64,000 bases of DNA. Origin: Pseudogymnoascus verrucosus. Taxonomy: Eukaryota. Shown here one piece after another: positions 1-64,000 of this stretch. A program made the position numbers and the translations under genes. How positions within the stretch are numbered: position 1 is the first letter of the stretch; every line of letters begins with the position of its first letter. The stretch lies in NCBI GenBank assembly GCA_001662655.1, contig KV460237.1; one strand, given 5' to 3'. Below the pieces are notes generated by a model. It was not told the origin of the DNA. It saw nothing but the letters and a program-made list of their open reading frames with translations, and searched no databases.

Positions 1-462
1 TTGGTCCCAGGAGCGCCTCTTGAATGTCGACTGCCTCGAGGAGGGTCTCCCGCTCCAAGGCCTTAATCCAGCTGCCCTGAATCCAAAGCTGCTTGATCGA
101 GATATCTGGAATCAAACTATCTCCACCTGGAAAGGGCAGGATTGACGTCCACGCATGGCCCGAGAGATTTGGGTATTTCGAGGAGAAGGGTGGCTGGCGG
201 AGATACAGGATCGGCAACGAAAGATATGTGCCAATTGACACCGTAACGGCGATAGTCGCAAGTGCGTGCCGTGCCATGACCATCCCGAGATGGGACATCC
301 ATCTGTGAAGCTGGTGATCATCGTGAAGTATGGGTGGGTTCAAAGTTCTGTTTGCACGATAGTAAGAAATAGAATGCAGTCACCTAGGATGGGGAAGAGT
401 TGGCTTTGACCAATAACATGACACACTTACCCTCGTAGAACATAAAGCAGATACCATATCAT
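1..462 (-). CDS. scp1: SREBP cleavage-activating protein (SCAP/Scp1-like), 5' portion; gene runs off the left edge
   Basis: Manual translation: ATG at 462 gives MIWYLLYVLRG, then a GTAAGT...CAG intron (430-348), then GTLNPPILHDDHQLHRWMSHLGMVMARHALATIAVTVSIGTYLSLPILYL...NLSGHAWT...PDISIKQLWIQGSWIKALERETLLEAVDIQEALLGP, open to base 1. This matches the N-terminus I recall for Pezizomycotina SCAP (MIWYLLYPFRGTTEPP...NLPHHVWT...IWVHGSYMKAL...QDELLGP). The sterol-sensing and WD40 domains would lie outside the window. Not in the ORF track. Confidence 0.8.
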
Positions 463-513
463 CGTAATTAAAGTGCATGTTGTGCGTTGCTGTCTACGGT
501 AGGTTGATGAAAG

Positions 514-547
514 CGTGCTTAACCATCCCTTTCGATGGTTAAGCACG
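514..547. repeat. Perfect 14-bp inverted repeat (hairpin) upstream of the SCAP ATG
   Basis: CGTGCTTAACCATC (514-527), loop CCTTTC, GATGGTTAAGCACG (534-547); overlaps the E-box CACGTG at 544-549. Confidence 0.9.
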
Positions 548-1055
548 TGACTAGATGGTCGGTTTAACAGGTTTTATTAGATATTTCCAGGATACGGGGG
601 GGATCTACACACGGTGTAATTCTCCGGTGGCCTAAAATATCCCTTCTGGCAAAACGGAAGCTAGTATATGGCGTAGTAATACATACAGTGATCAATTGAG
701 TTATTCTATCCATTCAAATGGGCCTACGCAGTGGTTTATAGGCTTTGAAGAGTCTGCTATGACCCCCGAAACCACTGAGTAGTCTACTGTTTCCAGTGCA
801 GAGCCTCTACTAGCCCTAGTGAGTACCACGGGGAGAGCTGGCCCTACGGTGAGGATTACCAGCTTTTCAGGGCCAAAAACCCGGAATCTCCCAGAGCTCG
901 GCCCGGTTTCCCAACGGGTTTGGCATTATCAGTATTATTATTTACGGCAGTTACATCACCGAAGAAGGTACTGTCACTTCGCGCGGACTCTGGACGCGAA
1001 TAGTTCAGCGGCAATAAGCTAGACATGTATGCATGAGACCCGCAGCCCTGGTCAT

Positions 1056-4000
1056 TCAGCAACGTGTGTCCCTCATCCCGACCAACCAACTTAACACATC
1101 AACACATAGCATCGCTATCTCACATTTGACATTCTTTCCCAGTCCACTGTTCCTACCCTGTGTCCCGCTCATCCACAGCTTCAGAGCACCTGCAACGTTC
1201 TCTAATGCTCCCCTAGTCTCATTTTCGAGAGCATTATCCCGAAATGCTGTGTCTAACCAGTTGTATGCAGCCGTGAAACCAAGGAGGCCAAAATCATTGT
1301 CATATATGTGAATGTTTCTGATTAAGGCGATTGCTTCTTTCTTATATTGCGCACGCTTCAGGAGCGCAACAGCCATGGCATATTGCAAAGCTAGGCGAAG
1401 CTCAGGATGAGTCTCTGAATTTATAGAACTGGATAAAATAGCATCAGCCATTGTTGGAACGCAAGTGCCGGATTTCGACAGCGGCGGTAGAACTTGAAGA
1501 GCGGCAGCAATATTAGCACCCCGATGCTCGTTTAGTAGTACTGCGCAAGCAACAACACTGTAGCCTTGAACTAAAGACCCAGTGGGGGAAATCTTTAGGG
1601 CGAGATCAAGATCATGTTGGAAGTCAGCATTGCTGTCCGCAAGGCCAGTTCTCGACCGGAGAAAGTTGACTAGCGCTTTGTGAAGTTTAACACATGAGCA
1701 CCACGCAGAAAGAGCATCTAACGGAGAACCTATAGCAGTGTCATTGATGACAGTGTTCATGCCATCAGTGCAATCGGATACCTTGTTGTCGGTTGGCCTA
1801 TCCCAAGCAAGATTGTGTGCCCGTTGCACCACTCTGTGCTGCATGACGGTGTCAATGTCGAGATCTAGTAAATTAGCCAAATAATCTGGCAGCGCGTCCG
1901 ATCTAGATGTGTCGTTTAATGGCAGTGATAAGCTGATTCGGTTATGGAGCTTCCTCGCTTTCACCCACTGATATCTTGCGAACTTCATAGCAAAGGTCCT
2001 GCACAAGTACCGCCCGCGAAGCTTGCTATTAGAAAGCTCCCATAGAAGGACATGAATGTGGAGGGCTTTGAGCATAAGTCGATAGGGTGTTACGGGAAGC
2101 GTTTCGGAAGCTAGAATCGTTAAGGCTAGTCGACTCAAATTGATCTCAGCGTCGCCGCCAGTAAGCTGCGCATCAATTGCGATTTCCCATGCCCTAATTC
2201 GTGCCACTTCCTGCTCTTCAGTTGCACCAGTCAACATTGCGTATCCATGCCATCCAACGACTTTGCGGATCCCTAGGTTCAGAGACTTCAACAGCAGGGC
2301 TGCGAGTTGTTGCAGAAGGCTATTTTGTGGAACCCAGACCGTCTGAATGGCAGTAAGCCAGGCGCTGCGTCGAACTTCTACCGGTGATCCTAGTGGCAGA
2401 GCAGACTTAGGTGCGAGGTATGGTACAGCCTTTACTTTTTCCTGTAGCTTCGAGTCGAAGAAGGACGGAGAGATAATATAAATGACGGCACCGAACAACA
2501 GGAGGACTTTGAATACGGTGTGGAAGCTTCGGAGTAACAAAGCAAATTCGACAGCATTCGACGGACCCAGTGACCATATGATGTCCCCTAGCTGCCCGAT
2601 GTATTCAGTTGGCAGACTGAAAAGACCGCGAGCTGAAGGCCCGTCGTAGGCCTGCTCATTTTCACCCAAACCTTGCATGACCATGAGACCAGCTAATGAA
2701 CCCACCATGAACTTGCTCATGTATCCGCCACGGCTGGTATTCTGCCTACCGGCAAGGCGCACATCACGACTGGGTGGGGAAGCCTGGTTGGTCGTCGCAG
2801 TATTCGCTTGGTATTGTAGATGTGCTGCATTCCCACGTATTCCTCTCCACTGTAGTGGCTCTTGGTGTCGGCCAGTATCTATTTCTGGTGATTTTGTAGC
2901 CGCCAGCGCTTTAAAGACATCGAGTCGTATTTGCATCGTCGCCATCTGGTCGTTATGTTTCTTGATACGTTCCTCTAGCTCTCGGATATAGTCAGCTGCT
3001 TCTGATAAGACCACCGCTTTATTGATCTTCTGCCCTTTCGATCCATGATCATTGTTGACGTTCTCATATTCATCCTCGTTATGCCCGCTGCCCTGATGAG
3101 TTTTATTATACTTAGCCTTCAGGTTTGGTAACCTATTGCAAAGTGCATCAATCTTATCGTTGAGGTTCGCCCGGTATCTCTTTTCAATGATATTATGGGC
3201 TGCTTTCGCTCTCGGCAAACGCTTGCGACCTGCAGAAGTTGAACCAGCCTCATCATCGCTGACTGAAGGCTTCCGCTTATTGTTTGGTATATTATGACTC
3301 GGTTCAGGCGATGTTGCAGACGGGGCCCAGCCGTCACGGCTCGTGGAAAACAGACTCTGTTCAGTGAGATCACTGCTGTGTGGCGGACTGGTTTGAGAAG
3401 ATCGCGCGAATTGGGGATTCAGGCAAGTGTCCGTAACCGTACGGAGTTGGGATCCCCCTAGAAAGTCCAAGTTCAGATATTCTTCTGTCCATTGCGGGAT
3501 GAAATCTGCAGGTGGCAGCAGGCTCTCACTGGGAGACACATGGGTGCATCCGAGAGGTGACCCACCATCGCTCGAGTTACGATCGATTGGCGTTATTGCT
3601 TCGCCCGTTGCCGTTGCCGAGTGGGGAAAAAACTCGGGGTAAGACGTTCCATCGTCGGTCGCTAGAGGGGTAGGTGATCTTAGCAGATCGTTGTCCCCAC
3701 CCCATTGTGTCCAATCCTCCCAATTGTTCCAATCGAAGAACGACGGAGATGTTGTTGCAGTAGTCGTATCCCTCGGTAACGGATGCCACGCAGTAGCTGG
3801 ATCTCTACCATCTAAATCTGTCGTCAAGTCGACGGACGTGGCCGAAGAGGGAAACCGCTGGCTGTAATCCGATGAAGCAGTATATGTTGAACGTGTTCTC
3901 GACGATGTGGAACAGCGGCTAGTGTTCGAGAAGAACGCGATATTCTACGTCCCGTCAGCGACGACACCAAAGGGTGACGGGAGAAACACCAACCACATCC

Positions 4001-4062
4001 TCTTCCAAGGCAACAGGACCGTGCTCCGTAGCCTCATCACCAAGGCTCTGGGGGGTTTCCAT
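1056..4062 (-). CDS. Sterol regulatory element-binding protein (SREBP; SrbA/Sre1 family) with bHLH, membrane segments and DUF2014-type C-terminus
   Basis: bHLH HNIIEKRYRANLNDKI carries the SREBP-diagnostic Tyr. It is followed by MSKFMVGSLAGLMVMQG, SARGLFSLP, a TM segment FKVLLLFGAVIYII, and RRSAWLTAIQTVWVP / AWEIAIDAQLTGGDAEINLSRL / SPLDALSAW blocks typical of fungal SREBPs. True start inferred at ATG 4062 (METPQSLG) with a phase-0 intron at ~3993-3945 (CTGAC...TAG) joining in frame to the ORF-track frame. Confidence 0.93.
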
Positions 4063-4309
4063 TGTACAGAACCCGTCTCGAGATGCGCGTTGGCCGAGAA
4101 AGATGGGAAAATATGGAGAGAAGCAAAAATGAAGAGAATGGTATTCGAGGGTCTATTCTATTGACTACTTGTCTGGTCGGCCCCGCATGTTGGTTGGTGC
4201 CGAAGGTGGACTGATGGTATCAGGCCAGTCCACGCACTAGACCATCGTCCTGGGTTGGTGGCGAAGGGACCACGCCAGGGACGATGGTGACACCGTCAGT
4301 GCGCTATTT

Positions 4310-4375
4310 GAATTGTCCAATCGCATACGTGTAAAGGAATAAGGCCTGTTCTAGACGCTATATATCACATGATAT
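4310..4375. repeat. 66-bp promoter module, copy 1 (between divergent SREBP and JEN1-like genes)
   Basis: GAATTGTCCAATCGCATACGTGTAAAGGAATAAGGCCTGTTCTAGACGCTATATATCACATGATAT; matches 8333-8397 with 4 substitutions and 1 indel. Confidence 0.92.
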
Positions 4376-4696
4376 CACTTCGATATCGATCCAAATAGAA
4401 GCACCTTTTGCAGATATGCAGAGCAGAGATATAACAATCGGGCCGTATAATAATTAAGGGTTTGGGCGAGCCTCTAAGTCCGAGAACACTGCCTGCCTTT
4501 TGCACGCCTAGTACTGACTCCCTGTTTAGACTTCAGGATGATTAAAATTCTGTGGCGTATGTATATAGAGGGCTACAGGCCTCAAAATAGTGACTGATGG
4601 ACCCTTGCACCTGTGTCTTGCTTGTGTCTTTCTGCGACAGCGAAATTGAATATCTGCATTACCTGCTCCGAGCGACAGACACAACTAACCGCCACG

Positions 4697-6568
4697 ATGA
4701 GGAATTACATGGCCGCGGGTTGGTTCTAGTATGCTGCCCTCACTCTCTATAGTACTCCCCATACTGATATCAGCAACAGCTCCCCTAGCCAGATAAAACG
4801 CTACATTATATCGCGCCCGATGAGCTTGCGCCCACCAGTGACCAAGCTCAGGAATCCGATCTCTGTTCTCCGCGAACTTAATTCTCACCAGTGGATAATG
4901 TTCCTCGTTGGTTTCATTAGCTGGGTCTGGGATGCGTTCGACTTCTTCACCGTCTCACTGACCATCACTGATATCGCAAATGACTTCGGAGTCTCTAAAG
5001 CGGATGTCTCTTGGGGAATTGTATGTTCACTTCCTAAGCAGCATTGATTTTTCTGACGGTGGCTACCCAAGACTGTAACTTTGATGCTTCGATCAGTTGG
5101 CGCTCTGATCTGTGGAGGTTTATCCGATCGCTACGGCCGGAAGTGGCCTATGATGATTAGCCTAGGCTTGTTCGTTGTCCTCGAACTCGGATCTGGCTTC
5201 TGCCAAAATGTTCAGCAGTTCATAGCAATCCGTGCTATCTATGGCATAGTCATGGGCGGTACGCATTTGGTCTCTATTCCAACCTATACCAGCATTAATC
5301 CGTCTAGGACTCGTCGGCCCTGCAGCAGCAACGGCACTGGAAGATCTCCCCTACGACGCTCGCGGTGTCCTCTCAGGACTCTTCCTCTCTGCTTACGCTA
5401 TCGGCTACCTCCTTGCCGCCGTCTTTTGCCTTGCGCTTGTTCCTACAACGCCGAACGGATGGCGAAGTCTGTTCTGGTTTGGCGCCGGCCCGCCCATCCT
5501 CATCATGGCCTTCCGTTATTGGGCCCCTGAGACGAACGCCTTCCAGATCATCAAGGCCGAGCGCGATTCCAAACACAGACACAACACTGACCTTAGTGGC
5601 AGCGCGTCGAAGTACTTTGATCTTCATACTTACACCCGGGAAGCCAAGGTCGCGCTCACGCAGAACGTAGGCTCTCTCTTCCGCTATAGGGTTTTCATCC
5701 TCTAATAACCTTTCGCTCTAGTGGGTTCTAATCACCTACATGGTCATCCTAATGTCTGGCCTCAACGCGACAACCCACGGCAGCCAGGACTTCTATCCCA
5801 CCTTCCTCACATCGCAACTCGGCATGACTACACAAGAGGTCACAGTCATCACCGTTGTGGGCCAGATTGGTGCCGCCATCGGCGCCACATGTATTGGGTA
5901 CATTAGCACTTTCGCCGGCCGCCGGTTGACTATGATGACAGCTGCTGTCTTTGGCGGCGCCATCCTGCCCGCCTATATTCTCCCAAAAACTAAGTCCTTA
6001 GCTGCGGGTGCCTTCTTCGAGCAGTTCTTCGTGCTCGGTATCTGGGGTATGTCTTTGTTCCTAACCATTTCGTATCCCACCACGTGAAACCAGTACTTAC
6101 CTTGCCACAGGTCCCGTTGCGATACATCTAATGGAGCTTTCCCCACCTGCCTTACGCTCCCTCCTTGTTGGCCTAACCTACCAACTGGGCAACCTCGCCT
6201 CCTCGGCGTCAGCCACAATCCAAGCCACAATTGGGGAGAAGTTCCCACTTCCCCCTAGCGCGACGGAATCAAATCGCTTTGATTATGGGAAGGTTATTGG
6301 GATCTTCATGGGAGCGGTGTGGGCATACGATGTGATCATGCTGTTCATAGGCCCTGAGATGAGCCAAGAGGAGCGGGATGATGAAGCTGAGGCTGGGCTT
6401 CAGCTTGAGAGGTTGAGAAAGGCGGGGATGAGTTTGTCGGAAGTCGGGGCGGCGAGTGGGGCGTGGAAGGTAGAGAGGGAATTAGAGTTGCAGAGGGTAA
6501 AAAGCGTGGCTGCTGCAAAAGAGATGGAGGGAGTAAAGGAAACCGACGTTGCAGGAGAGAGTGTGTGA
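4697..6568 (+). CDS. JEN1-like carboxylate (lactate/pyruvate):H+ symporter, MFS
   Basis: Multi-exon: MRNYMAAGWFY|SPSQIKRYIISRPMSLRPP..., WVWDAFDFFTVS, TLMLRSVGALICGGLSDRYGRKWP, ATALEDLPYDARGVLSG, NATTHGSQDFYPT (JEN1 signature NxxS/THxS/TQDxxxT), GLTYQLGNLASSASATIQA. Confidence 0.9.
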
Positions 6569-7199
6569 TGCTGTAGGCTAGCTATATGAGGGGATAGGCG
6601 CTGGGGACAGTAAATTATAATTTATGACTGCTCTTCGTACCCTATTTCTTATAGTTGCATTCTAATAGAGAAAACTTAAGGATGAAATTGAGAGAGATGT
6701 TATGGAAGTCTGGTATTCATTTCGGGTCTAGACATGCGCAGGGAGGCGCAGGAGGCATATAAGTGGAAGGCTGACGGACCATAGGCGAGGATAGAACGAA
6801 ATGTATAAGATATTAGGATATACGAGAAGGAGATTGTGGCGGCATAACTAAAGAAATTTATTAAGAGACAAGTCTCACATATAACAAAACTGCCGTGGCC
6901 AGGGCGCCTATTGCTTGGAAAAGATCCGGCATAAGCATTGCCAAAAATTCTTTTGCATTCCTTACGCTTGCCGTCTGTTCGTTACTGCAACTATTTCCCT
7001 TTATATTAATTATCAATCTAATAGAGATGCTTCAGATCAGCTCTTCGTTATTCACCCACAGCCCTATCACTGCTCAATGGCTCATCGATATGGCCACGTT
7101 GACGACAAAGTGAAGGTAAGTTCCTTTTTATTTCAAACGTAAAGTAAATCGACAATTAAATTCCATTTAGCTACTAGACTCCTATGAAATTCCCAGCGG

Positions 7200-7907
7200 T
7201 CAAGAGATCCGCACTGCGGCTTCTGCTAGCTTAATACTCTCCGACGTCTGACCTTTGATAACACTGATCAGATAGTTTTCCCCATTAATGCCCACTGCAT
7301 GTATAACGGCATTCTCCCCAAATCCACAGTCTCCCTCGTTATCACCCGCCTCATCGTATTCCGCAAAGCTCTCCTTGGTGATTCCGTCCTCTTTGGACAA
7401 GAGCACGCCGTGTGCAAAGGCTCGCGCCTTGTCGTCTCTCATGAATATGCCCTCGATATTGACATCGCGATCTTGTCCTTCATCGCCGTTCGCATACTTG
7501 ACATTCGTTTGCACTACATAGTAGAGATCGGTCGCAATCCGGCCGTCCTCATTATCAGTCGTTAAGTGGCCAATGTTGGGAGTAGTGCTAATGGAAATGC
7601 GGAAGGTTGTTCCATCAGATGCCACCGCGAATACCACCAGACCCATGCGTTGATGGATTCTATAGCTCTCTAGGGCCGCAGGATCGACCTCATATTGTGA
7701 GAACCACTCTCGCTCGTAACCAGCATCAAATAGGCAGCTGTGCGCTGCAGCTTTGGCGGCCTCTGGAGTGCGATATGTTCCAGCAATGCGGATCTTTTCA
7801 ATCACACTATTGGGATCCTTTTGGATGTGAGAAGTCGTCAAAACGATATGGTACAAGTTTTCAAGGTTGGCATTGCCAACGGAGGTGTTCTGAGTAGAGG
7901 AGGCCAT
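7200..7907 (-). CDS. Hypothetical cytosolic protein (235 aa), function unknown
   Basis: Single long ORF. ATG 7907 (MASSTQNTSV) is preferred because a TATATA box lies ~50 bp upstream. Two similar halves (LYHIV...IAGTYRTPEAAKAAAHSCL / LYYVV...IEGIFMRDDKARAFAHGVL). Confidence 0.75.
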   Translation of the reverse strand: MASSTQNTSVGNANLENLYHIVLTTSHIQKDPNSVIEKIRIAGTYRTPEAAKAAAHSCLFDAGYEREWFSQYEVDPAALESYRIHQRMGLVVFAVASDGTTFRISISTTPNIGHLTTDNEDGRIATDLYYVVQTNVKYANGDEGQDRDVNIEGIFMRDDKARAFAHGVLLSKEDGITKESFAEYDEAGDNEGDCGFGENAVIHAVGINGENYLISVIKGQTSESIKLAEAAVRIS

Positions 7908-8332
7908 TTTGTTTGTCTGCTCTATAAGATACTCTAACAGGACATTGAGACAACTATATATATGAGTTGCACACAACTTCATGCTCTGGAATAAGATGTG
8001 GCGTTTGTCGGGTTCCGACCGCATCATGTCACACCCCTACACGGGGGTCAAGGTGATTCATCCAGCAACCAGTAAACTTTGCTAGTTTATCCATCTCTGA
8101 TCGTCATTCTCTATCAGCCCACAGTGGTGTGAGAAACCATAGTGGAATTAGTGTTTATCGCAATGGCCAGGGCTAGCTCTAGTATACCCATATACACAGC
8201 AAAGGTGATTGGTGACACCACTATAAATATTCATGCATTTATTGGCAATGGTTAGTGGCGGGTCAGTTGATCCATCGCATCTAGACCCCTCTAACAAGTT
8301 CGATGTGACATGTCATGGCCCGTGCGCCAAGC

Positions 8333-8397
8333 GAATTATCCAATCGTGTACGTGTAAGGAATAAGGCCTGTTCTAGACGCTATAAATCACATGATAT
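8333..8397. repeat. 66-bp promoter module, copy 2 (between the divergent hypothetical gene and the bZIP gene)
   Basis: GAATTATCCAATCGTGTACGTGTAAGGAATAAGGCCTGTTCTAGACGCTATAAATCACATGATAT; direct repeat of 4310-4375. Confidence 0.92.
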
Positions 8398-8629
8398 TAA
8401 TAGAGATCTAAGTACTCTCTAGACCCACAGAAAATATAAGATGGAATACAGAGCATATGTCCGGAACCTAGGTAGTAGTATTGAACGGAGGCATGTGGTA
8501 ATACGCCTAATTTGCACATATCTTGTTGCTCTTTGCCAGCTTGTAAATATCAATCTAGTAAACCGCCCAAGCCACGAGTTCACTCAAATATCTCAAATCT
8601 ATCACACATCATATGAACTACTAGCAAAG

Positions 8630-9814
8630 ATGGAGGATCCATTGACCATGTTCGACAACAACTTCCACATCTCAGACTCCGAGATGCCTTACTTCTCATA
8701 CCCAGATGCCTGCGTCGACTACCAGGTCACCGACTTCAGAAATCTCTCATGCCTCTTCGACCCACAAATAAGCTACCAAACTGAACCTAATGTCCACCTC
8801 GACAATGCTCTCACCAGAGTTTCCCACAGCAACAGGAGCAGCATCAGCAGCATCAGCAGCAATGAGTCCCCAGAACTTCACGAGGATCTCCCTAACTTCT
8901 TCTCTGAGCACCTGTTATCCTCCCCGGCTACTGGTCAGCCATTTGCAACTCTCGATGCACAGATCCCACACTCGGGATACTCTTCAATGCCATTAGACAG
9001 CCACCTAGCTATCACAGCGCCGAACTCATGGGCCTCGCCACCTCCTACGTCTCCTTCTACGTGCCCCGCTATCTTCACCTCTGGCTTGGAACCATTCAAG
9101 CACCACACGGTGATGAATCATGGACAAGTAACACCGGGCAATTCACCTAAGGACCTTCAGCCCTTACTACGGGAGAGCACGAAAGCTGCGCCGATGACGC
9201 GGCGGCAGTCGAGAAAGGGGAAGGAAGTAGCAGCTGTCACTACTACTACTAATAATGCTACTGCTGCGGTATCGGTCGAGAGCGAGAAAAACACGAAACC
9301 ACTTAAGGATGGTAGGGCGAAAGTCAAGAAGCCGACGAAATCGCAGCAACCGTCGAAGAAGACAACTCTTGAGAATGTTGCTGCTAAACGGGAGGCATTC
9401 CTAAAGAGGAATAAAGAGGCGGCATCTAAGTGCCGGATGAAGATGAAGACGCAGAGGGTGGAGGATGCAGTGAGAATGACGGTCCTCACAGAGGATAATG
9501 CGTCGAAGGGGCTAGAGGTCGAGAAGTTGAGGAGCGAGGTATATGGATTGAAGAAACTGCTGTTGTCGCATTACAGAGAGTGTGGTGAGGAGAGGCTCAT
9601 GGAGTATTGGAATGGGTTTAGAGGCGTAGGAGCAGGGGAGGGGGTGGGAGCTGGGAGGCACGGAGATGGAAATGTAGTGGGCAGTGTAGAGGGAAGCTTT
9701 GAGGATGGTGGGGTGAATATTTATGAGGAGGAGGGGCGAGAGGAGCCGAGGCAGCGCCACAGAGACGACATGGAGGATATTTCCGTTTGCTCATTCGACT
9801 CTGGAGTGCATTAA
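8630..9814 (+). CDS. bZIP transcription factor, ATF/CREB-like (Atf21/AtfB type)
   Basis: Basic region KREAFLKRNKEAASKCRMKMK followed by a zipper ending LRSEVYGLKKLLLSH..C; HGQVTP motif upstream. Start at MEDPLTMF (8630) is inferred; the ORF track opens at 8441. Confidence 0.88.
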   Translation: MEDPLTMFDNNFHISDSEMPYFSYPDACVDYQVTDFRNLSCLFDPQISYQTEPNVHLDNALTRVSHSNRSSISSISSNESPELHEDLPNFFSEHLLSSPATGQPFATLDAQIPHSGYSSMPLDSHLAITAPNSWASPPPTSPSTCPAIFTSGLEPFKHHTVMNHGQVTPGNSPKDLQPLLRESTKAAPMTRRQSRKGKEVAAVTTTTNNATAAVSVESEKNTKPLKDGRAKVKKPTKSQQPSKKTTLENVAAKREAFLKRNKEAASKCRMKMKTQRVEDAVRMTVLTEDNASKGLEVEKLRSEVYGLKKLLLSHYRECGEERLMEYWNGFRGVGAGEGVGAGRHGDGNVVGSVEGSFEDGGVNIYEEEGREEPRQRHRDDMEDISVCSFDSGVH

Positions 9815-10187
9815 ATGATGTCATGAATATAGACGGTTGGGAGTAGAGTGGGAGCTAGAGTCGAGCCCGAGCTTTGGGGTTGCGGCGGTTCGGTTTATCT
9901 TGACACTTTACTAGGATTAATAAAAGCTCGTCTGTATGGCTGTTCTGTTGATTGGATTCGTCAGGAAAATGATTTGTTGTGGAGCCAGACCATCTCCGCA
10001 CTTTCTGGCAGTTGGGGCGGGATGGCTTGGGGGTGGCGTGGGGATGGCGCGATGGGTCCGGGATGTACATTAGGCCACCCTAGACCGCTGAACCCCTAGA
10101 CCGTGCCTAGACCACCTGGATCACATAGACCACCTGGACCACACCACCCTGGATGCGCCCTCCAGCGCCCTAGGCCACAGTGGCGTC

Positions 10188-10232
10188 GAGTTCCAATATT
10201 CGGACAACCTCGGTGTCCGAATATTGGAACTC
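10188..10232. repeat. Perfect 19-bp inverted repeat with 7-nt loop
   Basis: GAGTTCCAATATTCGGACA (10188-10206), ACCTCGG, TGTCCGAATATTGGAACTC (10214-10232). Confidence 0.95.
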
Positions 10233-10688
10233 ATGGTCGTGCTGCACCGCTTTGCCACTATGACAAGGGGCCGGCGATGTACAGTACAGTGGTGGAGCTC
10301 AAATGGTACTGTGGAAGTGGATGTCTGGTGGCTCAGCCTCGCAGTCTGCTTCTCATTCCTCTAATGTAACTAGGATCGGCCTGCGCTCTGCTATGACTTC
10401 CATTGGCTTATATATAACGTCTTGCGCTGTATGTGAGTGTCAAAAGCTTCACCTTTGACAATATGTCATGTTGCGCCGACATGTCTATCTCTTTCCCCTA
10501 CACACGTTAGATACGATATACACGCTATATTCACACATTGTCCACACACATGTTGTTTAGCTCTGACTAGAGTGATACTCCTAATTACTGCTCACACAGC
10601 CTCACGTTATAAAGGCATTGGACACGCTTTGATGTAATAGACCAACCTCAGTTCACTCAACACCACTATCACCATCACGACCACCACC

Positions 10689-12308
10689 ATGGGCCACCTC
10701 ACCCCTACCACCCTCCGAACCATCGATATCTCCCTTTCGGGTGACAACCACAGCGCTAAAACTCCCCGCCCCGTGCATACCTACACTACCTACGACGACA
10801 TCCGCGGCCATGTCGCCATCTCCGCCCTCACACCAACCCCCTTCTCACGCGTTGAAATCTTCCTCCTCGGCACCACCCGCACCGCACACACGGATCACAC
10901 CGTCCCCGTCATCGCCGAGCCACAGGTAACCCACATCTTCTTACGCATGGCCATGCCTATCCCCCCCTCTGCATACCCTCCCCCTTCCGGCAGCAGCAAC
11001 ACCTACCTTCTCAACCCCGGCTGCCCCCTACACATCCCCTTCCATTTTGTCGTCCCCGCGCGCCTCCTCCCCCACGCCTGCCGCCACGAGCACTCCTCAG
11101 CCTCCGTTCCAGAAGCACACACCCAACTCCCCCCCTCCCTCGGTTCCTTCTTGCTGCCCCGCGACGACCTCACCTTTGAAGTAGCAAACATCTCCTATTC
11201 TATCTACGCTAAACTCCTCGCGCCCTCTCCTACCAGCAAACCCTCGAAAATCCTCTCCTCCGCGATAAGGAAATTCCACGTTGTCCCCGCTAGCGAGGAG
11301 GCGCCCCCACTACTCGTGCTGAAAGAGAGTCAGTATGTGCTCTCTAAGAGCAAAACCATGCGGAAAGGCATGTTTAGAGGGAAACTAGGCACGCTCACGC
11401 TAACGACTACGCAACCACGCGCCTTCTCCCTGCCTCCCCCGCGCACATGCGGCCCTCTCGTGCCTTTCGCCCTCACAGACCTAACCTTAACCCTACGCTT
11501 CGATCCCACGGACCCCTCCTGCGCGCCGCCCCGACTAGGTGCGCTCTCGGCTTGGATCCGTGCGACAACGGTGCACTCAATTAACCCCGCGAGCAGAATC
11601 CCTGATCAGGAGCTACAGGGCAGTCCGTACGATAGCCACAGCAGGGCGTTTAAGACGTACGTCGCGCTCGCGGCCCAGGATGTGCCCGCGGCAGCGGCGC
11701 CGTTGTGGCGGGTTGTTCCCGCGCCGAAGTATGCGAGGACGGACTCGGGGTATTCGACTGCGTGGTCGCTTTCCCCCACTCCTTCACCTAATTCTTCGCC
11801 GACTCCGTTAGCTGCGTCCACGGGTCCTCTTGTCTCGGTATCCGCCGCTTCCGCTAGCGGAGACGTGGATGAAGTAGACGAGAAGAAACCCTACTACACG
11901 ACAATCGCTCTCCGCCTTGTCCTCGCGCCGTCAAGAACGTGGATCCCGACATTCCACTCCTGCTTCGTCTCGCGCTTTTATACGCTCGTCCTTGAGCTCG
12001 TGGTGCACCCTCCTGGAGCAACGATGCCGTTTATGCTTTCCCTCGAAGTCCCCGTGCAAGTGATTGGGCAGGGGAGAGAGGGGATGAAGGAGGCTTTCGT
12101 TGCGGGTGGACGGGCGGGGAGTGTGGGGATGGGGGAAGGAGGGGACATGAGGGGGTTAGGAGGGGTTTGGGACAGGTATGTGGCAGGGGGTGGGGAGAGC
12201 GTGGATGCGTATGGGGGTTGCGGAGGGGAGGAGATGGGGCAGGGAGATGAGTTGTTGCCGGCGTATGTGGCGCCAGACTTTACGCGGCGGAGAAGGCGAG
12301 GGAGGTGA
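10689..12308 (+). CDS. Arrestin/Bul1-like adaptor protein
   Basis: YTTYDDIRGHVAI, HIFLRMAMPI, IPFHFVVPARLL..AC.H, HTQLPPSLG, IPTFHSCFVSRFYTL, LEVPVQV and a C-terminal LPAY (PY-like Rsp5-binding motif); 539-aa ORF. Confidence 0.8.
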   Translation: MGHLTPTTLRTIDISLSGDNHSAKTPRPVHTYTTYDDIRGHVAISALTPTPFSRVEIFLLGTTRTAHTDHTVPVIAEPQVTHIFLRMAMPIPPSAYPPPSGSSNTYLLNPGCPLHIPFHFVVPARLLPHACRHEHSSASVPEAHTQLPPSLGSFLLPRDDLTFEVANISYSIYAKLLAPSPTSKPSKILSSAIRKFHVVPASEEAPPLLVLKESQYVLSKSKTMRKGMFRGKLGTLTLTTTQPRAFSLPPPRTCGPLVPFALTDLTLTLRFDPTDPSCAPPRLGALSAWIRATTVHSINPASRIPDQELQGSPYDSHSRAFKTYVALAAQDVPAAAAPLWRVVPAPKYARTDSGYSTAWSLSPTPSPNSSPTPLAASTGPLVSVSAASASGDVDEVDEKKPYYTTIALRLVLAPSRTWIPTFHSCFVSRFYTLVLELVVHPPGATMPFMLSLEVPVQVIGQGREGMKEAFVAGGRAGSVGMGEGGDMRGLGGVWDRYVAGGGESVDAYGGCGGEEMGQGDELLPAYVAPDFTRRRRRGR

Positions 12309-13321
12309 AGGAGGAGAGAGATGATACTACAAACCTCACAGGGCGAGAATACTCTATACCACAGCCTTGCTGGCGATCTGCAAACCCCCGAGATCGGAAT
12401 AATGGCGGCCTTGGGAAGGCCGCTGTCGATGGAGGGCTCGCGAGAACATTAAGTCAGAGACTTGCAACGACAGTAGGGGATGATGGCAGCTAGATCTTTA
12501 ACAAAAGTCTCAAATTACTCACCGTTGAAGCAGCTCCTTAAGAGCAAATCCTTCAAGTCAAAATTCTCTTTTCTTTCTATGCTTGCGCAGCCTATTAAAG
12601 GGCTCGACGCAGAATGATGAGGTAGTCAGTTGCAGCGTTGCAAGGACAATGCTGTGGTGGCCTGTGCTTTGGCGTATCTGGCGAAGATGAGTGATCGATC
12701 GATCTTTCTAGATGCACATCTCCGTTCCCATGCTGTCGACTGTAGGCCCATAGGCCCAGTATCAGGCCAGTTTCCGCGGATTCGGCGGCTCCAGCTGAGG
12801 ATTTTCCCAGGTATACATACTATATGTATGTCCCGTCAAATAGTTTAGTTAGTTAGTTGGCTCTATATTGTGTTCCTGTGATTCCCATTCTGACTAAGTG
12901 GGAATTCCATGTGCGACAAGGAATGGCAGTTGAATCGCTAGCCATCCCCGCCCCACCCAAACTGTCCAACACGGGTAGGGCCTAGGCGCGCCGGAATATG
13001 CTGATGTGGTACGAGCACTAATTGACGTACCTTTTGCGTCGTTTTCTTTCCGCTGGTTCCGTCATCATACCCCGCCTTGTCCAATGTTCACGCCATGGCT
13101 TCCTTGAGTTTCATTTAGTGTGGCATCTAGATCAGATGCTAAAGTAGAATTAGACTTACTCAATTATTATAACTTCAGAGAATCGCCGCTACACACGACG
13201 ATTCGTAATCTTCTATAATTATCCTCTACGATAACTTATATTATCTGTACAAAAGGGTTTGGATATCTTTCTGAGCCAAGATAGAAAGCCCGTTTCACCC
13301 GAGGCAGGTCGCGTATCTGAT

Positions 13322-14805
13322 ATGTCGGGGAGCACATCGAAAGTCGTCGACCCGTTGAAGGTCATCATCATCGGCGCTGGTATCGGTGGTCTCGCCCTTG
13401 CACAAATGCTCATATCAGCCCCGAAAATTCAGGTTACATTATACGAGCGCAATTTTAGCATCGACGATGGCGTGGTTGGGTTCCGTGTGATGCTGTCGGG
13501 TTCAACTCTGTTAATGCTGAAACGCAAGCTTAGCAGTGAGGTTTGGGCAAGTCTTACCCTCGGCATTGGGGTACAACCAGAGGGAGGCGAGAAGATTGAA
13601 TTCTTAAAGGGAAATGGCGACAAGTTGTTCACCTGGGACTCAGATCCTATAAAGGACCAGTTTTCCGTGTCGCGGTTGCAATTGAGAGAAGCTCTGTTGC
13701 GCCAGACCAAGCCCTTCCTTAAACTAGGCATTGCCTTTGAGAACTATGAGCTGCTGCCAAACGGAGGAGCAAGAGTACATTTTAGTGACGGAACTACTAA
13801 TGAGTGCGACCTCTTAGTAGGTGCTGACGGTTTACACTCAATGGTTAAGAAGCAATTAATCCCCTACGCTACTATTAAGGGCTTGGGCATGGTATGCATC
13901 TATGTCAAAGTTCCCCTCACAGAAAAATCATGGAGGTTATTAGAGTTTACGAGCAGATCAATGGTGATATATCCTATATCCCCTATTTACATAGCCACAA
14001 AGCTAACCTTAACTATACCCTCTGCCCACACAACCAATACATCATGCTCGCCACCTGGCAGAACCCCCTTGCCCACTTCGCAACACGCTACACAAATCTT
14101 ACCATTGAGCCTGAAGAGTCATACATCATGCTTGGCGCTGGGTTCCCAGCCTCAAGTTTTCACAACCGTCGCTGCCCCTTCCCTAGCCTCACCCCCGCCG
14201 AGCTCAAGGCCGAGCTCATCGAACGCACCTCCACACCCGGTATCCACCCGCGTTTCGCTGAACTCGCCCAGGCGGCATGCACAAATACAGCGTACGTCCA
14301 CACAGTGTGTAAGAGCGACGTCATTCACCCGTGGACCTCGCAGACAGTCACGCTCCTTGGCGATGCCGTCTTCAACATGAGCAACACGCTAAGTAGGGGT
14401 GCGAATTGCGCGCTCCTCGACGCCATCTCCCTCGCTGAGTGCCTCACCTCGCCCACGTACGACCGACACTCACCAACTAGCATTAGCGCCTATGTGAACG
14501 AAAACATTGAGCGCCGCTCAAACGAGCGTCTCCGCTCGTTCTTAATGCAGAAGGTTGTGTTCCCTGGCCAGAACAGCCTTAAGGGGTTTGTACGTAACAT
14601 GACGCTGCCCCTCGCACTTCACCGGATCGACGACCTGGGCCATGAGAAGCATGGGCCTGGCCAGCACTGGGTTGGTGATGACGGCTCGCAGAAGGAGGAG
14701 TATGCTTCACCGAAGTGGGTGGAAGAACTGCAGTGGGAGGAGCTCTTTGCTAAAAAGCAAGCTGAGGGAAAGGAAGGAGCTAGACTGCAGAGAGAGTATG
14801 ACTAA
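13322..14805 (+). CDS. FAD-dependent monooxygenase (UbiH/salicylate hydroxylase-like); possible splice defect
   Basis: GAGIGG Rossmann motif, DLLVGADG, VTLLGDA..GANCALLDA. The two reading frames are joined by an inferred intron at 13964-14016 that ends in TAT rather than YAG. Confidence 0.82.
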
Positions 14806-15557
14806 GCTGCTAGAAGACGCATATTAGTCAAAATCATGCGATTGAAGCCGCATTGTTATTATACAGACCTTGCAAGTAGCACTTAAACTAAAGTAACTAC
14901 CTTAGATTTGCTTTAATTCTGCTATGCTTAGGGATCTAAGCTACGAGTGTTATAGTATATTAAGCGTTTGTTAGGGGGATCTATGGCCCTAAGTACGCTA
15001 TTCGGAGGCCTGGGTGAACCCCCAAACCCCAAAGAATTAGGCTTCTTCAGCCTAGCTGAAAGTGAGACATTGGGCTGAAACCCCAGCGCGCGGGAGCTAG
15101 ACAGTCCCCCAAAGTGTCATTTTGGGCACAAAAGCCCCCACTGTACCCCACGGGACTGTCGGTTTCCCCCAACAGTTCACTCTTGCTCTGGCCCAGCTCA
15201 GCTTCGGCTCAGGTGTGGTCAGGTTTTCTCGGGTGCGCTATGGTATACTAGCTGCTAGAGACGCTATACAATTTGTGTGTAGTTTATATATTCAAGTACT
15301 TCCTCTTACAGACAAGTATACCTGGCTGATGGTTGCCCTGTACCCAATCCGAAAGCGATCTTCCTTGCCTAGATTTTTTTGCCATCGCCAAGAAAAACTA
15401 ATAAGAGGTGGTCGAAACATAGACAGTCTTGGTCAATTACGATGAATACATTTAGAGTCCACCCGCTCCTATGCCCTCTACATCGGAGTATGAGAAAGGA
15501 AAGAAGAGGACCACAGAACTTTGACGCCTTATAGATAGCACGATCGATTGCTTCGCC

Positions 15558-16943
15558 ATGGACCTTAGTTCTCGTCTCAGTATAAACATTCCCTCGATAG
15601 CAGCAGATCTGGAGGTGCTCCTTGATCCAGATTTGTGCGCAAGCCTCCACAACCAAATTATCGAACAAGTCTGTCTTGTACAGCCTAGTCTGCGGCGGCT
15701 CGTCCGACGGAACGTCCTCGCTATCCCTCACTCGGAAATCCACGACCGCAACTATGAACCTTCACACGCAATCACCGAGTCCGAGTTACCAGATATCTTA
15801 GGAATAGCGCTCACTGACTTCCTGGGGAAGATCGATGTCTTTGAATTTCCCGAAGGAGACTATCATAGTCACCCGATGACACCATATTCCTCGCCACCTA
15901 TACTACCCAATCTATGGAGCTTTGCGGATCACCGTCTTGTTAAACGTGGGCAAGACCAAAGTAATCTTATTTTACTCTACAGTCATGCGCAGTCTTCAAC
16001 TAGTGGGGGGCTGTTTCTTGATACGAATGAGCAAGTGGCAAATTGGCTTGATTTGCCAGGCTCATTCTGGCCTGGGAATGGCATCCCGTTGAGTGAGGTG
16101 CTAAGGAGATGGCTTTTTATGTGGGAGGTGGGAAAGTTCCACTTGCTAGAAACTGGAGAATTCGGTGTGAGGTCATGGATCGATAAGGAGGTTGATGAGG
16201 CTGTAGAAGCCTGGGAGAGATTGGTTGTGGTGATTGAAGCGAGAAGAACTGTGTTTCATCGAAGTGGAAGTGATGACGACGAATTCCGACCTATGATTGA
16301 GAATGGAGTCTTGCAGAGGTATCAAGGCGATGGGTTTTCACGACATTTCTTCGCAATGGCCAAGAAGCCACCTCATGGTCTGAAGTTCGTAGCGCCTGGT
16401 ATAACTACGTGGGACTCGACTTCTTTTCAGGCGGTTTACTCAGCTGCCGGGGACAATAGGAGACGAGCCCGTCAATCCCACCGTCTCGGTCGTGTCATCC
16501 GAGAAGAAGAAGAGCATACGCCGATGATCATTTTCCCTGCGGCAAACGAAATACCAGCAGAAGTCCTTGAGCGCAGAGCAGCCGACGTGAGTGGATCTCA
16601 ATGGATGGACGATTTGATCATCGTGGAACGAAAGCTCGGATTGTACTCGACGCCTGGGGACGGATTTGGTAATACGGTAACACTCATAGCTGATGTAGAT
16701 AATCGTGCTTGTTTTCAAAGATGCGACAGATGCCCCTGGCTTCCGAACGGTGGCAGAAAGACGACCTTAAAGGAAATGTTGGAGATATGGACTGTCTTGA
16801 TTGAGATGGATGTGTGGAAAGTTGATGAGAATGGAGTGGTTGGAGGCTTGGAATGGTTCCAACGAGGAACAAACAAGAGACAATTAGAAGATGGAACAGA
16901 GGTCGATTTGAATCTTATTTGGGGACCTGAGGTGGAATATTAA
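15558..16943 (+). CDS. Intracellular hypothetical protein (461 aa) with internal duplication; weak SUKH/Smi1-Knr4-like flavour
   Basis: Intronless ORF with no signal peptide. Repeated motif L.E.L..W....E...(F/W): LSEVLRRWLFMWEVGKF and LKEMLEIWTVLIEMDVW. The family assignment is inference only. Confidence 0.75.
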   Translation: MDLSSRLSINIPSIAADLEVLLDPDLCASLHNQIIEQVCLVQPSLRRLVRRNVLAIPHSEIHDRNYEPSHAITESELPDILGIALTDFLGKIDVFEFPEGDYHSHPMTPYSSPPILPNLWSFADHRLVKRGQDQSNLILLYSHAQSSTSGGLFLDTNEQVANWLDLPGSFWPGNGIPLSEVLRRWLFMWEVGKFHLLETGEFGVRSWIDKEVDEAVEAWERLVVVIEARRTVFHRSGSDDDEFRPMIENGVLQRYQGDGFSRHFFAMAKKPPHGLKFVAPGITTWDSTSFQAVYSAAGDNRRRARQSHRLGRVIREEEEHTPMIIFPAANEIPAEVLERRAADVSGSQWMDDLIIVERKLGLYSTPGDGFGNTVTLIADVDNRACFQRCDRCPWLPNGGRKTTLKEMLEIWTVLIEMDVWKVDENGVVGGLEWFQRGTNKRQLEDGTEVDLNLIWGPEVEY

Positions 16944-17081
16944 GGTTGTCGATATTGAGGTTACTACACAGAAATGATTTTGAACTCTATAATAAAGTGT
17001 GCAGTTGCAAATTCGGTAATCCCTTGCATCGCCTCTCGCCCACTGTTTTGTTTTGTCACTGTTGTAGCAACAGCCTCATGT

Positions 17082-17979
17082 CTAAGAACTTTCGCAAGCT
17101 CCTGAATGGCAATTACCAGCACCACAGTGCGCCGACGAATCCCCACAGTACCCATAGATGCTACAGCAACTTCCAAAGGGCGATCCTTGGCACACTTTGT
17201 TACCTGCGAAGTCAGGACCACATGACCCATCTACACTAACTCCGCTCTCATCCGTGTCACATTCTCCAGAATGGTAGTTCCCAGGACCACAGTAATCATT
17301 AGTACTTCCGCAATAGCCACTGGTAGAGCAGCAGTTTCCAAAACCAGAGCCCCCACAAAGCCAATCTGAGTTCGCGGGACCGCAGTGTACGCAGGTCCCG
17401 TCTTGGGATACAGAGTTGTCAGGATCTTCGCACAGTCCAGAATAACAATTGCCTGGGCCACCTTCCAGGAATGATGATCAGTATCATTCTCAAAATGGCG
17501 CATTTCTGAAGTTACAGAAGTCTGATCCTGTTCCACAGTGTTCGAACTTCGAGCAGCATTCGGCTCCAGGACATACCTCATGGCCATCGCTAGGTCCGCA
17601 AAGACCATCTGTCGAGACTGTAGGTGTGGTAACTGTAATTTGCGACACAGTTGTAGCCCAACTTTCTAGAGCTTGAGTGCAAAGCGCTGTGAGGTTGTCT
17701 GCGTGCCATTCATAAACGTCTGGTTCTGATAGTGACAAGAAAGTCCGATCATCACATGGCAGGCTTGTATTTCTGATGGCAGTCAGTCAGGCAAAATTTC
17801 AATACTGAAATATACTCTAAAAGAAGAGGTGGAGAAAATTCTTACAATGCTGTAACACAGGCCTCATTCACATTCGTCTTGAGCGCCGTGCCTACTAGAT
17901 CATAATTATGATAAAGTCGTACCGCTGAAACAGCCGACGTCAAGACTGCGCATACTAATAAAGAGTTTGAAAGTATCAT
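17082..17979 (-). CDS. Secreted chitin-binding protein with three CBM18 (hevein-like) domains
   Basis: Manual splicing of 3 exons: signal peptide MILSNSLLVCAVLTSAVSA; ACVTAL|NTSLPCD...NLTALCT; then CPGAECCSKFEHCGTGSDFC|GPGNCYSGLC, CGGSGFGNCCSTSGYCGSTNDYCGPGNYHSGEC, CQGSPFGSCCSIYGYCGDSSAHCGAGNCHSGACESS*. The last exon is absent from the ORF track. Confidence 0.85.
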
Positions 17980-18257
17980 GTTAAAGGATAATTACTCTTT
18001 CTCAGCACACCAGAAGAGCGACCTAGAGGGGGGGTGCCTAATGGGACTCTTTATAAACTTTAGCGCCCTGTGCTATGTTTTGAGTTATTAGTAATAGGGA
18101 AATGATTCCCACTGCTTTGAATATCAAGTTCCTAAGGCGCAATGTCCCTTAGTAAAAACCTCCAAGGTAATTTTTTAAGCTATGTTTTTGAGATCCAATT
18201 TAGCGTTGGTCTACTCAATAGATGAGCATCAAGATCCGTTGATATCGTTACCCTCAT

Positions 18258-18529
18258 AGCTAGAGTTTACTACAGGAGATCTCATTTCCGATGTGCACTG
18301 GGGTCAAAAAGTCGTATCTAGGATAAGCTTGGCTTTAAACTAGACGCTAAATTGTCACGACAACAGCCTTTCCCGCCTTAGCAAAAAAAAGGGGTAGTGC
18401 TTGGCAGAGTGGGTGCATATTCTAGGGACTATTGCTATTGGAGAGCTAGAGTTTATGACAAGAGATCTCATTTCCGATGTGCATTGGGGTCAAAAAGTCG
18501 TATCTAGGCTAAGTTTGGCTTTAAACTAG
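18258..18529. repeat. 86-bp direct repeat (18258-18343 and 18444-18529) in the divergent promoter
   Basis: AGCTAGAGTTTA...GAGATCTCATTTCCGATGTGCA(C/T)TGGGGTCAAAAAGTCGTATCTAGG...TTGGCTTTAAACTAG twice; 6 mismatches; 100-bp spacer. Confidence 0.93.
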
Positions 18530-18644
18530 GAAGGGCCTTCATCATGTGAGGACTCCAAAGTGTTAACGATATATTGCCCGCCAGTTTTCAGCCCTCAAAT
18601 TCTACGAAGCACAGCCTGCATTTCATCTACTCATGATTTTATAA

Positions 18645-21600
18645 ATGAAGCTCGACACAACATTTCGATTGACGGCCTTGGCAGTCGCAGGACTTCTCTC
18701 CAACTGTGCCTCCGTCTCCGACGTCTTCTTACAGTACCGGTATGCCATAGTATATCATTTTAAATACGGGAGGTACTAATAGTAACAGACAGGACAATGT
18801 TACTAGAGAAGTCTATAATAAAACCTTGTACAAACCCTTGTTTGAAGCGCCTTCAAATTCAACCCCTCGATTCCTAAATATTTCCCAGAAAGATGTCAAC
18901 CCATTGCGAGGAGCGGCCGGTACCCTCGCGCTACCAAAGAGACAAGAAAGTACAGTTGAGGACGGAACCTGTGCGCCTGGTACTCCATGCTCAAACGGAG
19001 CGTGTTACAGCTCTTCGGGTTTCTGTGGTTATAGTCCGGATTTCTGTGGAGCTAATTGCATATCCAACTGTGATGCTAAGGCACAATGTGGGAAGTATGC
19101 AAAGACTGGAAAAGAAAAGTACCCACTGAATGTATGTTGCAGCGAGTTTAGATTCTGTAAGTTACAACCCATTTGCATTGATAGTCTCACTAAGAGTAAC
19201 ATGGAAATAGGTGGTACTTAGGAGAAATTTTGCGGTCTGGGCTGTGATGAGAGTAGTGGGCTTTGTGGCCCTGCCCCAACTCCACGCCGTGGAGGCAACA
19301 AAGCTGGAAGGAAGGAAATCGCATACTATGAGTCCTGGTATATACAAAACTATATAAAATTTTCCTCTCTGTACGAATTGATGCTGACATTGAATATAGG
19401 GCGAACACTCGTTCCTGTGATGTTGTCTCTCCTGAAGATTTCGATGTCGCAGGTCTAACACATTTGAATTTTGCGTTTGCCTTCTTCGACCCAACGTCCT
19501 TCCAGATGACAGCAATGGATGCAAATGCGGACTCCTTGCTGGCGAGATTCACAGACCTAAAGGTAAACCACACTAGCCTCGAAACATGGATTGCCATTGG
19601 AGGTTGGAGTTTCAACGATGAAACCAACTTCCCCAACACACGAACGGCTTTCAGTGACATGGCGTCGTCAGCTGGGAATCGGAAGAAATTCATAAACTCT
19701 CTTGTGCACTTCATGAAGGCATATGGTTTTGATGAGGCCGATATAGATTGGGAATACCCCGGAGCCGAAGATCGCGGTGGTAAAGAAGAAGACACGGCTA
19801 ATTTTGTTGACCTGGTTAAAGAGATGAAGGCTGCTTTTGGATCAAGATATGGTTTATCTGTAACTCTCCCAGCTAGCTACTGGTATCTTCAACACTTTGA
19901 CGTCAAAGGCATGGAGCCACATGTTGACTGGTTTAATATTATGTCATATGACATTCACGGTGTCTTGGATTCAAGTAATCGGTTTTCTGGCCCATTCGCA
20001 CGACCGCACGCCAACCTGACTGAGATCGATGAAAGCCTTTCACTTCTATGGCGAGCCGGCCTCTCAGCTGGTAATGTCGTTCTCGGCCTTGGATGGTACG
20101 GGCGTTCATTCAAGCTGGCAGACCCTTCCTGCACAACTCCAGGATGCAGGTTCTCGGAAGGTGCAACCGCCGGTGATTGTACTGGCGCTCCAGGCGTGTT
20201 ATCCAATGCAGAGATTGACAGGATTATTGAGAAGTATGACCTCACTCCAACTTATGATGACAAGGCCGCCGTAAATTGGATTGTGTGGAATTCCGATCAA
20301 TGGGTTAGTTATGATAATGCTAGATCTTTTAAGAGGAAGATCGACTACGCCAACAACCTCGGCCTTGGGGGCACAATGATTTGGGCCATTGACCAAGGCT
20401 CCTCAAGCGGCAAGACACTAGATGATTACCATGGCGGAGTCTTCCTACAGAAAGCCTCCGTCTTCAATGGTAAAGGTCCGACGCTAGCAAAAAAGTCTTA
20501 GCGACGACACAGCATGAGACCGACGCCCAACACAGCTGTTATACTACCTTCTGTGGTCAAGAATGCGCTCCAGGATATAGTGGTGTTAGCCAAATGAAGG
20601 GGCGAGTGGGAGAGCTGGGAGCTGCCACAGCTTGTACGGGAACCGATTTCCAGTCATTGTGCTGCGCAACTGCTACTTTCCTAGGGAGGTGTAAATGGTA
20701 TGGATGGCGTGGCGAGGGTTTAAGCTGTCAAGGTGGTTGTCCATCGGATCACACCCTGATCGCTGTCAACACCAATCATTACTTCAACTATCCCGAACAG
20801 AAATTCTTAGAGGATCAGACTTGTGCTGGTGGCACACAAAGCTATTGTTGCAACAACGCCAAGGCATCACCAATGTTCGGAAAGGATATTGAGCTTGTCG
20901 ATCATAGTGATCTCGAATCCGATCCTAAGAACTTAGCTAAGAGAGCTACTGCTGAGTGTGCTGTTTTTGGGGTAATCGCAGGAGGGATATTCGTGTGGGC
21001 AACAGTTGCAACTGATGGTTTTTTTGCCCTTACGGGTGGAGCACTAGCGGGTGCCATAGCAACTAATATTTGTGCTAAATCAGGAATGGACAAGGCGTCC
21101 ACAGCTGCTCTCATTGGCGGCTAAAACACTCGGCTTGCAGCATCTGGAGGTGCAAATCAAAAGTCCAATAGCAAGCCTGCTAATACTAACACAAAACCTG
21201 GGAAAAAGGTGGATAGCAACGCCGGCTTCTATGGAAGATACAAAATCGCTGACTTTAGTACGACCGGTACATGTCAAGTCACCTACACTTGTGAATACGG
21301 ACTTGGTTTTGATCAGGTGAGCTGATCCACTTAGCTGACAGATTTTAGCTAACAGCAATAGGTATGTGACGATCAACGTTGGGGACTTGATAAAGTCTTG
21401 GGCGGTATACACTCTGTGTTTAATCGCGAGACTGGACCCAGAACCGGTAGACAGAAGGGTCAATGGAGTGGCAAGCATCACGCGAATTGCAGAGGCTCAT
21501 TTCCAGATAGAACTCTTCAAGTTATTACCCTCATGTGCACTATCTAACTGTTACAGCTCGCGATCAGTGTGGTGATGATGGGAATCGATGTCGTTGTGAG

Positions 21601-22505
21601 CTCGACGAATTCCCTCTCGACAGTCTCCGCGAGGCAGGTGTCTTGCCCCAAGCCCTGCGTATGCTCAACGACAACGAGAATGGTCGCCAAGGACGTGACT
21701 ACCAGGACTAGTTGGAAGCAGTATGGGAGCCATGCAGTTCACTGCTTCAGCGCCCACCGCCGATCACCTGGGAAATAGGTGCAATCCCGCCGAATGACGC
21801 TCGCGCTACCTCGAACGCTATCATTCCTAAATATGGAGTAAGCAAATCATCAACTACGGAGTAGATAGTTTCCAGCCGGGCTAATAATCATTTAGTGGGA
21901 CTCTACTAGTGGATTTGACCCCTACTTCGGAACGTATGTCGTGGGAGCTTCAACCGTTGTCTCTGATCACGGCTTCCGTGTGCACTCTCAAGACCCCCTC
22001 TTTTATCAACACAATTGGGAGGCCCAAAATTACAGCCCCGATCCGCATGGCCTGCCGGCGGCACAGCGGCCTACAGACGTTGTGAGTGCGCACTTGGCGA
22101 GGAAACGCTGGGGCGAGGAGCAGGCACAACATCTTCATCTAGACGTCGACATCACCATCACTGCTGGCGACTTGATTCCACTCCCTACAATCAACGTTGG
22201 CATAGATGACAGTTCGAGTGCGCAACAGGACCTTATGGAGGAGACAGCGAGGGTTAGGAAGTTGTTGCACCGAAGGGATGCCTGCGCCGACGGTGGTGGA
22301 GATACCTGCTGAAAGGACTGATGCCAACCTTGGACATATGGCCACGAGAACCGAGGCGGCAAGGCTGCCCCCCCACCGTGACCCTATAAATAACAACGTG
22401 GAAACTGAGGATAGTGATGACGAGTGGGGAAACTTGGAGGAGCGGCAGAGGCTGCACCAGAAGTACGAGCATCTAAGGAGACATGCGCATGCACATGCGA
22501 ACTGA
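18645..22505 (+). pseudogene. Subgroup C (killer-toxin-alpha-like) GH18 chitinase with two CBM18 domains and a C-terminal extension; disrupted
   Basis: Signal peptide MKLDTTFRLTALAVAGLL; CBM18-like modules; IAYYESW, THLNFAF, IAIGGWSFND, FDEADIDWEYPG, MSYDIHG, GGTMIWAID. Lesions: in-frame TAG 19219-19221, 1-nt frameshift in the A6 run at 20489-20494, TAA 21122-21124, TAG 21709-21711. The 3' end is uncertain (22312 or 22505). Confidence 0.88.
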
Positions 22506-22880
22506 GATAGGAATAGTAATTAAGGGGTATATGTTAAGTTTACTCAAAAAAACAAATCCCTTCTGATTCTGTTGTTCATAGGGCTCTAACCACACCGTCA
22601 TATATAAAAAAAGACCACCGCTTGTGAGTCGTCAGGATATGAGTCACGTGACCACACGGGGCAAACTACGTGCAGATCGCCTACTGGTCTGCCCCGCTAC
22701 TGTGGGGTTTGGGCGAGCCTCGGTTTAGGCAATGAGGGAAAAGGGGAAGGCGTCCTAATCTCAACTTTAACCACAGTCGATTCTTACCAAGCCTCAAACT
22801 ATGTCTTTTCTTACATTATAAAGGCGTGCCTAGTTATGGTTATAATTGATTCGTATTTGTATCAGCTATAAATATAGAAT

Positions 22881-25258
22881 ATGGCGTCAAATACCACGCA
22901 TGATCGTCATCGGCTCCAGTGTGATCACCCCCGTTGCAAGAGGTCATACTTGCGAGCAGAACATCTAAATCGACACAAGCTTACTCGTACGCTTTCCAAT
23001 TGAAGCCTCCGTCTAATGGCTAATAAAATTATAGATAAACAACGTGCTTTTGCATGTTATCTCTGCAACCGGCAATTTACTCGGAAGTGGGTGATTGCGA
23101 CCAAGGGATTTTCTATCGCATCGGTCTCTACTAATGTCCTCTTAGTGATTTGCTTCAGGTCCATCTCCGAAGACACGAGAGTAGAACCCTTGAAAATACT
23201 GAGACCCAGCGGGATCCTACACCGCCACATCAGGGGCATCGTGATGCCTTGCTAAGAAGAACCAACCCGCTGTGGAATGAGGGCTTGTCCATTCCAACCT
23301 TTCACGGAAGGCCAATCTTCGCTACGTCCAATGTCACAGAACCATTAGATTCCATATCTCTTGAAGAGGAATCAGCGTTTGAAAATTCCAACTTACTACA
23401 CCATGGATTTACTACAACCTCAGAGGATGCTTACCTAGAAGAATATGAGGGTCTACAAATATCAGATGAGAGCCATAGGTCTTTGATGGAGGAGTTCCCC
23501 GTAAGCCAAAATCTTCTGTAGTCTGAAACAAAATTGTGTTAGAAGAGACTAATAGTACCTAACAGGGACTTAATTATATCCTAAAAGACAAGGGTGTTAT
23601 AGAGGGATACTTCGAATATGGACTTACATATTTAGATGCCAACATGCCCTTCGTTCATGTGCCCACGTTACATATGTTACCGCTTTCGTCTCTTCTCCTC
23701 CTGGCGATTTGCTGTTTGGGGGGAATACTCAGCCCGATCTCTGATGCCAAACAAGCAGCAAGAATATTCGAAAAAAGTATTCTCCAACAGATACAGTCTG
23801 TAAGTATATATATCACGGGTAGATTTTGTTTACCCTATTCTAACATCATATTAGGCCATTTTAACTGAACTAGAGCCATCTAATGACTCTTTACAAGTAA
23901 TGTAAGCATACACGCTAGCAGCCTGGCAGCTTCTATCGTAAAGACTAACGAACTTTAAGGGTGATAGTCGAATATATAGGGCATTATTCTTCAACTGGTG
24001 AACAACATAGAATAGCCAATTTAATCCATGAATTGGTTATACTTGTAAGTTTGCTTTGATAACTACGGGATTGCTCTCTAGCTACTGATGTCGTCTTCTA
24101 TTAGCACGTCCGACGCAAACGCCTTTCACTTCACAGTTATGATGCCAGCGTATGCGGTGAAGAGTCCCTTAACGGCCGATGGAGAAGCTGGGCACAGCAT
24201 GAAGCCTTGATCAGGTAAGAATCATCGTTATAGATTTATTTAAAACTAATCTCATCTCGTAGATTGGTGCATTGCCTCTTTCTTAACAATACTCTACATT
24301 CCATCCATTTCACGTATCCAAACCTACAGCTAGCCAGCTTGCTAAAGCTTCCTCTTCCATGTTCATCGAACCTGTGGAACGCCAAAACGCTAAATGAGTG
24401 GAAAAGAGAGGTTTCCCAAATTAAACCTGAAGTAGGAACTTGCTACCTACAAACAGCAATGCGAATCCTTTTAGGAGACAGTCAAAGATCCGATAACAGA
24501 ATAGTCCAGGGAGATTTCGAAGAGAATCCGTTCTCCATGTGCATCTTAATACAAGGTATTGCATCCGCAGTAATCGAACTCAACCAAGCGATGCCATCTA
24601 CTTCTTCGAATGCAGTTCGACTCCTCAAATCAGCAGACTTCAAAGCTGCCTTAGCTCAGTGGTGGGAGCACTTCAGCAAAATGGACGACAAAATACGAGA
24701 AGAAGAGATGGCCATATCGGCTCTCATTTACTACCACTTTACCTACATTCTCTTATATGTGGACGTTAGCAGAATTGCGATGGCAGCTGGTATTCCACAC
24801 GCCCACGATAATGCCGACCCATTGGAACAAGATGGCGAGGCCCAAGCAAATTTAAATGGAGAACGAGTTTACCCCCATCTACTAAAAATCTTACAACTCT
24901 GCTTGGATGAACGACATAAACCTTCGCTAAGGCCATTGGATAGAGGTTATACTGAATTTCTAACGGTGCTCATATACTCTGTGTACCTCACAGAGCTCGA
25001 AGATCAGAAAACACGGCAACCAGATCGAAACCGAGACAGGACAGGGGAGCATCTTCAACCAATCGCCCCCTTAGATCTTATTGCAATGAAAATCGATGTA
25101 CACAGAACTATGAGGGCTGTGCAAGATCGACTAGTTTGCAGCTCTTGGGAGCTAGGTACGTTAGACATACATGCTATGATTAGCTAAACTAATGTTCTGT
25201 AGGTCAAGAGGCTAGTCAAGTTCTCGACTCAATTTTAGGAGGAACAAGTCTCATGTGA
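22881..25258 (+). CDS. C2H2 zinc-finger transcription factor with fungal-specific TF (Fungal_trans-like) domain
   Basis: Spliced fingers CDHPRCKRSYLRAEHLNRHKLTH and CYLCNRQFTRNDLLQVHLRRH; YLDANMPFVHVPTL...LLLAICCLGG; WRSWAQHEALIR; LPLPCSSNLWNA. Many short introns; internal boundaries approximate. Confidence 0.8.
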
Positions 25259-25363
25259 TTTATTTATACGAAGAATAATGACTACATGCTACTTGGTCTC
25301 TGCCGACGTGTATAGATACTGGTGGGCTCCTAGGTGGTGTCCGTGGCCCACCCAGTGCCTCTT

Positions 25364-27215
25364 TTACACACGCGAAACATCCTCAAACTCTACTGCCCTT
25401 TCTTTGGGAGTAGCTGGAGTATCTTCCTGCTGCGCACCACTTGATTCATCATCACATCCAGCCGCCCTATTAAGAACCCTTTCAATCCTCGCCTTGGGCT
25501 CGTGGAGCGTTGCCACAACCTCATCACCAAAGAATGCCGAAATATCCTCCAATGTAACACCCTTCGTCTCCGGCAAGAAAAAATAATACACAAACCCAGC
25601 CGCTGCCGTGCATACGATGAAGACGATATAAAATAAATACCCAATGTCGTTGTATATCTGGAGACCGACCTGCTGAAGAATGACGCTAATGACCTGCCCC
25701 CAAAATGTGGATATGGCCAATCCTTGTGCACGCAGCTTTGTTGGAAATATCTCGGAGAGATAAACCCACACTGTCCCAAACATGAAGACGGAGTACACAA
25801 ATGAATGAACAAAAATGAAGGCAACAGCAGCTGCTTTGCCAGCTTCGTTCGTGGAGCCGGTGTATAGTTTCGAAAGAGGCATGAGAATGATTAAATCGAT
25901 AAGCAACGTTACTGCCCCGATCCCTATAATGAAATCAGCGGGAGACATAAAGCTAGGGCCAAATGAAAGACTTACACATGGAAGTTCTTCGACCCATTCT
26001 GTCAGCCACAAAGCCAATGTTTACCAGGACTCCGACAAAGCCAGCGAGCCCATAAAACCCGGAGAAAAAGAGTGTCTGAAGTCCTGGGAATCCAATCTGG
26101 GTGAAAAGCTGCGATTGATAGGCGGTAATGACTGGTGTTCCGCCCAAATTGTTGAAAACAGTTATGAATATACCAAGTGCTATTCTTTTCCGTGCTGAGG
26201 GGGTTTTGAAACACTCTCTAAATCCGCCTTGGCCTTCGATAGAGATTTGTTCATGCATTTGGGTGAACTCTCTACTGACATAGTCCTCTCCAAGCATACC
26301 GTGGACTCTCATAAGAACTGATGCAGGTCAGCAGATGATATGTTATGCGTAAAAGAAAATCTTACTTTCGTATGCCTCCTGATCCCGCTCTTTCTTTATC
26401 ACTGGGACGTGTTAGACCGTTTTAAAAAGGGGAGAGAGAATTCCATACACCACCGAGGAGATTCTGGAAGGAAGAATCCCCCAACGAAAAGGATTACTGC
26501 GAACGGAGCTTGGCAGCCAAGTGGGATTCTCCATTGTGCATTTCCAGTTGCGAAAAAACATGCGTAGCCGACCCAGTTCGAGCAGAGAACACCAAAGGAG
26601 GCCATGGCAGCAAACAGACCAACAATCATTCCTCTGTACTTGGGCAGGGCAAGCTCTGCATTGTACACCGGGACTATTGATAGTAGGACTCCAATTGGAA
26701 GGCCTGCAATGACTCGACCAGCAATGATCATACCGATGTTTATGGCAGCTGTCTGTATAACGGTCCCGACAATGACTGTAGCTGACTTAGATAAACGAAT
26801 GGCAGACACTACATTTTGCATGCTTACCGACAGCGGCGGATCCAACAATGCATCTCTTTCTTCCAAATCGATCTGCCATCCATCCGGAAGAAAGCCCTCC
26901 AATTGCTGTTCCAGCCGTGTACGTCGATGCTATAGTTCCTGAATCGGTGAGGACTCTGCCTATTCTTAGTGAAAGGGTACACAATACCTGTCAAAACCGC
27001 ATTGCCAAGCTTGTTGTGAAACATATAGATTTTAAAGCTAGGATGGGCGATGGTTGTACTAAAGATGCCTAAGTAGTTGTTAGCTCACAGCACAAGCTGT
27101 GGTGAAGCACACGTTTACCAGTATCAAAGCCGAGTAGAAAGGCACCGATGCAGGAGAAGACGGCGCAGAGCAAGCTGGCCGTCGGAATGCCAAATGTCGA
27201 TCGGCCTAATTCCAT
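25364..27215 (-). CDS. Sugar porter (MFS) transporter
   Basis: MELGRSTF...GAFLLGFDTG, ADRFGRK, GRVIAG, VPVYNAE, LPESPRW, ADRMGRR, WVYLSEIFPTKLRAQG, FFLPETKGVTLEDI; multi-exon. Confidence 0.92.
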
Positions 27216-27370
27216 TTTAAATGTAAGATCGGGGAGAACAAAATATTATTGTGAGGGGATAAGTGGACGAGGGTCTCTCCTTTATCTATGCGTCAAATCT
27301 CCTTCAGCGGAAGCTCTTTATACCAGGGGATCTAAGGGACACACAGTATGTACTCCACATCAATTATTTC

Positions 27371-27396
27371 CCCCGCAAAACCCCGCATTTCCCCAG
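27371..27396. promoter_or_regulatory. Three CreA/Cre1-type sites (CYCCRS) at 10-bp spacing
   Basis: CCCCGC 27371-27376, CCCCGC 27381-27386, CCCCAG 27391-27396, in the divergent promoter of the sugar porter and the GH2 gene. Confidence 0.55.
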
Positions 27397-28031
27397 ATTC
27401 CTGCGTATTACTTGCAACCCACTGCATACCTCGGGATGTCAATATGATTTCTCCGCATTTTTGGAGCTGTGAGAGCATCCCATCCCGTTCTGAACATTCA
27501 GTTTTAACCCCTCATCCCACTCGCTTATTTACATCCCGTTTTACGACCCACCTTAACCCCTCTCTCCGCTCAACTATGGTAGGGAACGAAATCCGTTCCC
27601 CAACAATTCAAGTCAAGTGTCTCGTGTCTGACCCGAATTTCCGAGTCCGAATTACAAAGATACTCTTTTTAGCCTCTTGCTCCGTTCTTTTGGCGTTTCA
27701 TTGGATTGCGGTTGAACTGCGCTCTGACACGAGAAATCATTAGCCCAAGGGAAGTTTTCCCGAACTGTTACTATCATCCCGTTTCCACTTGATATCTGTA
27801 ATATTGTGGTATATCATGAGGCAAAATGATGAAGCATGCATGTGTTTAACGGGATGTATGTTCTTAGCTCTAATAGATAAATAATGCTAGATCGATATTG
27901 GCCGAGGCTCTCTATAAAATCAAAGTATATCATAAACTCTAAAAGCCCATATTGGCCTTCAAATTTTACGCTTGATTTTTTTAACTTCTCCTGCTCTAAC
28001 AGAATCTCGAGCTCATTAGAATACTTTCTCA

Positions 28032-30832
28032 ATGGCCGGATACACAAACCAAACTCTCAGGTCTGGCTGGGAGTTTAAACAAGTCGGAGCGACTGAGGTC
28101 CCGGAATGGACTTGCGGATTTCTGCCAGTGGCACAATTTCCTACTAACGTCCATCTTGATCTTATGGCCCACGACAAAATACCGGATCCTTTTATTGGAC
28201 TAAACGAATACAAAGTTCAATGGGTTGGAGAACAACAATGGTTGTATAGAACCACATTCGAATGCCCCTCGGTCTCAGGCCGAAAGACCATCCTGCAATT
28301 CGATGGCCTTGATACCTTTGCGATTGCCTCTCTGAACGGAACAAAAATCCTAGAAGCGGAGAATATGCACCGCATCTTTCGAGCTGATATCACCGGGACT
28401 GTGGAAGAGGGCGTAAACGTGCTGGAGATTCTGTTTGACAGCGCTATCATCAGGGGAAAGCAACTGATGAAAGAGACTGGGTTTAAACCCGTAGGTTTTA
28501 CATCATCTACTGATAAAAGCCGTCTTCTGGTTCGGAAAGCCCAGTATCATTATGCCTGGAATTGGGGTACGTTTAAAATCTTTTTGGAGGCCAATTTGCT
28601 AATAGTCAACAGGCCCTGAGCTTACAACTTGTGGACCATGGCGCCCAATCCATCTCGAACAATACTCAGCTCGGATCTCTGACTTACATGCCAAAGTGGA
28701 AATATCTGTTGCAGACAAGACATCATCTATATCTATTTCAGCAGAGGTCGAGGGTGGGAAAGAAGGGGACATCATCAAATATGCTTTGACCGGTCCTGAT
28801 GGAGCTTCTATATCGACGAGCAGCGTGAAGGTCACTGAAAATAAGGCAACTGATCGATTTGAGGTGCACGACGCCAAATTTTGGTGGCCTGTTGGTTACG
28901 GAGAACAGCCACTATATACCATTGACGCTCACCTCATTCGAGAGGTTAGTGTATTGGATTTTTATTTGAGATCCGTCTGACTTTTTTTCCAGGGAATAAA
29001 TATACATCAACGAAGTCGAAAGCTAGGCCTCAGAACTGTATCTTTAGTACAGCGACCCATTGTTGATCAGCCAGGGACAAGCTTCTTCTTCGAAGTCAAC
29101 GACGTACCAATATTTAGTAGTGGATCGAACTGGTGCCCCGCAGATCACTTTGTTCCTCGTGTCACCCCCGAGAGATATCGCACGCTGTTGCAGATGGTTG
29201 TTGATGGGAATCAAAATATGCTACGGTCAGTTTTAGTCAATTTAACACTCAAGTTTTCAATCACTAATGTGTATATAGTGTTTGGGGCGGTGCAATCTAC
29301 GAGGACGATGTTTTCTATGATATCTGCGATGAACTTGGGATCCTGGTGTGGAATGACTTCATGTTCGCATGTGGCACATACCCAGCAGATGAAGACTTCC
29401 GTGGCCGCATCACCGAAGAAGTTGAAGATAATATCAAGCGCCTTCGTCACCATCCCTCTATTGTTGCATGGTCTGGTAATAACGAGGACTACCTATTTGC
29501 CGAACTATTTCACACCTCCTACGATATCAACGACCCAGATCCCGACAACTGGCTAAAGACAACGTTCCCTGCACGATATATTTATGAAAAGATGCTCCCA
29601 GAGATTTGCAAGAAGCTCATTCCCGATACTCCATACCACCCTGGATCGCCATGGGGCGGGAAGTATTTCAACGACCCAACTATTGGAGACACACACATGT
29701 GGGAGGGTGAGTACGAATCCATCTGATGACGAGTGCAGTTACTAATAGACAGTCTGGCATCATGTATCTCGTCCATGGCAGGAGTACCCAAAACTCGGAA
29801 GTCGATTCATTTCCGAATTTGGAATCTCATCTCTTCCTCATTTAGACACAATCGAATCATTCCTCATTGACTCGCCGCCATCAGAGAGACATCCCAATTC
29901 CCGCACCATCGACCATCACAACAAGGAACTGCAGCACGAACGAAAAATGGCTACATACCTCGTGGAAAACTTCAAATACGGATTTGGCTTGGAAGAATAT
30001 ATTTATATTACACAGCTAAACCAGGCCGAGGCTATGACTTGCGCCCTGAGAGCCTGGAGACGAGAGTGGAAAGGAACAGGAAAGGAGTATTGTGGTGGAA
30101 GTCTCATATGGCAGGTTCGTATAATTCTTCTTCAGTTACGTATAATGCTACTAGACTAATTGTTCAAAGTTTAATCCTACGTGGCAAGTCACGTCGAAGG
30201 CCCTGGTGGATTACTTCAACCGTCCGAAAATGTCCTACTTCACAGTCAAGCGAGATATTGCGCCAATATCTCTAGGAATGGAGAGGAAGGAGATCAAAAC
30301 TCCCCGTTCGGAATTTACCAGGGCGTTCATTGATACCGAGACTCGTATCTTGGGATGGGCGACAAATGTTACCCTTAAGCCTGTTTCCTACTTGCTGACT
30401 ATAAAGGCATTTGAATTGTCTACTGGGAAAGAGTTGTTTTCCCAGACAAAGGTCCAGGAGTTGGGGGCCAATATTACAACGGAGCTGTTTGACATTGAGT
30501 TGCCAAGGCCGTGTATAGTTGATGAGCCCGTTATCATGTCCACGTGCCTACAGACCGAGCAAGGTACTACTATCGCACGTTGCACGAACTGGCCCCAACC
30601 ATACCGCTATATAAACATGCCGAAACCGAAGCTTGTTATTGGAATTGACGGTGATCGGATCTCGGCACGAGCAAATGTACCGGTGAAAGGACTGGCCTTT
30701 TACGTCAAGGATGTTGATGCGGTAAGCTTCGATGACAATATGCTCGATCTTGTGCCTGGCGATGTGCAAGAGATTGTCGCGCGTGGATTGAATGGCAAGG
30801 CTGTAACCTGGAGATACTATGGTATGGAGTAA
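28032..30832 (+). CDS. GH2 beta-mannosidase (intracellular type)
   Basis: VAQFPTNVHLDL...IPDPF, LQFDGLDTFA, VRKAQYHYAWNWGP, WWPVGYGEQPLY, GSNWCPAD, WNDFMFACGTYP, RLRHHPSIVAWSGNNED, RFISEFG, GGSLIWQ; no signal peptide; several introns. Confidence 0.92.
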
Positions 30833-31296
30833 TTTATTTTGGCACTTTGACCCATTGGGTCAATGGACTGCTAGAAAGATGGTGTAAGCGTATTAGGGGG
30901 TTGAACTTATAAGATTGTTAAAATACTGGGGAGCAAAGGCGCCGAAATTAACGCGCAAGGAGGACATTATGGAAACGCGCTTAGGCGCCATTATTTAGGG
31001 GCCACAAGATCATTTTAGCGCTGCTAAATAGGGTGTAAACATCTCAAACAGATAGAGACCCTTCCCACATGTGCTATCATTAATCTCGTTCATATAAGCT
31101 CAAGGCTGTGTGCATGTGTGCCGCTGTGTACTGTTAGCAGGATCAAGACTATTAAAACTATAATGGCTCTAATAGCCCTTATAGTTCTAATATATATATA
31201 TTCTATGAGATATGCTATACTTATTAGAAGTGCTAATCTATATATATATTTTGTAGTAGCAGTACTCTCTTTTTTTTATAGGACAGAACATAGTTA

Positions 31297-32670
31297 CTAC
31301 GTACTCCCATACTCTCTAATCCGAAACGTCGCCCATCTAGACGCCGTAGGACTTCCTATTAGACGCGACCGAAGCGTATAGTAAGAAATAGGTTGATTGA
31401 TATCATCCCTGCCCCGCTCTAGTGATTCACCTCCAAGTCCGGTTTCACCATACACAAGCCTCGACGGTCCAGCTCCGAGGAACAGAACCATATGCGATGG
31501 CCGTTCACCCATCTCGTACAAGACGTCAAAGTTCAACTTGGTGATTGAGGTCGCTGAGCTTGTGCAGTAATCAAAGATCGACCTAAATGTTCCTAACGAT
31601 AGGGTGACACTCTCCAGAGAGAGCTCGCTGACTCTCGTCCGCTTGATGAATGCAAGCAAGTCAGTCTCCGTAGCGTAGATACCCCGAAGCGTAGAACGGG
31701 TCAGGTTTGGCAGACTATTTAGGGCGACGAGACGTTGTAGGAGTCGCTCATGGCACCAGTCCCTAGAATATAGCAGTCCTTGAAGCTCCCCGCGATGGCT
31801 AAAGTAGTGGAGTTCGAAGCTCTCAAGATTCTTCGAGAGTTGAAAGAGACTTGCGAGTCCCGTAAAATTTCTTTCCTCTTGAGCTATGGATACGTCATTT
31901 TCGTCGTAGTGATTTCGAGATCCTCGTGTTGTCCCGTTATCAGTTCTGACATGCCCTTTTTCGTCTTCATCAAGCTTGTAGACTCGATTAGAAAGGCTGA
32001 TGGAGAGTGATCGCATGGACGAGAGAGACTCGACCAGGCCCTCGCTGTCCCAATCAACTTTGCTGAGCGCATTGCAAGGTAAGCTGCGCCGCTGCTGTCC
32101 TGGACCATTAAACATGTTGAGACTGTCGATTCGCAATTGACTTGTCGCCAACGCTCTGAAAGTAATGTGAAATGCGTCTACTGCTGCCTCCGACAAGGGT
32201 CTCCAGTCATATTCTCCGCGCGGATTGGCGGGCTCAATCCTCGCTTTGAGATGGGGGGGAATCGCTACCTTGAGGGACAACGACGCAAGCCTTCCAGTGG
32301 GACCATTTCTTTTGAGCGCGATGAAGGACTGGCTGAGCAAGAATTCTTTGTTTTTCCTCCATAGTTGCACTCCCCCTTGCCGTGTTCGTCGGGGTGCGTC
32401 ATCATCGCCGCCGGCAATACCGCTCAGAGTCACTTCCTTTACATGGCAGCAGAGTCCCTCGGCCTGCGTTGCCACAGCACATGCACGAAGCGCCTGTTCT
32501 GTTAATTCGATATGTTTCGATCGGAACAAGGCCTTGACGCCGTATGATGAGGAGGATTTGATTGCCAGAGTCTTGCAGCTTAACCTGAGGCTGCGGATCG
32601 CGTCCGGCTCCAGGTGGTTGATTATCTCGTTGATTACATCAAACGGGCAGTTTTCAATTAAAGGACCCAT
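31297..32670 (-). CDS. F-box domain protein
   Basis: N-terminal LIENCPFDVINEIINHLEPDAIRSLRLSCKTL F-box-like motif, followed by an LRR-like region; intronless 457 aa. Confidence 0.78.
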   Translation of the reverse strand: MGPLIENCPFDVINEIINHLEPDAIRSLRLSCKTLAIKSSSSYGVKALFRSKHIELTEQALRACAVATQAEGLCCHVKEVTLSGIAGGDDDAPRRTRQGGVQLWRKNKEFLLSQSFIALKRNGPTGRLASLSLKVAIPPHLKARIEPANPRGEYDWRPLSEAAVDAFHITFRALATSQLRIDSLNMFNGPGQQRRSLPCNALSKVDWDSEGLVESLSSMRSLSISLSNRVYKLDEDEKGHVRTDNGTTRGSRNHYDENDVSIAQEERNFTGLASLFQLSKNLESFELHYFSHRGELQGLLYSRDWCHERLLQRLVALNSLPNLTRSTLRGIYATETDLLAFIKRTRVSELSLESVTLSLGTFRSIFDYCTSSATSITKLNFDVLYEMGERPSHMVLFLGAGPSRLVYGETGLGGESLERGRDDINQPISYYTLRSRLIGSPTASRWATFRIREYGST

Positions 32671-33177
32671 TATGCAAGCGTCGACTTTTCGGTTCTTGAG
32701 CTAGAATAGACAGATGTGCTATATTGACGGGAAAGGACCGGTAGTATGCTGTCTCCTCTTTGGTCATTAGATCGCATTAATGTTAAGTTAAATCAGATGT
32801 AACTTAGAACAAACAGGCAGACGCCCCTTCGCTCAGTCGGAGTAAGCGACATGCGTTCGGAACCACCAAATGTGCCAAGTACCTCTATATAGTCGTTTAC
32901 CTAAGACTTTAAGTGCTATCAAAGGATGAATGAGGTGGGATGTGGATTGGGAAGGGATGCGATTTGTGGATTGCCACCTTATCATGGGATTTCAATGCTG
33001 GAAACGGTAGCGGTCGAAGTGAAGATCTTTTTATTTCTCCTATAGTCTATATATCCGCTATCAAATGCGGTAAATTCCAAAGCCAAACACCGCCCAATGC
33101 AAATACCTTACAACACCCGCCATATTATTACAGATGCCATGCATGCACTATCTATACAAGACTCATACCTCGTCTAT

Positions 33178-34512
33178 TTACTCTTCCTCTGGCGGTGACC
33201 ATACTTCAATCTGCTTAAGGATAGTTTGATACAAGAAGAGCATACAGCCACTCTGCACGCTTGTCCACAAGAAGCGCGGACCAACGCCGCGGAACCACCC
33301 GGCAAGCCCTTCAGTCTTGTATATCAGCTTGAGGCCGGTCAAGACGGAAGAGGTGTCGAGGTTGATTGAACCTGGTCGAGGGGTATATGTCGATGGAGAC
33401 GAGGTAGAGATCGATCGCTTCTGCTGGTTTATTGTTGCCTGGGTCGCCGTTGCCGCGCTGGCCGGAACATGTTTGGTCACAGGCGTCGAGTGCTTAAGTG
33501 GCGAAGAGGGCGAGTTGACCTGCGTTTGGATGCGTGTTTTGACGACATCGAGGGGACATGTGATGACACCAGCCAATCCACCAGCTGCGGCTCCCGTTGC
33601 AAGTTCCAGAGGTAACCCGATATCTCTACTGCCCTTCCATTGGCGCGACCACGTCTGGCATTGTTCGTAGAATGCGAACTGCAATGCCGAGAAGGGAAGA
33701 TCTCTAAAAATGGTTGCCTTATAACCATAATACAGAGCAGAGAACCCTTCCTGTCGAATTATTGTGCGGGCAGCATCGGCTGTACCGCGGTAATTATACC
33801 CGGAATTGAAATGAGGGTTCTTGTAGCGGCCCTGGAGCTGTAGTCGTGTCTTGAGGACTTCTGAAGGAACGTAAACGAAGGACGCTGCGAAATCGGCAAT
33901 AAATCCTGCGAAAGAGTCAGCATACGAACATCGATGAGTTTCTGGAATGCTCACCTCCTGTCAGGTACGCCACCTGCGGCCTAACTCCTGCGTCTATCAA
34001 ATAACGCTTGCTGTACTCATATGTGCCAAAGAATATCAAGGTTCCCGGAAAGGAACCCAACAGTGCTGGGAGCACACCACCGTACAGCCCCCGTCGTATG
34101 CCCTCCTGCCTCCAGATCGTTGAGTATGCCGATGCCATAGATGTGTATTTTGGCGGCATGTGCGGATCGCCCTGCTGGCGCGTTTTCACGGTATCCAAAG
34201 AATGCATGAGCAAATCCCCCGTCGTCCCTCCAATACCTCCAGCTATCATAGCCTATAAAATATCAGTATTCGTTTCCACAACCCATAACGAGCGCATCCC
34301 GAACGTACATGAAGGTATGGCGGGCGTCCCTCCTCCTTGACATCTTTCTGTGCCATGGCGTCCGATTCTGCCGCATGCAACCGTGATTGCCTATGTGCGA
34401 AGCCGAGCTCTTCATCTGACAGCCCATCATCTCCAAAGTTTAACTTGCTTCGTTCTCTTTCCACGGCAGGTGATCCCGAGAACAGGTTGGCAACGCGAGA
34501 GGCCAGGGACAT
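33178..34512 (-). CDS. Mitochondrial carrier, Mme1/YMR166C-like
   Basis: [71 protein letters not shown]; 3 exons. Confidence 0.88.
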
Positions 34513-35326
34513 GGCCCTTCCTCAGCTCGTGGAGGTGACGTCTTCAGATGTCTGTGATCGGTCCAACAGTGTGTGCGTAGCGACAATTGGCAGTCGGAGT
34601 CGAGGGGTCGAGGGGAAGTGGTGGGCTCTATAATGCGCAAGTAGCTCTTGCGATGCGAATAATTCTTGGCCTTCAGTTGACGGTCATTTCACGCTAGTGC
34701 GTTGCTGGTTCGTAAGGCGGTCAGAAATTTATCGGACGTGATTGGCCGAGGCTTAACTCCAGACCGGTTTTGCCGCAATATTTCGGAGATGCAATAACCA
34801 GAGGGAGATTCCACTAATATATTTTTCGTTTTTTTTGATATGGATATTTTATAGTTTATGAGGTCGAATAACGGCGATGTACAGAATATTGCAGGGCAAT
34901 TATTAATCTTGTCAACATAAATACATTTTACGACACGCTATAGTACAGTCATACCATACCCGGCAGGGCCGGTGTTTAATATAATGCCGCCCTTCTAGAA
35001 GATGCTATCCTACAACGACACTGTTCCATCAACCTCAACCTGTCTCTGCACCCTCAAAAAGCTCTGTGACCGATGCTATGGGTTGGCATGTCCTCTACCA
35101 CATCGCAATGCAAGGCCCAAGCCGTAATGGCTGGTCTTTCTCCGTAATAGGTCGCTCGGGTTCGCTCGGTGCTCCTCGGACATAGCCAACAGTATTAAAT
35201 GCACAGCTCCGAGGACCCTGGTACCTTACTATCCGAGGTGGTGATAGTAGATCAGTGGCATACGCCTTGCTTGACGCCGCCCTTCAGTATAGAAACCCGT
35301 GTATATCCCTTCCAGCCTCGTCGTAT

Positions 35327-35962
35327 TCATCGCTTCGCCTTGATGACCCTAGTTTTTGGCTTCCATTCCCACCAATTGATAGGACCAAAGGTTCTCCACG
35401 GCCAAAGCGCATATGTAACCCGTCCCGTAACCAGATTCATAGGGATTGGCCCATAAGTATTGCTATCCAGGCTTTCTTTTCCGTTATGGCCACCATCGCC
35501 TTCAACCCATATATGGCCTGTTGGAACCGTAGCATGAGGGTTTGGAAACGGCTTTCGAGTGAAAACAACATCGCCTTCAAGGCCAATCACGCGTTTCACG
35601 GCTTCGACTTCGGGGTGGGCTGGGCTCCTAGAAACATGTATTAGTCCTCGTTTCCCAGAGACCTATATCGATTCGGACGCAACGAACCAGAATGATACAA
35701 TCATTCCTCTCCTCAAACCTTCCAAGGGCTCCCATTTGCTATTCCAGCAAGCATCTTTCTTCGTGGTTCGATTAATATCGGTGTTTAGATACGGGTACAT
35801 TGAACCGCCCTGGATCCAGACGATGTCGCCGACGTTCGAGTTGAACCATATAACAGCCGGTATCCATGTTATAAAATTGAAAAGGATAAATGATGTCTGC
35901 TTCACGAATGGGCCACGCGCACGAAATCGATTGAAAAGAGGCCGCAGCCGCCCCAGAGCCAT
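35327..35962 (-). CDS. IMP2: Mitochondrial inner membrane peptidase subunit 2
   Basis: GGSMYP (catalytic Ser), KRVIGLEGD, GHIWVEGD, SLDSNTYGPI (DSN type, as in Imp2); one intron. Confidence 0.85.
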
Positions 35963-36264
35963 GTTTGCGACGACTTGCTGGGTGAACCTGTATTTCCGAG
36001 TATGAGGCTGAAATATTAAAGGGCTCGGTTCAATATGGTCGGCTACACCGTAGCCTTGCATGACATAAGCCGCCACATTTTGAGTCTCATCCCATGTGCA
36101 CAAGAAGCATATTTACGATTTATAGGATTTTTCAATTTAATGGTCATAATGTACTTCATTTAGATTCATGTGCGTACCGCTGCCATGTCTAAGCGCCTGC
36201 AATGCAGACCGGCCGAGATTCGCCAGCATGAGTTTCAGAAAACTTTTAACTCCCATTTCCCAAA

Positions 36265-37375
36265 TCATCTTACCGTGCCCTCGATCGCGTTCTCGTCGCT
36301 CTCGCTCATGCTCTCGTCTCCGCTGACTTCCTCGTTCTCCCGGGCGCGCTTCTCCATCAGTGCTTGCAGCTCGGCGTCGTCGTTCTCGGTGACGGCCTTT
36401 GGCTCCATCTTGACAGTGCAACTACCTCCGTTTGCCTCGATGTTCTTCTTAATATCGATAATAGCGGCCTCCAGCGTTGCAATGCCCAGGTGCTTCTCCA
36501 GACATGTGCTTGTAAGGACGTAGAGAGGAGGAGAAACAAGCTTGACCTTAACTTGAGTGTCGGCGGTGTTGCGGGCCTCAGCGGTCCGTAAGGCGTTCTT
36601 GACGGCGTCGATACCCTCGTAACCAAAACATGTAACCTCGACATCGGCTCTGACCTTCGTTGGCTGGGGAGTCAGGCGCTTTCCGATATATGACTTAAGC
36701 TCGTCTGCAACCGCATCGTTCGGGAACGAAACATCAGCCCACACGTCGGGGTTTCTAGTACTGTTAGCTTCTGTTGGTATTGTAACTGAGATTTATAAGG
36801 CGTACGTGATAGAGAGCTTGAAGGCATCCACGGCGTGGCCGTATTTCTTGTTGAGCGGCCATCCGATACGCTCGTACAGGTCCTCGATAGGAGTCTTGGT
36901 CTTCTCTGCTACGTGGCGCATAATCGAGTGGACCATTTTGCTCTTGTTGTATCGCTCCTCGCATTTAACAATATCCTCGGGGGAAACTCGGCGCTTCGAC
37001 AGATCGATATATCCTATCCAGAGATCCGCAATCAGCTTCACGCCCACTTCAGTGAGGGGTAAAAAGGTGCCACTTACCCTTCTCCTTGTCCACTCTGAGA
37101 ACAACGACGACCTCATTGCGTCCGACACGGATAAGCTTTTGGATACTTCTGATACGTCTTCTGGATAACTCAGAAAGAAGAATCATGCCATCGATGTTAT
37201 CGTATTCCAGGAGCTTGACGTAGGCACCCATCTCGGCGATCTTTTGAAGGAACCAGTCAGTTCAAACTCATCAGCCCAGTTTCCAAATCGGCCTTACCTG
37301 CTTCACGTTCACCATGACAAAGCTGTCAATCTCCGGGAACTTCTCCTCATAGAATCGGCAGTTTGTTAACGACAT
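36265..37375 (-). CDS. SUI2: Translation initiation factor eIF2 alpha
   Basis: [38 protein letters not shown] (Ser51 context), [23 protein letters not shown]; three clear introns. A possible extra intron at the extreme 3' end was not resolved. Confidence 0.97.
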
Positions 37376-37856
37376 CTTCGCGGTTTTGCGCTGCGCGGCG
37401 CGGTTCGACTTAGAGGTTGTTTTGTTTCTTTTAACTTGTCTGTTTCAATTATCCGGTGAATATTGGTTATCGCAGTTGCTGTTGTTGTCTGCTGAGAGGT
37501 TGAATGGCCAGCAGAAGTGAGTCAGTTGGAAATATTCACGTCGACGATACAAATCGGTCCCGCATCGTCAATTTCGCATTTGGTGGCATGGTGCTCCACT
37601 TTTGGTTAGCCCCGCCACAGCTCGCTTATTTTTCAGTTGGGTAGCTTTAGTTCGGTTCAGAGGGAATTCCCTTCTTTTCCGAAGCTTGCTTGTCCTTTCT
37701 GTTTTAAATATTTCACCACAAAGCTTCAAGTTACTGTATGAAACCAGTAGCTGAGGCAATGGAACCGTCTTAGCTTTGCTTCATAGGCTGACTGCTGAGA
37801 AGGCTGTCAGTCTATATACCCCCATCTTTACAATTTTTAAAATTCGACCAATCAAG

Positions 37857-40800
37857 ATGTCGACTTTGGAAGCTCTGTCGGCGTCGACCACGTCTACAGG
37901 GATAGCTTCGAGCATCCCAAGGCTGGCAGCGACGGCGGGTTCGAAGCTATCTGCGGATATGTCTTCACCGCCGCCATCCTCGTGGCTTGGGCTCTTGGTA
38001 CGCCTCATCATATCCATCGTGAAGGTGATACCTGTCATCTTGTACTGGGTAATCACCTTCACGACTTTGACGCTCCCCTCATGGCTCTTCACGCTGTTCT
38101 CCACGAGCCTCACATTCACACTGAATGCCACAACTGTGTAAGTTACGGCATTTGTACCATTTTCAGACCCAAACTAATTCTTCTTTATAGAATGTTGATA
38201 ATGCTCGCGCTCTTGTCTACGTTGAGCTGGTTCGTGCGGTACAGGTACCTGAATATGTACGCCCGGCTTCCTCCGGAGCCACAACGCAAAGAGCCCAAAG
38301 TAGATTTATTTCCTGATACACAGGAGGAGGGTACCAAATCAGGCCTATCAAGCTATCTTGACGAGTTCTTGAGCGCTATCAAGGTGTTCGGTTATCTGGA
38401 GCGTCCTGTCTTTCACGAGTTGACACGCTCGATGCAAACTCGAAAGCTCATTGCGGGAGAGACTCTTAACTTGGAAGAAGAACAGGGTTTCTGTTTGGTA
38501 GTTGACGGATTGGTGGAAATTTTCGTGAAGTCTCCCACCAAAGACAACAACGCTGATAGCGACGCATCTCACAATGGGGCCGATGTATTCTATTCTGATA
38601 GCGATGATGAACGCCACGAGGGTGGTGGACACCAAGGCTACCAACTCTTGACTGAAGTTAGGAATGGAGCGCCGATGTCCTCATTGTTCTCTATCCTGTC
38701 ACTATTTACGGAAGACATCAAGCTCCGTCATACCGAAGATGATGAAATGGATGCAAACCACCCTGCTGGGCGCGGTGGTCACCATCGATCGGCCTCTGAT
38801 ATCGACCACAACCGTGGATCACCGCCTTCACTGGCCGGCAGCCCACCGGGGAATAGAGCTCAACAGTCACGAGCCGAAACTTTGAGGCGTGAATTTCAAG
38901 ATTCTGTTCAGTCCGATCCTTCAGGCCTTCCAAACATCCCACCGATGTCTCTGGATCCGCCAGAGACCCCTCGACCCGAACGGCCGAAGCCAAGGAGGGC
39001 AAAGTCAAACTCGGTGCACCCAGACATCATTGCAAGAGCTAGGGTCGACACTACAATTGCCATCATTCCTGCCAGTGCCTTTCGTCGCCTGACTCGGGTT
39101 TATCCCAAGGCTACTTCTCATATTGTCCAAGTTATTTTAACGAGGCTCCAGCGTGTCACACTGGCCACTGGACACTCTTATCTTGGACTGACGGCAGAAG
39201 TCCTTCGCACAGAGAGACACATGAACAAGTACACAACATATGAGTTGCCAAACTTTCTCCGTGGCAGTGCACTGGCCCGCCTCAAGGAGAAGTTCATTAG
39301 GGAGAGAGAACGGATCGGACCAGAGGATTCCCGTAAAGGCATTGCTCTCCACAATGCTAGCGCAGGTCGGAGACGTCGGTCTAGCACCAGTCTTCGCAAA
39401 GAGGCTACCATGCATGCCCTTGGCGCTAAAACGGTAGCCACTCCTCGAACCCAGGCTCCAAATGTCGACGAAGTAGCAAGCCCTAGCCCCGGTGACCTTC
39501 TTACCAACATCCACATTTCTAGGACGGGTGGCCGACGACATTACCATGTCAGTGGGTCATTCGAGCAATCGACACCAAATGCGCAAGGTTCCGATGTCCT
39601 GAGTCCTTTAACGGAGAAGACGTTTAAGCCGTTTGCGTCTCCGGTGGTGCAGCCTCAACTCCACCGACAAGAGTCTATCGACGAAGATGGAATCTTTCGT
39701 GGCTCTATCCTCGAGTGTATCTTCAAAGCGATCGGTCTTACCACTACTCAAAGTGCATTACGCATGGCCGACTCGGTCGAGGCTTCTCCCTACCTGCACT
39801 CCATGGACCAGAGAAGGACAAAGCCTGTCTTCAATAACGCCTTTGGCTTTATTGACCCATATGAAGGTTCAGGTGATGGGGATACGGAATCAGTCACCTC
39901 AAGTACCACCAGCAATTTTGTTACGGTTAGCAGCCAAGGACTCGCTACTGAACTGAGGGATGAGGTGGAAATAGTCTACTTTCCGAAAGGCTCTGTCCTT
40001 GTCGAGCAAGGCGAACGTAACCCTGGACTTTACTATGTGATTGACGGCTTCCTGGATGTGGGAATTCCTAATGACGATGCCGATGATACCGAATTTCTTG
40101 GCCGTACAACGAAAAGTTCGAGCTTCACTTCACAGAAGTCTAGCCAGTTCAGAGGCTCTTCTCGAGGATCAAAACCGAATAGCAGGGCAAAGCGCGCAGA
40201 TTCGCGAAAGCGTAAGAGTTCGGGACGTACAACCCTCTCACTCATTAAGCCTGGAGGAATCGCGGGATACATCGGCACAATCTCATCATACCGGTCGTTC
40301 ATTGATGTTACAGCCAAGACGGACGTATATGTGGGCTTCCTACCTAGATCTTCACTGGAAAGAATAGTGGAGAAGTATCCTGTTGTGCTACTCACTATGG
40401 CAAAGCGTCTCACGAGCTTGCTACCAAAGCTGATCCTCCACATTGACTTTGCCCTGGAATGGGTCCAAGTAAATGCTGGCCAAGTCATATATCACCAAGG
40501 CGACGAAAGTGACGCAATTTATATTGTGCTTAATGGTCGCCTTAGAGCTGTTCTTAACAATGAAGACGACGATTCTGAAATGAAAGTCGTTGGAGAGTAT
40601 GGTCAAGGAGAAAGCGTTGGCGAGTTGGAGGTGATGACGGAAACTTGTCGATCTGCGACCTTGCATGCAATCCGAGACACCGAGCTGGCAAAATTCCCAA
40701 AAACTCTTTTCAATAGTCTTGCCAAAGAACATGCTGGAATCACCATCAAGATTTCCAAGATCATTGCGTCAAGAATGAGAGCTTTGATAGAAGACCCGGT

Positions 40801-42647
40801 ATTCCTCTCTGGGAACGAGAAGGCAACGGCAGCTACAAATGTCAAGGTCTCGTCTACTGGCAATCTAAGAACGGTGGCCATTGTACCCGTCACAGGAGGT
40901 GTCCCAGTTGTCGAATTTGGAAGCCGACTGATGAATGCACTCACCCAGATTGGGGCTCCGAATGGTGTTACTTCACTCAACCAAGCCGCGATTCTCAATC
41001 ATCTTGGCAGACATGCGTTCAGCCGTATGGGAAAGCTCAAACTTTCTCAATATTTGGCCGATCTTGAGGAGAAGTATGGGCTGGTGCTCTACATTGCAGG
41101 TATGTTCGAAATTTTATATTCCACTTTGCGTATTTCTTTGTAGAATGATGAGGAACTTTTTAACCCAGAGGTCTCGATGAAGACTAAAACTTAACAACTC
41201 TAATTTTTTCCTGACTACAACCATATTCTTACTATAATTTTATAATTATTACGCAAGACAGCAGCTAACTGAGTTTGCTACAGATACCAATGTAAATTCG
41301 CCGTGGACCCAAACGTGTATTAGCCAAGCAGATTGCATTCTGTTGGTTGGCATTGCAGACTGGTCTCCCGCAATTGGGGAATACGAACGGTTCATGCTGG
41401 GAATGAAGACAACAGCGAGGAAAGAACTTGTCCTCCTGCATGCGGACAAGTTTTTGGCTTCTGGTCTTACAAGATCTTGGCTGCGTAACCGTGATTGGAT
41501 CAATGGTGGCCATCATCATGTACAAATGGCCTTCAGCACAGACACAGTTCCAGTCCACCCACAAACCCGACGCTTCGGCTCTGCGCTGAAGCACAGAGTT
41601 CAAATTATTCAAGCTGAGATCCAAAAGTACACGTCACGCAAAGTCCGGCAGACCCCTCTGTACTCTGCCGATACGCCTTTCAAGGGCGACTTCCACAGAG
41701 TTGCACGAAGGCTGTGTGGCAAGTCTGTCGGGCTTGTACTTGGAGGTGGTGGTGCTCGCGGGATTGCGCATGTCGGTATTATCAGGGCGCTCGAGGAAGC
41801 TGGAATACCTATCGATATTATCGGTGGAACATCAATCGGCTCTTTTATCGGCGCGTTGTACGCCCGAGATGCAGACGTGGTACCGATGTATGGCCGTGCC
41901 AAAAAGTTCGCTGGTCGGATGGCAAGCATGTGGCGGTTCGCTTTGGACCTGACTTATCCCTCGGCGTCATACACGACCGGACACGAATTTAATCGCGGTA
42001 TCTTCAAGACATTCGGGAACTCACAGATTGAAGACTTCTGGCTGGAGTTCTATTGTAATACCACAAACATCAGCAAGAGTCGATCCGAAATCCATACCAG
42101 CGGCTACGCATGGCGATATGTTCGAGCATCGATGTCGCTAGCGGGTTTGTTGCCTCCACTTTGCGACGAGGGTAGCCTGCTTCTCGATGGTGGCTATGTA
42201 GACAATTTAACGGTCTCGCACATGAAATCCCTGGGAGCCGACGTTATCTTTGCCGTGGACGTGGGAGCGCTTGATGACGATACTCCCCAGAACTTTGGGG
42301 ATTCGCTTTCGGGATTCTGGGCAATAGCGAACCGCTGGAACCCATTCTCAGCATATTCCAACCCGCCCACACTCTCGGAGATCCAGGCTCGTCTAGCGTA
42401 CGTGTCAAGTGTTGACGCGCTGGAACGAGCCAAAGCGACGCCTGGCTGCCTTTACATGCGGCCGCCTATCGATGCGTATGGCACTCTGGAGTTCCAGAAG
42501 TTCGATGAGATTTACGAGGTGGGATACAAGTTTGGCCAGGAATACCTGGCAGACATGCGGGAGAAGGGCATTCTGCCATTGATGGATGAGACGGAGGAGA
42601 AGAAGGCCTTGCGGCGGACGATGGCTCCACGGAGAGCAAGTATATAG
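37857..42647 (+). CDS. NTE1: Lysophospholipase NTE1 (patatin domain, cNMP-binding domains)
   Basis: [66 protein letters not shown]-terminal RRASI; introns ~38138-38190 and ~41100-41283. Confidence 0.96.
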
Positions 42648-43139
42648 TTATATTTTATGTGTACTTTCGGAGCCGGCCACTAGAATAGGCTATCCAGCAA
42701 TCAATGATACCCCATGAAGTATATTATTATTTTCTAAATATCCTTGAAATTGATCCTATTTGTCACTTGCAATCTTTTTTATCAATATGTTTATCGGGCG
42801 TCTCCCTCCTCCCAAGACCAGTTTCCAAGAGTGGGTATGGTGCTCGGTAACTGAATACGTTGCAATCGACTGGGAGCGGCGGAGCACGCCGGTAACCGTT
42901 AAAGATGCGGGTCTCGGTCCCTCACCTCAACAGTGATAAACGGACAACCATGTAACATAAGAAGAGGCCCTGGAAACAAACCAAAGGAGTTTATACACAA
43001 TATATAGTTACCCGTTAGAGTGTATATAGTTACGGTCGGTATCTGTGACCGTTGATATTGCTATCGTACGGCATTGCGCTGGATTTGCGGACTTGGCATT
43101 ATCTAACACGGTTCTCCATACTTTGTATAACACGCCATC

Positions 43140-44618
43140 ATGAGTGGAAAGGCAGTAGAGAAGGCGGTCTACTTGGGCACGTTTGCTCACAGCAAGAGTT
43201 TGAAGGAGCTGGAGATAGCCCACGATGCTGCTATTTTTGTGGACGAGAGCGGCAAGATTGTGGCCGTCGAGAGGGGCGTCGCCGATGAGGCCGCGGCGAA
43301 GAGCTTCTTCCCCAAGCTGAACTGGACCGAGAGCCAGGAGAAGCCGATCCAAATCATCAAATCCAAAGAAGAACAATTCTTCTTCCCAGGCTTCATAGGT
43401 ACCATATCACCCCCCTTTCCGCCCCCCACTGGCCTTCGAACCTCAACTAACCAACCCCCAGACACCCACATCCACGCTTCGCAATACCCCAACGCAGGCA
43501 TCTTCGGCAAATCCACTCTCCTCGACTGGCTAAACACCTACACCTTCCCCCTTGAATCCTCCCTCTCCTCCCTCCCCACCGCCCACCGCGTCTACGCCCG
43601 CGTCATCGCCCGCACCCTCTCCCACGGTACCACCACAGCCGCCTACTACGCCACCATCTCCGTCCCTGCCACCAATCTCCTCGCGGACCTCTGCCTCGCC
43701 GCGGGGCAGCGCGCGCTAATTGGGCGCTGCTGCATGGATTCCCTCGCGCCGGACTACTACCGCGATGCGGGGCCGGAGGAGAGTATTGCGCACACGCGGG
43801 CGACGATCGCGCATATTGCGTCTATCGACCCCACGCACGCGATTGTGAAACCGATCATCACCCCCCGCTTCGCACCCTCGTGTTCAAGCCAGCTACTAAC
43901 CGGGCTGGGAAAGCTGCAGAAGGAGACCGGGTTGCCTGTGCAAACGCACATCTCGGAGAACAAGCGCGAGATCGACTTAGTCGCTGAACTGTTCCCGCAA
44001 TCGAAGAGTTACGCCGAGGTATACGATTCCCACGGCTTGCTGGGGCCAAAGACAGTCCTAGCGCACGCAGTGCATATCACGGATGAGGAGAGGGCGCTGA
44101 TTAAAGAGCGCGGGGCGGGGATTAGCCATTGCCCCGTTAGCAATGCGGCGCTGTCGAGTGGGATGGCGGCGGTGAGGACGTGGTTGGATGATGGTATTAA
44201 TGTAGGCTTGGGGACCGATGTGAGTGGTGGGTACTCGCCGTCTGTGCTAGAGGCAGTGAGACAGGCGCTGATGTGTAGTCGCAACTTGGCGATGGGGGAG
44301 GGCGGAGAGGAGGCGGAGAGGAGGAAGTTGAGTGTGGAGGAGGCGTTGTATTTGGGGACTCTTGGGGGGGCGAAGGTGGTGGGCATGGAGGGGAGGGTTG
44401 GGGCGTTTGAGGTGGGGATGGAGTGGGATGCGCAGCTGGTAGGGATGGAGGAGGTTGGACTAGAAGGGGGGTTTGAGGGAGCGGATGGGGGGGCGGTGGA
44501 TATTTTTGGGTGGGAGAGCTGGGAGAATAAGCTGGCGAAGTGGGTGTTTAATGGGGATGATAGGAATACTTTGGCTGTTTGGGTTCGGGGGAGACTGGTG
44601 CACGAGCGGAGATCTTGA
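43140..44618 (+). CDS. GUD1: Guanine deaminase
   Basis: FFPGFI|DTHIHASQY, TPRFAPSCS, QTHISEN, LAHAVH, SHCPVSN, GLGTDVSGG, GDDRN; an in-frame intron (~43399-43461) is read through by the ORF track. Confidence 0.95.
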   Translation: MSGKAVEKAVYLGTFAHSKSLKELEIAHDAAIFVDESGKIVAVERGVADEAAAKSFFPKLNWTESQEKPIQIIKSKEEQFFFPGFIGTISPPFPPPTGLRTSTNQPPDTHIHASQYPNAGIFGKSTLLDWLNTYTFPLESSLSSLPTAHRVYARVIARTLSHGTTTAAYYATISVPATNLLADLCLAAGQRALIGRCCMDSLAPDYYRDAGPEESIAHTRATIAHIASIDPTHAIVKPIITPRFAPSCSSQLLTGLGKLQKETGLPVQTHISENKREIDLVAELFPQSKSYAEVYDSHGLLGPKTVLAHAVHITDEERALIKERGAGISHCPVSNAALSSGMAAVRTWLDDGINVGLGTDVSGGYSPSVLEAVRQALMCSRNLAMGEGGEEAERRKLSVEEALYLGTLGGAKVVGMEGRVGAFEVGMEWDAQLVGMEEVGLEGGFEGADGGAVDIFGWESWENKLAKWVFNGDDRNTLAVWVRGRLVHERRS

Positions 44619-44794
44619 GGGGGGGGTTGTGGAGGAAGGGCCACAGTGTTATGGCTGGTGGCTGGTTTGTCGGTTTCAATGTTCAAGTAGATTATTAGAA
44701 GGGTAACTACTCATATCATGCCTATCATTCCTAGTTGTTTTTGAAGCCACCGCCCGTTCTATAGCCATCCAATGCGTCACTCTCCACCCTCCTC

Positions 44795-45573
44795 TCACCT
44801 CGTGACAGGCTCCCAGTCCCCCCAGGTAACAGTGTCATCCCACCCCCCTATCCCCCCCTCTAAACCCCAGTGCCTCGCCAACACCTCTCTCAACCGATCC
44901 GTCTTCATTTTCTTGTCCTCCCACACAAGTTCCCTCTCACATTGGCCCCAGTCTCTATCCCTGCTACTGGTCCCAAGCACCCCTCTCCACATCTGTAACG
45001 CAGTCCGCTGACAAGCGCCTCCATCCACATACACAAACCTTAGCCTCCTCAGCGCCCCCTCCTGCACCAGTCGCCACAGCTCATCAACCGCCTCCATCAT
45101 CCGCATGAGCTGCATAGTCAACAGGTCCCACACATTCCCAATCCGCATCTCGACGCGCCGCACACCCAGCTTAGCCCTACCAAAGTACGCGAGCACCTCC
45201 CTCGCGGCGCCATAGTCGGGGAGGACGAGCGTGTTAGCGCCCCAGAGACGGGTAGACGTCTCGGCGTAGACCTGGCGGCTGACGAAGGGGAGGGAGTGAG
45301 CGAGCGGGAGGAGAGATGGAGAGAGTGGGGTCGCGGTCGTGGGAGCACATGGGACGAGATGAAGCATCTTTATGAAGGCGCTGCGAGGTACGACATCGTA
45401 GGTTTGCTGACGGGATCGGCGGTCGGGGAGGGGGGGGGAAGGCTGGAGTCCGTGGAGGCGGGGCAGTGGACAGGGAGGACGCGGTGGGTGGGAGACACGA
45501 GGCAGTAGTTCCAGATGTGGTCTCGGATTTCGGCGGGGAGGGTGAGTAGGGTGGGTGGCGTTTTGGCTGCCAT
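44795..45573 (-). CDS. Hypothetical protein with F-box-like N-terminus; frameshifted at a homopolymer
   Basis: MAAKTPPTLLTLPAEIRDHIWNYCL in one frame; LPFVSRQVYAETSTRLWGANTL in another. The frames join if the G9 run at 45430-45438 were G10. Confidence 0.6.
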
Positions 45574-46564
45574 CGGGGTCGCGGAGGAGGCCTTTCTTAA
45601 CCCTTGATAGATTAGGAGCTAGGCAAGCTGCTCGGGGATCAGCACTCGATATGCATTCCCATGGATGCGGAACTCCAAATAATAAGGCTTGCGGAGACAC
45701 GGAAAGTAAACTAGGACGAAGCCCAATCAGTACCTCTCTTGCACCAGACCAGCGAAGTATCGCCGTCTAGGTTGGCCGTTGTGTTATACGTCCAGTATAC
45801 CAACAGCAAGCTCCTCCTAAAAAATATACATATCCAACGCGCCTATACAGTAAAAGGCGAACCATTTCCAGACACTTGTGGCTGTGCACCCTTGCCTGTT
45901 TGTACTTCGAAGGTACCGCTGCTAATTGTCATCGCGAGAGCGGAGCCGATTCCTTGCCGATTCTACACTTCACGCTCAAGATCTGCAAGATGACTTTGCA
46001 GTCGTCTGTACTGTAGAAAAAATAACCTAACTTACTGTACAGAATCAGCGAGTCGGCCGTCCTCCTGCAGCTGGTGGCGATTTATGGCGCTAAGTCACTT
46101 TCATTACGCATATCATTTCTCGTATCCATGCTTACACTACTCTGTCCATTCCATATTTGCACTGGCTCTCTATCTTCCAATTGAAGCAGCATTCATTAAA
46201 TGCCTATCTATACAGTACCATTGAAGGGGCTTTGAATGCTTTTCTGAATATGGTCCAAGATCGCACCGATAGACCCTTAACTCTCCAAGGTTCAGGAAGG
46301 TTTGAAATTCATGCAAAGGCTGCCATGGCGCCAAGAAGGTCGGATGATGCAACCCCTGTCACAGTGGCACACGCTGTTCGGCCAGTGCTGATCAAGACTA
46401 GGCCAATATAGTGCCACCTGCAATATATCAGTCTCTCCTCTGCGAATATCAAAAACCGATAGTAATACCGTATACTTCCAATAACATTATTCTACATCCT
46501 CCAGCCATTTCGTTTAATAAGGGTCCAACTACTCCTCAGAGGCTATCTTCACACCTCACATGCC

Positions 46565-49500
46565 TTAACTCCCGCTATGCTCTTCGACTAAGCAGGAATA
46601 GTGCCTTCTACATGCTAATGTAGTTGGATGGTCCCGCCCAAGGGCAATTTCATAGCCGTTGCATGCCCTCTGGTACAGTTCCGCCGCAGGCTCATAACGT
46701 TGCAGGGAAGCTAGAAGGAAAGCCAAGTTGTAGACGCTAGTGAGCGTGTCTGGATGGTTGACCCCAAGCTCCCTCTCTCTCCCTTCTAGCGCTCGTCGGT
46801 TCATCAACTCTGCCTCCTCATATCTTCCCTGGCTGTCTAGCACTAACGCAAGGTTGCTAACGCTAGTGAGCGTGTCTGGATGGTTGACCCTAAGCTCCCT
46901 CTCATACCCTTCTAGCGCTCGTCGGTTCATCAACTCTGCCTCCTCATATCTTCCCTGGCTGTCTAGCAGTAACGCAAGGTTGCTGACGCTAGTGAGCGTG
47001 TCTGGATGGTTGACCCCAAGCTCCCTCTCCCTCCCTTCTAGCGCTCGTCGGTTCATCAACTCTGCCTCCTCATATCTTCCCTGGCTCTGTAGCACTGACG
47101 CAAGATTGCTGACGCTAGTGAGCGTGTCTGGATGGTTGACCCTAAGCTCCCTCTCATACCCTTCTAGCGCTCGTCGGTTCATCAACTCTGCCTCCTCATA
47201 TCTTCCCTGGCTGTCTAGTACTAACGCAAGGTTGTTGACGCTAGTGAGCGTGTGTGGATGGTTGACCCCAAGCTCCCTCTCTCTCCCTTCTAGCGCTCGT
47301 CGGTTCATCAACTCCGCCTCCTCATATCTTCCCTGCCTGTCTAGCACTAACGCAAGATTGCTGACGCTAGTAAGTGTGTCTGGATGGTTGACCCCAAGCT
47401 CCCTCTCCCTCCCTTCTAGCGCTCGTCGGTTCATCAACTCTGCCTCCTTATATTTTCCCTGGCTCCGTAGCACTAACGCAAGATTGCTAACGCTAGTAAG
47501 TGTGTCTAGATGGTTGACCCCAAGCTCCCTCTCCCTCCCTTCTAGCGCTCGTTGGATCATCGACTCTGCCTCCTCATATCTTCCCTGCCTCCGTAGCAGT
47601 ATCGCAAGGTCGCTAACGCTAGTGAGCGTGTCTAGATGGTTGACCCCAAGCTCCCTCTCCCTTACCACTATTGCCTCTTGAAGTATAGGCTCAGCGCGGA
47701 TGGCCTCGCCTTTTTGTATATAATACCATCCTAACCTGGTATTTATCGCTGCAACACGTAGCAGATCTTGCTGATCAGTCGCTTTGGACGACATGACCGT
47801 TCTCACGTGAGGAAGCAGAATCTGGCAGTGAGACCACGTCTTATAATCTCCATTTGGGAACAGTCTTTCTGTAATCTTAATCGCCTCGCTCCGCCATTTC
47901 TGTAGCTGTCCGTTCAACTCTACCCACTTCCTGGTCGACAGCTGCACCAGCCGGTGCATCTCGAATGCGCCGCCTTCTGAATGCTCTCGGATCAGCGAGA
48001 AGTTGACCAGCGGCGCAACACTATCCTCAAACAGCAACTGGTCTGTGTTATTATGTAGCAGCCGCTCGGGAATACTCTGTCTATCGAACATGCACATGAG
48101 CGAAAGCAGGTCTGCAGCTTCGGCATTCGTCCGTTGGATCTGATCGAACGAAATCTGCCACGTCGTAATCACCGCGTGCCTGATACTGTGATCGCGCCGG
48201 AGGTCTTTCGTCTCATCGTTATTCAGTAGACTAGTCTGGTTAGCCTCGCTTTCCCGGAACAGACTGAGGTATATAGATATGGTAACCCGCGGCCTTGACC
48301 GTATGTATGCTGCAGCGTGCGTAATCGCCAGTGGAATACCTTCAAGTGCCTGGGCTAGCTCCTTTAAGTCTGCCTTAGAAATTTTGTCTGCTGGTATCTT
48401 CGTCTTGAGCAACTCAACCGAGTCCTTCTCTTCCATTGGCTCTACCGGTATAAATTTACCAAACGTGTCGACGAGGTTGTTGGCCGCGGTCGAGTTACGT
48501 GATGTGATAAGGATTGATCCGTTTCGCGACTGAGGAAGAAACGTCTCTAGTGGTGGCTGCAAGTTGGTTGCTTGGTCGTGCGGTGAGACGCCCCTAACGA
48601 CATCATTATTCTCAAAAAACACACTTCCGTCGTCGACATTGTCTAGGACCATATGCCACTGTCCGTTGGCTTCATCTGACAGCCAATTGTATACTAGGCG
48701 TAGCACGTTGGCCTTTGGATCGTCTCGCCCCGGAAGCTCAAGCCTCTCTGCAATCTCTTGATACGCTTGTTCGAACCGGGTCTTGGTACTTGCATGGATC
48801 CAAAACACTGATATTTGCGGTCGGTGCTTCCGCGCTCGGTATGCATACTCGATAGCGATTTGGGATTTCCTACACGCATTTAGCCGCCGTGAAGATGGGT
48901 ATGGTAGCAGACCTACCCAACTCCCCCAAGACCGACTAGTGCTTGTCTCCTGTGCTTTTTTGGCGCCTCCTGCTGGCCTCCTAAGTCTAGTTGATCTAGA
49001 ATGTCTTCTCGACCAACGAAGTGCTCGTCTTGGGAGAAGGGAACTATAAATGGTTTGCTAGGTGCTGGATGAACTGAGTGATCAGCAGCATAATACATTA
49101 CTAGCATATAGTTACGTACAGGATATATCATTGTTATCAGCTAAGTTCGTTTCCCTGCTCGACAGTCCAGTCCTTATGAATTGCTTTAGAACTCCACAGA
49201 TCTGGCGGTAAGACGCATCGTCTCTGCTGCTACACCTAGCCATTTCCATATGATTCGCGTCGATGGTCTCTACAGTTTCTTGTTCCCTAGCGAGATCGAG
49301 CTTCGAGGAAAAGTTGTCGACTACCTGTGATATCTATTAGTTTCTGCAGCTCCATAGGTTACAGTCTAGTATTTTACTTTGCTGTCTAGACCTCTCATGC
49401 CGGAAATCCCCTTCGCTTCTTGGAACGAGTGAACTTTGATGGCGTATTTAGTAAGTATAGTCTTGAACTCCTCGTGAATATTGTCCAAAACCTCGTCGTT

Positions 49501-50333
49501 GACTTCAAGTGTTTGTACAAGACGTTTGTTTGAGTCTTGAAGGGCTAAGCTCGCCAAGTTTGATGCAATCACGCCCCAACCTGCGTACGTGCTTCCTCGA
49601 TGTGGTGTCCCAAGAAAGACAAGCAGTCTTGTCCGCTTGCAGATTGTTTCCGATCTATGTAGTGCCTATATCAGTGTATCAATAGCTGCGGACCTTCTAG
49701 CTGTATGTGCGGGGCCTTACGTCTTTCGTAATGATCCCCCCAAGACTATGCGCCACAAACACAATGGGATCCTGTGATGGCACTCGTTAGGCTTATATAA
49801 AGAAACACGGAGCAGTCTGGCATACTTCATTGTCAATTTCCCTCTCTAACTTGACAGCGAAGTCCCGGCCATGCTGTGAAACGCTGTTCTGGTTGTTTGC
49901 CTGGAAAAGCCCTCCAATAACATCCGCGTTGTACCCGTACGTCCAGATTCGAGCCTGGGGAAGGTCTGACGCGAGATACTCTTCTGGCCAGAAGATATCC
50001 GACAGTGGAGAGAAACTCGTCTGCCTCTTGTCGTCTGTCTCTCTCTTGCTCTTCTTTAGCCTGAAGAAGGTCTTGATGTTCTTGTGGTTGTCGGTGCGCG
50101 TATCGGTGTCTTCGATGCGACCGGTCGTAGAAGTGGACCGTATATGCGACCATGTCCCACGTGGATGCCCTCTGAGACCATGGATGAAGATGACGCTGAT
50201 CTCAGTCAGAATGCGCTGGGGTTAAGAGGTGGAGAATAGACTGCGGGGGGTTGTACTTCACACCATGCTGGTCCTCGCTCGCGCCTTCGCTCTCGGACAG
50301 CAATGTGACTCCCTCTCGGTGGATCTTCGCCAT
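46565..50333 (-). CDS. Fungal NLR: SesB-like alpha/beta hydrolase, NB-ARC NTPase, TPR repeats
   Basis: Spliced manually: MAKIHREG...N|VIFIHGLRGHPRGTW, IFWPEEYLASDLPQARIWTYGYNADV, FVAHSLGGII (nucleophile elbow), FLGTPHRGS, IDANHMEMARC; FVGRE, Walker A GLGGVG|KSQIAIEYA, Walker B MVLDNVDD, ILITSRN, GIPLAITHAAAYI, MHRLVQ; 42-aa LGVNHPDTLTSVSNLA repeats. Confidence 0.93.
46730..47665 (-). repeat. 126-bp tandem coding repeats (TPR array, ~7.5 near-identical units)
   Basis: GGATGGTTGACCC(C/T)AAGCTCCCTCTC...CCTTCTAGCGCTCGTCGGTTCATCAACTC recurs every 126 bp. Confidence 0.95.
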
Positions 50334-51123
50334 AGATGCTAGCTCGACAGTTGAGATGTGTTATGAAATATAGGCCGAGTTGGAACGCGATAGCAGCCAA
50401 ATCATGAGTATAGGGAAGTCTTGTCAAGGCTGAGAACTTGGCGTTTCTGGTGGTCCCATCCCGCATCACATCCACCCCTGCCAACACTCTGCCGCACCTG
50501 TGGCGATGAAGGAAGGGACTCCGGTCCGCACCGCTGTGGATTGACGGTCCGCTTTGGCCATTGGGTCCACTGTCCGTGTGCGATGAATTACCTAGTCGTC
50601 ATATCGGACTGTGAGCTTCGTTTACAGTCCAGATAAAATAAGTTACTGAAGTATTTTGTGGTTCTGTGGAGGGATGCAGTCTCACAAATAAAGTTAACTA
50701 AAAATTCCGCGACACCCAATTCGCCTTCTACTGTACAAGCACCACGGACTTATAACTTAACGAACCAGCACATAAACTTTGCTTTGTCTTAGGACAGGGC
50801 TCATTCGGCATTAAAAGCGCCGTCTTTCTTATATGTCCAGCTGCAGCTGCCTAGAAGAGGATCAGTTAATTCGTCGTCGGTTCCTCGACAGGCGGCTGCG
50901 ATAAAATTGTCAACAAGGGGCGTCAACGTTTTGTATAAATTGAATATAGAATGCTCTGGATGTGGTACTCAACCTAAAGTCTGTTAGATAGCATACCTCG
51001 TTCTCCCTGTATAAACAGACAGTAAGGCACTGACCGGATCGGAAATTCGCTTCCTCCGTCCTTGAACAGGAAACCCGAGAAGTGAGAATGAACTTTCAAC
51101 TAGGATACGACATACCAGTGCGG

Positions 51124-51281
51124 AGTCTAGAATCTTTAATCTAGTGAAAACTATATTATTACCAAATATATCGTAGAATAGATGTTTATTATAATATTTA
51201 TTAGTCTAGAATCTTTAATCTAGTGAAAACCACATCATTACCAAATATATAGTAGGATATATGTTTATTATAATATTTATT
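51124..51281. repeat. 79-bp AT-rich tandem duplication
   Basis: AGTCTAGAATCTTTAATCTAGTGAAAAC...TGTTTATTATAATATTTATT at 51124-51202 and 51203-51281; 6 mismatches. Confidence 0.93.
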
Positions 51282-51488
51282 ATCTTGGTCTTTTGTTTCT
51301 TGTCTTTGTTTTTGTCTTTTCGTTATAATGATATTAAGGCCCTGCCCCAGTTCTACCAAAATGCAGAAGTGTGCATCGAGTTTATCGATGTCGTACAAAT
51401 AGGTTATACCAATGAAATGGAAGTCCAAGGTGCCGTGTGGCTTACTATGTTGTATCCAATGTGTATCCGACGTATGATGTATCCAACT

Positions 51489-53375
51489 CTACCTTCCAAC
51501 AACCTCTTCATCCACCAGCTCCTCAGCCAGTGCATCCGTATACCCCTCACTCGCCGTCGTCCGATTTGGCTCTTCATCCTCAATATAAACTACTCAACGT
51601 TAGAATCATCCCCAAACCTCCCCAGACACCATCAGGAACAACTCACCATGCGGCCTAACAAACCAACTCAACACCCCCATCCCCCCAAACGTCACACTCA
51701 ACACCACAAAAACCGCCTGCGGAAACCCCCCCACAGTGAGACTATACAACCCCCCAAACACCGCCGGGAACACCACCCGCGCAAGCCCATTCAGCAGCGC
51801 CATCGCCCCCAGCAGCTGGCCCACCCGATCAGCACCAACATGCTTACTCAACGCACTCTGCAAAAGCGGCAGCGCGATCGAACCACTCGCCCCTAGGACA
51901 CCGAAGGCGAAAAACACGCCACCTTGTCGCGCGGATGCGAAGCCAGCGTGACATGCTGTTTCGAGCACGAGGGCGCCGCGGATGAGTACGAGATCCAGGG
52001 TGTCGGCGCCGGGGGTGCGGGTATCGTCCGCTGCGACGGTGGTGGATGCGTCGGGATCAGCTTCAGCGGCGCGGCGACGGGCGTGGTTCTGGTAGCGTGT
52101 GCGGAAGAGGTAGGTGACTAAGGGGAGGATGGCGACGAGGACGACGACGCGGAAGGCGGATGTGAGGCCGACGAACATCTGGGTCTCGAAGTCGCCCCAG
52201 TTGAAGATGAAGTTCGTGTAGTATACCAATACCGACCCGGTGCCGATGGAGGCGCCGAAGAGGAGGGTGTTGATTGCTGCGAGGAGGATGAGGTTCATGC
52301 GTAGATGCGGGGAGGTGCCTGCGCCGGTGGGATAGAGTATCTTGAGCGGGGCGAGGAAGTTAGCAGCGCGCGCGGCGCGCGAGGTGGGTGATGCGGCCGC
52401 GGAGGAGATTTCGAGTTTATGGCGTGCGCGGGCAGCGACCTGGCGCTTGGGGGAGAGGGATTCGGGGAGGATGAAGACGTGGTAGAGGAGGACGATTAGA
52501 TGGCAGAAGAAGGCGATCCAGAAGACGCTGAGGATGTTACCCGTGACCTGCGAGATGAATGCCGCGAGGAGGGGACCGAGTGCTATCCCGCCGAAGAGCG
52601 CGCCGCTGAAATACCCGAATGCGACGCCGCGCGTGGCGGGCGACGTGACGTCCGCGCCGTAGGAGTGCGTCATGGCCATGGCGGAGGTGAAGGAGCCGCA
52701 GAGGCCGTCGAGGACGGAGCCGACGAGGATCCATTGGTAGTGCACTGTGTCTGGGTATGTGGCAGCGAGGATGGTAACGATCTCAGCGCAGAGGCCGCCG
52801 ACGACCGCGAAGGCGAGGAAGTACTTGCGCCCGTAGCGATCGGAGAGTGTCCCGATTTTAGGACAGATGGCTGCGCTCAGTATGCCGGTGAGGAGGGACA
52901 TGTAGAGCGTGAACTCGGTTGCTAGGGCTTGCACTTCGGGGATCCGACACTGGGGGTTGTTGGCGAACATGATGACGGGCGTGTATGGCGCGTCGGGGTG
53001 CAGCGTGGATTGCGCGGCGATGTAGCGCCGGCATACCAGCGTGAGGACGAGATTGAGCTTCGGGACGATGATGCCGCCGAAGGCGAGGGCGTAGATGGCA
53101 TAGGCGGGGAGGAGCCACCAGATCTATGGCGCGTTAATGGGAGGAGTGGTTGAGTGCGTGAGTCGGGGGATACTGACGGATGGTTTGCGATACCACGGAA
53201 CTCCCTCGAAATCGGATTCCCAATCCCACGGCACCGAGCTGGCTGCGGTGGTGCTATCCCCATCGTCCGCCTTGGCCAGCAGAGGCGTGTCTTCCGCGAC
53301 TCGAGGGGATGCATCTATACCGAGACGGTCGCGGCCGTTTGGCGCCGCAGCGTCGCCGTTTCCTTGACGCTGCAT
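51489..53375 (-). CDS. MFS transporter (tetracycline-efflux/SLC46-like)
   Basis: PWYRKPS|IWWLLPAYA..., GTLSDRYGRK, LDGLCGS, SYGADVT..TRGVAFG, ILPESL, SALSKHV..DRVGQLLGA; introns near 53128-53175 and 51592-51646. Confidence 0.88.
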
Positions 53376-54682
53376 GGTGTTGTAGGTGAGAATTCGGCGT
53401 CACGACAGGACATTGGGCTTTCTGCCTGTTGTCTTCTCTTTGTTTACACTTCTCCTGTGCTTTATCTCCGTTTCTAGCTCCCGTCTCAGTGTTTCTCCCT
53501 GCGGCCAATCAATCCCAGAAACCGGCTACGTCACTGATTCCCACGCCGATTGCAAGCTTATCAATCCCGGCTGTATCTTTCCAGTTTTCGCCGTCGTCGT
53601 CCTTCTTTCGTATATCCCTTTAGCCTCTCTAGATTCATGGAGTCAAAGTCGTCGTCGCCGTATCTCTGCGCTGGCATATCTCGAAACCAAGCTGACGCTA
53701 TCTCGGGGTGCTATGGCATATATAATAGGAAGGAGGGCACAGGCTTCCTCTTGAGACGGCCCAGTTGACCAGGAACACGGCATCTGTGCATGCGAACTTG
53801 CGACTTTTAGTGGGCTGACGCTCGATAAGCTTGGGTCTGGAACCACGTAATCAACCACTAACAAACCACGTTTTTACCAACTCCGCCTCCGAGGTTCCGA
53901 TGGCAGTTGACGTTTGGCATTTGGGTGCGGGGGGGAGTTGCGGGATGTTTGAATTCCGATCTTTGTGGATAATGAGGTAAATAGATGATAATATATCTTG
54001 TATATCTTGTATATATACGCATTTAACACTGGTAATCCACCCTGACACTCTTTACCGCCACCTACTCTTCTCACAACTTATAAACTGCATTCAGTCAGTC
54101 ATGTGCAGTACACACCGTGCTGTATGTCTTAGACTCAGCTTAGACTCTGGAGCTCTTGGTCGATCAGCTAGTGTGTTTCTGGCGGCCCGCAGCGATTTGT
54201 GTTACTCCGCCACGTGGATGCGCCATGTTGGGCCTTTCTTGTACTCTCCGAGGGCATCAGGGCGTCAGGGCAATGAATAGGGTATTTAATTGATATTGGA
54301 AGGAAATAGCGACCGAGAAGCCCCTGCGTAGGCTTGGTTACTGTAGATATGTAGATGCATTATTCGCGGCGACGAGCAGCATCATCTGGCCGGAATCTCG
54401 TTGGGCTTCTGCGTCAGGTGAGAATGTGAGTGGTGGCACAATATGGTCGGCAGCCGTATTGTACTACTTGTGTAGCAACGAGGACAGCATACTTGTAGGT
54501 AGCCATTGCATTTCTCATAATCTTCAAATAACACGACTTTTCCTTTTCCTGGTGATACCCTATTATCTACAGCTGGCATTTGTCGCCATATTTTTATAAT
54601 AATATACACCCACGTCACAGTAGAGCAGAGTTCAACTCCCACCCCTATCACCTCTCACCACCCCTTACCACCCATCATCACC

Positions 54683-56242
<1,560 letters not shown>

Positions 56243-56375
56243 TCAGTCGCGATTGGAATGTTCGGGAGGTGTCGATAATCTAACTTCTACGCTTTGTGAT
56301 TTTCTCAATTGTTGATTTTTTTTATTAAGAAGACATTGAAGACTACAATTGAGGCATTTACTTCAGTCTGACGAG

Positions 56376-58431
56376 ATGGCTGACTCTAAAGAGGACTGGA
56401 AGCGGAAAGATGAGGGTGATGAGGAGGAAGACGAAGAGGTCGATGAATCTGTTTGCCCCCCCATATCAACGCTCCCCTCGCCCATCTAACCTCCTCCCAG
56501 GACTACAAATCCCAAAAAGACGCCATCCTCTTCGCCATCGAAGTCAGCCCCTCCATGCTCACCCCTCCCCCCGCCTCCCACTCCAAAAAAGCAGACACCG
56601 ACAGCCCCGCCGCTGCCGCCCTCAAATGCGCCTACCAAATCATGCAGCAGCGCATCATCTCCAACCCGAAGGATATGATCGGCATCCTCCTCTTTGGCAC
56701 CGCGAAGTCGAAGGGGCCCGAAGACAATGCCACCTCCGGCATCGCGTACCCGCATATCTACCTACTCACCGACCTCGATGTTCCCGCCGCGAGTGACGTC
56801 AAGGCGTTGAAGGAGTTAGTGGAGGATGAAGATGCTGCAAAGGAGGTGTTGGTACCGGCGCCGGAGGGAGCGGAGGTCACGATGTCGAATGTGCTGTTTT
56901 GTGCGAATCAGATCTTTACGACTAGGGCGCCGAGTTTTGGGTCAAGGAGACTGTTTGTGATTACTGATAGAGATGATCCGCATGAGAGCGATAAGGGGAT
57001 GAGGTCCGCGGCGGCAGTGAGGGCGAAGGATTTGTATGATTTGGGGGTGGTGATTGAGTTGTTTCCTATCGAGAGGGGTGGACAGGTGTTTGATAGGAGC
57101 AAGTTTTACGATGTGAGTAGTTTTAGACTGTAGTGTTACGGATGACGCTGACCAGACAGGATGTGATATACCGCGACCCAGCGGACACAGACACGCCATC
57201 CACCACCGCATCCACCACCGCATCCACCACCAACGCCCCAGCAGGCGGTGACGGCATCTCCCTCCTCAACTCCCTCATCTCCAACATCAACTCCAAGCAA
57301 ACCCCCAAGCGCGCCCTCTTCTCCAACCTCCCCTTCGAAATCGGCCCCGGCCTCACCATCTCCGTAAAAGGCTACAACATCCTGCAACGCCAAAAGCCCG
57401 CCCGCAGCTGCTACGTCTGGCTCTCCGGCGAGACCGCCCAGATCGCCACGGGCGAAACCACACACCTCGCCGCCGACACCACGCGCACGGTGCAGAAGGT
57501 CGACGTCAAGAAAGCATACAAGTTCGGCGGCGAGCAGGTCCTCTTCACAAAGGACGAGCAGAAGGAACTCAAGAACTTCGGACCACCAGGCCTCCGCATC
57601 GTGGGCTTCAAGCCCCAGGCCTTACTCCCTTCGTACGCCTCTGTCAATAAATCGACCTTCCTCTACCCCTCCGAGGAGGACTACGTAGGATCCACCCGCG
57701 TCTTCGCCGCGCTGTGGCAGAAACTCCTCGATTCCTCCACCATGGGCGTGGCCTGGTACATCCCCCGCACCAACGCGAACCCGCAATACATCGCCCTCCT
57801 CCCCTCCCGCGAGCGTCTCGACCCAGCAACATCCCAACAAATCGTCCCCGCAGGTCTATGGGCCTACCCCCTACCCTGCGCAGACGACCTGCGTCTCCCC
57901 GCCCCTGGGCCGGCACCGATAGTAAGCCCAGACGCGCTGACGGATAAGATGCACGTTGTTGTCCAGCAGCTCCAGCTCCCTGGTGCGGTGTTCGAGCCGA
58001 GCCGCTATCCGAATCCGGCCTTACAGTGGCATTATCGCATTCTCCAGGCTATCGCGCTGGAGGAGGAGGTGCCGGAGCTGGCGGCGGGGGATGATAAAAC
58101 GTTACCTAGGGCACGGCAGATTGATAAGCGCGCTGGACCGTATGTGGTTGATTGGGGGCGGGCGCTGGAGGAGGAGTGGCTTGATGTGGTGGAGGGGATG
58201 GGGGAGAAGCTGGAGGTTGGGATGAAGAGGGGGGGAGATGTGAAGGAGGGGAAGGTGAAGAGGGTTAAGGAGAGTGGGCTGGATGTGGTGGAGAGGTTGG
58301 CGAAAGAGGGGAAGGTGGGGAGCGCGACGGTGCTGATGCTGAAGGATTGGTTGGCGGCGAGGGGGTTGAATGTTGGGGGGAAGAAGGGGGAGTTGGTGGA
58401 GAGGGTGGAGGAGGCTTTTGAGAGTAAGTGA
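56376..58431 (+). CDS. KU70: Ku70 DNA end-binding subunit
   Basis: [97 protein letters not shown]-terminal SAP domain; introns ~56451-56500 and ~57113-57159. Confidence 0.97.
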
Positions 58432-58554
58432 GGAGTGGGGGATAGGGGGCTATGGAGTTAATGGGTGGGAGGAGTAGGGTTACAAGCAAAAGTGTCGGAT
58501 GTATGCTGAGGATCTTGGGGCTTTGGTGGCTGATGTGTTTGCTATGCGGGATGA

Positions 58555-58832
58555 ACAAGTGGGCGATAATGGAGTTTTGTGTGTCCATATCTCGCACATC
58601 TCATCGGCAGTGAGTGACCATGGAGTTGTTGACTGTCTATGCCTCATCCACAGTGAGTTGTCATGGAGGAGTTGACTATCTGTGTTTCGCACCTCTCATC
58701 TAAGTGAGCCATCAGGCAGTCGTCGACTTCCCACCGCGCCTCTCATCCGCAGTGAGTGACCGTGGAGTAGTTGACTGACTGTTACTCCATCCGCAGATCT
58801 CATCCGCAGTGGGCGATCATGAGTTGCTGATT
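58555..58832. repeat. Degenerate ~45-55-bp tandem repeat (5-6 units) downstream of KU70
   Basis: Core CTCATC..(C)AGTG(A/G)G....TGGAG..GTTGACT recurs at ~58600, 58643, 58695, 58742 and 58799. Confidence 0.7.
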
Positions 58833-59851
58833 ATCCAGCTGCCTGCCCATCCCTGCACAGATCGCATCGCATTTCCAGTTGCTGATCTACAGTGACTGGC
58901 GGTGGCGAAAACCACATCGCCAACACACCAGCATCAGCCACTGACGCAGATATCGCGTCTCTCGTTGGTTCGTGGTCACAGGAGGCACAGCCACAAGCCA
59001 CCGAGTGATCATCAACAGCACATCATGAGTGTGCTGTACTGTTTCACCATAACCGCCCTCTTTGGGCTAGAACCCGCAAACCTACCCGGCAGTGAACAAG
59101 ACTCTTCCTCCCCCTGGCCCGCAAGGGCTCCCACTTCCCCCTCGCGCGCGGCAAACAAACCCGTATATAGATAAATCCCGCTTCTTACTCAGAACTCTAT
59201 ACTGAATATCGTTAATACTGACTGTATGGCTCCCATATCCCCCCTAAGCGCCGCCGCCCGTTTCAAAAGTACGCGTGTGTCGAAGTACCCCAGCCTGTTT
59301 TTGGCAGGGCAGGGACGGCCGGGGCGCCCTGATGTCATGCCGCGTCTCGGCGGGCAGGTAGTTACAATCAGTGGCAGTCAGGGATTGGTGGGAGGGTTTA
59401 ACGGGGGGTAGTTAGGGGGGATAGTACAGGGGAAACAGGGTATGCGTTAAGTTAAGAGATTCTTGGTTCTTGTTTGGGGGGAAACACGGTTATCTAACCC
59501 CACACGTTGGAGATCGACGGTTGCTGCCAAACCTTGATGTGCGCATGTGCAGAGTAAAGAGTAGCTGGGCCTACTTTCTTCTCTCCTTTATTACTTGTTG
59601 CGGTGATTCATTCATTCTTTGTATCCTTTTATTCACACACACATACGACAGACAGTACATATCTCACTCTCATGGTCCGCCTGAAACGAAGTAATGCGCC
59701 GCTCTCCCCATCCTTGACGCGCCCAACAAAGCGCCCCGAAATCTTTTTTGGAGACCACCACCTCTCGCCCTCACCACGACGCTCCTCGATCTCTACTCTC
59801 TCTCTCTCCTCATAATCACTCTACTGCCTGGCTATCAGAGAATAGATCGCC

Positions 59852-62800
59852 ATGTCGGACTCGACGCAGGGCGCGGCGCAGGCCAACCGCAATATCAGCA
59901 TTATTGCACTGTTGACAGCTATCGGTACTGGTATCGCGGCGTCAGGAGTGCAGATCTTGATTTTTACCTTGATAAAGAATAGGCTGGTTAGGATATAGTG
60001 AGTTCTCTTTTTATTTTTGCAGTTGCAGTCCATCTGGGAAGTCAAAGCTGACATGTTGTGAAGCCAGCCAAAAACATACCTCGTCCCCGAACGACAACGA
60101 ACCGCACCACCGCCACGAAGTCCCTTCGGGTGGCTGGTGTCGATTTTCACATACAAAGACAAGGAGATCATCAATAAGTGCGGCCTGGATGCCTACTTTT
60201 TCCTCCGCTACCTCCAAACACAACTCATCATCTTCGTCCCGCTCGCCTGCCTCCTCCTCCCCATCCTCCTCCCACTCAACTACATCGGCGGCCGCAGCAC
60301 CGCCAAAGCAGACCCCCTCGACGGCAACGGCGCCGACCCTGATGTCCCCGGCGGCCTCGACAAGCTCGCCTGGGGCAACATCTCCCCGAAACAGACACAC
60401 CGCTACTGGGCGCATCTTGTCCTAGCTATTGTGGTGGTGATATGGGTGTGCTACGTCTTCTTCGCTGAGCTGCGCGTCTATATCCGCGTGCGCCAGGACT
60501 ACCTCACCTCTGCTGAGCACCGCCTGCGTGCCTCGGCTACCACTGTCCTCGTCACTGCCATCCCGGACAAATGGCTCACCATCGAGGCACTTAGTGGTCT
60601 CTACGATGTCTTTCCAGGGGGAATCCGCAATATCTGGATTAACCGCAACTACGACGCGCTGCTAGAGAAGGTGCGACGCCGCGAGGGTATTGTGGCGATG
60701 CTCGAGGCCGCTGAGACGTCCCTGATACGAAAGTGTAATAAGGCGCACCTGAAGCAGGTTGAGAAGGACGAGAAGGCCATGCAGCGCAAGACAGGGCACC
60801 AGGATACGAAGGAAGAGCGCGCGAGGCGTGCGAAGAATGCCGAAGAGACGGCGGCGCAGATTGCGAGGGGAGAAGGTGTCACGTCGGGCGATATCAACCA
60901 GGTTGTGCACTCGGTTGAGGATGCGATTGAGGAAGGTAATCGCCGCAAGAGTCGCGTGGTGGAGAAACAGACTGCCATGGGAGGGCTGGCGGCGATGGGT
61001 AAGCAGTTTGGGCGTGGACTCGGTCTGGTTGGAAAAGCGGGCGAGACGCTCGTCGAGGGCACGAAGAATGTAGGAGGGACAATTGTGGGGGGTGCAAAGA
61101 CCGCGGGGAAGGGGTTTGAAGGCCAGATCGACTCGACGAACGGGTTTGTGCGGATTGATCGCGATCCGCTCAGCCCGGACATGAGGCAAGAGCGCTCGAG
61201 ATCGAGGAATAATAGCAATAGCAGCCAGACGCATTTTGCGGACGCGGAGCCGGTGGAGACGCAGATCAATATGCCGCCGCGCGATGTCAGTTTTGGGCAG
61301 TCGCCGGATACGCCGAGGGGATTTGGCGAGCACCGCGGCGTTAAGGGGCTGGAACTCGATAATATCCCTTATCGATTTGGTGGCGGTGATGGGAGTAACG
61401 ACTCGGATGAGATGAAGAATAGCTGGTGGAAGTTCTGGAAGGGCCCGAGTGGGGGGTTCGCGTCACCTATGCCTCATGGGTTTGAGAGGGATGAATATAT
61501 CCAGAAGAAGAACTTTGGGCAGATGATCACGAGTGGTGGCCAGCAGATCATTGCGCCTGTGAAGACTCTCTTCACGAATAATGAGGGGCCACAGCATGAG
61601 TATCCACCGCACATTGACCCGGACTATGTCGAGGACGAGGAGAGCGCTCTGTGGGCGAAGTATATCAAGAAAAAGGACCGCAACACGCACCGCCTGCCTC
61701 GCTTTGGCATCGGTATCCTTCCATACATTTTCCCCTGGGTCAACACAAAGGTTGACACCATCTACTGGTGCCGTGAGGAGCTCGCGCGACTCAACGTCGA
61801 GATCGAGTACGACCAAGATCACTCCGAGGACTACCCTAAGATGAACTCCGCCTTTATCCAGTTCAACCACCAGATTGCCGCGCACATGGCGGTACAGGCT
61901 GTCAGCCACCACATCCCCAAGCACATGGCCCCGCGCATGGTTGAGGTCTCGCCCACGGATGTTATCTGGGACAACATGTCGATTAAATGGTGGGAAGCAT
62001 GGCTGCGGACTTTCTTTATCTTCGCTGCTGTTGCGGGGATGTGTATTCTCTGGGCTATTCCTGTCTCCGCCACTGCGCTCCTCGGTAACATCCCCGAACT
62101 GATCAGGCAATACCACTGGCTCTCGTTTCTTCGCGGGGCCGAGACCGCTCTCAAAGCCGTTGCGGGTATCCTGCCCGCCGTTGTCCTGGCGCTGCTGATG
62201 ATTCTGCCACCGCTCGTCTTCTACAACTTCGCGACGCTGCAGGGCAACCAAACGGGAAAGATGCGCGAGCTGTCGGTGCAGAACTACTACTTCTTCTTCC
62301 TGTTCGTTCAGGTCTTCCTCGTTGTCTCGATTGCCAGCGGGACGTTTGCCACACTCGCTAGTATCGCGGATGTCACTTCCATCCCTGGTCTCCTGGCGCA
62401 GAATCTGCCCAAGGCCTCCAACTACTTCTTCTCGTACATGATCATCCAGGCGCTGTCTACCAGCGCCGGTAGTTTGCTGCAGGTCGGCACGCTCATAATG
62501 TGGATCCTGATGCCCAAGCTATTCGACAACACAGCGCGCCAGAAGTGGAAGCGCAACACCACCCTGTCCACAGTGCACTGGGGCACGTACTTCCCCACCT
62601 ACACCAACTTCGCCTGCATCGCCATCATCTACTCCACAGTCGCCCCCCTGATCATGGTCTTCGCCATCATCACGTTCACCGTGCTCTGGCTCGCCAACCG
62701 CTACTGCATGCTCTATGTCTTCCGGCACACCGAAGACACCGGCGGCCTCCTCTACCCGCGCGCCATCAACCAGAACTTCATCGGCCTCTATGTCATGGAG

Positions 62801-63622
62801 CTTTGCCTAATCGGCCTCTTCTTCCTCGTCCGCGACGACAAGAATAACGCCGCATGCTTCCCACAGGCAATCATCATGATCGTCGTCATGGCCCTAACAG
62901 CACTCTTCCAATTCCTCCTCAACCAATCCTTCGGCCCGCTCTACGAGCATCTCGCTATAACACTCGAAGACGAAGCCGTCCTCCGCGACGAAGCTTTCGA
63001 ACGCGCCCAAGCCGCCCGCCTCATGGAATCCGACCACGACGACTCCGACTCCGACCACCACGACGACGGCGCCGCCCGCAACCCCCGCGTCCCAGACACC
63101 CCCGTCTCCCACGACGACGACATCGAGCTCCGCAAACTCCGCACCTCTCAATCCGCCAAATCCGGCAACGGAAACGGCGGCACATTCAACCCCCTCAATC
63201 CCCTCCGCACAGGCGCCACATGGGCCACACGCGGAGCCCGCACCCTCGGCGCCGCGACATTTGGGGAGCTCGACACATCACACGCCCGTCGCCGCCGCAG
63301 GAAGGACGTAGAAGCCCAGCAGCTGATGGGAGAAGCCCTCTTCGGCGGGTACAATGACGAAATCGAAGACCTCACCCCCGACGAGCGTGACGCGCTTGTG
63401 CGTGTGGCGTTCCAGCACGAGGCGCTCAGAGCGAAGAGGCCCAATGTGTGGGTGCCGCGTGATGGGTTGGGGGTGAGCGATGAGGAGGTCAGGAGGACGG
63501 AGAGGGTGGGGATGGGGAATGTGTGGATTACGAATCGGGGGACGGCGTTGGATGGGAAGGGGAGGGTGATGTATGGCAGGAATCCGCCGGATTTTGAGGA
63601 GGTGAGCTTGATTATGTTGTAG
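59852..63622 (+). CDS. OSCA/TMEM63 (Csc1/Rsn1, DUF221) calcium-permeable stress-gated channel
   Basis: RIY|QPKTYL, GLDAYFFLRYL, YWAHLV, KVDTIYWCREEL, NSAFIQFNHQIAAH, VIWDNM, YFFFLFVQVFLV, NLPKASNYFFSY, DTGGLLYPRAINQ; one intron ~59998-60063. Confidence 0.95.
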
Positions 63623-64000
63623 ATTGTTTTGTATAGATTGAGAGCGTTTTGAGGGCGTTGGATGGGAGTGTGGGGTTAGAATACAGTATATATTACCCAT
63701 CAAAGATATTATTTCACTGAAGTCGGAAGGAGGCACGAGTAATTACAGCAACTCTCTGACATTTCACAACTCATCCGATCCAAATCCCCTCTCACCCTCC
63801 CTCCCCTGCGCTCCACAAGCCGAAATCAGAAGCCGAAAACTAACCCGAAAACAGAAACCGAAATCAAGAACCGAAACGACAAAGACAAAAACCAAGCCAA
63901 CAAAGAACGAAAACTAACAAAAGAAAACTACGAATACAGACAACAACGCGAAAAGAAACGCTACTATATACAAAAACACAAAACTCTCACACTCAGCGCC

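What the first reader, a model, noticed from the sequence alone, without database searches (positions are those of the whole stretch)
1..4062. SCAP and SREBP encoded side by side: a clustered sterol/oxygen-sensing module
Seen: an SREBP gene (EKRYR bHLH) ends 594 bp from the start codon of a SCAP-like gene on the same strand; the SCAP exons are invisible to the ORF track. Established: SCAP binds and escorts SREBP; as far as I know the two genes are not neighbours in S. pombe, Neurospora or mammals, and Aspergillus lacks SCAP. Inference: both proteins look diverged from canonical copies and sit among accessory genes, so this may be a second, dedicated SCAP-SREBP pair inherited as a cassette, possibly tuned to a different ligand or to hypoxia.
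Basis: partly seen in the sequence, partly recalled or inferred. Interest (0 to 1): 0.8.

Follow-up and report, generated by a model that had tools for sequence, protein, structure and literature searches.

The report
Second, gene-linked fungal SREBP–SCAP pair
Besides its ordinary, unlinked sterol-sensing genes, this Pseudogymnoascus fungus carries a deeply diverged second SREBP gene directly next to a second SCAP gene; both are intact and are spliced in close relatives, and they likely form a private signalling pair that may have loosened the usual sterol feedback.

Summary
Confirmed and extended. An intact SREBP gene (window 4062-1056, minus; Tyr-bHLH plus DUF2014) lies 593 bp upstream of an intact five-exon SCAP gene (1109 aa; sterol-sensing and WD40 domains) that runs off the left edge. 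RNA contigs from relatives splice 4 of the 5 introns. The genome also holds a canonical SCAP and SREBP on two other contigs (29% and 31% identical). Both window genes fall in separate 'B' clades outside the canonical Leotiomycete/Sordariomycete copies; recent duplication is rejected (AU p 8e-70 and 3e-5). The tandem order recurs in four fused gene models of relatives. Four distant pairs (43-51% identity) share exact contig lengths, and 0 of 43 canonical loci have a neighbouring SCAP. SCAP-B has Asn at the D443 position (acidic in 71 of 71 canonical copies) and an altered MELADL-like loop, the sites of mammalian sterol-resistant and export mutants; this excess is only borderline against general divergence (p=0.06). 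Binding, ligand and targets are untested. There is no Starship captain on the contig. Best reading: an old, co-inherited second SREBP-SCAP unit, likely less sterol-gated. Nine literature searches showed no description. New variant of a known kind.

The parts
3994..4062 (-). SREBP-B exon 1 (23 codons, start codon at 4062)
   Evidence: P0002 N-terminus; RNA joint 3944/3994 in 2 of 4 runs
3945..3993 (-). SREBP-B intron, 49 nt, GT-AG
1056..3944 (-). SREBP-B exon 2: low-complexity N-terminal region, Tyr-bHLH, membrane segments, DUF2014 C-terminal domain, stop
2973..3206 (-). bHLH domain with the SREBP-type tyrosine (HNIIEKRYR)
   Evidence: PF00010 match C32:188973-189206
1068..2393 (-). DUF2014, the SCAP-binding C-terminal domain; helix alpha8 keeps the Glu but has Lys for the Arg that is invariant in canonical copies
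   Evidence: PF09427 match C32:187068-188393
463..1055 (.). 593-nt spacer: SREBP-B 3' region and SCAP-B promoter; one CACGTG E-box core at 544-549
   Evidence: sequence; no RNA-contig cover over part of it in 4 of 4 runs (weak)
431..462 (-). SCAP-B exon 1 (32 nt, start codon at 462); the first intron is at the same position and phase as in the canonical SCAP
348..430 (-). SCAP-B intron 1, 83 nt
   Evidence: spliced in 2 of 4 runs
1..347 (-). Start of SCAP-B exon 2; the gene continues 3.1 kb beyond the window's left edge to G000:C32:182898 (sterol-sensing domain, WD40)
4364..4373 (.). SRE-like palindrome (ATCATGTGAT) 311 nt upstream of SREBP-B; it sits inside a 42-65 nt segment duplicated from the bZIP promoter region (8337-8397)
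   Evidence: motif definition from passages of PMC4223079

Best explanation
[quoted passage not shown] Shown: two separate intact genes, splicing in relatives, canonical unlinked copies elsewhere, deep separate clades, tandem order across Pseudogymnoascus. Indirect: same-contig linkage in distant fungi. Inferred from S. pombe and Neurospora: the SCAP-B WD40 binds and stabilises the SREBP-B C-terminal domain, the complex reaches the Golgi, the Dsc ligase and a rhomboid release the bHLH, and the bHLH binds SRE/E-box sites. Inferred from residues: loss of the acidic D443-position residue and a rewritten MELADL-like loop make export less dependent on sterol, so output would be set mostly by transcription, through the SRE-like site in the SREBP-B promoter (a second-tier or amplifying arm of the hypoxia/membrane response). 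Linkage would persist because SREBP is unstable without its SCAP, so the two genes are useful only when gained or lost together.
For: Two SCAPs and two DUF2014 SREBPs in G000; the canonical ones are on C31 and C13 with no partner within the 30 kb fetched around each. Identity B vs A: 29% and 31%. Trees: SCAP-B clade 100% SH-aLRT, also 100/100 in the careful N-terminal tree; SREBP-B clade 100%. Recent duplication rejected, p-AU 7.8e-70 and 2.8e-5. Tandem order in 4 fused gene models: P0007, P0128, P0131 (three named Pseudogymnoascus) and unnamed P0122. Exact contig-length matches between SREBP-B and SCAP-B proteins: 4 among 34 x 36 entries, chance mean 0.054, and 0 in three control crosses. Pairwise identities of the 7 linked pairs track each other (Spearman 0.89 over 21 non-independent comparisons). 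No SCAP beside any of 77 canonical SREBP loci, of which 43 (26 distinct) had at least 2 kb downstream. D443 position: D/E in 71 of 71 canonical rows, 0 of 7 B rows (N3, S2, A2); E448 position Gly in 7 of 7; Y298 position Tyr in 73 of 73 canonical rows, lost in 5 of 5 Pseudogymnoascus-type B rows. Y298C and D443N are sterol-resistant alleles, and MELADL is the COPII signal (passages of PMC7654440). In the same strain the B WD40 is better conserved than the A WD40 (87 vs 75%) while the B sensing domain is less conserved (86 vs 93%). SRE-like motif within 400 nt of the start in 3 of 3 SREBP-B promoters, background 0.092 per kb. Sre1 is degraded without Scp1 binding (passages of PMC5099872). One Dsc4-type gene is present.
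Against: The motif changes are not clearly special: 38 of 144 columns conserved in canonical SCAPs are lost in clade B, and the TM6-end/loop-6 excess (6 of 12) gives Fisher p=0.06. The 7 B rows are related (about two lineages), so they are few events. Y298 is kept in 24 of 31 B rows, and L315 and D428 are kept. D443N acts through loss of Insig binding in mammals, whereas fission-yeast Insig does not regulate Sre1-Scp1 (passage of PMC3564778); a rewritten MELADL could equally block export. Interface changes in SREBP-B are not enriched (2 of 9 vs 27 of 230, p=0.30). Selection is only moderate: pN/pS 0.94 over the N-terminal 416 codons of SREBP-B (0.42 in the bHLH) and about 0.5 for 32 listed SCAP-B variants. 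Linkage in distant fungi rests on equal contig lengths, not on DNA read here. The 3 clade-B loci from the metagenome scan end 0-624 nt after the gene and are uninformative. No SREBP-B was found for the four named Helotiales genomes that have SCAP-B (those searches are capped and length-limited). The window's SRE lies in a short local duplication. For SCAP, B as sister to the Leotiomycete/Sordariomycete copies is weakly rejected (p=0.016), while for SREBP it is the best tree, so the two histories are not shown to be identical at the base.
Confidence: 0.5

Rival explanations
1. A dedicated pair, but still fully regulated: SCAP-B senses a different sterol or intermediate, or has a shifted threshold (for example membrane state under cold or low oxygen), giving the fungus two sensors in parallel.
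For: The core of the sensing domain (TM2-5) is the best conserved part: 2 of 23 canonical-conserved columns lost versus 36 of 121 elsewhere. D428, L315 and D451 are kept, and the replacement loop (YG[IL]xDSF) is itself conserved in 7 of 7 rows. Different sterol intermediates trigger different factors in Neurospora (passages of PMC12627898).
Against: The acidic residue at the D443 position is invariant in 71 of 71 canonical fungal copies and lost in all 7 B copies; the sensing domain drifts faster in B than in A.
Confidence: 0.27
2. A largely redundant accessory pair under relaxed selection that cross-binds the canonical proteins; the linkage is only the trace of one old duplication or horizontal transfer of both genes.
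For: pN/pS near 1 in the SREBP-B N-terminal half and about 0.5 in SCAP-B; lower-GC accessory surroundings and local rearrangement; patchy distribution among named genomes.
Against: Frames are intact across relatives at 79-89% identity. Structured domains are more conserved than the N-terminal region (87-91% vs 72-80%). Both genes are spliced in several studies. Linkage appears to survive down to 43-51% identity. The canonical genes are unlinked, so a single segmental duplication does not explain tandem order.
Confidence: 0.13
3. SCAP-B is export-dead or inhibitory: with the MELADL-like loop rewritten it holds SREBP-B (or sequesters SREBP-A) in the ER and damps the pathway.
For: Positions 446-448 of the COPII motif are changed in 7 of 7 B rows; MELADL mutants stay in the ER (passage of PMC7654440).
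Against: D451 is kept in 7 of 7 rows and position 449 stays hydrophobic. The acidic C-terminal tail, proposed as an alternative export signal in Scp1 (passage of PMC4387560), is present in SCAP-B.
Confidence: 0.08
4. The two genes are one fused SREBP-SCAP gene, as four database gene models have it.
For: P0007, P0122, P0128 and P0131 join both proteins.
Against: The four junctions differ and cut the SREBP C-tail. SCAP-B has its own ATG exon, homologous to that of canonical SCAP and spliced in RNA contigs. No RNA joint crosses the spacer.
Confidence: 0.02

Closest known systems
S. pombe Sre1-Scp1 (PDB 4YHC, 5GRS; passages of PMC4387560, PMC5099872)
   Same: Tyr-bHLH precursor with DUF2014 C-terminal domain; SCAP with sensing domain and WD40; alpha8 Glu kept; Dsc-type processing gene present.
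   Different: Here a second pair exists beside a canonical one and the genes are adjacent. The Scp1 R617 position is His in 8 of 9 B rows followed by Glu in 9 of 9, and the Sre1 R862 position is Lys in 23 of 23. Scp1 numbering was assigned by residue spacing.
Neurospora crassa SAH-2/SCP-1 and Clonostachys rosea SRE1/SCAP (passages of PMC5395666, PMC12627898, bioRxiv 10.1101/2024.02.26.582079)
   Same: One DUF2014 SREBP that binds SCAP (two-hybrid in C. rosea) plus a short SRE-2; orthologous to the canonical copies on C13 and C31 and probably to the C81 gene.
   Different: A single SCAP per genome there; locus tags are far apart (NCU04731 vs NCU03675; CRV2T00000933 vs CRV2T00000306). The second SREBP lacks DUF2014 and does not bind SCAP, whereas SREBP-B is full length with its own SCAP.
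Mammalian sterol-resistant SCAP alleles D443N and Y298C (passages of PMC7654440)
   Same: The window's SCAP-B naturally carries Asn at the D443 position and Leu at the Y298 position.
   Different: Those are laboratory mutants that act through Insig; here the changes sit in a diverged background with a rewritten loop 6, and the role of the single Insig gene is unknown.
Aspergillus fumigatus SrbA/SrbB (passages of PMC4223079)
   Same: A second SREBP-type factor with SRE sites in its own promoter, acting as a second tier.
   Different: SrbB was reported without membrane segments and Eurotiomycetes lack SCAP (passages of PMC3894159); SREBP-B is membrane-type with a linked SCAP.

Membership tests
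Fungal SREBP (Sre1/SrbA/SAH-2 type) | bHLH with tyrosine in the basic region | tested here: met
   HNIIEKRYR; PF00010 E=1.6e-10; Tyr in 22 of 22 clade-B rows
Fungal SREBP (Sre1/SrbA/SAH-2 type) | C-terminal DUF2014 SCAP-binding domain | tested here: met
   PF09427 E=1.4e-144; clade profile hits Sre1-CTD 5GRS at E=2.6e-5
Fungal SREBP (Sre1/SrbA/SAH-2 type) | Two membrane segments between bHLH and C-terminal domain | tested here: inconclusive
   Hydropathy peak at residues 488-521; the conserved first segment (MVGSLAGLMV) stays under the 1.5 threshold, as it does in the canonical copy
Fungal SREBP (Sre1/SrbA/SAH-2 type) | Proteolytic release and SRE binding | not testable with these tools
   Only indirect: Dsc4-type gene present; SRE-like promoter motifs
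SCAP | Eight-helix membrane region with sterol-sensing domain | tested here: met
   PF12349; best PDB hits are SCAP chains; seven hydrophobic segments over threshold before the WD40
SCAP | C-terminal WD40 propeller homologous to Scp1 | tested here: met
   Clade-only profile hits 4YHC at E=4.2e-6, mixed profile at 3.8e-45 over the whole domain; no fold prediction was obtained
SCAP | Conserved sterol-response residues (Y298, L315, D428, D443) and MELADL-like loop | tested here: not met
   L315, D428 and D451 kept; Y298 is Leu, D443 is Asn, loop reads NYGIQDS. This lowers 'canonical sterol-gated SCAP', not 'SCAP homolog'
SCAP | Binds and escorts its SREBP | not testable with these tools
   No complex prediction could be obtained; needs co-IP
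Canonical Leotiomycete SREBP/SCAP orthogroup | Groups with the single-copy Leotiomycete/Sordariomycete genes | tested here: not met
   The C13 and C31 genes take that place; the window genes lie outside it
Starship cargo | DUF3435 captain gene at the element boundary | tested here: not met
   0 of 19 matches on C32; neighbours shared with a relative

The most novel reading that the evidence does not exclude
A lineage of Leotiomycete fungi has kept, since before the Helotiales-Pseudogymnoascus split, a two-gene SREBP-SCAP cassette whose SCAP is a natural sterol-insensitive escort insulated from the canonical pair by a co-evolved binding surface. It would be the first parallel, portable SREBP pathway, turning a sterol feedback sensor into a transcriptionally switched module, possibly moved between lineages as a unit.
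Probability: 0.3. Interest if true: 0.8.

Novelty: new variant of a known kind. Interest (0 to 1): 0.62.

Why it matters
SCAP is treated as a single-copy, unlinked gene in fungi (or lost). A second SCAP with its own SREBP shows that the pathway can be doubled and kept as a unit. One genome with two natural pairs makes two open questions directly testable: what sets SREBP-SCAP partner specificity, and how fungal SCAP senses sterol and exits the ER when Insig plays little part. SCAP-B is a natural experiment at D443, Y298 and MELADL. It also explains a recurring annotation error (fused SREBP-SCAP models).

Tried and rejected
Pseudogene or frameshift in the sensing domain (split match with a stop): it is introns 2 and 3. 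Sole canonical copies: rejected. Recent duplication: rejected. Starship: no captain on the contig. Fusion gene: rejected. Direct synteny test on metagenome contigs: 80 loci kept of 305 relatives; only 3 were clade B and all ended too soon. Enrichment of ATCAYRTGAT in the window (2 found, 0.29 expected) is void, because both hits lie in one duplicated segment and the pattern was chosen after seeing it. Charge complementarity at the interface was not found: SCAP-B gains an acidic residue while the SREBP-B tail is less basic (mean net charge 0.9 vs 3.2), and the changes are not enriched. ERG1, 17.5 kb away, has no SRE match in about 1 kb upstream, so there is no evidence for a sterol gene cluster. 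The lack of RNA-contig cover in the spacer is only a weak hint. The fission-yeast Scap mutant paper (recalled) is not held; its claims are not used. Five look-ups of earlier scan notes gave nothing on this locus.
Full report
Observation. The window is G000:C32:186001-250000. A 962-codon frame on the minus strand (3944-1056) encodes a Tyr-bHLH (EKRYR) and DUF2014. With a 23-codon first exon at 4062-3994 it gives the 985-aa protein P0002, which the homolog search lists as identical and names as a Pseudogymnoascus verrucosus hypothetical protein. The next gene starts at 462 on the same strand, 593 bases after the stop. Extended leftwards it has five exons and four GT-AG introns and reads through as 1109 aa. 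It has the sterol-sensing domain and a WD40 region homologous to S. pombe Scp1. Contigs of four runs from four studies (4 laid of 24 listed) skip SCAP introns 1-3 and the SREBP intron at the predicted places, so both genes are transcribed and spliced in close relatives. Contigs give no expression level, and intron 4 was not bridged.

Paralogs. The genome has two SCAPs (C32 and C31; 29% identical over 1088 columns) and two DUF2014 SREBPs (C32 and C13; 31%). It also has a third Tyr-bHLH on C81 with no DUF2014 match (3 of 10 HLH matches carry the Tyr in the 9 that the script displayed), one Insig and one Dsc4-type gene. The C31 and C13 genes have no partner in the 30 kb fetched around each. I call the window genes B and the others A.

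Phylogeny. In SCAP trees (44 and 25 rows, quick method; 26 N-terminal rows, careful method) the A copy sits with the Leotiomycete and Sordariomycete genes. B forms a fully supported long-stemmed clade with SCAPs from four Helotiales (Mollisiaceae sp., Cudoniella, Tricladium, Halenospora) and many metagenome fragments. In SREBP trees (48 and 24 rows) B forms a fully supported clade of Pseudogymnoascus and unnamed metagenome proteins down to 43% identity, and A sits with the canonical genes on a long branch. Holding A and B of Pseudogymnoascus together is rejected (p-AU 7.8e-70; B clade plus C13, 2.8e-5). The deeper position is unsettled: B with the Leotiomycete/Sordariomycete copies is weakly rejected for SCAP (p=0.016) but is already the best unrooted tree for SREBP. 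The trees have no outgroup and long branches, so ancient duplication with many losses and horizontal transfer both remain open. The homolog searches scored at most 8000 candidates each and listed 120 of 727 SREBP hits, so absence from named genomes means little.

Linkage. Four gene models fuse SREBP-B to SCAP-B in the window's order: P0007, P0128 and P0131 from three named Pseudogymnoascus, and unnamed P0122. Their junctions differ, so they are annotation errors that record adjacency. For distant members I could not read the DNA, but four SREBP-B/SCAP-B entries share exact contig lengths: 20,872, 15,013, 37,280 and 190,652. That is 4 matches among 34 x 36 entries against a jittered mean of 0.054, with 0 in A x A (100 x 81), B x A and A x B; the A x A control is weak because few genomes are shared. 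Divergences of the two proteins track each other over the 7 pairs (rho 0.89, not independent). The metagenome scan kept 80 of 305 relatives; 77 were canonical and none had a SCAP in the fetched flank (43 with at least 2 kb downstream, 26 distinct), while the 3 B loci ended within 624 nt. No SREBP-B turned up for the four Helotiales SCAP-B genomes.

Surroundings. The pair lies in a stretch of 0.42-0.51 GC (about C32:170-218 kb, with one 0.54-0.60 patch at window 10-13 kb) holding transporters, a chitinase, transcription factors and F-box genes, between GC-richer core genes. A relative (L033) has the same DUF7336 and bZIP neighbours but lacks the MFS gene. There is no Starship captain on C32.

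Residues. A gapless alignment to SCAP chain 7etw_B puts N437 of SCAP-B on D443 and YGIQD on MELAD. Across homologs the canonical rows keep Y298 (73 of 73), L315 (72 of 72), D428 (70 of 70), D/E443 (71 of 71) and E448 (70 of 71). The 7 B rows covering this loop have N, S or A at 443, Tyr at 447 and Gly at 448, and keep D428 and D451. Y298 is lost in all 5 Pseudogymnoascus-type rows but kept in 24 of 31 B rows; two fragments were left unclassified by the score rule. In mammals D443N and Y298C resist sterol and do not bind Insig, and D451A/L452A cannot leave the ER (passages of PMC7654440). The control weakens this: 38 of 144 canonical-conserved columns are lost in B overall; loop 6 loses 6 of 12 (p=0.06) while TM2-5 loses 2 of 23. 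At the known interface (passages of PMC4387560 and PMC5099872), the Scp1 R617 position is Arg in 61 of 66 canonical rows and His in 8 of 9 B rows, followed by Glu in 9 of 9 versus 0 of 66. The Sre1 E855 position is invariant, and the R862 position is Arg in 101 of 101 versus Lys in 23 of 23. These changes are compatible with partner specificity but are not enriched.

Selection and regulation. Against L033, pN/pS is 0.94 over the SREBP-B N-terminal 416 codons (0.42 in the bHLH; neighbours 0.26 and 0.69); 32 listed SCAP-B variants give about 0.5. Structured domains are more conserved than the N-terminal region, and in one strain the B WD40 is better conserved than the A WD40 while the B sensing domain is worse (the A model there is partial). 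So selection is purifying but relaxed. All 3 SREBP-B promoters at hand carry a published SrbA-type motif within 400 nt (background 0.092 per kb; motifs from passages of PMC4223079 and PMC3305660), one identical to the high-affinity srbA site. The window's own site lies in a short duplication from the bZIP promoter. SREBP-A has three such sites.

Mechanism. Most likely SCAP-B binds and stabilises SREBP-B and carries it to the Golgi for Dsc-dependent release, as in S. pombe and Neurospora (inferred). The pair is probably dedicated (about 0.7), since the genes stay together while the canonical ones do not and SREBP is degraded without its SCAP. It is probably less sterol-gated (about 0.5 overall), with output set by transcription. 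Rivals: a retuned but regulated sensor (0.27), a relaxed redundant pair (0.13), an ER-retaining inhibitor (0.08), a fusion gene (0.02). Targets need not be ergosterol genes: sterol control is rewired among filamentous fungi (passages of PMC12627898).

Literature. Nine full-text searches, judged from listings and abstract starts, showed no description of duplicated or linked SCAP-SREBP genes. A survey of Hypocreales-type genomes reports conserved SCAP copy number (passages of bioRxiv 10.1101/2024.02.26.582079; its supplements were not seen). Eurotiomycetes lack SCAP (passages of PMC3894159; its supplementary SCAP tree was not opened and might include a B copy). All papers were seen as passages only. 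Subscription papers are not covered.

Verdict. It is a new variant of a known system; its most interesting feature, a natural change at the sterol-response and export sites, is suggestive but untested. Interest 0.62.

Noticed in passing
window 4288-4375 and 8311-8397: A short direct repeat 4,022 nt apart (42 nt at 98%, preceded by 47 nt at 74%) containing the SRE-like palindrome; it flanks an MFS transporter gene and the DUF7336 gene. Relative L033 has only the bZIP-side copy and lacks the MFS gene, so the insertion brought a copied promoter piece to SREBP-B.
   Followed up: partly
G000:C32:163733-165418 (L005:3733-5418, minus): Squalene epoxidase (ERG1; PF08491 E=2e-91) lies 17.5 kb left of SCAP-B in the core-gene flank; no SRE match upstream; probably coincidence.
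   Followed up: partly
G000:C13:400630-403465 (L029): The canonical SREBP-A is itself on a very long branch (1.0-1.3), with biased composition and a Pro/Leu/Ala-rich C-terminal domain; three SRE/E-box sites lie 1.1-1.3 kb upstream. It may have drifted after the second pair was present.
   Followed up: partly
G000:C81:53758-53862 (L020, L114): Third Tyr-bHLH gene without a DUF2014 match, probably the short SRE-2 type.
   Followed up: no
proteins P0123, P0124, P0140, P0142, P0218-P0220: A Helotiales subgroup of SCAP-B for which no SREBP-B partner was found; could be orphan escorts or unannotated partners.
   Followed up: partly
window 8423-9814 (+): bZIP transcription factor gene with two SRE-like motifs in its upstream region, divergent from the DUF7336 gene, conserved beside SREBP-B in L033; a candidate target or third member of the unit (pN/pS 0.69).
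   Followed up: partly
window 13235-14805 (+): FAD-dependent monooxygenase-like gene split over two overlapping frames; intron or frameshift not checked.
   Followed up: no
window 46565-49057 (-) and G000:C32:156754-160969 (-): Two NLR-like genes (labels recalled from the translations): one with near-identical TPR-type repeats, one with ankyrin-type repeats.
   Followed up: no
G000, 12 contigs other than C32: 19 DUF3435 (Starship captain) matches, 16 with internal stops.
   Followed up: no

Follow-up and report, generated by a model that had tools for sequence, protein, structure and literature searches.

The window analysed here, a 64,000-nucleotide stretch of DNA from Pseudogymnoascus verrucosus, contained a short intergenic module in two copies, set among five genes:

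2..1026, minus strand: first part of a SCAP-like gene, which lies downstream of the SREBP gene and continues past the window edge
1056..4062, minus strand: SREBP gene (ATG at 4062; intron at 3945-3993; bHLH and DUF2014)
4299..4375, plus strand: module copy 1, between the SREBP and transporter genes
4697..6568, plus strand: gene for an MFS transporter of the sialate:H+ symporter (SHS, 2.A.1.12) family, modelled as 533 aa
7200..7907, minus strand: hypothetical gene for a conserved 235-aa protein with a weak DUF7336 match
8322..8397, plus strand: module copy 2, between the hypothetical and bZIP genes
8630..9814, plus strand: bZIP gene (394 aa), with a long 5' leader

The neighbours of the two copies were those named in the initial annotation, namely the SREBP gene, a transporter of the SHS/Jen1 family, the hypothetical gene and the bZIP gene. 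Gene models and start codons were backed by spliced, RNA-derived contigs from X13, the depths of which are unsuited to ranking genes by expression. The SREBP model had such a spliced contig and matched a public 985-aa protein at 100%, and its bHLH contained the EKRYR tyrosine (the dual-specificity tyrosine), which is described as a feature of the SREBP family in PMC4223079. Introns in the transporter model were placed at 4729-4779, 5021-5071, approximately 5258-5306, 5667-5721 and approximately 6046-6109. The closest solved relative of the bZIP protein was ATF-2 (basic region E 7e-4), and its leader contained two conserved uORFs, at 8457-8471 and 8493-8501. Public 394-aa (bZIP) and 235-aa (hypothetical) proteins start at 8630 and 7907; an alternative ATG at 8441 was missing from a related metagenome contig, L001, where leader indels break the frame.

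Alignment of 4310-4375 with 8333-8397 showed 61 identical columns out of 66, with substitutions at 4315, 4324, 4325 and 4363 and a 1-nt indel in the A run at 4333-4335, in agreement with the four substitutions and one indel counted previously. The repeat was as described, and its left edge was not: similarity begins 11 nt further left, at GTGCGC (4299 / 8322), which gives full copies of 77 nt (4299-4375) and 76 nt (8322-8397), and the repeat search found a weaker 74% extension leftward to 4288/8311. When the repeat was searched with blastn against the 64-kb window the match had an E of 3e-22. A 27-nt core was exact in both copies, and two matches to it were found in 0 of 100 dinucleotide shuffles. 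On the right, similarity breaks off abruptly at 4375/8397. The flanks had been called unrelated, and Smith-Waterman scores beyond the repeat limits did fall within the shuffle distributions (observed score reached by 259, 138 and 227 of 300 shuffles).

As direct repeats spaced 4022-4023 nt from each other, the copies occupy separate intergenic regions and bracket two genes. The SREBP ATG (4062, minus strand) is 236 nt from copy 1, and 321 nt separate the right end of copy 1 from the transporter ATG (4697). For copy 2, the distance to the ATG of the hypothetical gene (7907, minus strand) is 414 nt, and the bZIP ATG (8630) follows 232 nt after the end of the copy. Both point in the same direction, toward the two rightward genes, with TATA-to-ATG distances of 338 nt for the transporter and 249 nt for the bZIP gene.

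Only two copies of the module were found in the window, where it was the only dispersed repeat; the remaining self-matches were local tandem arrays. A dispersed, high-copy transposable-element fragment had been named in the initial annotation as an outcome that would refute its model, and no third copy was found in the contigs of two related genomes, runs X2 and X3. All 6 X2 contigs that aligned were accounted for, none of them a third copy (approximately 32 Mb read, the whole run). In both X2 and X3, which are Logan contigs and not a finished genome, the depth over both copies was that of a single spanning contig, although the aligner reported 37-42-nt matches elsewhere. The X2 (approximately 0.2% diverged) and X3 (approximately 1.6% diverged) contigs contained both copies in colinear order, with no joint between them. 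A repeat search over 3000-10000 showed no inverted arms bracketing either copy and no target-site duplications, and the module had no match in the genome-contig or viral-contig collections, in Rfam or among tRNAs. The module is short, AT-rich at one end and intergenic, as a piece of a dispersed transposable element or MITE might well be, but the copy number and the absence of these hallmarks make that origin extremely unlikely.

All four motifs previously reported were located in both copies. The module divides into two halves:

4299..4334, plus strand: left (5') half of copy 1, with GTGCGC, CCAAT at 4317-4321 and TACGTGTAA at 4326-4334
4335..4375, plus strand: right (3') half of copy 1, with TATATA at 4359-4364 and ATCACATGAT at 4364-4373
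8322..8357, plus strand: left half of copy 2, with GTGCGC, CCAAT at 8340-8344 and TACGTGTAA at 8349-8357
8358..8397, plus strand: right half of copy 2, with TATAAA at 8381-8386 and ATCACATGAT at 8386-8395

From left to right, each copy contains GTGCGC, a CCAAT box that reads CCAAT(CG), the ACGT-core site TACGTGTAA, a 24-nt spacer, a TATA box and the E-box-like near-palindrome ATCACATGAT, which overlaps the TATA box. The spacer has no recognisable motif, yet is identical between the copies. The context of the CCAAT pentamer, TCCAATCG, was invariant in all four sequences compared (both copies of the window, L001 copy 2 and what remains of copy 1 in L001), and the pentamer is that expected of a candidate target of the CCAAT-binding complex (CBC). 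A TATATA or TATAAA was present in each of the three right halves available (both window copies and L001 copy 2), and the lone substitution between the right halves of the window preserves the TATA consensus. The earliest X13 contig of the transporter begins at 4611, and X13 contigs stop short of both copies. The canonical site of ATF/CREB-type bZIP proteins is TGACGTCA; TACGTGTAA has the ACGT core but differs from it, and L001 copy 2 carries TACGTATAA.

The comparative case was the single metagenome contig L001, in which approximately 2.6 kb of the locus is missing:

4325..6988, no strand assigned: segment missing from L001, with the left breakpoint within 4322-4336 and the right breakpoint within 6950-6988

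The missing segment comprises the right half of copy 1 and the whole transporter; the left half of copy 1 (GTGCGC..CCAATCGC..TACGTGTA), the hypothetical gene and an intact copy 2 were retained. One breakpoint is inside copy 1 and the other approximately 1.35 kb before copy 2, and TACG / GCAT microhomology was found at both window junctions of the deletion. The left breakpoint coincides with the jump in identity between the copies (last mismatch at 4324-4325), and an inverted duplication with 11-nt arms (GCGATTGGACA .. TGTCCAATCGC) lies exactly at this spot. Locus tags suggested that the four-gene order is kept in all seven named genomes, and these tags and an SREBP tree suggest that this order is ancestral and that L001 is a deletion.

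It had also been proposed that a 4-kb insertion left the repeats as its scar, when a segment with the transporter and the hypothetical gene entered between the SREBP and bZIP genes. Direct copies bracketing two genes are consistent with such an event. However, L001 lost only the transporter and kept the hypothetical gene, and its breakpoints differ from the repeat ends. An empty site, with approximately 4375 joined to approximately 8333, was seen in none of the four runs examined, and the hypothetical-bZIP pair with one gene between SREBP and the hypothetical gene was found in all four named genomes for which both tags were known. Furthermore, the transporter exons were only approximately 82% identical to the nearest paralogue in X2, which indicates that the transporter is older than the split between the window and L001. 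These results largely refute the insertion, which is very unlikely; the repeat has the look of an old, locus-specific promoter element in two copies, not of a transposon or the scar left by an insertion.

Analysis of the two halves suggested that their histories differ. Between the copies, the left half was identical at 29 of 36 positions, while the right half (4334-4375) was identical at 41 of 42. A counterpart of the left half was found at the same position in L001 (L001 2697-2641), where GTGCGCTA, TGTCCAATCGC and TACGTGTA occur in order; these exact blocks, when chained, add up to 27 nt, a total reached by 1 of 3000 shuffles. The window and L001 also have copy-1-specific states in common, T at 4305 and C at 4324. 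From these blocks and states we infer that the left half was duplicated before the window and L001 lineages split. The window and L001 were 90.6-92.5% identical in their coding parts and 85.6% identical in the intergenic region between the hypothetical and bZIP genes. At the intergenic divergence of 14.4%, approximately six differences would be expected in the 42 nt of the right half if the copies predate the split, and one was seen (Poisson P approximately 0.02). The right half of copy 2 (8356-8397) matched L001 copy 2 at 40 of 42 positions, which puts it among the most conserved 8% of 42-nt windows in this intergenic region. The module is no stand-out conserved island between the window and L001: in the same region, conservation at least as high was found in 9% of 77-nt windows, and the level of the left half in 41% of 36-nt windows.

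A near-identical right half beside a diverged left half implies purifying selection, gene conversion, or both. In concerted evolution, paralogous segments of one genome are more similar than expected for their age, and the tracts end sharply. The module resembles short dispersed repeats that evolve in this way, in that its identity appears to exceed the age of the duplication and its ends are sharp, a pattern that purifying selection also predicts. The identity of the right half is uniform, spacer included, which is more like recent copying than selection on separate sites.

Such copying could have been a by-product of repair that involved no shared regulation: starting from an older element of weak similarity, ectopic gene conversion or templated break repair would recently have transferred approximately 50-77 nt between the bZIP promoter and the SREBP/transporter region, in either direction. 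The sharp step in identity between the halves, the abrupt right end with unrelated sequence beyond, the identical motif-free spacer and the history of breakage at this site, as seen in the L001 breakpoint and the inverted duplication, all favor this explanation, and a purely functional one does not predict that the left breakpoint of L001 would fall at the identity jump. However, homologous repair requires homology, gene-conversion tracts are usually seeded by longer homology than this, and the 81%-identical left half would be a poor substrate. The two copy-specific differences (the extra A in 4333-4335 and the T at 4363) appeared unchanged in X2, X3 and X10, for which none of the differences listed lies inside 4309-4378. 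The close match of the right half of copy 2 to L001 is unexplained by copying within the window lineage, and a copied core promoter would still be expected to drive transcription. Repair alone seems a somewhat unlikely explanation; if the repeat is a mere by-product, it is a small curiosity.

The explanation favored here, with confidence evenly divided for and against, is that the repeat is a proximal promoter, old and specific to this locus, whose two copies serve the transporter and bZIP genes. The left half would be occupied by the CCAAT-binding complex and an ACGT-core bZIP protein, for which the neighbouring bZIP would be the most economical candidate, resulting in autoregulation. The right half would act as a core promoter that sets the start of transcription, and the transporter and bZIP genes would be driven alike by the shared module. 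A further role for the left half at the leftward SREBP gene is possible, since this half survives in a related species that has lost the transporter. Whether the repeat is such a promoter or a product of repair, it is neither a transposon nor evidence of a 4-kb insertion.

The initial annotation had placed the module in a wider circuit, in which SREBP acts on ATCACATGAT in both copies with CBC competition at CCAAT, and the SCAP, SREBP, transporter, hypothetical and bZIP genes form an autoregulated hypoxia/fermentation regulon. The dual-specificity tyrosine of the SREBP protein, the adjoining SCAP-like gene and the gene order kept across the named genomes are consistent with this model, and in A. 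fumigatus SrbA binds its own promoter and competes with CBC at cyp51A, according to PMC4223079 and PMC4954732. In addition, ATCACATGAT fits two loose SrbA/Sre1 motifs quoted in PMC4223079: its reverse complement fits ATC(G/A)(T/G)(A/G)(C/T)(G/C)AT and its forward strand the S. pombe motif. In the window, these motifs are about as frequent as chance predicts, with 4 matches to the looser 15-bit motif vs approximately 3.9 expected and 242 matches to the S. pombe motif. The SrbA ChIP-seq motif of A. fumigatus, given there as (A/G)TCA(T/C/G)(C/G)CCAC(T/C) (PMC4223079), is not fitted by ATCACATGAT, which has a T where the C at position 7 of the motif is dominant. Because ATCACATGAT overlaps the TATA box, simultaneous binding of a bHLH dimer and TBP would be hard to accommodate, and CCAAT and ATCACATGAT are 42 nt apart, whereas the CBC and SrbA sites at cyp51A partly overlap (PMC4954732).

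The anatomy of the locus also bears on the wider circuit. Both copies face the two rightward genes, so a wiring of four or five genes exceeds what the anatomy indicates, and the SCAP-like gene has no module copy in the window. In L001, loss of the transporter also removed the one ATCACATGAT that the SREBP gene had nearby. Gene order conserved inside one genus is weak evidence of a functional cluster, and more distant homologues of the hypothetical protein (52-54% identical), examined at three loci, were in no case next to a bZIP gene, an SREBP gene or this transporter. Binding of SREBP to ATCACATGAT is possible and is the weakest link of the mechanism; that binding and the five-gene hypoxia regulon are conjecture, and the model as a whole is decidedly doubtful.

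A more limited circuit, itself doubtful, can be drawn from the differing histories of the halves. The transporter and bZIP genes would share a composite promoter whose core (TATA and the E-box-like palindrome) is kept identical by gene conversion across 4 kb and whose CCAAT/ACGT half is shared with the SREBP gene, which would place the SREBP-SCAP pair, the ATF-like bZIP and the carboxylate transporter in one circuit. If so, L001 would be a natural dissection of it, in which the transporter and the core half were lost and the CCAAT/ACGT half was kept beside SREBP. A functional module would be a compact, mutable handle (77 nt, four separable motifs) for studying the coupling of two transcription-factor genes to a carboxylate transporter in a cold-adapted soil and cave fungus. 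The halves differ in history and one lineage kept only one of them, which means that cross-species alignments could separate selection from gene conversion.

The module resembles TR34/TR46, the repeats in the Aspergillus fumigatus cyp51A promoter (PMC4954732), in that a short promoter segment (34-77 nt) with CBC and SREBP-type sites, which are candidate sites here, is present in two copies, and duplicating it presumably alters or spreads regulatory input. Within its single promoter, TR34 is arranged head to tail in tandem and is a recent product of azole selection, whereas the copies here belong to two promoters with 4 kb between them, and the left half at a minimum appears to predate a species split. 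A tandem promoter repeat of the TR34 type was ruled out by the spacing of the copies, 4022-4023 nt, in two intergenic regions. A likeness also exists to the autoregulation of SrbA and its regulation of SrbB in A. fumigatus (PMC4223079), in that an SREBP gene has a candidate SREBP-type site upstream. A second transcription-factor gene with the same candidate site lies nearby, as in the SrbA-to-SrbB case, but the site in the module fails the ChIP-derived motif and the second factor here is a bZIP, not a bHLH protein. The SREBP gene here also adjoins a SCAP-like gene, which A. fumigatus is reported to lack. Motifs common to divergent (bidirectional) promoters are known from fungal gene clusters, and the copies here likewise lie between divergent genes, and neighbours may share regulatory input. 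Those motifs are short symmetric binding sites reused across many promoters, whereas the module is a contiguous 77-nt block with a TATA box in one fixed orientation.

The module was found in two copies of the same orientation, identical in 61 of 66 columns (4310-4375 against 8333-8397; blastn E 3e-22). The copies differed by substitutions at 4315, 4324, 4325, and 4363 and by a 1-base indel in the A run at 4333-4335, and an exact 27-nt core was common to both, with two matches in 0 of 100 shuffles of the window. The initial annotation had described a repeat with four substitutions, one indel, and unrelated flanks, and this was borne out: upstream, downstream, and reverse-strand local alignment scores beyond the module were all within the shuffle distributions. 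The limits of the module were 4299-4375 and 8322-8397, the left start being at GTGCGC, 11 nt beyond the reported start, and the repeat search traced the similarity more weakly (74%) as far as 4288/8311. The motifs that had been named were present in both copies.

Motifs of the module
CCAATCG: copy 1 at 4317, copy 2 at 8340
TACGTGTAA: copy 1 at 4326, copy 2 at 8349
TATATA / TATAAA: copy 1 at 4359, copy 2 at 8381
ATCACATGAT: copy 1 at 4364, copy 2 at 8386

Similarity was uneven along the module. The left half (GTGCGC to TACGTGTAA) was identical between the copies at 29 of 36 positions, and the right half (from where TACGTGTAA ends to ATCACATGAT, TATA included) at 41 of 42; the lone right-half substitution leaves the TATA consensus intact. 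The E-box-like near-palindrome ATCACATGAT overlaps the 8-nt TATA footprint by at most 3 bases. From TATA box to ATG there are 338 nt upstream of the transporter and 249 nt upstream of the bZIP gene; on the other side, 236 nt separate copy 1 from the ATG of SREBP, and 414 nt separate copy 2 from that of the hypothetical gene. A minus-strand open reading frame from an ATG inside copy 1 (4326-4324) was rejected as coding, since the frame meets a stop after 31 codons and copy 2 has no ATG at that point. No Rfam family was found over 3500-9500 (E up to 1), and scanning the window for tRNAs gave a negative result. The neighbouring genes were confirmed as first read.

Genes neighbouring the module
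Begins downstream of SREBP, minus strand: SCAP-like gene; window 2-376 matches part of a fused public annotation at 83% identity
1056-4062, minus strand: SREBP; HLH domain and DUF2014; ATG at 4062
4697-6568, plus strand: MFS transporter; exons best match TIGR00891, sialate:H+ symporter family
7200-7907, minus strand: hypothetical gene, 235-aa protein; sub-threshold DUF7336 match only
Start at 8630, plus strand: bZIP gene; of solved structures, ATF-2 is nearest to its basic region (E 7e-4)

The module was the only dispersed repeat in the 64-kb window, and the remaining self-matches were local tandem arrays. A tandem array of 126-nt period lies at 46711-47662 (about 7.5 copies, 90-92% identity), with smaller tandem duplications at 18258-18529 and 51124-51285. 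Copy number was checked by aligning the contigs of four public sequencing runs to 3600-9900. In two of these runs, X2 and X3, with 95% and 59% of words shared respectively, both copies are spanned colinearly by long contigs, and the depth over both copies was the depth of a single spanning contig. Six X2 contigs aligned, namely two that span the copies, one transporter paralogue, one 42-nt match, and two low-complexity matches at 8826-8862, and there was no third module copy among them. Because the aligner gave matches down to 37 nt, five mismatches included, it should also have shown a third copy of 66-77 nt at 80% identity. A joint of copy 1 to copy 2 was absent in all four runs, and a 23-nt pattern scan of the genome_contigs and viral_contigs sets gave no match. 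Because there were two copies and no third in the run contigs, which are not a finished genome, the dispersed-repeat or transposon reading, which the initial annotation had raised against its own proposal, was rejected. The X3 differences listed around copy 1 were at 4289, 4308, and 4379, with none within 4309-4378 among those listed; zero X3 differences in 66 nt at about 2% divergence is unremarkable.

The age of the repeat was approached through a related fungus. Scanning metagenome contigs with the aligned hypothetical protein identified four loci, only one of them close (contig L001, 4618 nt), and the same scan of genome_contigs gave no match. At three of three distant loci of this protein (52-54% identity), tblastn found no bZIP, SREBP, or this transporter nearby. 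L001 and the window were 90.6-92.5% identical in coding sequence, and identity was 85.6% between the hypothetical and bZIP genes. It retains window 3000-4282 and 7000-9571 and is without about 4325-6988, that is, the right half of copy 1 and the whole transporter. Copy 2 is intact in L001 (right half 40 of 42, left half 32 of 36, as matches minus insertions). Where copy 1 would stand, L001 carries GTGCGCTA, TGTCCAATCGC, and TACGTGTA in order; the collinear exact blocks with copy 1 total 27 nt, which 1 of 3,000 shuffles matched. The same chained statistic was less clear for copy 2 (90 of 3,000) and for copy 2 of L001 (50 of 3,000), and plain Smith-Waterman alignment of the module with the L001 filler was marginal (45, 151, and 62 of 1,000 shuffles reached the score). 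The L001 remnant also carries two states that are specific to copy 1 in the window (T at 4305, C at 4324), so the left half appears to have stood at both sites before the window and L001 lineages split.

A one-jump alignment puts the L001 breakpoints in the ranges 4322-4336 and 6950-6988; several parses score nearly alike, with TACG and GCAT present at each of the two window junctions, so the junction can be placed only to these ranges. Beside the junction, L001 has an inverted duplication (GCGATTGGACA .. TGTCCAATCGC) whose arms are 11 nt long, suggesting complex break repair. In the SREBP upstream region, L001 also has extra blocks relative to the window at its positions 3060-2990 and 2860-2700 (about 73 nt and 165 nt), both rich in TACGGTA / GTACATAG-like words.

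Whether L001 lost the transporter or the window gained it was considered from gene order, read in named genomes from the locus tags and accession numbers of homologues. One annotated gene, putatively the transporter, stands between the SREBP and hypothetical genes in all four genomes with both known (VE04, V496, VE00, and O988). Two genes stand between SREBP and bZIP in six of six (VE04, V496, VE00, VE03, V498, and P. australis), counting V498, whose two proteins may sit on different contigs. A tree of SREBP proteins, in which a protein 99.6% identical to that of L001 stood for the L001 species, grouped this species with the window and five of these genomes in a clade of 100/99 support; VE00 fell outside. 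The transporter is only about 82% exon-identical to its nearest X2 paralogue, which makes it older than the window-L001 split. Tag order, tree, and transporter age together indicate that the four-gene order is probably ancestral and that L001, a single assembled contig, probably carries a derived deletion. The initial annotation had offered, as an alternative, that the repeats were the scar of an insertion of a 4-kb transporter and hypothetical gene segment. This fails, because the sole variant drops the transporter alone, its breakpoints lie off the ends of the repeats, and bZIP keeps the hypothetical gene beside it.

If the copies predate the split, about 6 differences would be expected in the 42 nt of the right half at 14.4% intergenic divergence, and 1 was observed (Poisson P about 0.02, our own calculation). 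The right half has thus been either constrained or homogenised, and the promoter-module idea survives and gains a probable age. Simple constraint is opposed by the 24-nt spacer, which has no recognisable motif and is equally identical, and by the step in identity (last mismatch 4324-4325), which coincides with the L001 breakpoint range. The main rival, that the repeat is a by-product of repair with no regulatory meaning, is held less likely than a shared promoter. Against pure accident, the right half of copy 2 was within the best-conserved 8% of windows between window and L001, while 9% of 77-nt windows were as conserved as the whole module. At about even confidence, we take the repeat to be an old two-copy proximal promoter of the transporter and bZIP genes, and possibly of SREBP via the left half, kept alike by selection, conversion, or both. 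The kind is already known, and this instance is new; among the papers found on Pseudogymnoascus and SREBP, titles and abstract openings held no account of fungal SREBP regulation in the genus.

Several factors are candidates for binding such a promoter. The palindromic E-box ATCACGTGAT, from which ATCACATGAT is one base off, is bound by mammalian SREBP-1. As given in one paper (PMC4223079), the A. fumigatus SrbA ChIP-seq motif is (A/G)TCA(T/C/G)(C/G)CCAC(T/C), and ATCACATGAT does not fit it; read as its reverse complement, ATCACATGAT agrees with an earlier motif, ATC(G/A)(T/G)(A/G)(C/T)(G/C)AT, and read forward, with the degenerate one of S. pombe. Both motifs occur in the window at chance frequency (4 matches against about 3.9 expected for the earlier motif, and 242 for that of S. 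pombe). In A. fumigatus cyp51A, according to PMC4954732, the CBC and SrbA sites overlap in part and a HapX site then follows, whereas the CCAAT and E-box-like site of the module are 42 nt apart and do not overlap. No fit to a HapX-type site was seen in the module 11-12 nt after CCAAT. The full five-gene SREBP regulon of the initial annotation is possible, unsupported, and in our judgement improbable. Autoregulation of bZIP through the ACGT core beside CCAAT would be, as a guess, at least as economical a candidate as SREBP control, because that core adjoins CCAAT and the ATF2-like bZIP is encoded 232 nt downstream of copy 2. The RNA-derived, spliced contigs of run X13 stop short of both module copies, and their depths are unsuited to ranking genes.

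SREBP matched a public Pseudogymnoascus verrucosus protein of 985 aa at 100% identity, had the EKRYR tyrosine in its basic region, and had an intron at 3945-3993 (49 nt) backed by a spliced contig. In several public annotations SREBP and the SCAP-like gene (window 2-4062, minus strand) are merged into one protein; the one matched by the SCAP-like gene continues beyond that match into a sterol-sensing domain and WD40 propeller. Among relatives' fused annotations, sterol-sensing domains were found in those of 2123 aa and 1229 aa and weak beta-propeller matches in those of 2123 aa and 1621 aa. The sialate:H+ symporter family TIGR00891 is the family of yeast Jen1, and five transporter introns were backed by spliced X13 contigs. 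The transporter paralogue elsewhere in related genomes (window 4832-6054 against X2 and X3 contigs) had about 82% exon identity and different introns, and its upstream sequence in these contigs is unlike the module.

The hypothetical protein is conserved in Leotiomycetes and Eurotiomycetes. More than 120 homologues occur among Pseudogymnoascus, Aspergillus, Penicillium, and black yeasts, and run X3 and several Pseudogymnoascus genomes each have two copies. Its AlphaFold model was confident (pLDDT 82.7) but had no Foldseek match in the PDB at E up to 0.001; with VIA-align, Z reached 5.0 at best. A bZIP start at 8441, the first ATG of the open frame, was rejected: the public protein begins at 8630, the 8441 ATG is absent in the relative, and the leader before 8630 has frame-breaking indels against it. 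Two upstream open reading frames in this leader, ATG TCC GGA ACC TAG (8457-8471) and ATG TGG TAA (8493-8501), are letter-identical in L001, inside a leader otherwise broken by indels. Between bZIP and the next gene, a Bul1/arrestin-like open reading frame at 10641-12308, lies a 45-nt near-perfect palindrome (10188-10232, 91% self-complementary).

Follow-up and report, generated by a model that had tools for sequence, protein, structure and literature searches.

A decayed group C chitinase gene

The window (the whole 64,000-nucleotide stretch analysed, from contig KV460237.1 of Pseudogymnoascus verrucosus) contains, on the + strand at 18645-22505, a pseudogene of the secreted group C ('killer-toxin-like') GH18 chitinase family of Pezizomycotina. 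Its chitinase part and the lesions and tail of the reading frame are laid out as follows.

18645..18716, + strand: putative start codon and signal-peptide-like N-terminus (ORF reading; signal peptide suggested by a hydrophobic stretch)
18970..19269, + strand: two CBM18 (hevein-type chitin-binding) modules, the second interrupted by an intron (Pfam Chitin_bind_1, E 3.3e-10, two stretches)
19219-19221, + strand: in-frame stop TAG, inside the second CBM18 (frame reading)
19440..20396, + strand: GH18 chitinase domain (Pfam PF00704, E 6.3e-66; 74% identity to P0001 over 306 aa)
19728-19763, + strand: DxxDxDxE catalytic motif in GH18 (motif coordinates)
20490..20501, + strand: frame change at a six-A run (near 20490-20500), plus in-frame TAG at 20499-20501 (tblastn; frame switch seen with queries P0001, P0002, P0005 and P0008)
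20534..20851, + strand: Cys-rich module, which follows GH18 in group C chitinases (57% identity to P0001)
21122..21124, + strand: in-frame TAA in the linker (frame reading, tblastn)
21709..21711, + strand: in-frame TAG within the nuclease-like domain (frame reading, tblastn)
22011..22505, + strand: poorly conserved tail, with a His-rich motif (22470-22502) and then a stop at the end (frame reading)

The Pfam scan finds no LysM in the window gene. With a GH18 domain bearing DxxDxDxE, CBM18 modules and no LysM, its domain content is that of subgroup C-I as defined in 10.1101/2024.10.25.620242. An HMM built from the Cys-rich module matches 101 of the fetched proteins.

ORF reading and tblastn together show a frame that is interrupted by four stops and shifts at least once, probably twice, in agreement with the initial annotation, which had called the gene pseudogenised. 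The tail holds either the second frame change or an unrecognised intron, between ~22210 and 22312; His-rich ends such as the one found here are also present in homologues. RIP was rejected as the cause of the decay, since the dinucleotide indices of the gene (TpA/ApT 0.78; (CpA+TpG)/(ApC+GpT) 1.24) resemble those of the whole window (0.78 and 1.19). Stop-codon reassignment was likewise ruled out as an explanation of the stops, because they come with the frame changes seen by tblastn. The window copy is dead and can no longer perform any step of the mechanism proposed below. Its value is as a pointer to the family.

A dibasic site and a hydrophobic stretch behind the chitinase

The peptides on which the initial annotation was built are all present in the window: LAKR at 20933-20944, the hydrophobic stretch that follows it, TCQVTYTCEYGLGFDQ at 21269-21316 (directly followed by a GT..AG intron, 21317-21361), VCDDQRWG at 21362-21385 and RCELDEFP...NENGRQG at 21592-21693. 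The first two define these features.

20939..20944, + strand: dibasic KR, a Kex2-type site (coordinates; cleavage putative)
20957..21073, + strand: hydrophobic Gly/Ala stretch bracketed by Cys, 39 aa, interpreted as enough for two helices, a hairpin (coordinates; hairpin and membrane insertion putative)

In 37/40 homologues the 60 aa behind the Cys-rich module include a [KR]R pair, and in 32/40 a hydrophobic window (Kyte-Doolittle >=1.5 over 17 aa) comes after the dibasic site, as a rule with a span of 40-60 aa. These counts support the KR site and the hydrophobic stretch, both singled out in the initial annotation, as real and conserved features of the family. Kex2 cleavage, membrane insertion and toxin delivery are what we infer from them. 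The two-helix hairpin could equally serve as a membrane anchor, and seven of the 40 members have no strongly hydrophobic window; both points count against delivery.

The C-terminal domain resembles NucB

The remainder of the gene, apart from its tail, encodes a domain that tblastn places in four exons.

21269..22010, + strand: NucB-fold domain, exons 21269-21316, 21362-21520, 21568-21837 and 21896-~22010 (tblastn to P0002 and P0005)
21317-21361, 21521-21567 and 21838-21895, + strand: introns of this domain (GT..AG boundaries)
21604..21609, + strand: Asp-Glu pair, putative counterpart of NucB Asp93-Glu94 (alignment A3 keeps D in 60/61 and E in 60/61; in the model the pair sits on a beta strand)
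21679..21681, + strand: Asn, putative counterpart of the NucB metal ligand Asn117 (N 61/61 in A3; in the N-terminal turn of the model's long helix)

In NucB, His53 is buried and positions the Asp. Mutation of the Asp-Glu (DRDE motif) or of the metal-binding Asn (DNRG motif) abolishes NucB activity (PMC5758888). The equivalence of the chitinase-tail residues to these rests on the range of the Pfam alignment and on secondary structure. The resemblance is far beyond chance, because the motifs recur in the same order across 62 aligned homologues and the D, E and N are kept at the frequencies listed above. Five Cys are invariant as well (A3).

In profile searches the domain scores below the gathering cut-off (23.8 bits) of the DNase_NucA_NucB family, PF14040. 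The window piece scores 15.8 bits (E 0.02), and its read-through with X at the stops 14.2 bits. Among the 62 homologues, 15 match at E<=0.1, the best at 20.8 bits (E 5.5e-4), and PF14040 is the only non-chitinase Pfam match that recurs; P0002 and P0003, the closest full-length homologues, have no PF14040 match at E<=1. In the ESM Atlas, each of the three clusters closest to the domain belongs to PF14040 (0.89, 0.88, 0.88). Against PDB sequences, the family profile (A2) has no match at E<=10, the A1 profile finds chitinases and not NucB, and single-sequence searches with P0002, P0159 and P0088 return chitinases or chance rows, again without NucB.

An AlphaFold model from 17 sequences was unusable (pLDDT 38.8) and was counted against the fold reading. 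The domain of the intact homologue P0159, modelled from 62 sequences (pLDDT 84.2, pTM 0.83), is predicted to have the NucB core fold, including the beta-beta-alpha element (strands 96-101 and 116-121, helix 122-147). VIA-align matches this model to NucB (6ejs_A) with Z 9.1, covering 104 of 109 residues at an rmsd of 2.0 Å. The runner-up, the Sda1 nuclease, has Z 2.0, and only two of 48,161 chains reach Z>=2. The top three Foldseek hits are all NucB entries (prob 0.97), with E-values of 0.008-0.019 that lie above Foldseek's 0.001 line; rank 4 falls to prob 0.02. The NucB fold covers the first ~140 residues of the ~210-aa domain, and the extra C-terminal part of ~70 aa is of no known fold.

At the level of fold, then, the model points to a NucB-like C-terminal domain with the essential Asp-Glu and Asn conserved, a distant relative whose nuclease activity is putative. 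We do not call it a Pfam member, because the PF14040 cut-off was reached by no sequence scanned, including the window, the 62 homologues and the sister clade described below. The initial assignment to NucA/NucB therefore stands for fold and for the D, E and N residues, and is not borne out for PF14040 membership. Its 'His-Me finger' label is valid at superfamily level only, because NucB has a Glu in place of the histidine base (PMC5758888).

Like NucB and NucA of Bacillus (PDB 5OMT, 6EJS), the chitinase-tail domain combines the same core fold with an Asp-Glu on a strand, an Asn at the start of the next helix and a secretory-pathway context with disulfide-type Cys. It differs in its low identity (~12-14%), in its length of about 210 aa against ~110 aa, and in being fused to the end of a 1,100-1,250-aa chitinase that is eukaryotic and intron-bearing, whereas NucB is free-standing.

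Homologues and alternative tails

Intact homologues are found throughout Pezizomycotina, among them proteins of lichen fungi and of Xylaria, Pestalotiopsis, Podospora, Colletotrichum, Aspergillus, Penicillium, Talaromyces and other fungi. They share one order of parts: two CBM18 modules, GH18, the Cys-rich module, KR, the Cys-bracketed hydrophobic stretch (~40-60 aa), a basic linker and the ~210-aa Cys-rich domain. Source records label them chitinase or GH18 only and leave the nuclease-like domain unannotated, and the literature searched yielded no published account of a chitinase with a NucB-fold tail. Fungal chitinases with a NucB-fold, nuclease-like tail are widespread but, as a kind, undescribed.

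The initial annotation had proposed surveying homologues for variable C-termini behind GH18, and such a survey uncovered another NucB-like clade and, in one protein, an RNase T1-type domain. The domain carried by the sister set of chitinases is NucB-like but divergent (hhalign prob 97.4%, E 1.4e-11, 166 columns), with the NucB-essential residues again nearly invariant; its best PF14040 score is 22.3 bits (P0096). P0053 shares the modules after GH18 with this sister set at 44-49% identity, and its tail is an RNase T1-type domain (PF00545, 26.7 bits, above the 24-bit cut-off). Alternative C-terminal domains are therefore found behind a conserved N-terminal part, as expected of polymorphic toxins, the RNase case being a single predicted protein from one assembly. 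Other tails include a weak LRAT-like match in P0042 (E 0.0032) and MU117 in P0112; many chitinase tails have no match in the Pfam scans of the fetched proteins.

Comparison with known toxin systems

Group C chitinases are large. Encounters between fungi reportedly induce them (Heneghan et al., 10.1101/2024.10.25.620242), and according to a 2015 review the biochemistry of none of them had yet been characterised (PMC4392113).

One parallel is zymocin of Kluyveromyces lactis, whose beta subunit is hydrophobic. Its alpha and beta chains are cut from a single precursor, a chitinase, and the nuclease that they deliver is separate (PMC13442484; 10.1101/2024.10.25.620242). The window family shares with zymocin a putative processing site, here KR, that would split the chitinase into two chains, and a nuclease as presumed payload; with zymocin and the zymocin-like clusters it shares a CBM18-plus-GH18 chitinase of the killer-toxin-like group C. 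The clusters of Pezizomycotina described by Heneghan, Salzberg and Wolfe feature LysM-bearing C-II chitinases and a separate toxin gene, and the recent link between such toxins and chitinases covers only this combination (10.1101/2024.10.25.620242). In those systems the nuclease, a tRNA or rRNA ribonuclease with a different fold, is the product of a gene of its own, whereas here the presumed nuclease is fused and NucB-like. An immunity gene is often present in those clusters, whereas no gamma-toxin or immunity gene was recognised in the 14 ORFs neighbouring the window gene (Pfam scans); such toxins are highly divergent (10.1101/2024.10.25.620242). That the published clusters are C-II and the window gene lacks LysM counts against a zymocin-like reading. 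A carbohydrate-binding-only gene is a neighbour in both, LysM-only in the clusters (PMC4392113) and, in the window, a CBM18-only gene that adjoins the chitinase gene.

C-II chitinases fused to an Hce2 effector domain are a second parallel, as a cytotoxic-type domain fused to a group C chitinase (Stergiopoulos et al. 2012, as cited in PMC8042737, PMC13556262 and 10.1101/2024.10.25.620242). Here the fused domain is a nuclease fold, and Hce2, which was expected from the literature, is absent from every Pfam scan of the window and the fetched proteins. Finally, nuclease colicins and bacterial polymorphic toxins combine a receptor-binding part, a membrane-passage part and a C-terminal nuclease in one polypeptide. 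In these bacterial systems the C-terminal domains are interchangeable, the warheads include nucleases of the beta-beta-alpha-metal superfamily, and tight linkage to an immunity gene is usual. The likeness of the window family to these systems is one of domain order only; the family belongs to fungi and targets by means of a chitinase, and no immunity gene was recognised beside the window gene.

Possible function

A chitinase with a nuclease-like tail may be a one-protein weapon against other fungi. The window gene is a decayed fusion of a chitinase and a NucB-fold domain. In the reading that we favor, to which we give an even chance, the intact members of its family are in effect one-gene analogues of zymocin with a DNase warhead. 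The CBM18 and GH18 domains of an intact member would attach to another fungus's chitin wall and open it. Kex2, acting at KR in the Golgi of the producer, would yield an alpha-like chitinase piece and a second piece in which the hydrophobic stretch (beta-like) is joined to the nuclease (gamma-like). The hydrophobic hairpin would then bring the nuclease to the target membrane or through it, and there the nuclease would degrade nucleic acid with a Mg/Mn-dependent beta-beta-alpha active site. Further points tell against this: a disulfide-rich domain is an awkward cargo for crossing a membrane, and NucB itself is not a toxin.

NucB, a non-specific DNase, is instead secreted to attack DNA outside the cell, in scavenging and biofilm dispersal (PMC5758888), which lends weight to a more domestic role. 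The chitinase and nuclease could form a surface-anchored or secreted enzyme pair for feeding and wall work, with the hairpin in the producer's own plasma membrane, both enzymes outside, and the nuclease digesting, much as NucB does, extracellular DNA from lysed prey or from the producer's ageing hyphae. A signal peptide followed by two hydrophobic segments would put both flanks outside the cell; five invariant Cys are expected of an extracellular domain; Pfam scans found no immunity gene among the 14 neighbouring ORFs; and the roles of fungal chitinases extend to nutrition and the remodelling of walls (PMC4392113). However, the conserved KR (37/40) just before the hairpin would sever the chitinase from its anchor, the scaffold belongs to a chitinase group related to the zymocin carriers (10.1101/2024.10.25.620242), and the exchange of a DNase for an RNase T1-type domain in P0053 looks more like a change of warhead than like scavenging. 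We consider this feeding role a plausible minority view, somewhat unlikely on balance. That the NucB-fold domain is no longer an enzyme, and has become a module for binding or structure, with nucleic acid, wall polymers or the chitinase part as possible partners, is improbable. Its size, twice that of NucB, its ~70-aa extra part of no known fold and its scores under the Pfam cut-off would suit such a role, but three NucB-essential residues nearly invariant in 61 sequences from several fungal classes, and in the sister clade, are hard to explain without catalysis. Least credible of all, and in our view refuted, is a chance resemblance in junk behind a dead chitinase. The window copy is full of stops and its own Pfam match is weak (E 0.02), yet the whole region is conserved in intact homologues, and the alignment of 62 of these, the conserved residues, and a confident model whose structural match is to NucB alone leave little room for it.

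Returning to the one-gene zymocin analogue, a conserved NucB-fold domain on chitinases without LysM gives a second subgroup a concrete and testable putative activity. If the domain is a delivered toxin, the pairing of a carrier with a nuclease, as in killer yeasts, colicins and bacterial polymorphic toxins, would extend to single fungal proteins, with a bearing on mycoparasitism, biocontrol and the biology of lichen or endophyte communities.

A broader proposal, which we offer tentatively and think rather doubtful, is that group C chitinases of filamentous fungi are carriers of fungal polymorphic toxins, each joining in one secreted chain a chitin-targeting part, a hydrophobic hairpin that Kex2 releases for translocation and an exchangeable nuclease, with a cytosolic antidote encoded next door, for instance by the family of the ORF at 15525-16943. 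If true, these proteins would be the fused counterpart of three-subunit zymocin, with NucB-type warheads in two clades and an RNase T1-type warhead in another, and the proposal would explain what the 'killer-toxin-like' C-I chitinases kill with. The 15525-16943 ORF, which is unannotated, recurs near the chitinase gene in two of the six loci with sufficient flank.

A chitinase pseudogene with a nuclease-like domain

Reading window 18600-22600 in three frames resolves a single plus-strand gene with fungal introns, 18645-22505, which encodes two hevein-type chitin-binding modules (Pfam Chitin_bind_1, E 3.3e-10) and a GH18 domain (Pfam, E 6.3e-66) whose catalytic DxxDxDxE motif is retained at 19728-19763. 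All of the peptides quoted in the initial annotation lie where it had placed them.

18645-18716, +, start and signal-peptide-like N-terminus (frame reading)
20933-20944, +, LAKR
20957-21073, +, Cys-bracketed Gly/Ala hydrophobic stretch
21269-21316, +, TCQVTYTCEYGLGFDQ
21362-21385, +, VCDDQRWG
21592-21693, +, RCELDEFP...NENGRQG

Comparison with intact homologues (tblastn) reveals that four stop codons (19219, 20499, 21122 and 21709) interrupt the reading frame, that the frame changes near 20490-20500 within a run of six A (20490-20496), and that, at ~22210-22312, there is either a second frame change or an unrecognised intron. The frame that follows this last lesion, ending at 22505, bears the His-rich C-terminal motif typical of homologues. 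Three GT..AG introns (21317-21361, 21521-21567 and 21838-21895) explain the remaining frame switches. Because a six-A run is prone to sequencing error, which could by itself have produced the homopolymer frame change but could not be the source of four nonsense substitutions, the pseudogene call depends on the nonsense codons. The earlier suggestion that the gene had been pseudogenised is thus borne out, and the copy in the window is a dead relic. The dinucleotide indices of the pseudogene do not point to RIP.

Intact homologues

A word-indexed search of 2,414 candidates with the 216-aa piece following GH18 recovered three longer proteins, one of them 60% identical to the query; two, from lichen-forming fungi, cover the C-terminal region in full. 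P0002, a close full-length homologue, returned 2,000 matches at E<=0.001 in an exhaustive phmmer search, the majority covering the GH18 and Cys-rich parts only; the C-terminal region with its CxxDEFP motif occurs in ~20 among the 150 matches listed. Two profile searches with the C-terminal alignment contributed 21 and 29 further proteins from Xylaria, Parahypoxylon, Pestalotiopsis, Plenodomus, Colletotrichum, Talaromyces, Aspergillus, Penicillium, Mollisia, Cadophora, Sodiomyces and others. Their source records read chitinase, GH18 or hypothetical, and PF00704 and PF00187 are the only entries in the precomputed Pfam lists, which leaves the C-terminal ~450 residues unannotated.

The nuclease-like domain

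Sequence alone would nearly suffice to call the C-terminal domain a NucA/NucB nuclease. Against PF14040 (Pfam cut-off 23.8 bits), the piece from the window reaches 15.8 bits (E 0.02), below the cut-off, and the closest full-length homologues give no match at E<=1. PF14040 is detected at E<=0.1 in 15 of 62 aligned family members (best E 5.5e-4), with all 62 under the cut-off. It is the sole recurring non-chitinase Pfam family among them, and those matches with inspected coordinates fall around the DEFP...N..QG motif. NucB, the secreted Bacillus DNase, was never recovered from PDB sequences by family-profile or single-sequence searches. Three PF14040 clusters ranked first in a language-model Atlas (0.89, 0.88 and 0.88, the first with 177 shared features), a ranking we treat as a lead only.

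The fold itself is decided by structure prediction. AlphaFold on 17 sequences reached a pLDDT of 38.8. With 62 sequences and P0159, a 228-aa homologous fragment, as the target, pLDDT was 84.2 and pTM 0.83, four of the five models scoring at least 79.7. The top three Foldseek matches of this model in the PDB are all NucB (E 0.008-0.019, probability 0.97, TM 0.57-0.61 on NucB's length), every entry below them having a probability of at most 0.04. When VIA-align was run against 48,161 representative chains, two had Z>=2: NucB 6ejs_A (Z 9.1, rmsd 2.0 Å, 104 of 109 NucB residues placed onto model residues 20-158) and the streptococcal nuclease Sda1 (Z 2.0).

NucB is described as a beta-beta-alpha-metal nuclease with Glu94 in place of the usual His base and with its metal held by Asp93 and Asn117; a change of any of Asp93, Glu94 or Asn117 abolishes activity (PMC5758888). 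The putative counterparts of this Asp, Glu and Asn, their equivalence being judged from the Pfam alignment range and secondary structure, are kept in 60/61, 60/61 and 61/61 family sequences, accompanied by five invariant Cys, and in the P0159 model the conserved residues lie on a strand and the first turn of the long helix that follows. The window copy retains all three.

21604-21609, +, Asp-Glu
21679-21681, +, Asn

The domain thus reads as a distant relative of the NucB fold with an intact-looking active site, which, as far as sequence scores indicate, is not part of PF14040 as Pfam draws that family. The nuclease assignment of the initial annotation therefore stands as to predicted fold and active-site residues, but not as to PF14040 membership. 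The final ~70 residues, the C-terminal third of the domain (YGFDS...C..TY...DHGFR..DDP.F; P0159 ~158-228, window 21896-~22010), are modelled less confidently (pLDDT 67-78) and fall outside the NucB match, and structure comparisons found no resemblance for them.

Many family members also carry, after a poorly conserved tail, a short His/Arg-rich terminus (H..RRH..H-like; window 22470-22502), as in P0002, P0005, P0006, P0007, P0020, P0048, P0155, P0182 and P0188; it might serve in metal binding or in sorting.

The linker region

In forty members the region is complete from the Cys-rich module through to the nuclease domain. [KR]R occurs within 60 residues in 37 of these, and is followed by a hydrophobic window (Kyte-Doolittle >=1.5) in 32; the windows usually span 40-60 residues, with Cys near each end. 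Seven members, mostly of the Aspergillus/Penicillium set, have no such window. A basic, Pro/Gly-rich linker comes after the hydrophobic stretch, and in the homologue sequences it contains no conserved second dibasic site. Putative features of the region are Kex2 cleavage, a helical hairpin, and a disulfide that would join the two flanking Cys.

Gene neighbourhood and possible function

The genes flanking the pseudogene, and the corresponding genes in related loci, are as follows.

15525-16943, +, intact ORF of ~460 aa (P0204), further upstream
~17090-18010, -, small CBM18-only gene with a signal-peptide-like start, upstream and head-to-head with the chitinase gene
22878-25187, C2H2 zinc-finger/fungal-specific transcription factor, downstream
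25364-26929, -, MFS sugar transporter, downstream
28020-30832, GH2 (mannosidase-like) enzyme, downstream
L006 1261-1778; L011 427-927 (to ~2346); L012 1158-1367, CBM18-only gene
L006 183-1034; L007 2011-3291, P0204 relatives

The divergent CBM18-only/chitinase pairing recurs in all three metagenome loci with at least 3 kb upstream (L006, L011 and L012), and the arrangement recalls the LysM-only genes described as adjoining C-II chitinase genes (PMC4392113; 10.1101/2024.10.25.620242). P0204 has no Pfam match and belongs to Ascomycota-only hypothetical-protein clusters in the Atlas; relatives with 23-26% identity adjoin the chitinase-nuclease gene in two of six loci with enough flank. P0204 is a candidate partner or antidote, the latter role being pure speculation. 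No link of the downstream genes to the chitinase gene is evident.

The analyses demonstrate domain order, conservation and fold for the family. Intact members would presumably be secreted, with CBM18 and GH18 binding chitin and opening the wall; they might be cut at KR, the hydrophobic hairpin would bring the nuclease to or through the target membrane, and the nuclease domain would cleave nucleic acid in a metal-dependent manner. A parallel is the zymocin of Kluyveromyces lactis, which is reported to have alpha and beta cut from one chitinase precursor and to deliver a separate ribonuclease (PMC13442484; 10.1101/2024.10.25.620242); in this family the counterparts of beta and gamma would form one fused piece. 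Such a delivery system is plausible but unproven. The principal alternative, a possible one, is a chitinase-plus-DNase, either secreted or kept at the surface, that serves in feeding on lysed cells: NucB itself is such an enzyme, a two-helix hairpin also has the look of a membrane anchor, and no known immunity family turned up among the window neighbours of the chitinase gene. Nor did those neighbours include any gamma-toxin-like family.

A full-text search of literature outside subscription journals found no description of a NucB-like or other nuclease fused to a fungal chitinase, and the word 'nuclease' is absent from the main text of a chitinase-architecture survey of 373 genomes (PMC8042737). 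Papers from the Wolfe laboratory deal with C-II chitinases whose toxins are encoded separately; Hce2 fusions are also mentioned there. The family is a new combination of known kinds, a killer-toxin-like chitinase and a NucB-type nuclease; the value of the dead copy is as a pointer to this family, which is worth a bench test.

Alternative C-terminal tails

Behind a conserved chitinase scaffold the C-terminal enzyme domains are indeed exchanged, though the sampling is thin, as follows from two NucB-like tails, the ribonuclease of P0053, the P0042 and P0112 matches, and the unmatched tails. The variable C-termini for which the initial annotation had proposed a survey thus exist. Three HMMs (Cys-rich, hydrophobic and nuclease) were cut from the family alignment and searched against all fetched proteins. 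At least 250 residues follow the Cys-rich module in 66 proteins, a sample biased by two source searches that targeted the nuclease domain; 49 contain this domain and 17 do not. Pfam matches are absent from many long C-terminal regions of group C chitinases (up to ~1,100 aa). Residues 891-927 of P0042 (Penicillium) give a weak LRAT/NlpC-like match (E 0.0032), and residues 951-1058 of P0112 match the MU117 'meiotically up-regulated' domain (E 2.6e-14).

Six of the 17 (P0036, P0045, P0051, P0053, P0076 and P0078) share a related tail, whose first part is a hydrophobic segment, Ala/Glu-rich and bracketed by Cys, that has no KR. In P0045, P0051, P0076 and P0078, and also in P0083 and P0096, there follows a domain that bears C..DE[FYV]P and, further on, an Asn; P0036 is homologous along the tail, yet lacks the C..DE[FYV]P motif. 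By hhalign, the alignment of these six motif-bearing proteins matches the family of the window (probability 97.4%, E 1.4e-11, 166 columns) with motifs aligned, and its Drechslerella member scores 22.3 bits to PF14040. P0053 (611 aa) shares the post-GH18 segment with the related-tail set at 44-49% identity, and its residues 452-611 form a ribonuclease domain (PF00545, 26.7 bits against a cut-off of 24), which we take to be RNase T1-like with catalytic residues present. This protein, a single prediction from one assembly, points to an exchange of nuclease warheads on the chitinase scaffold.
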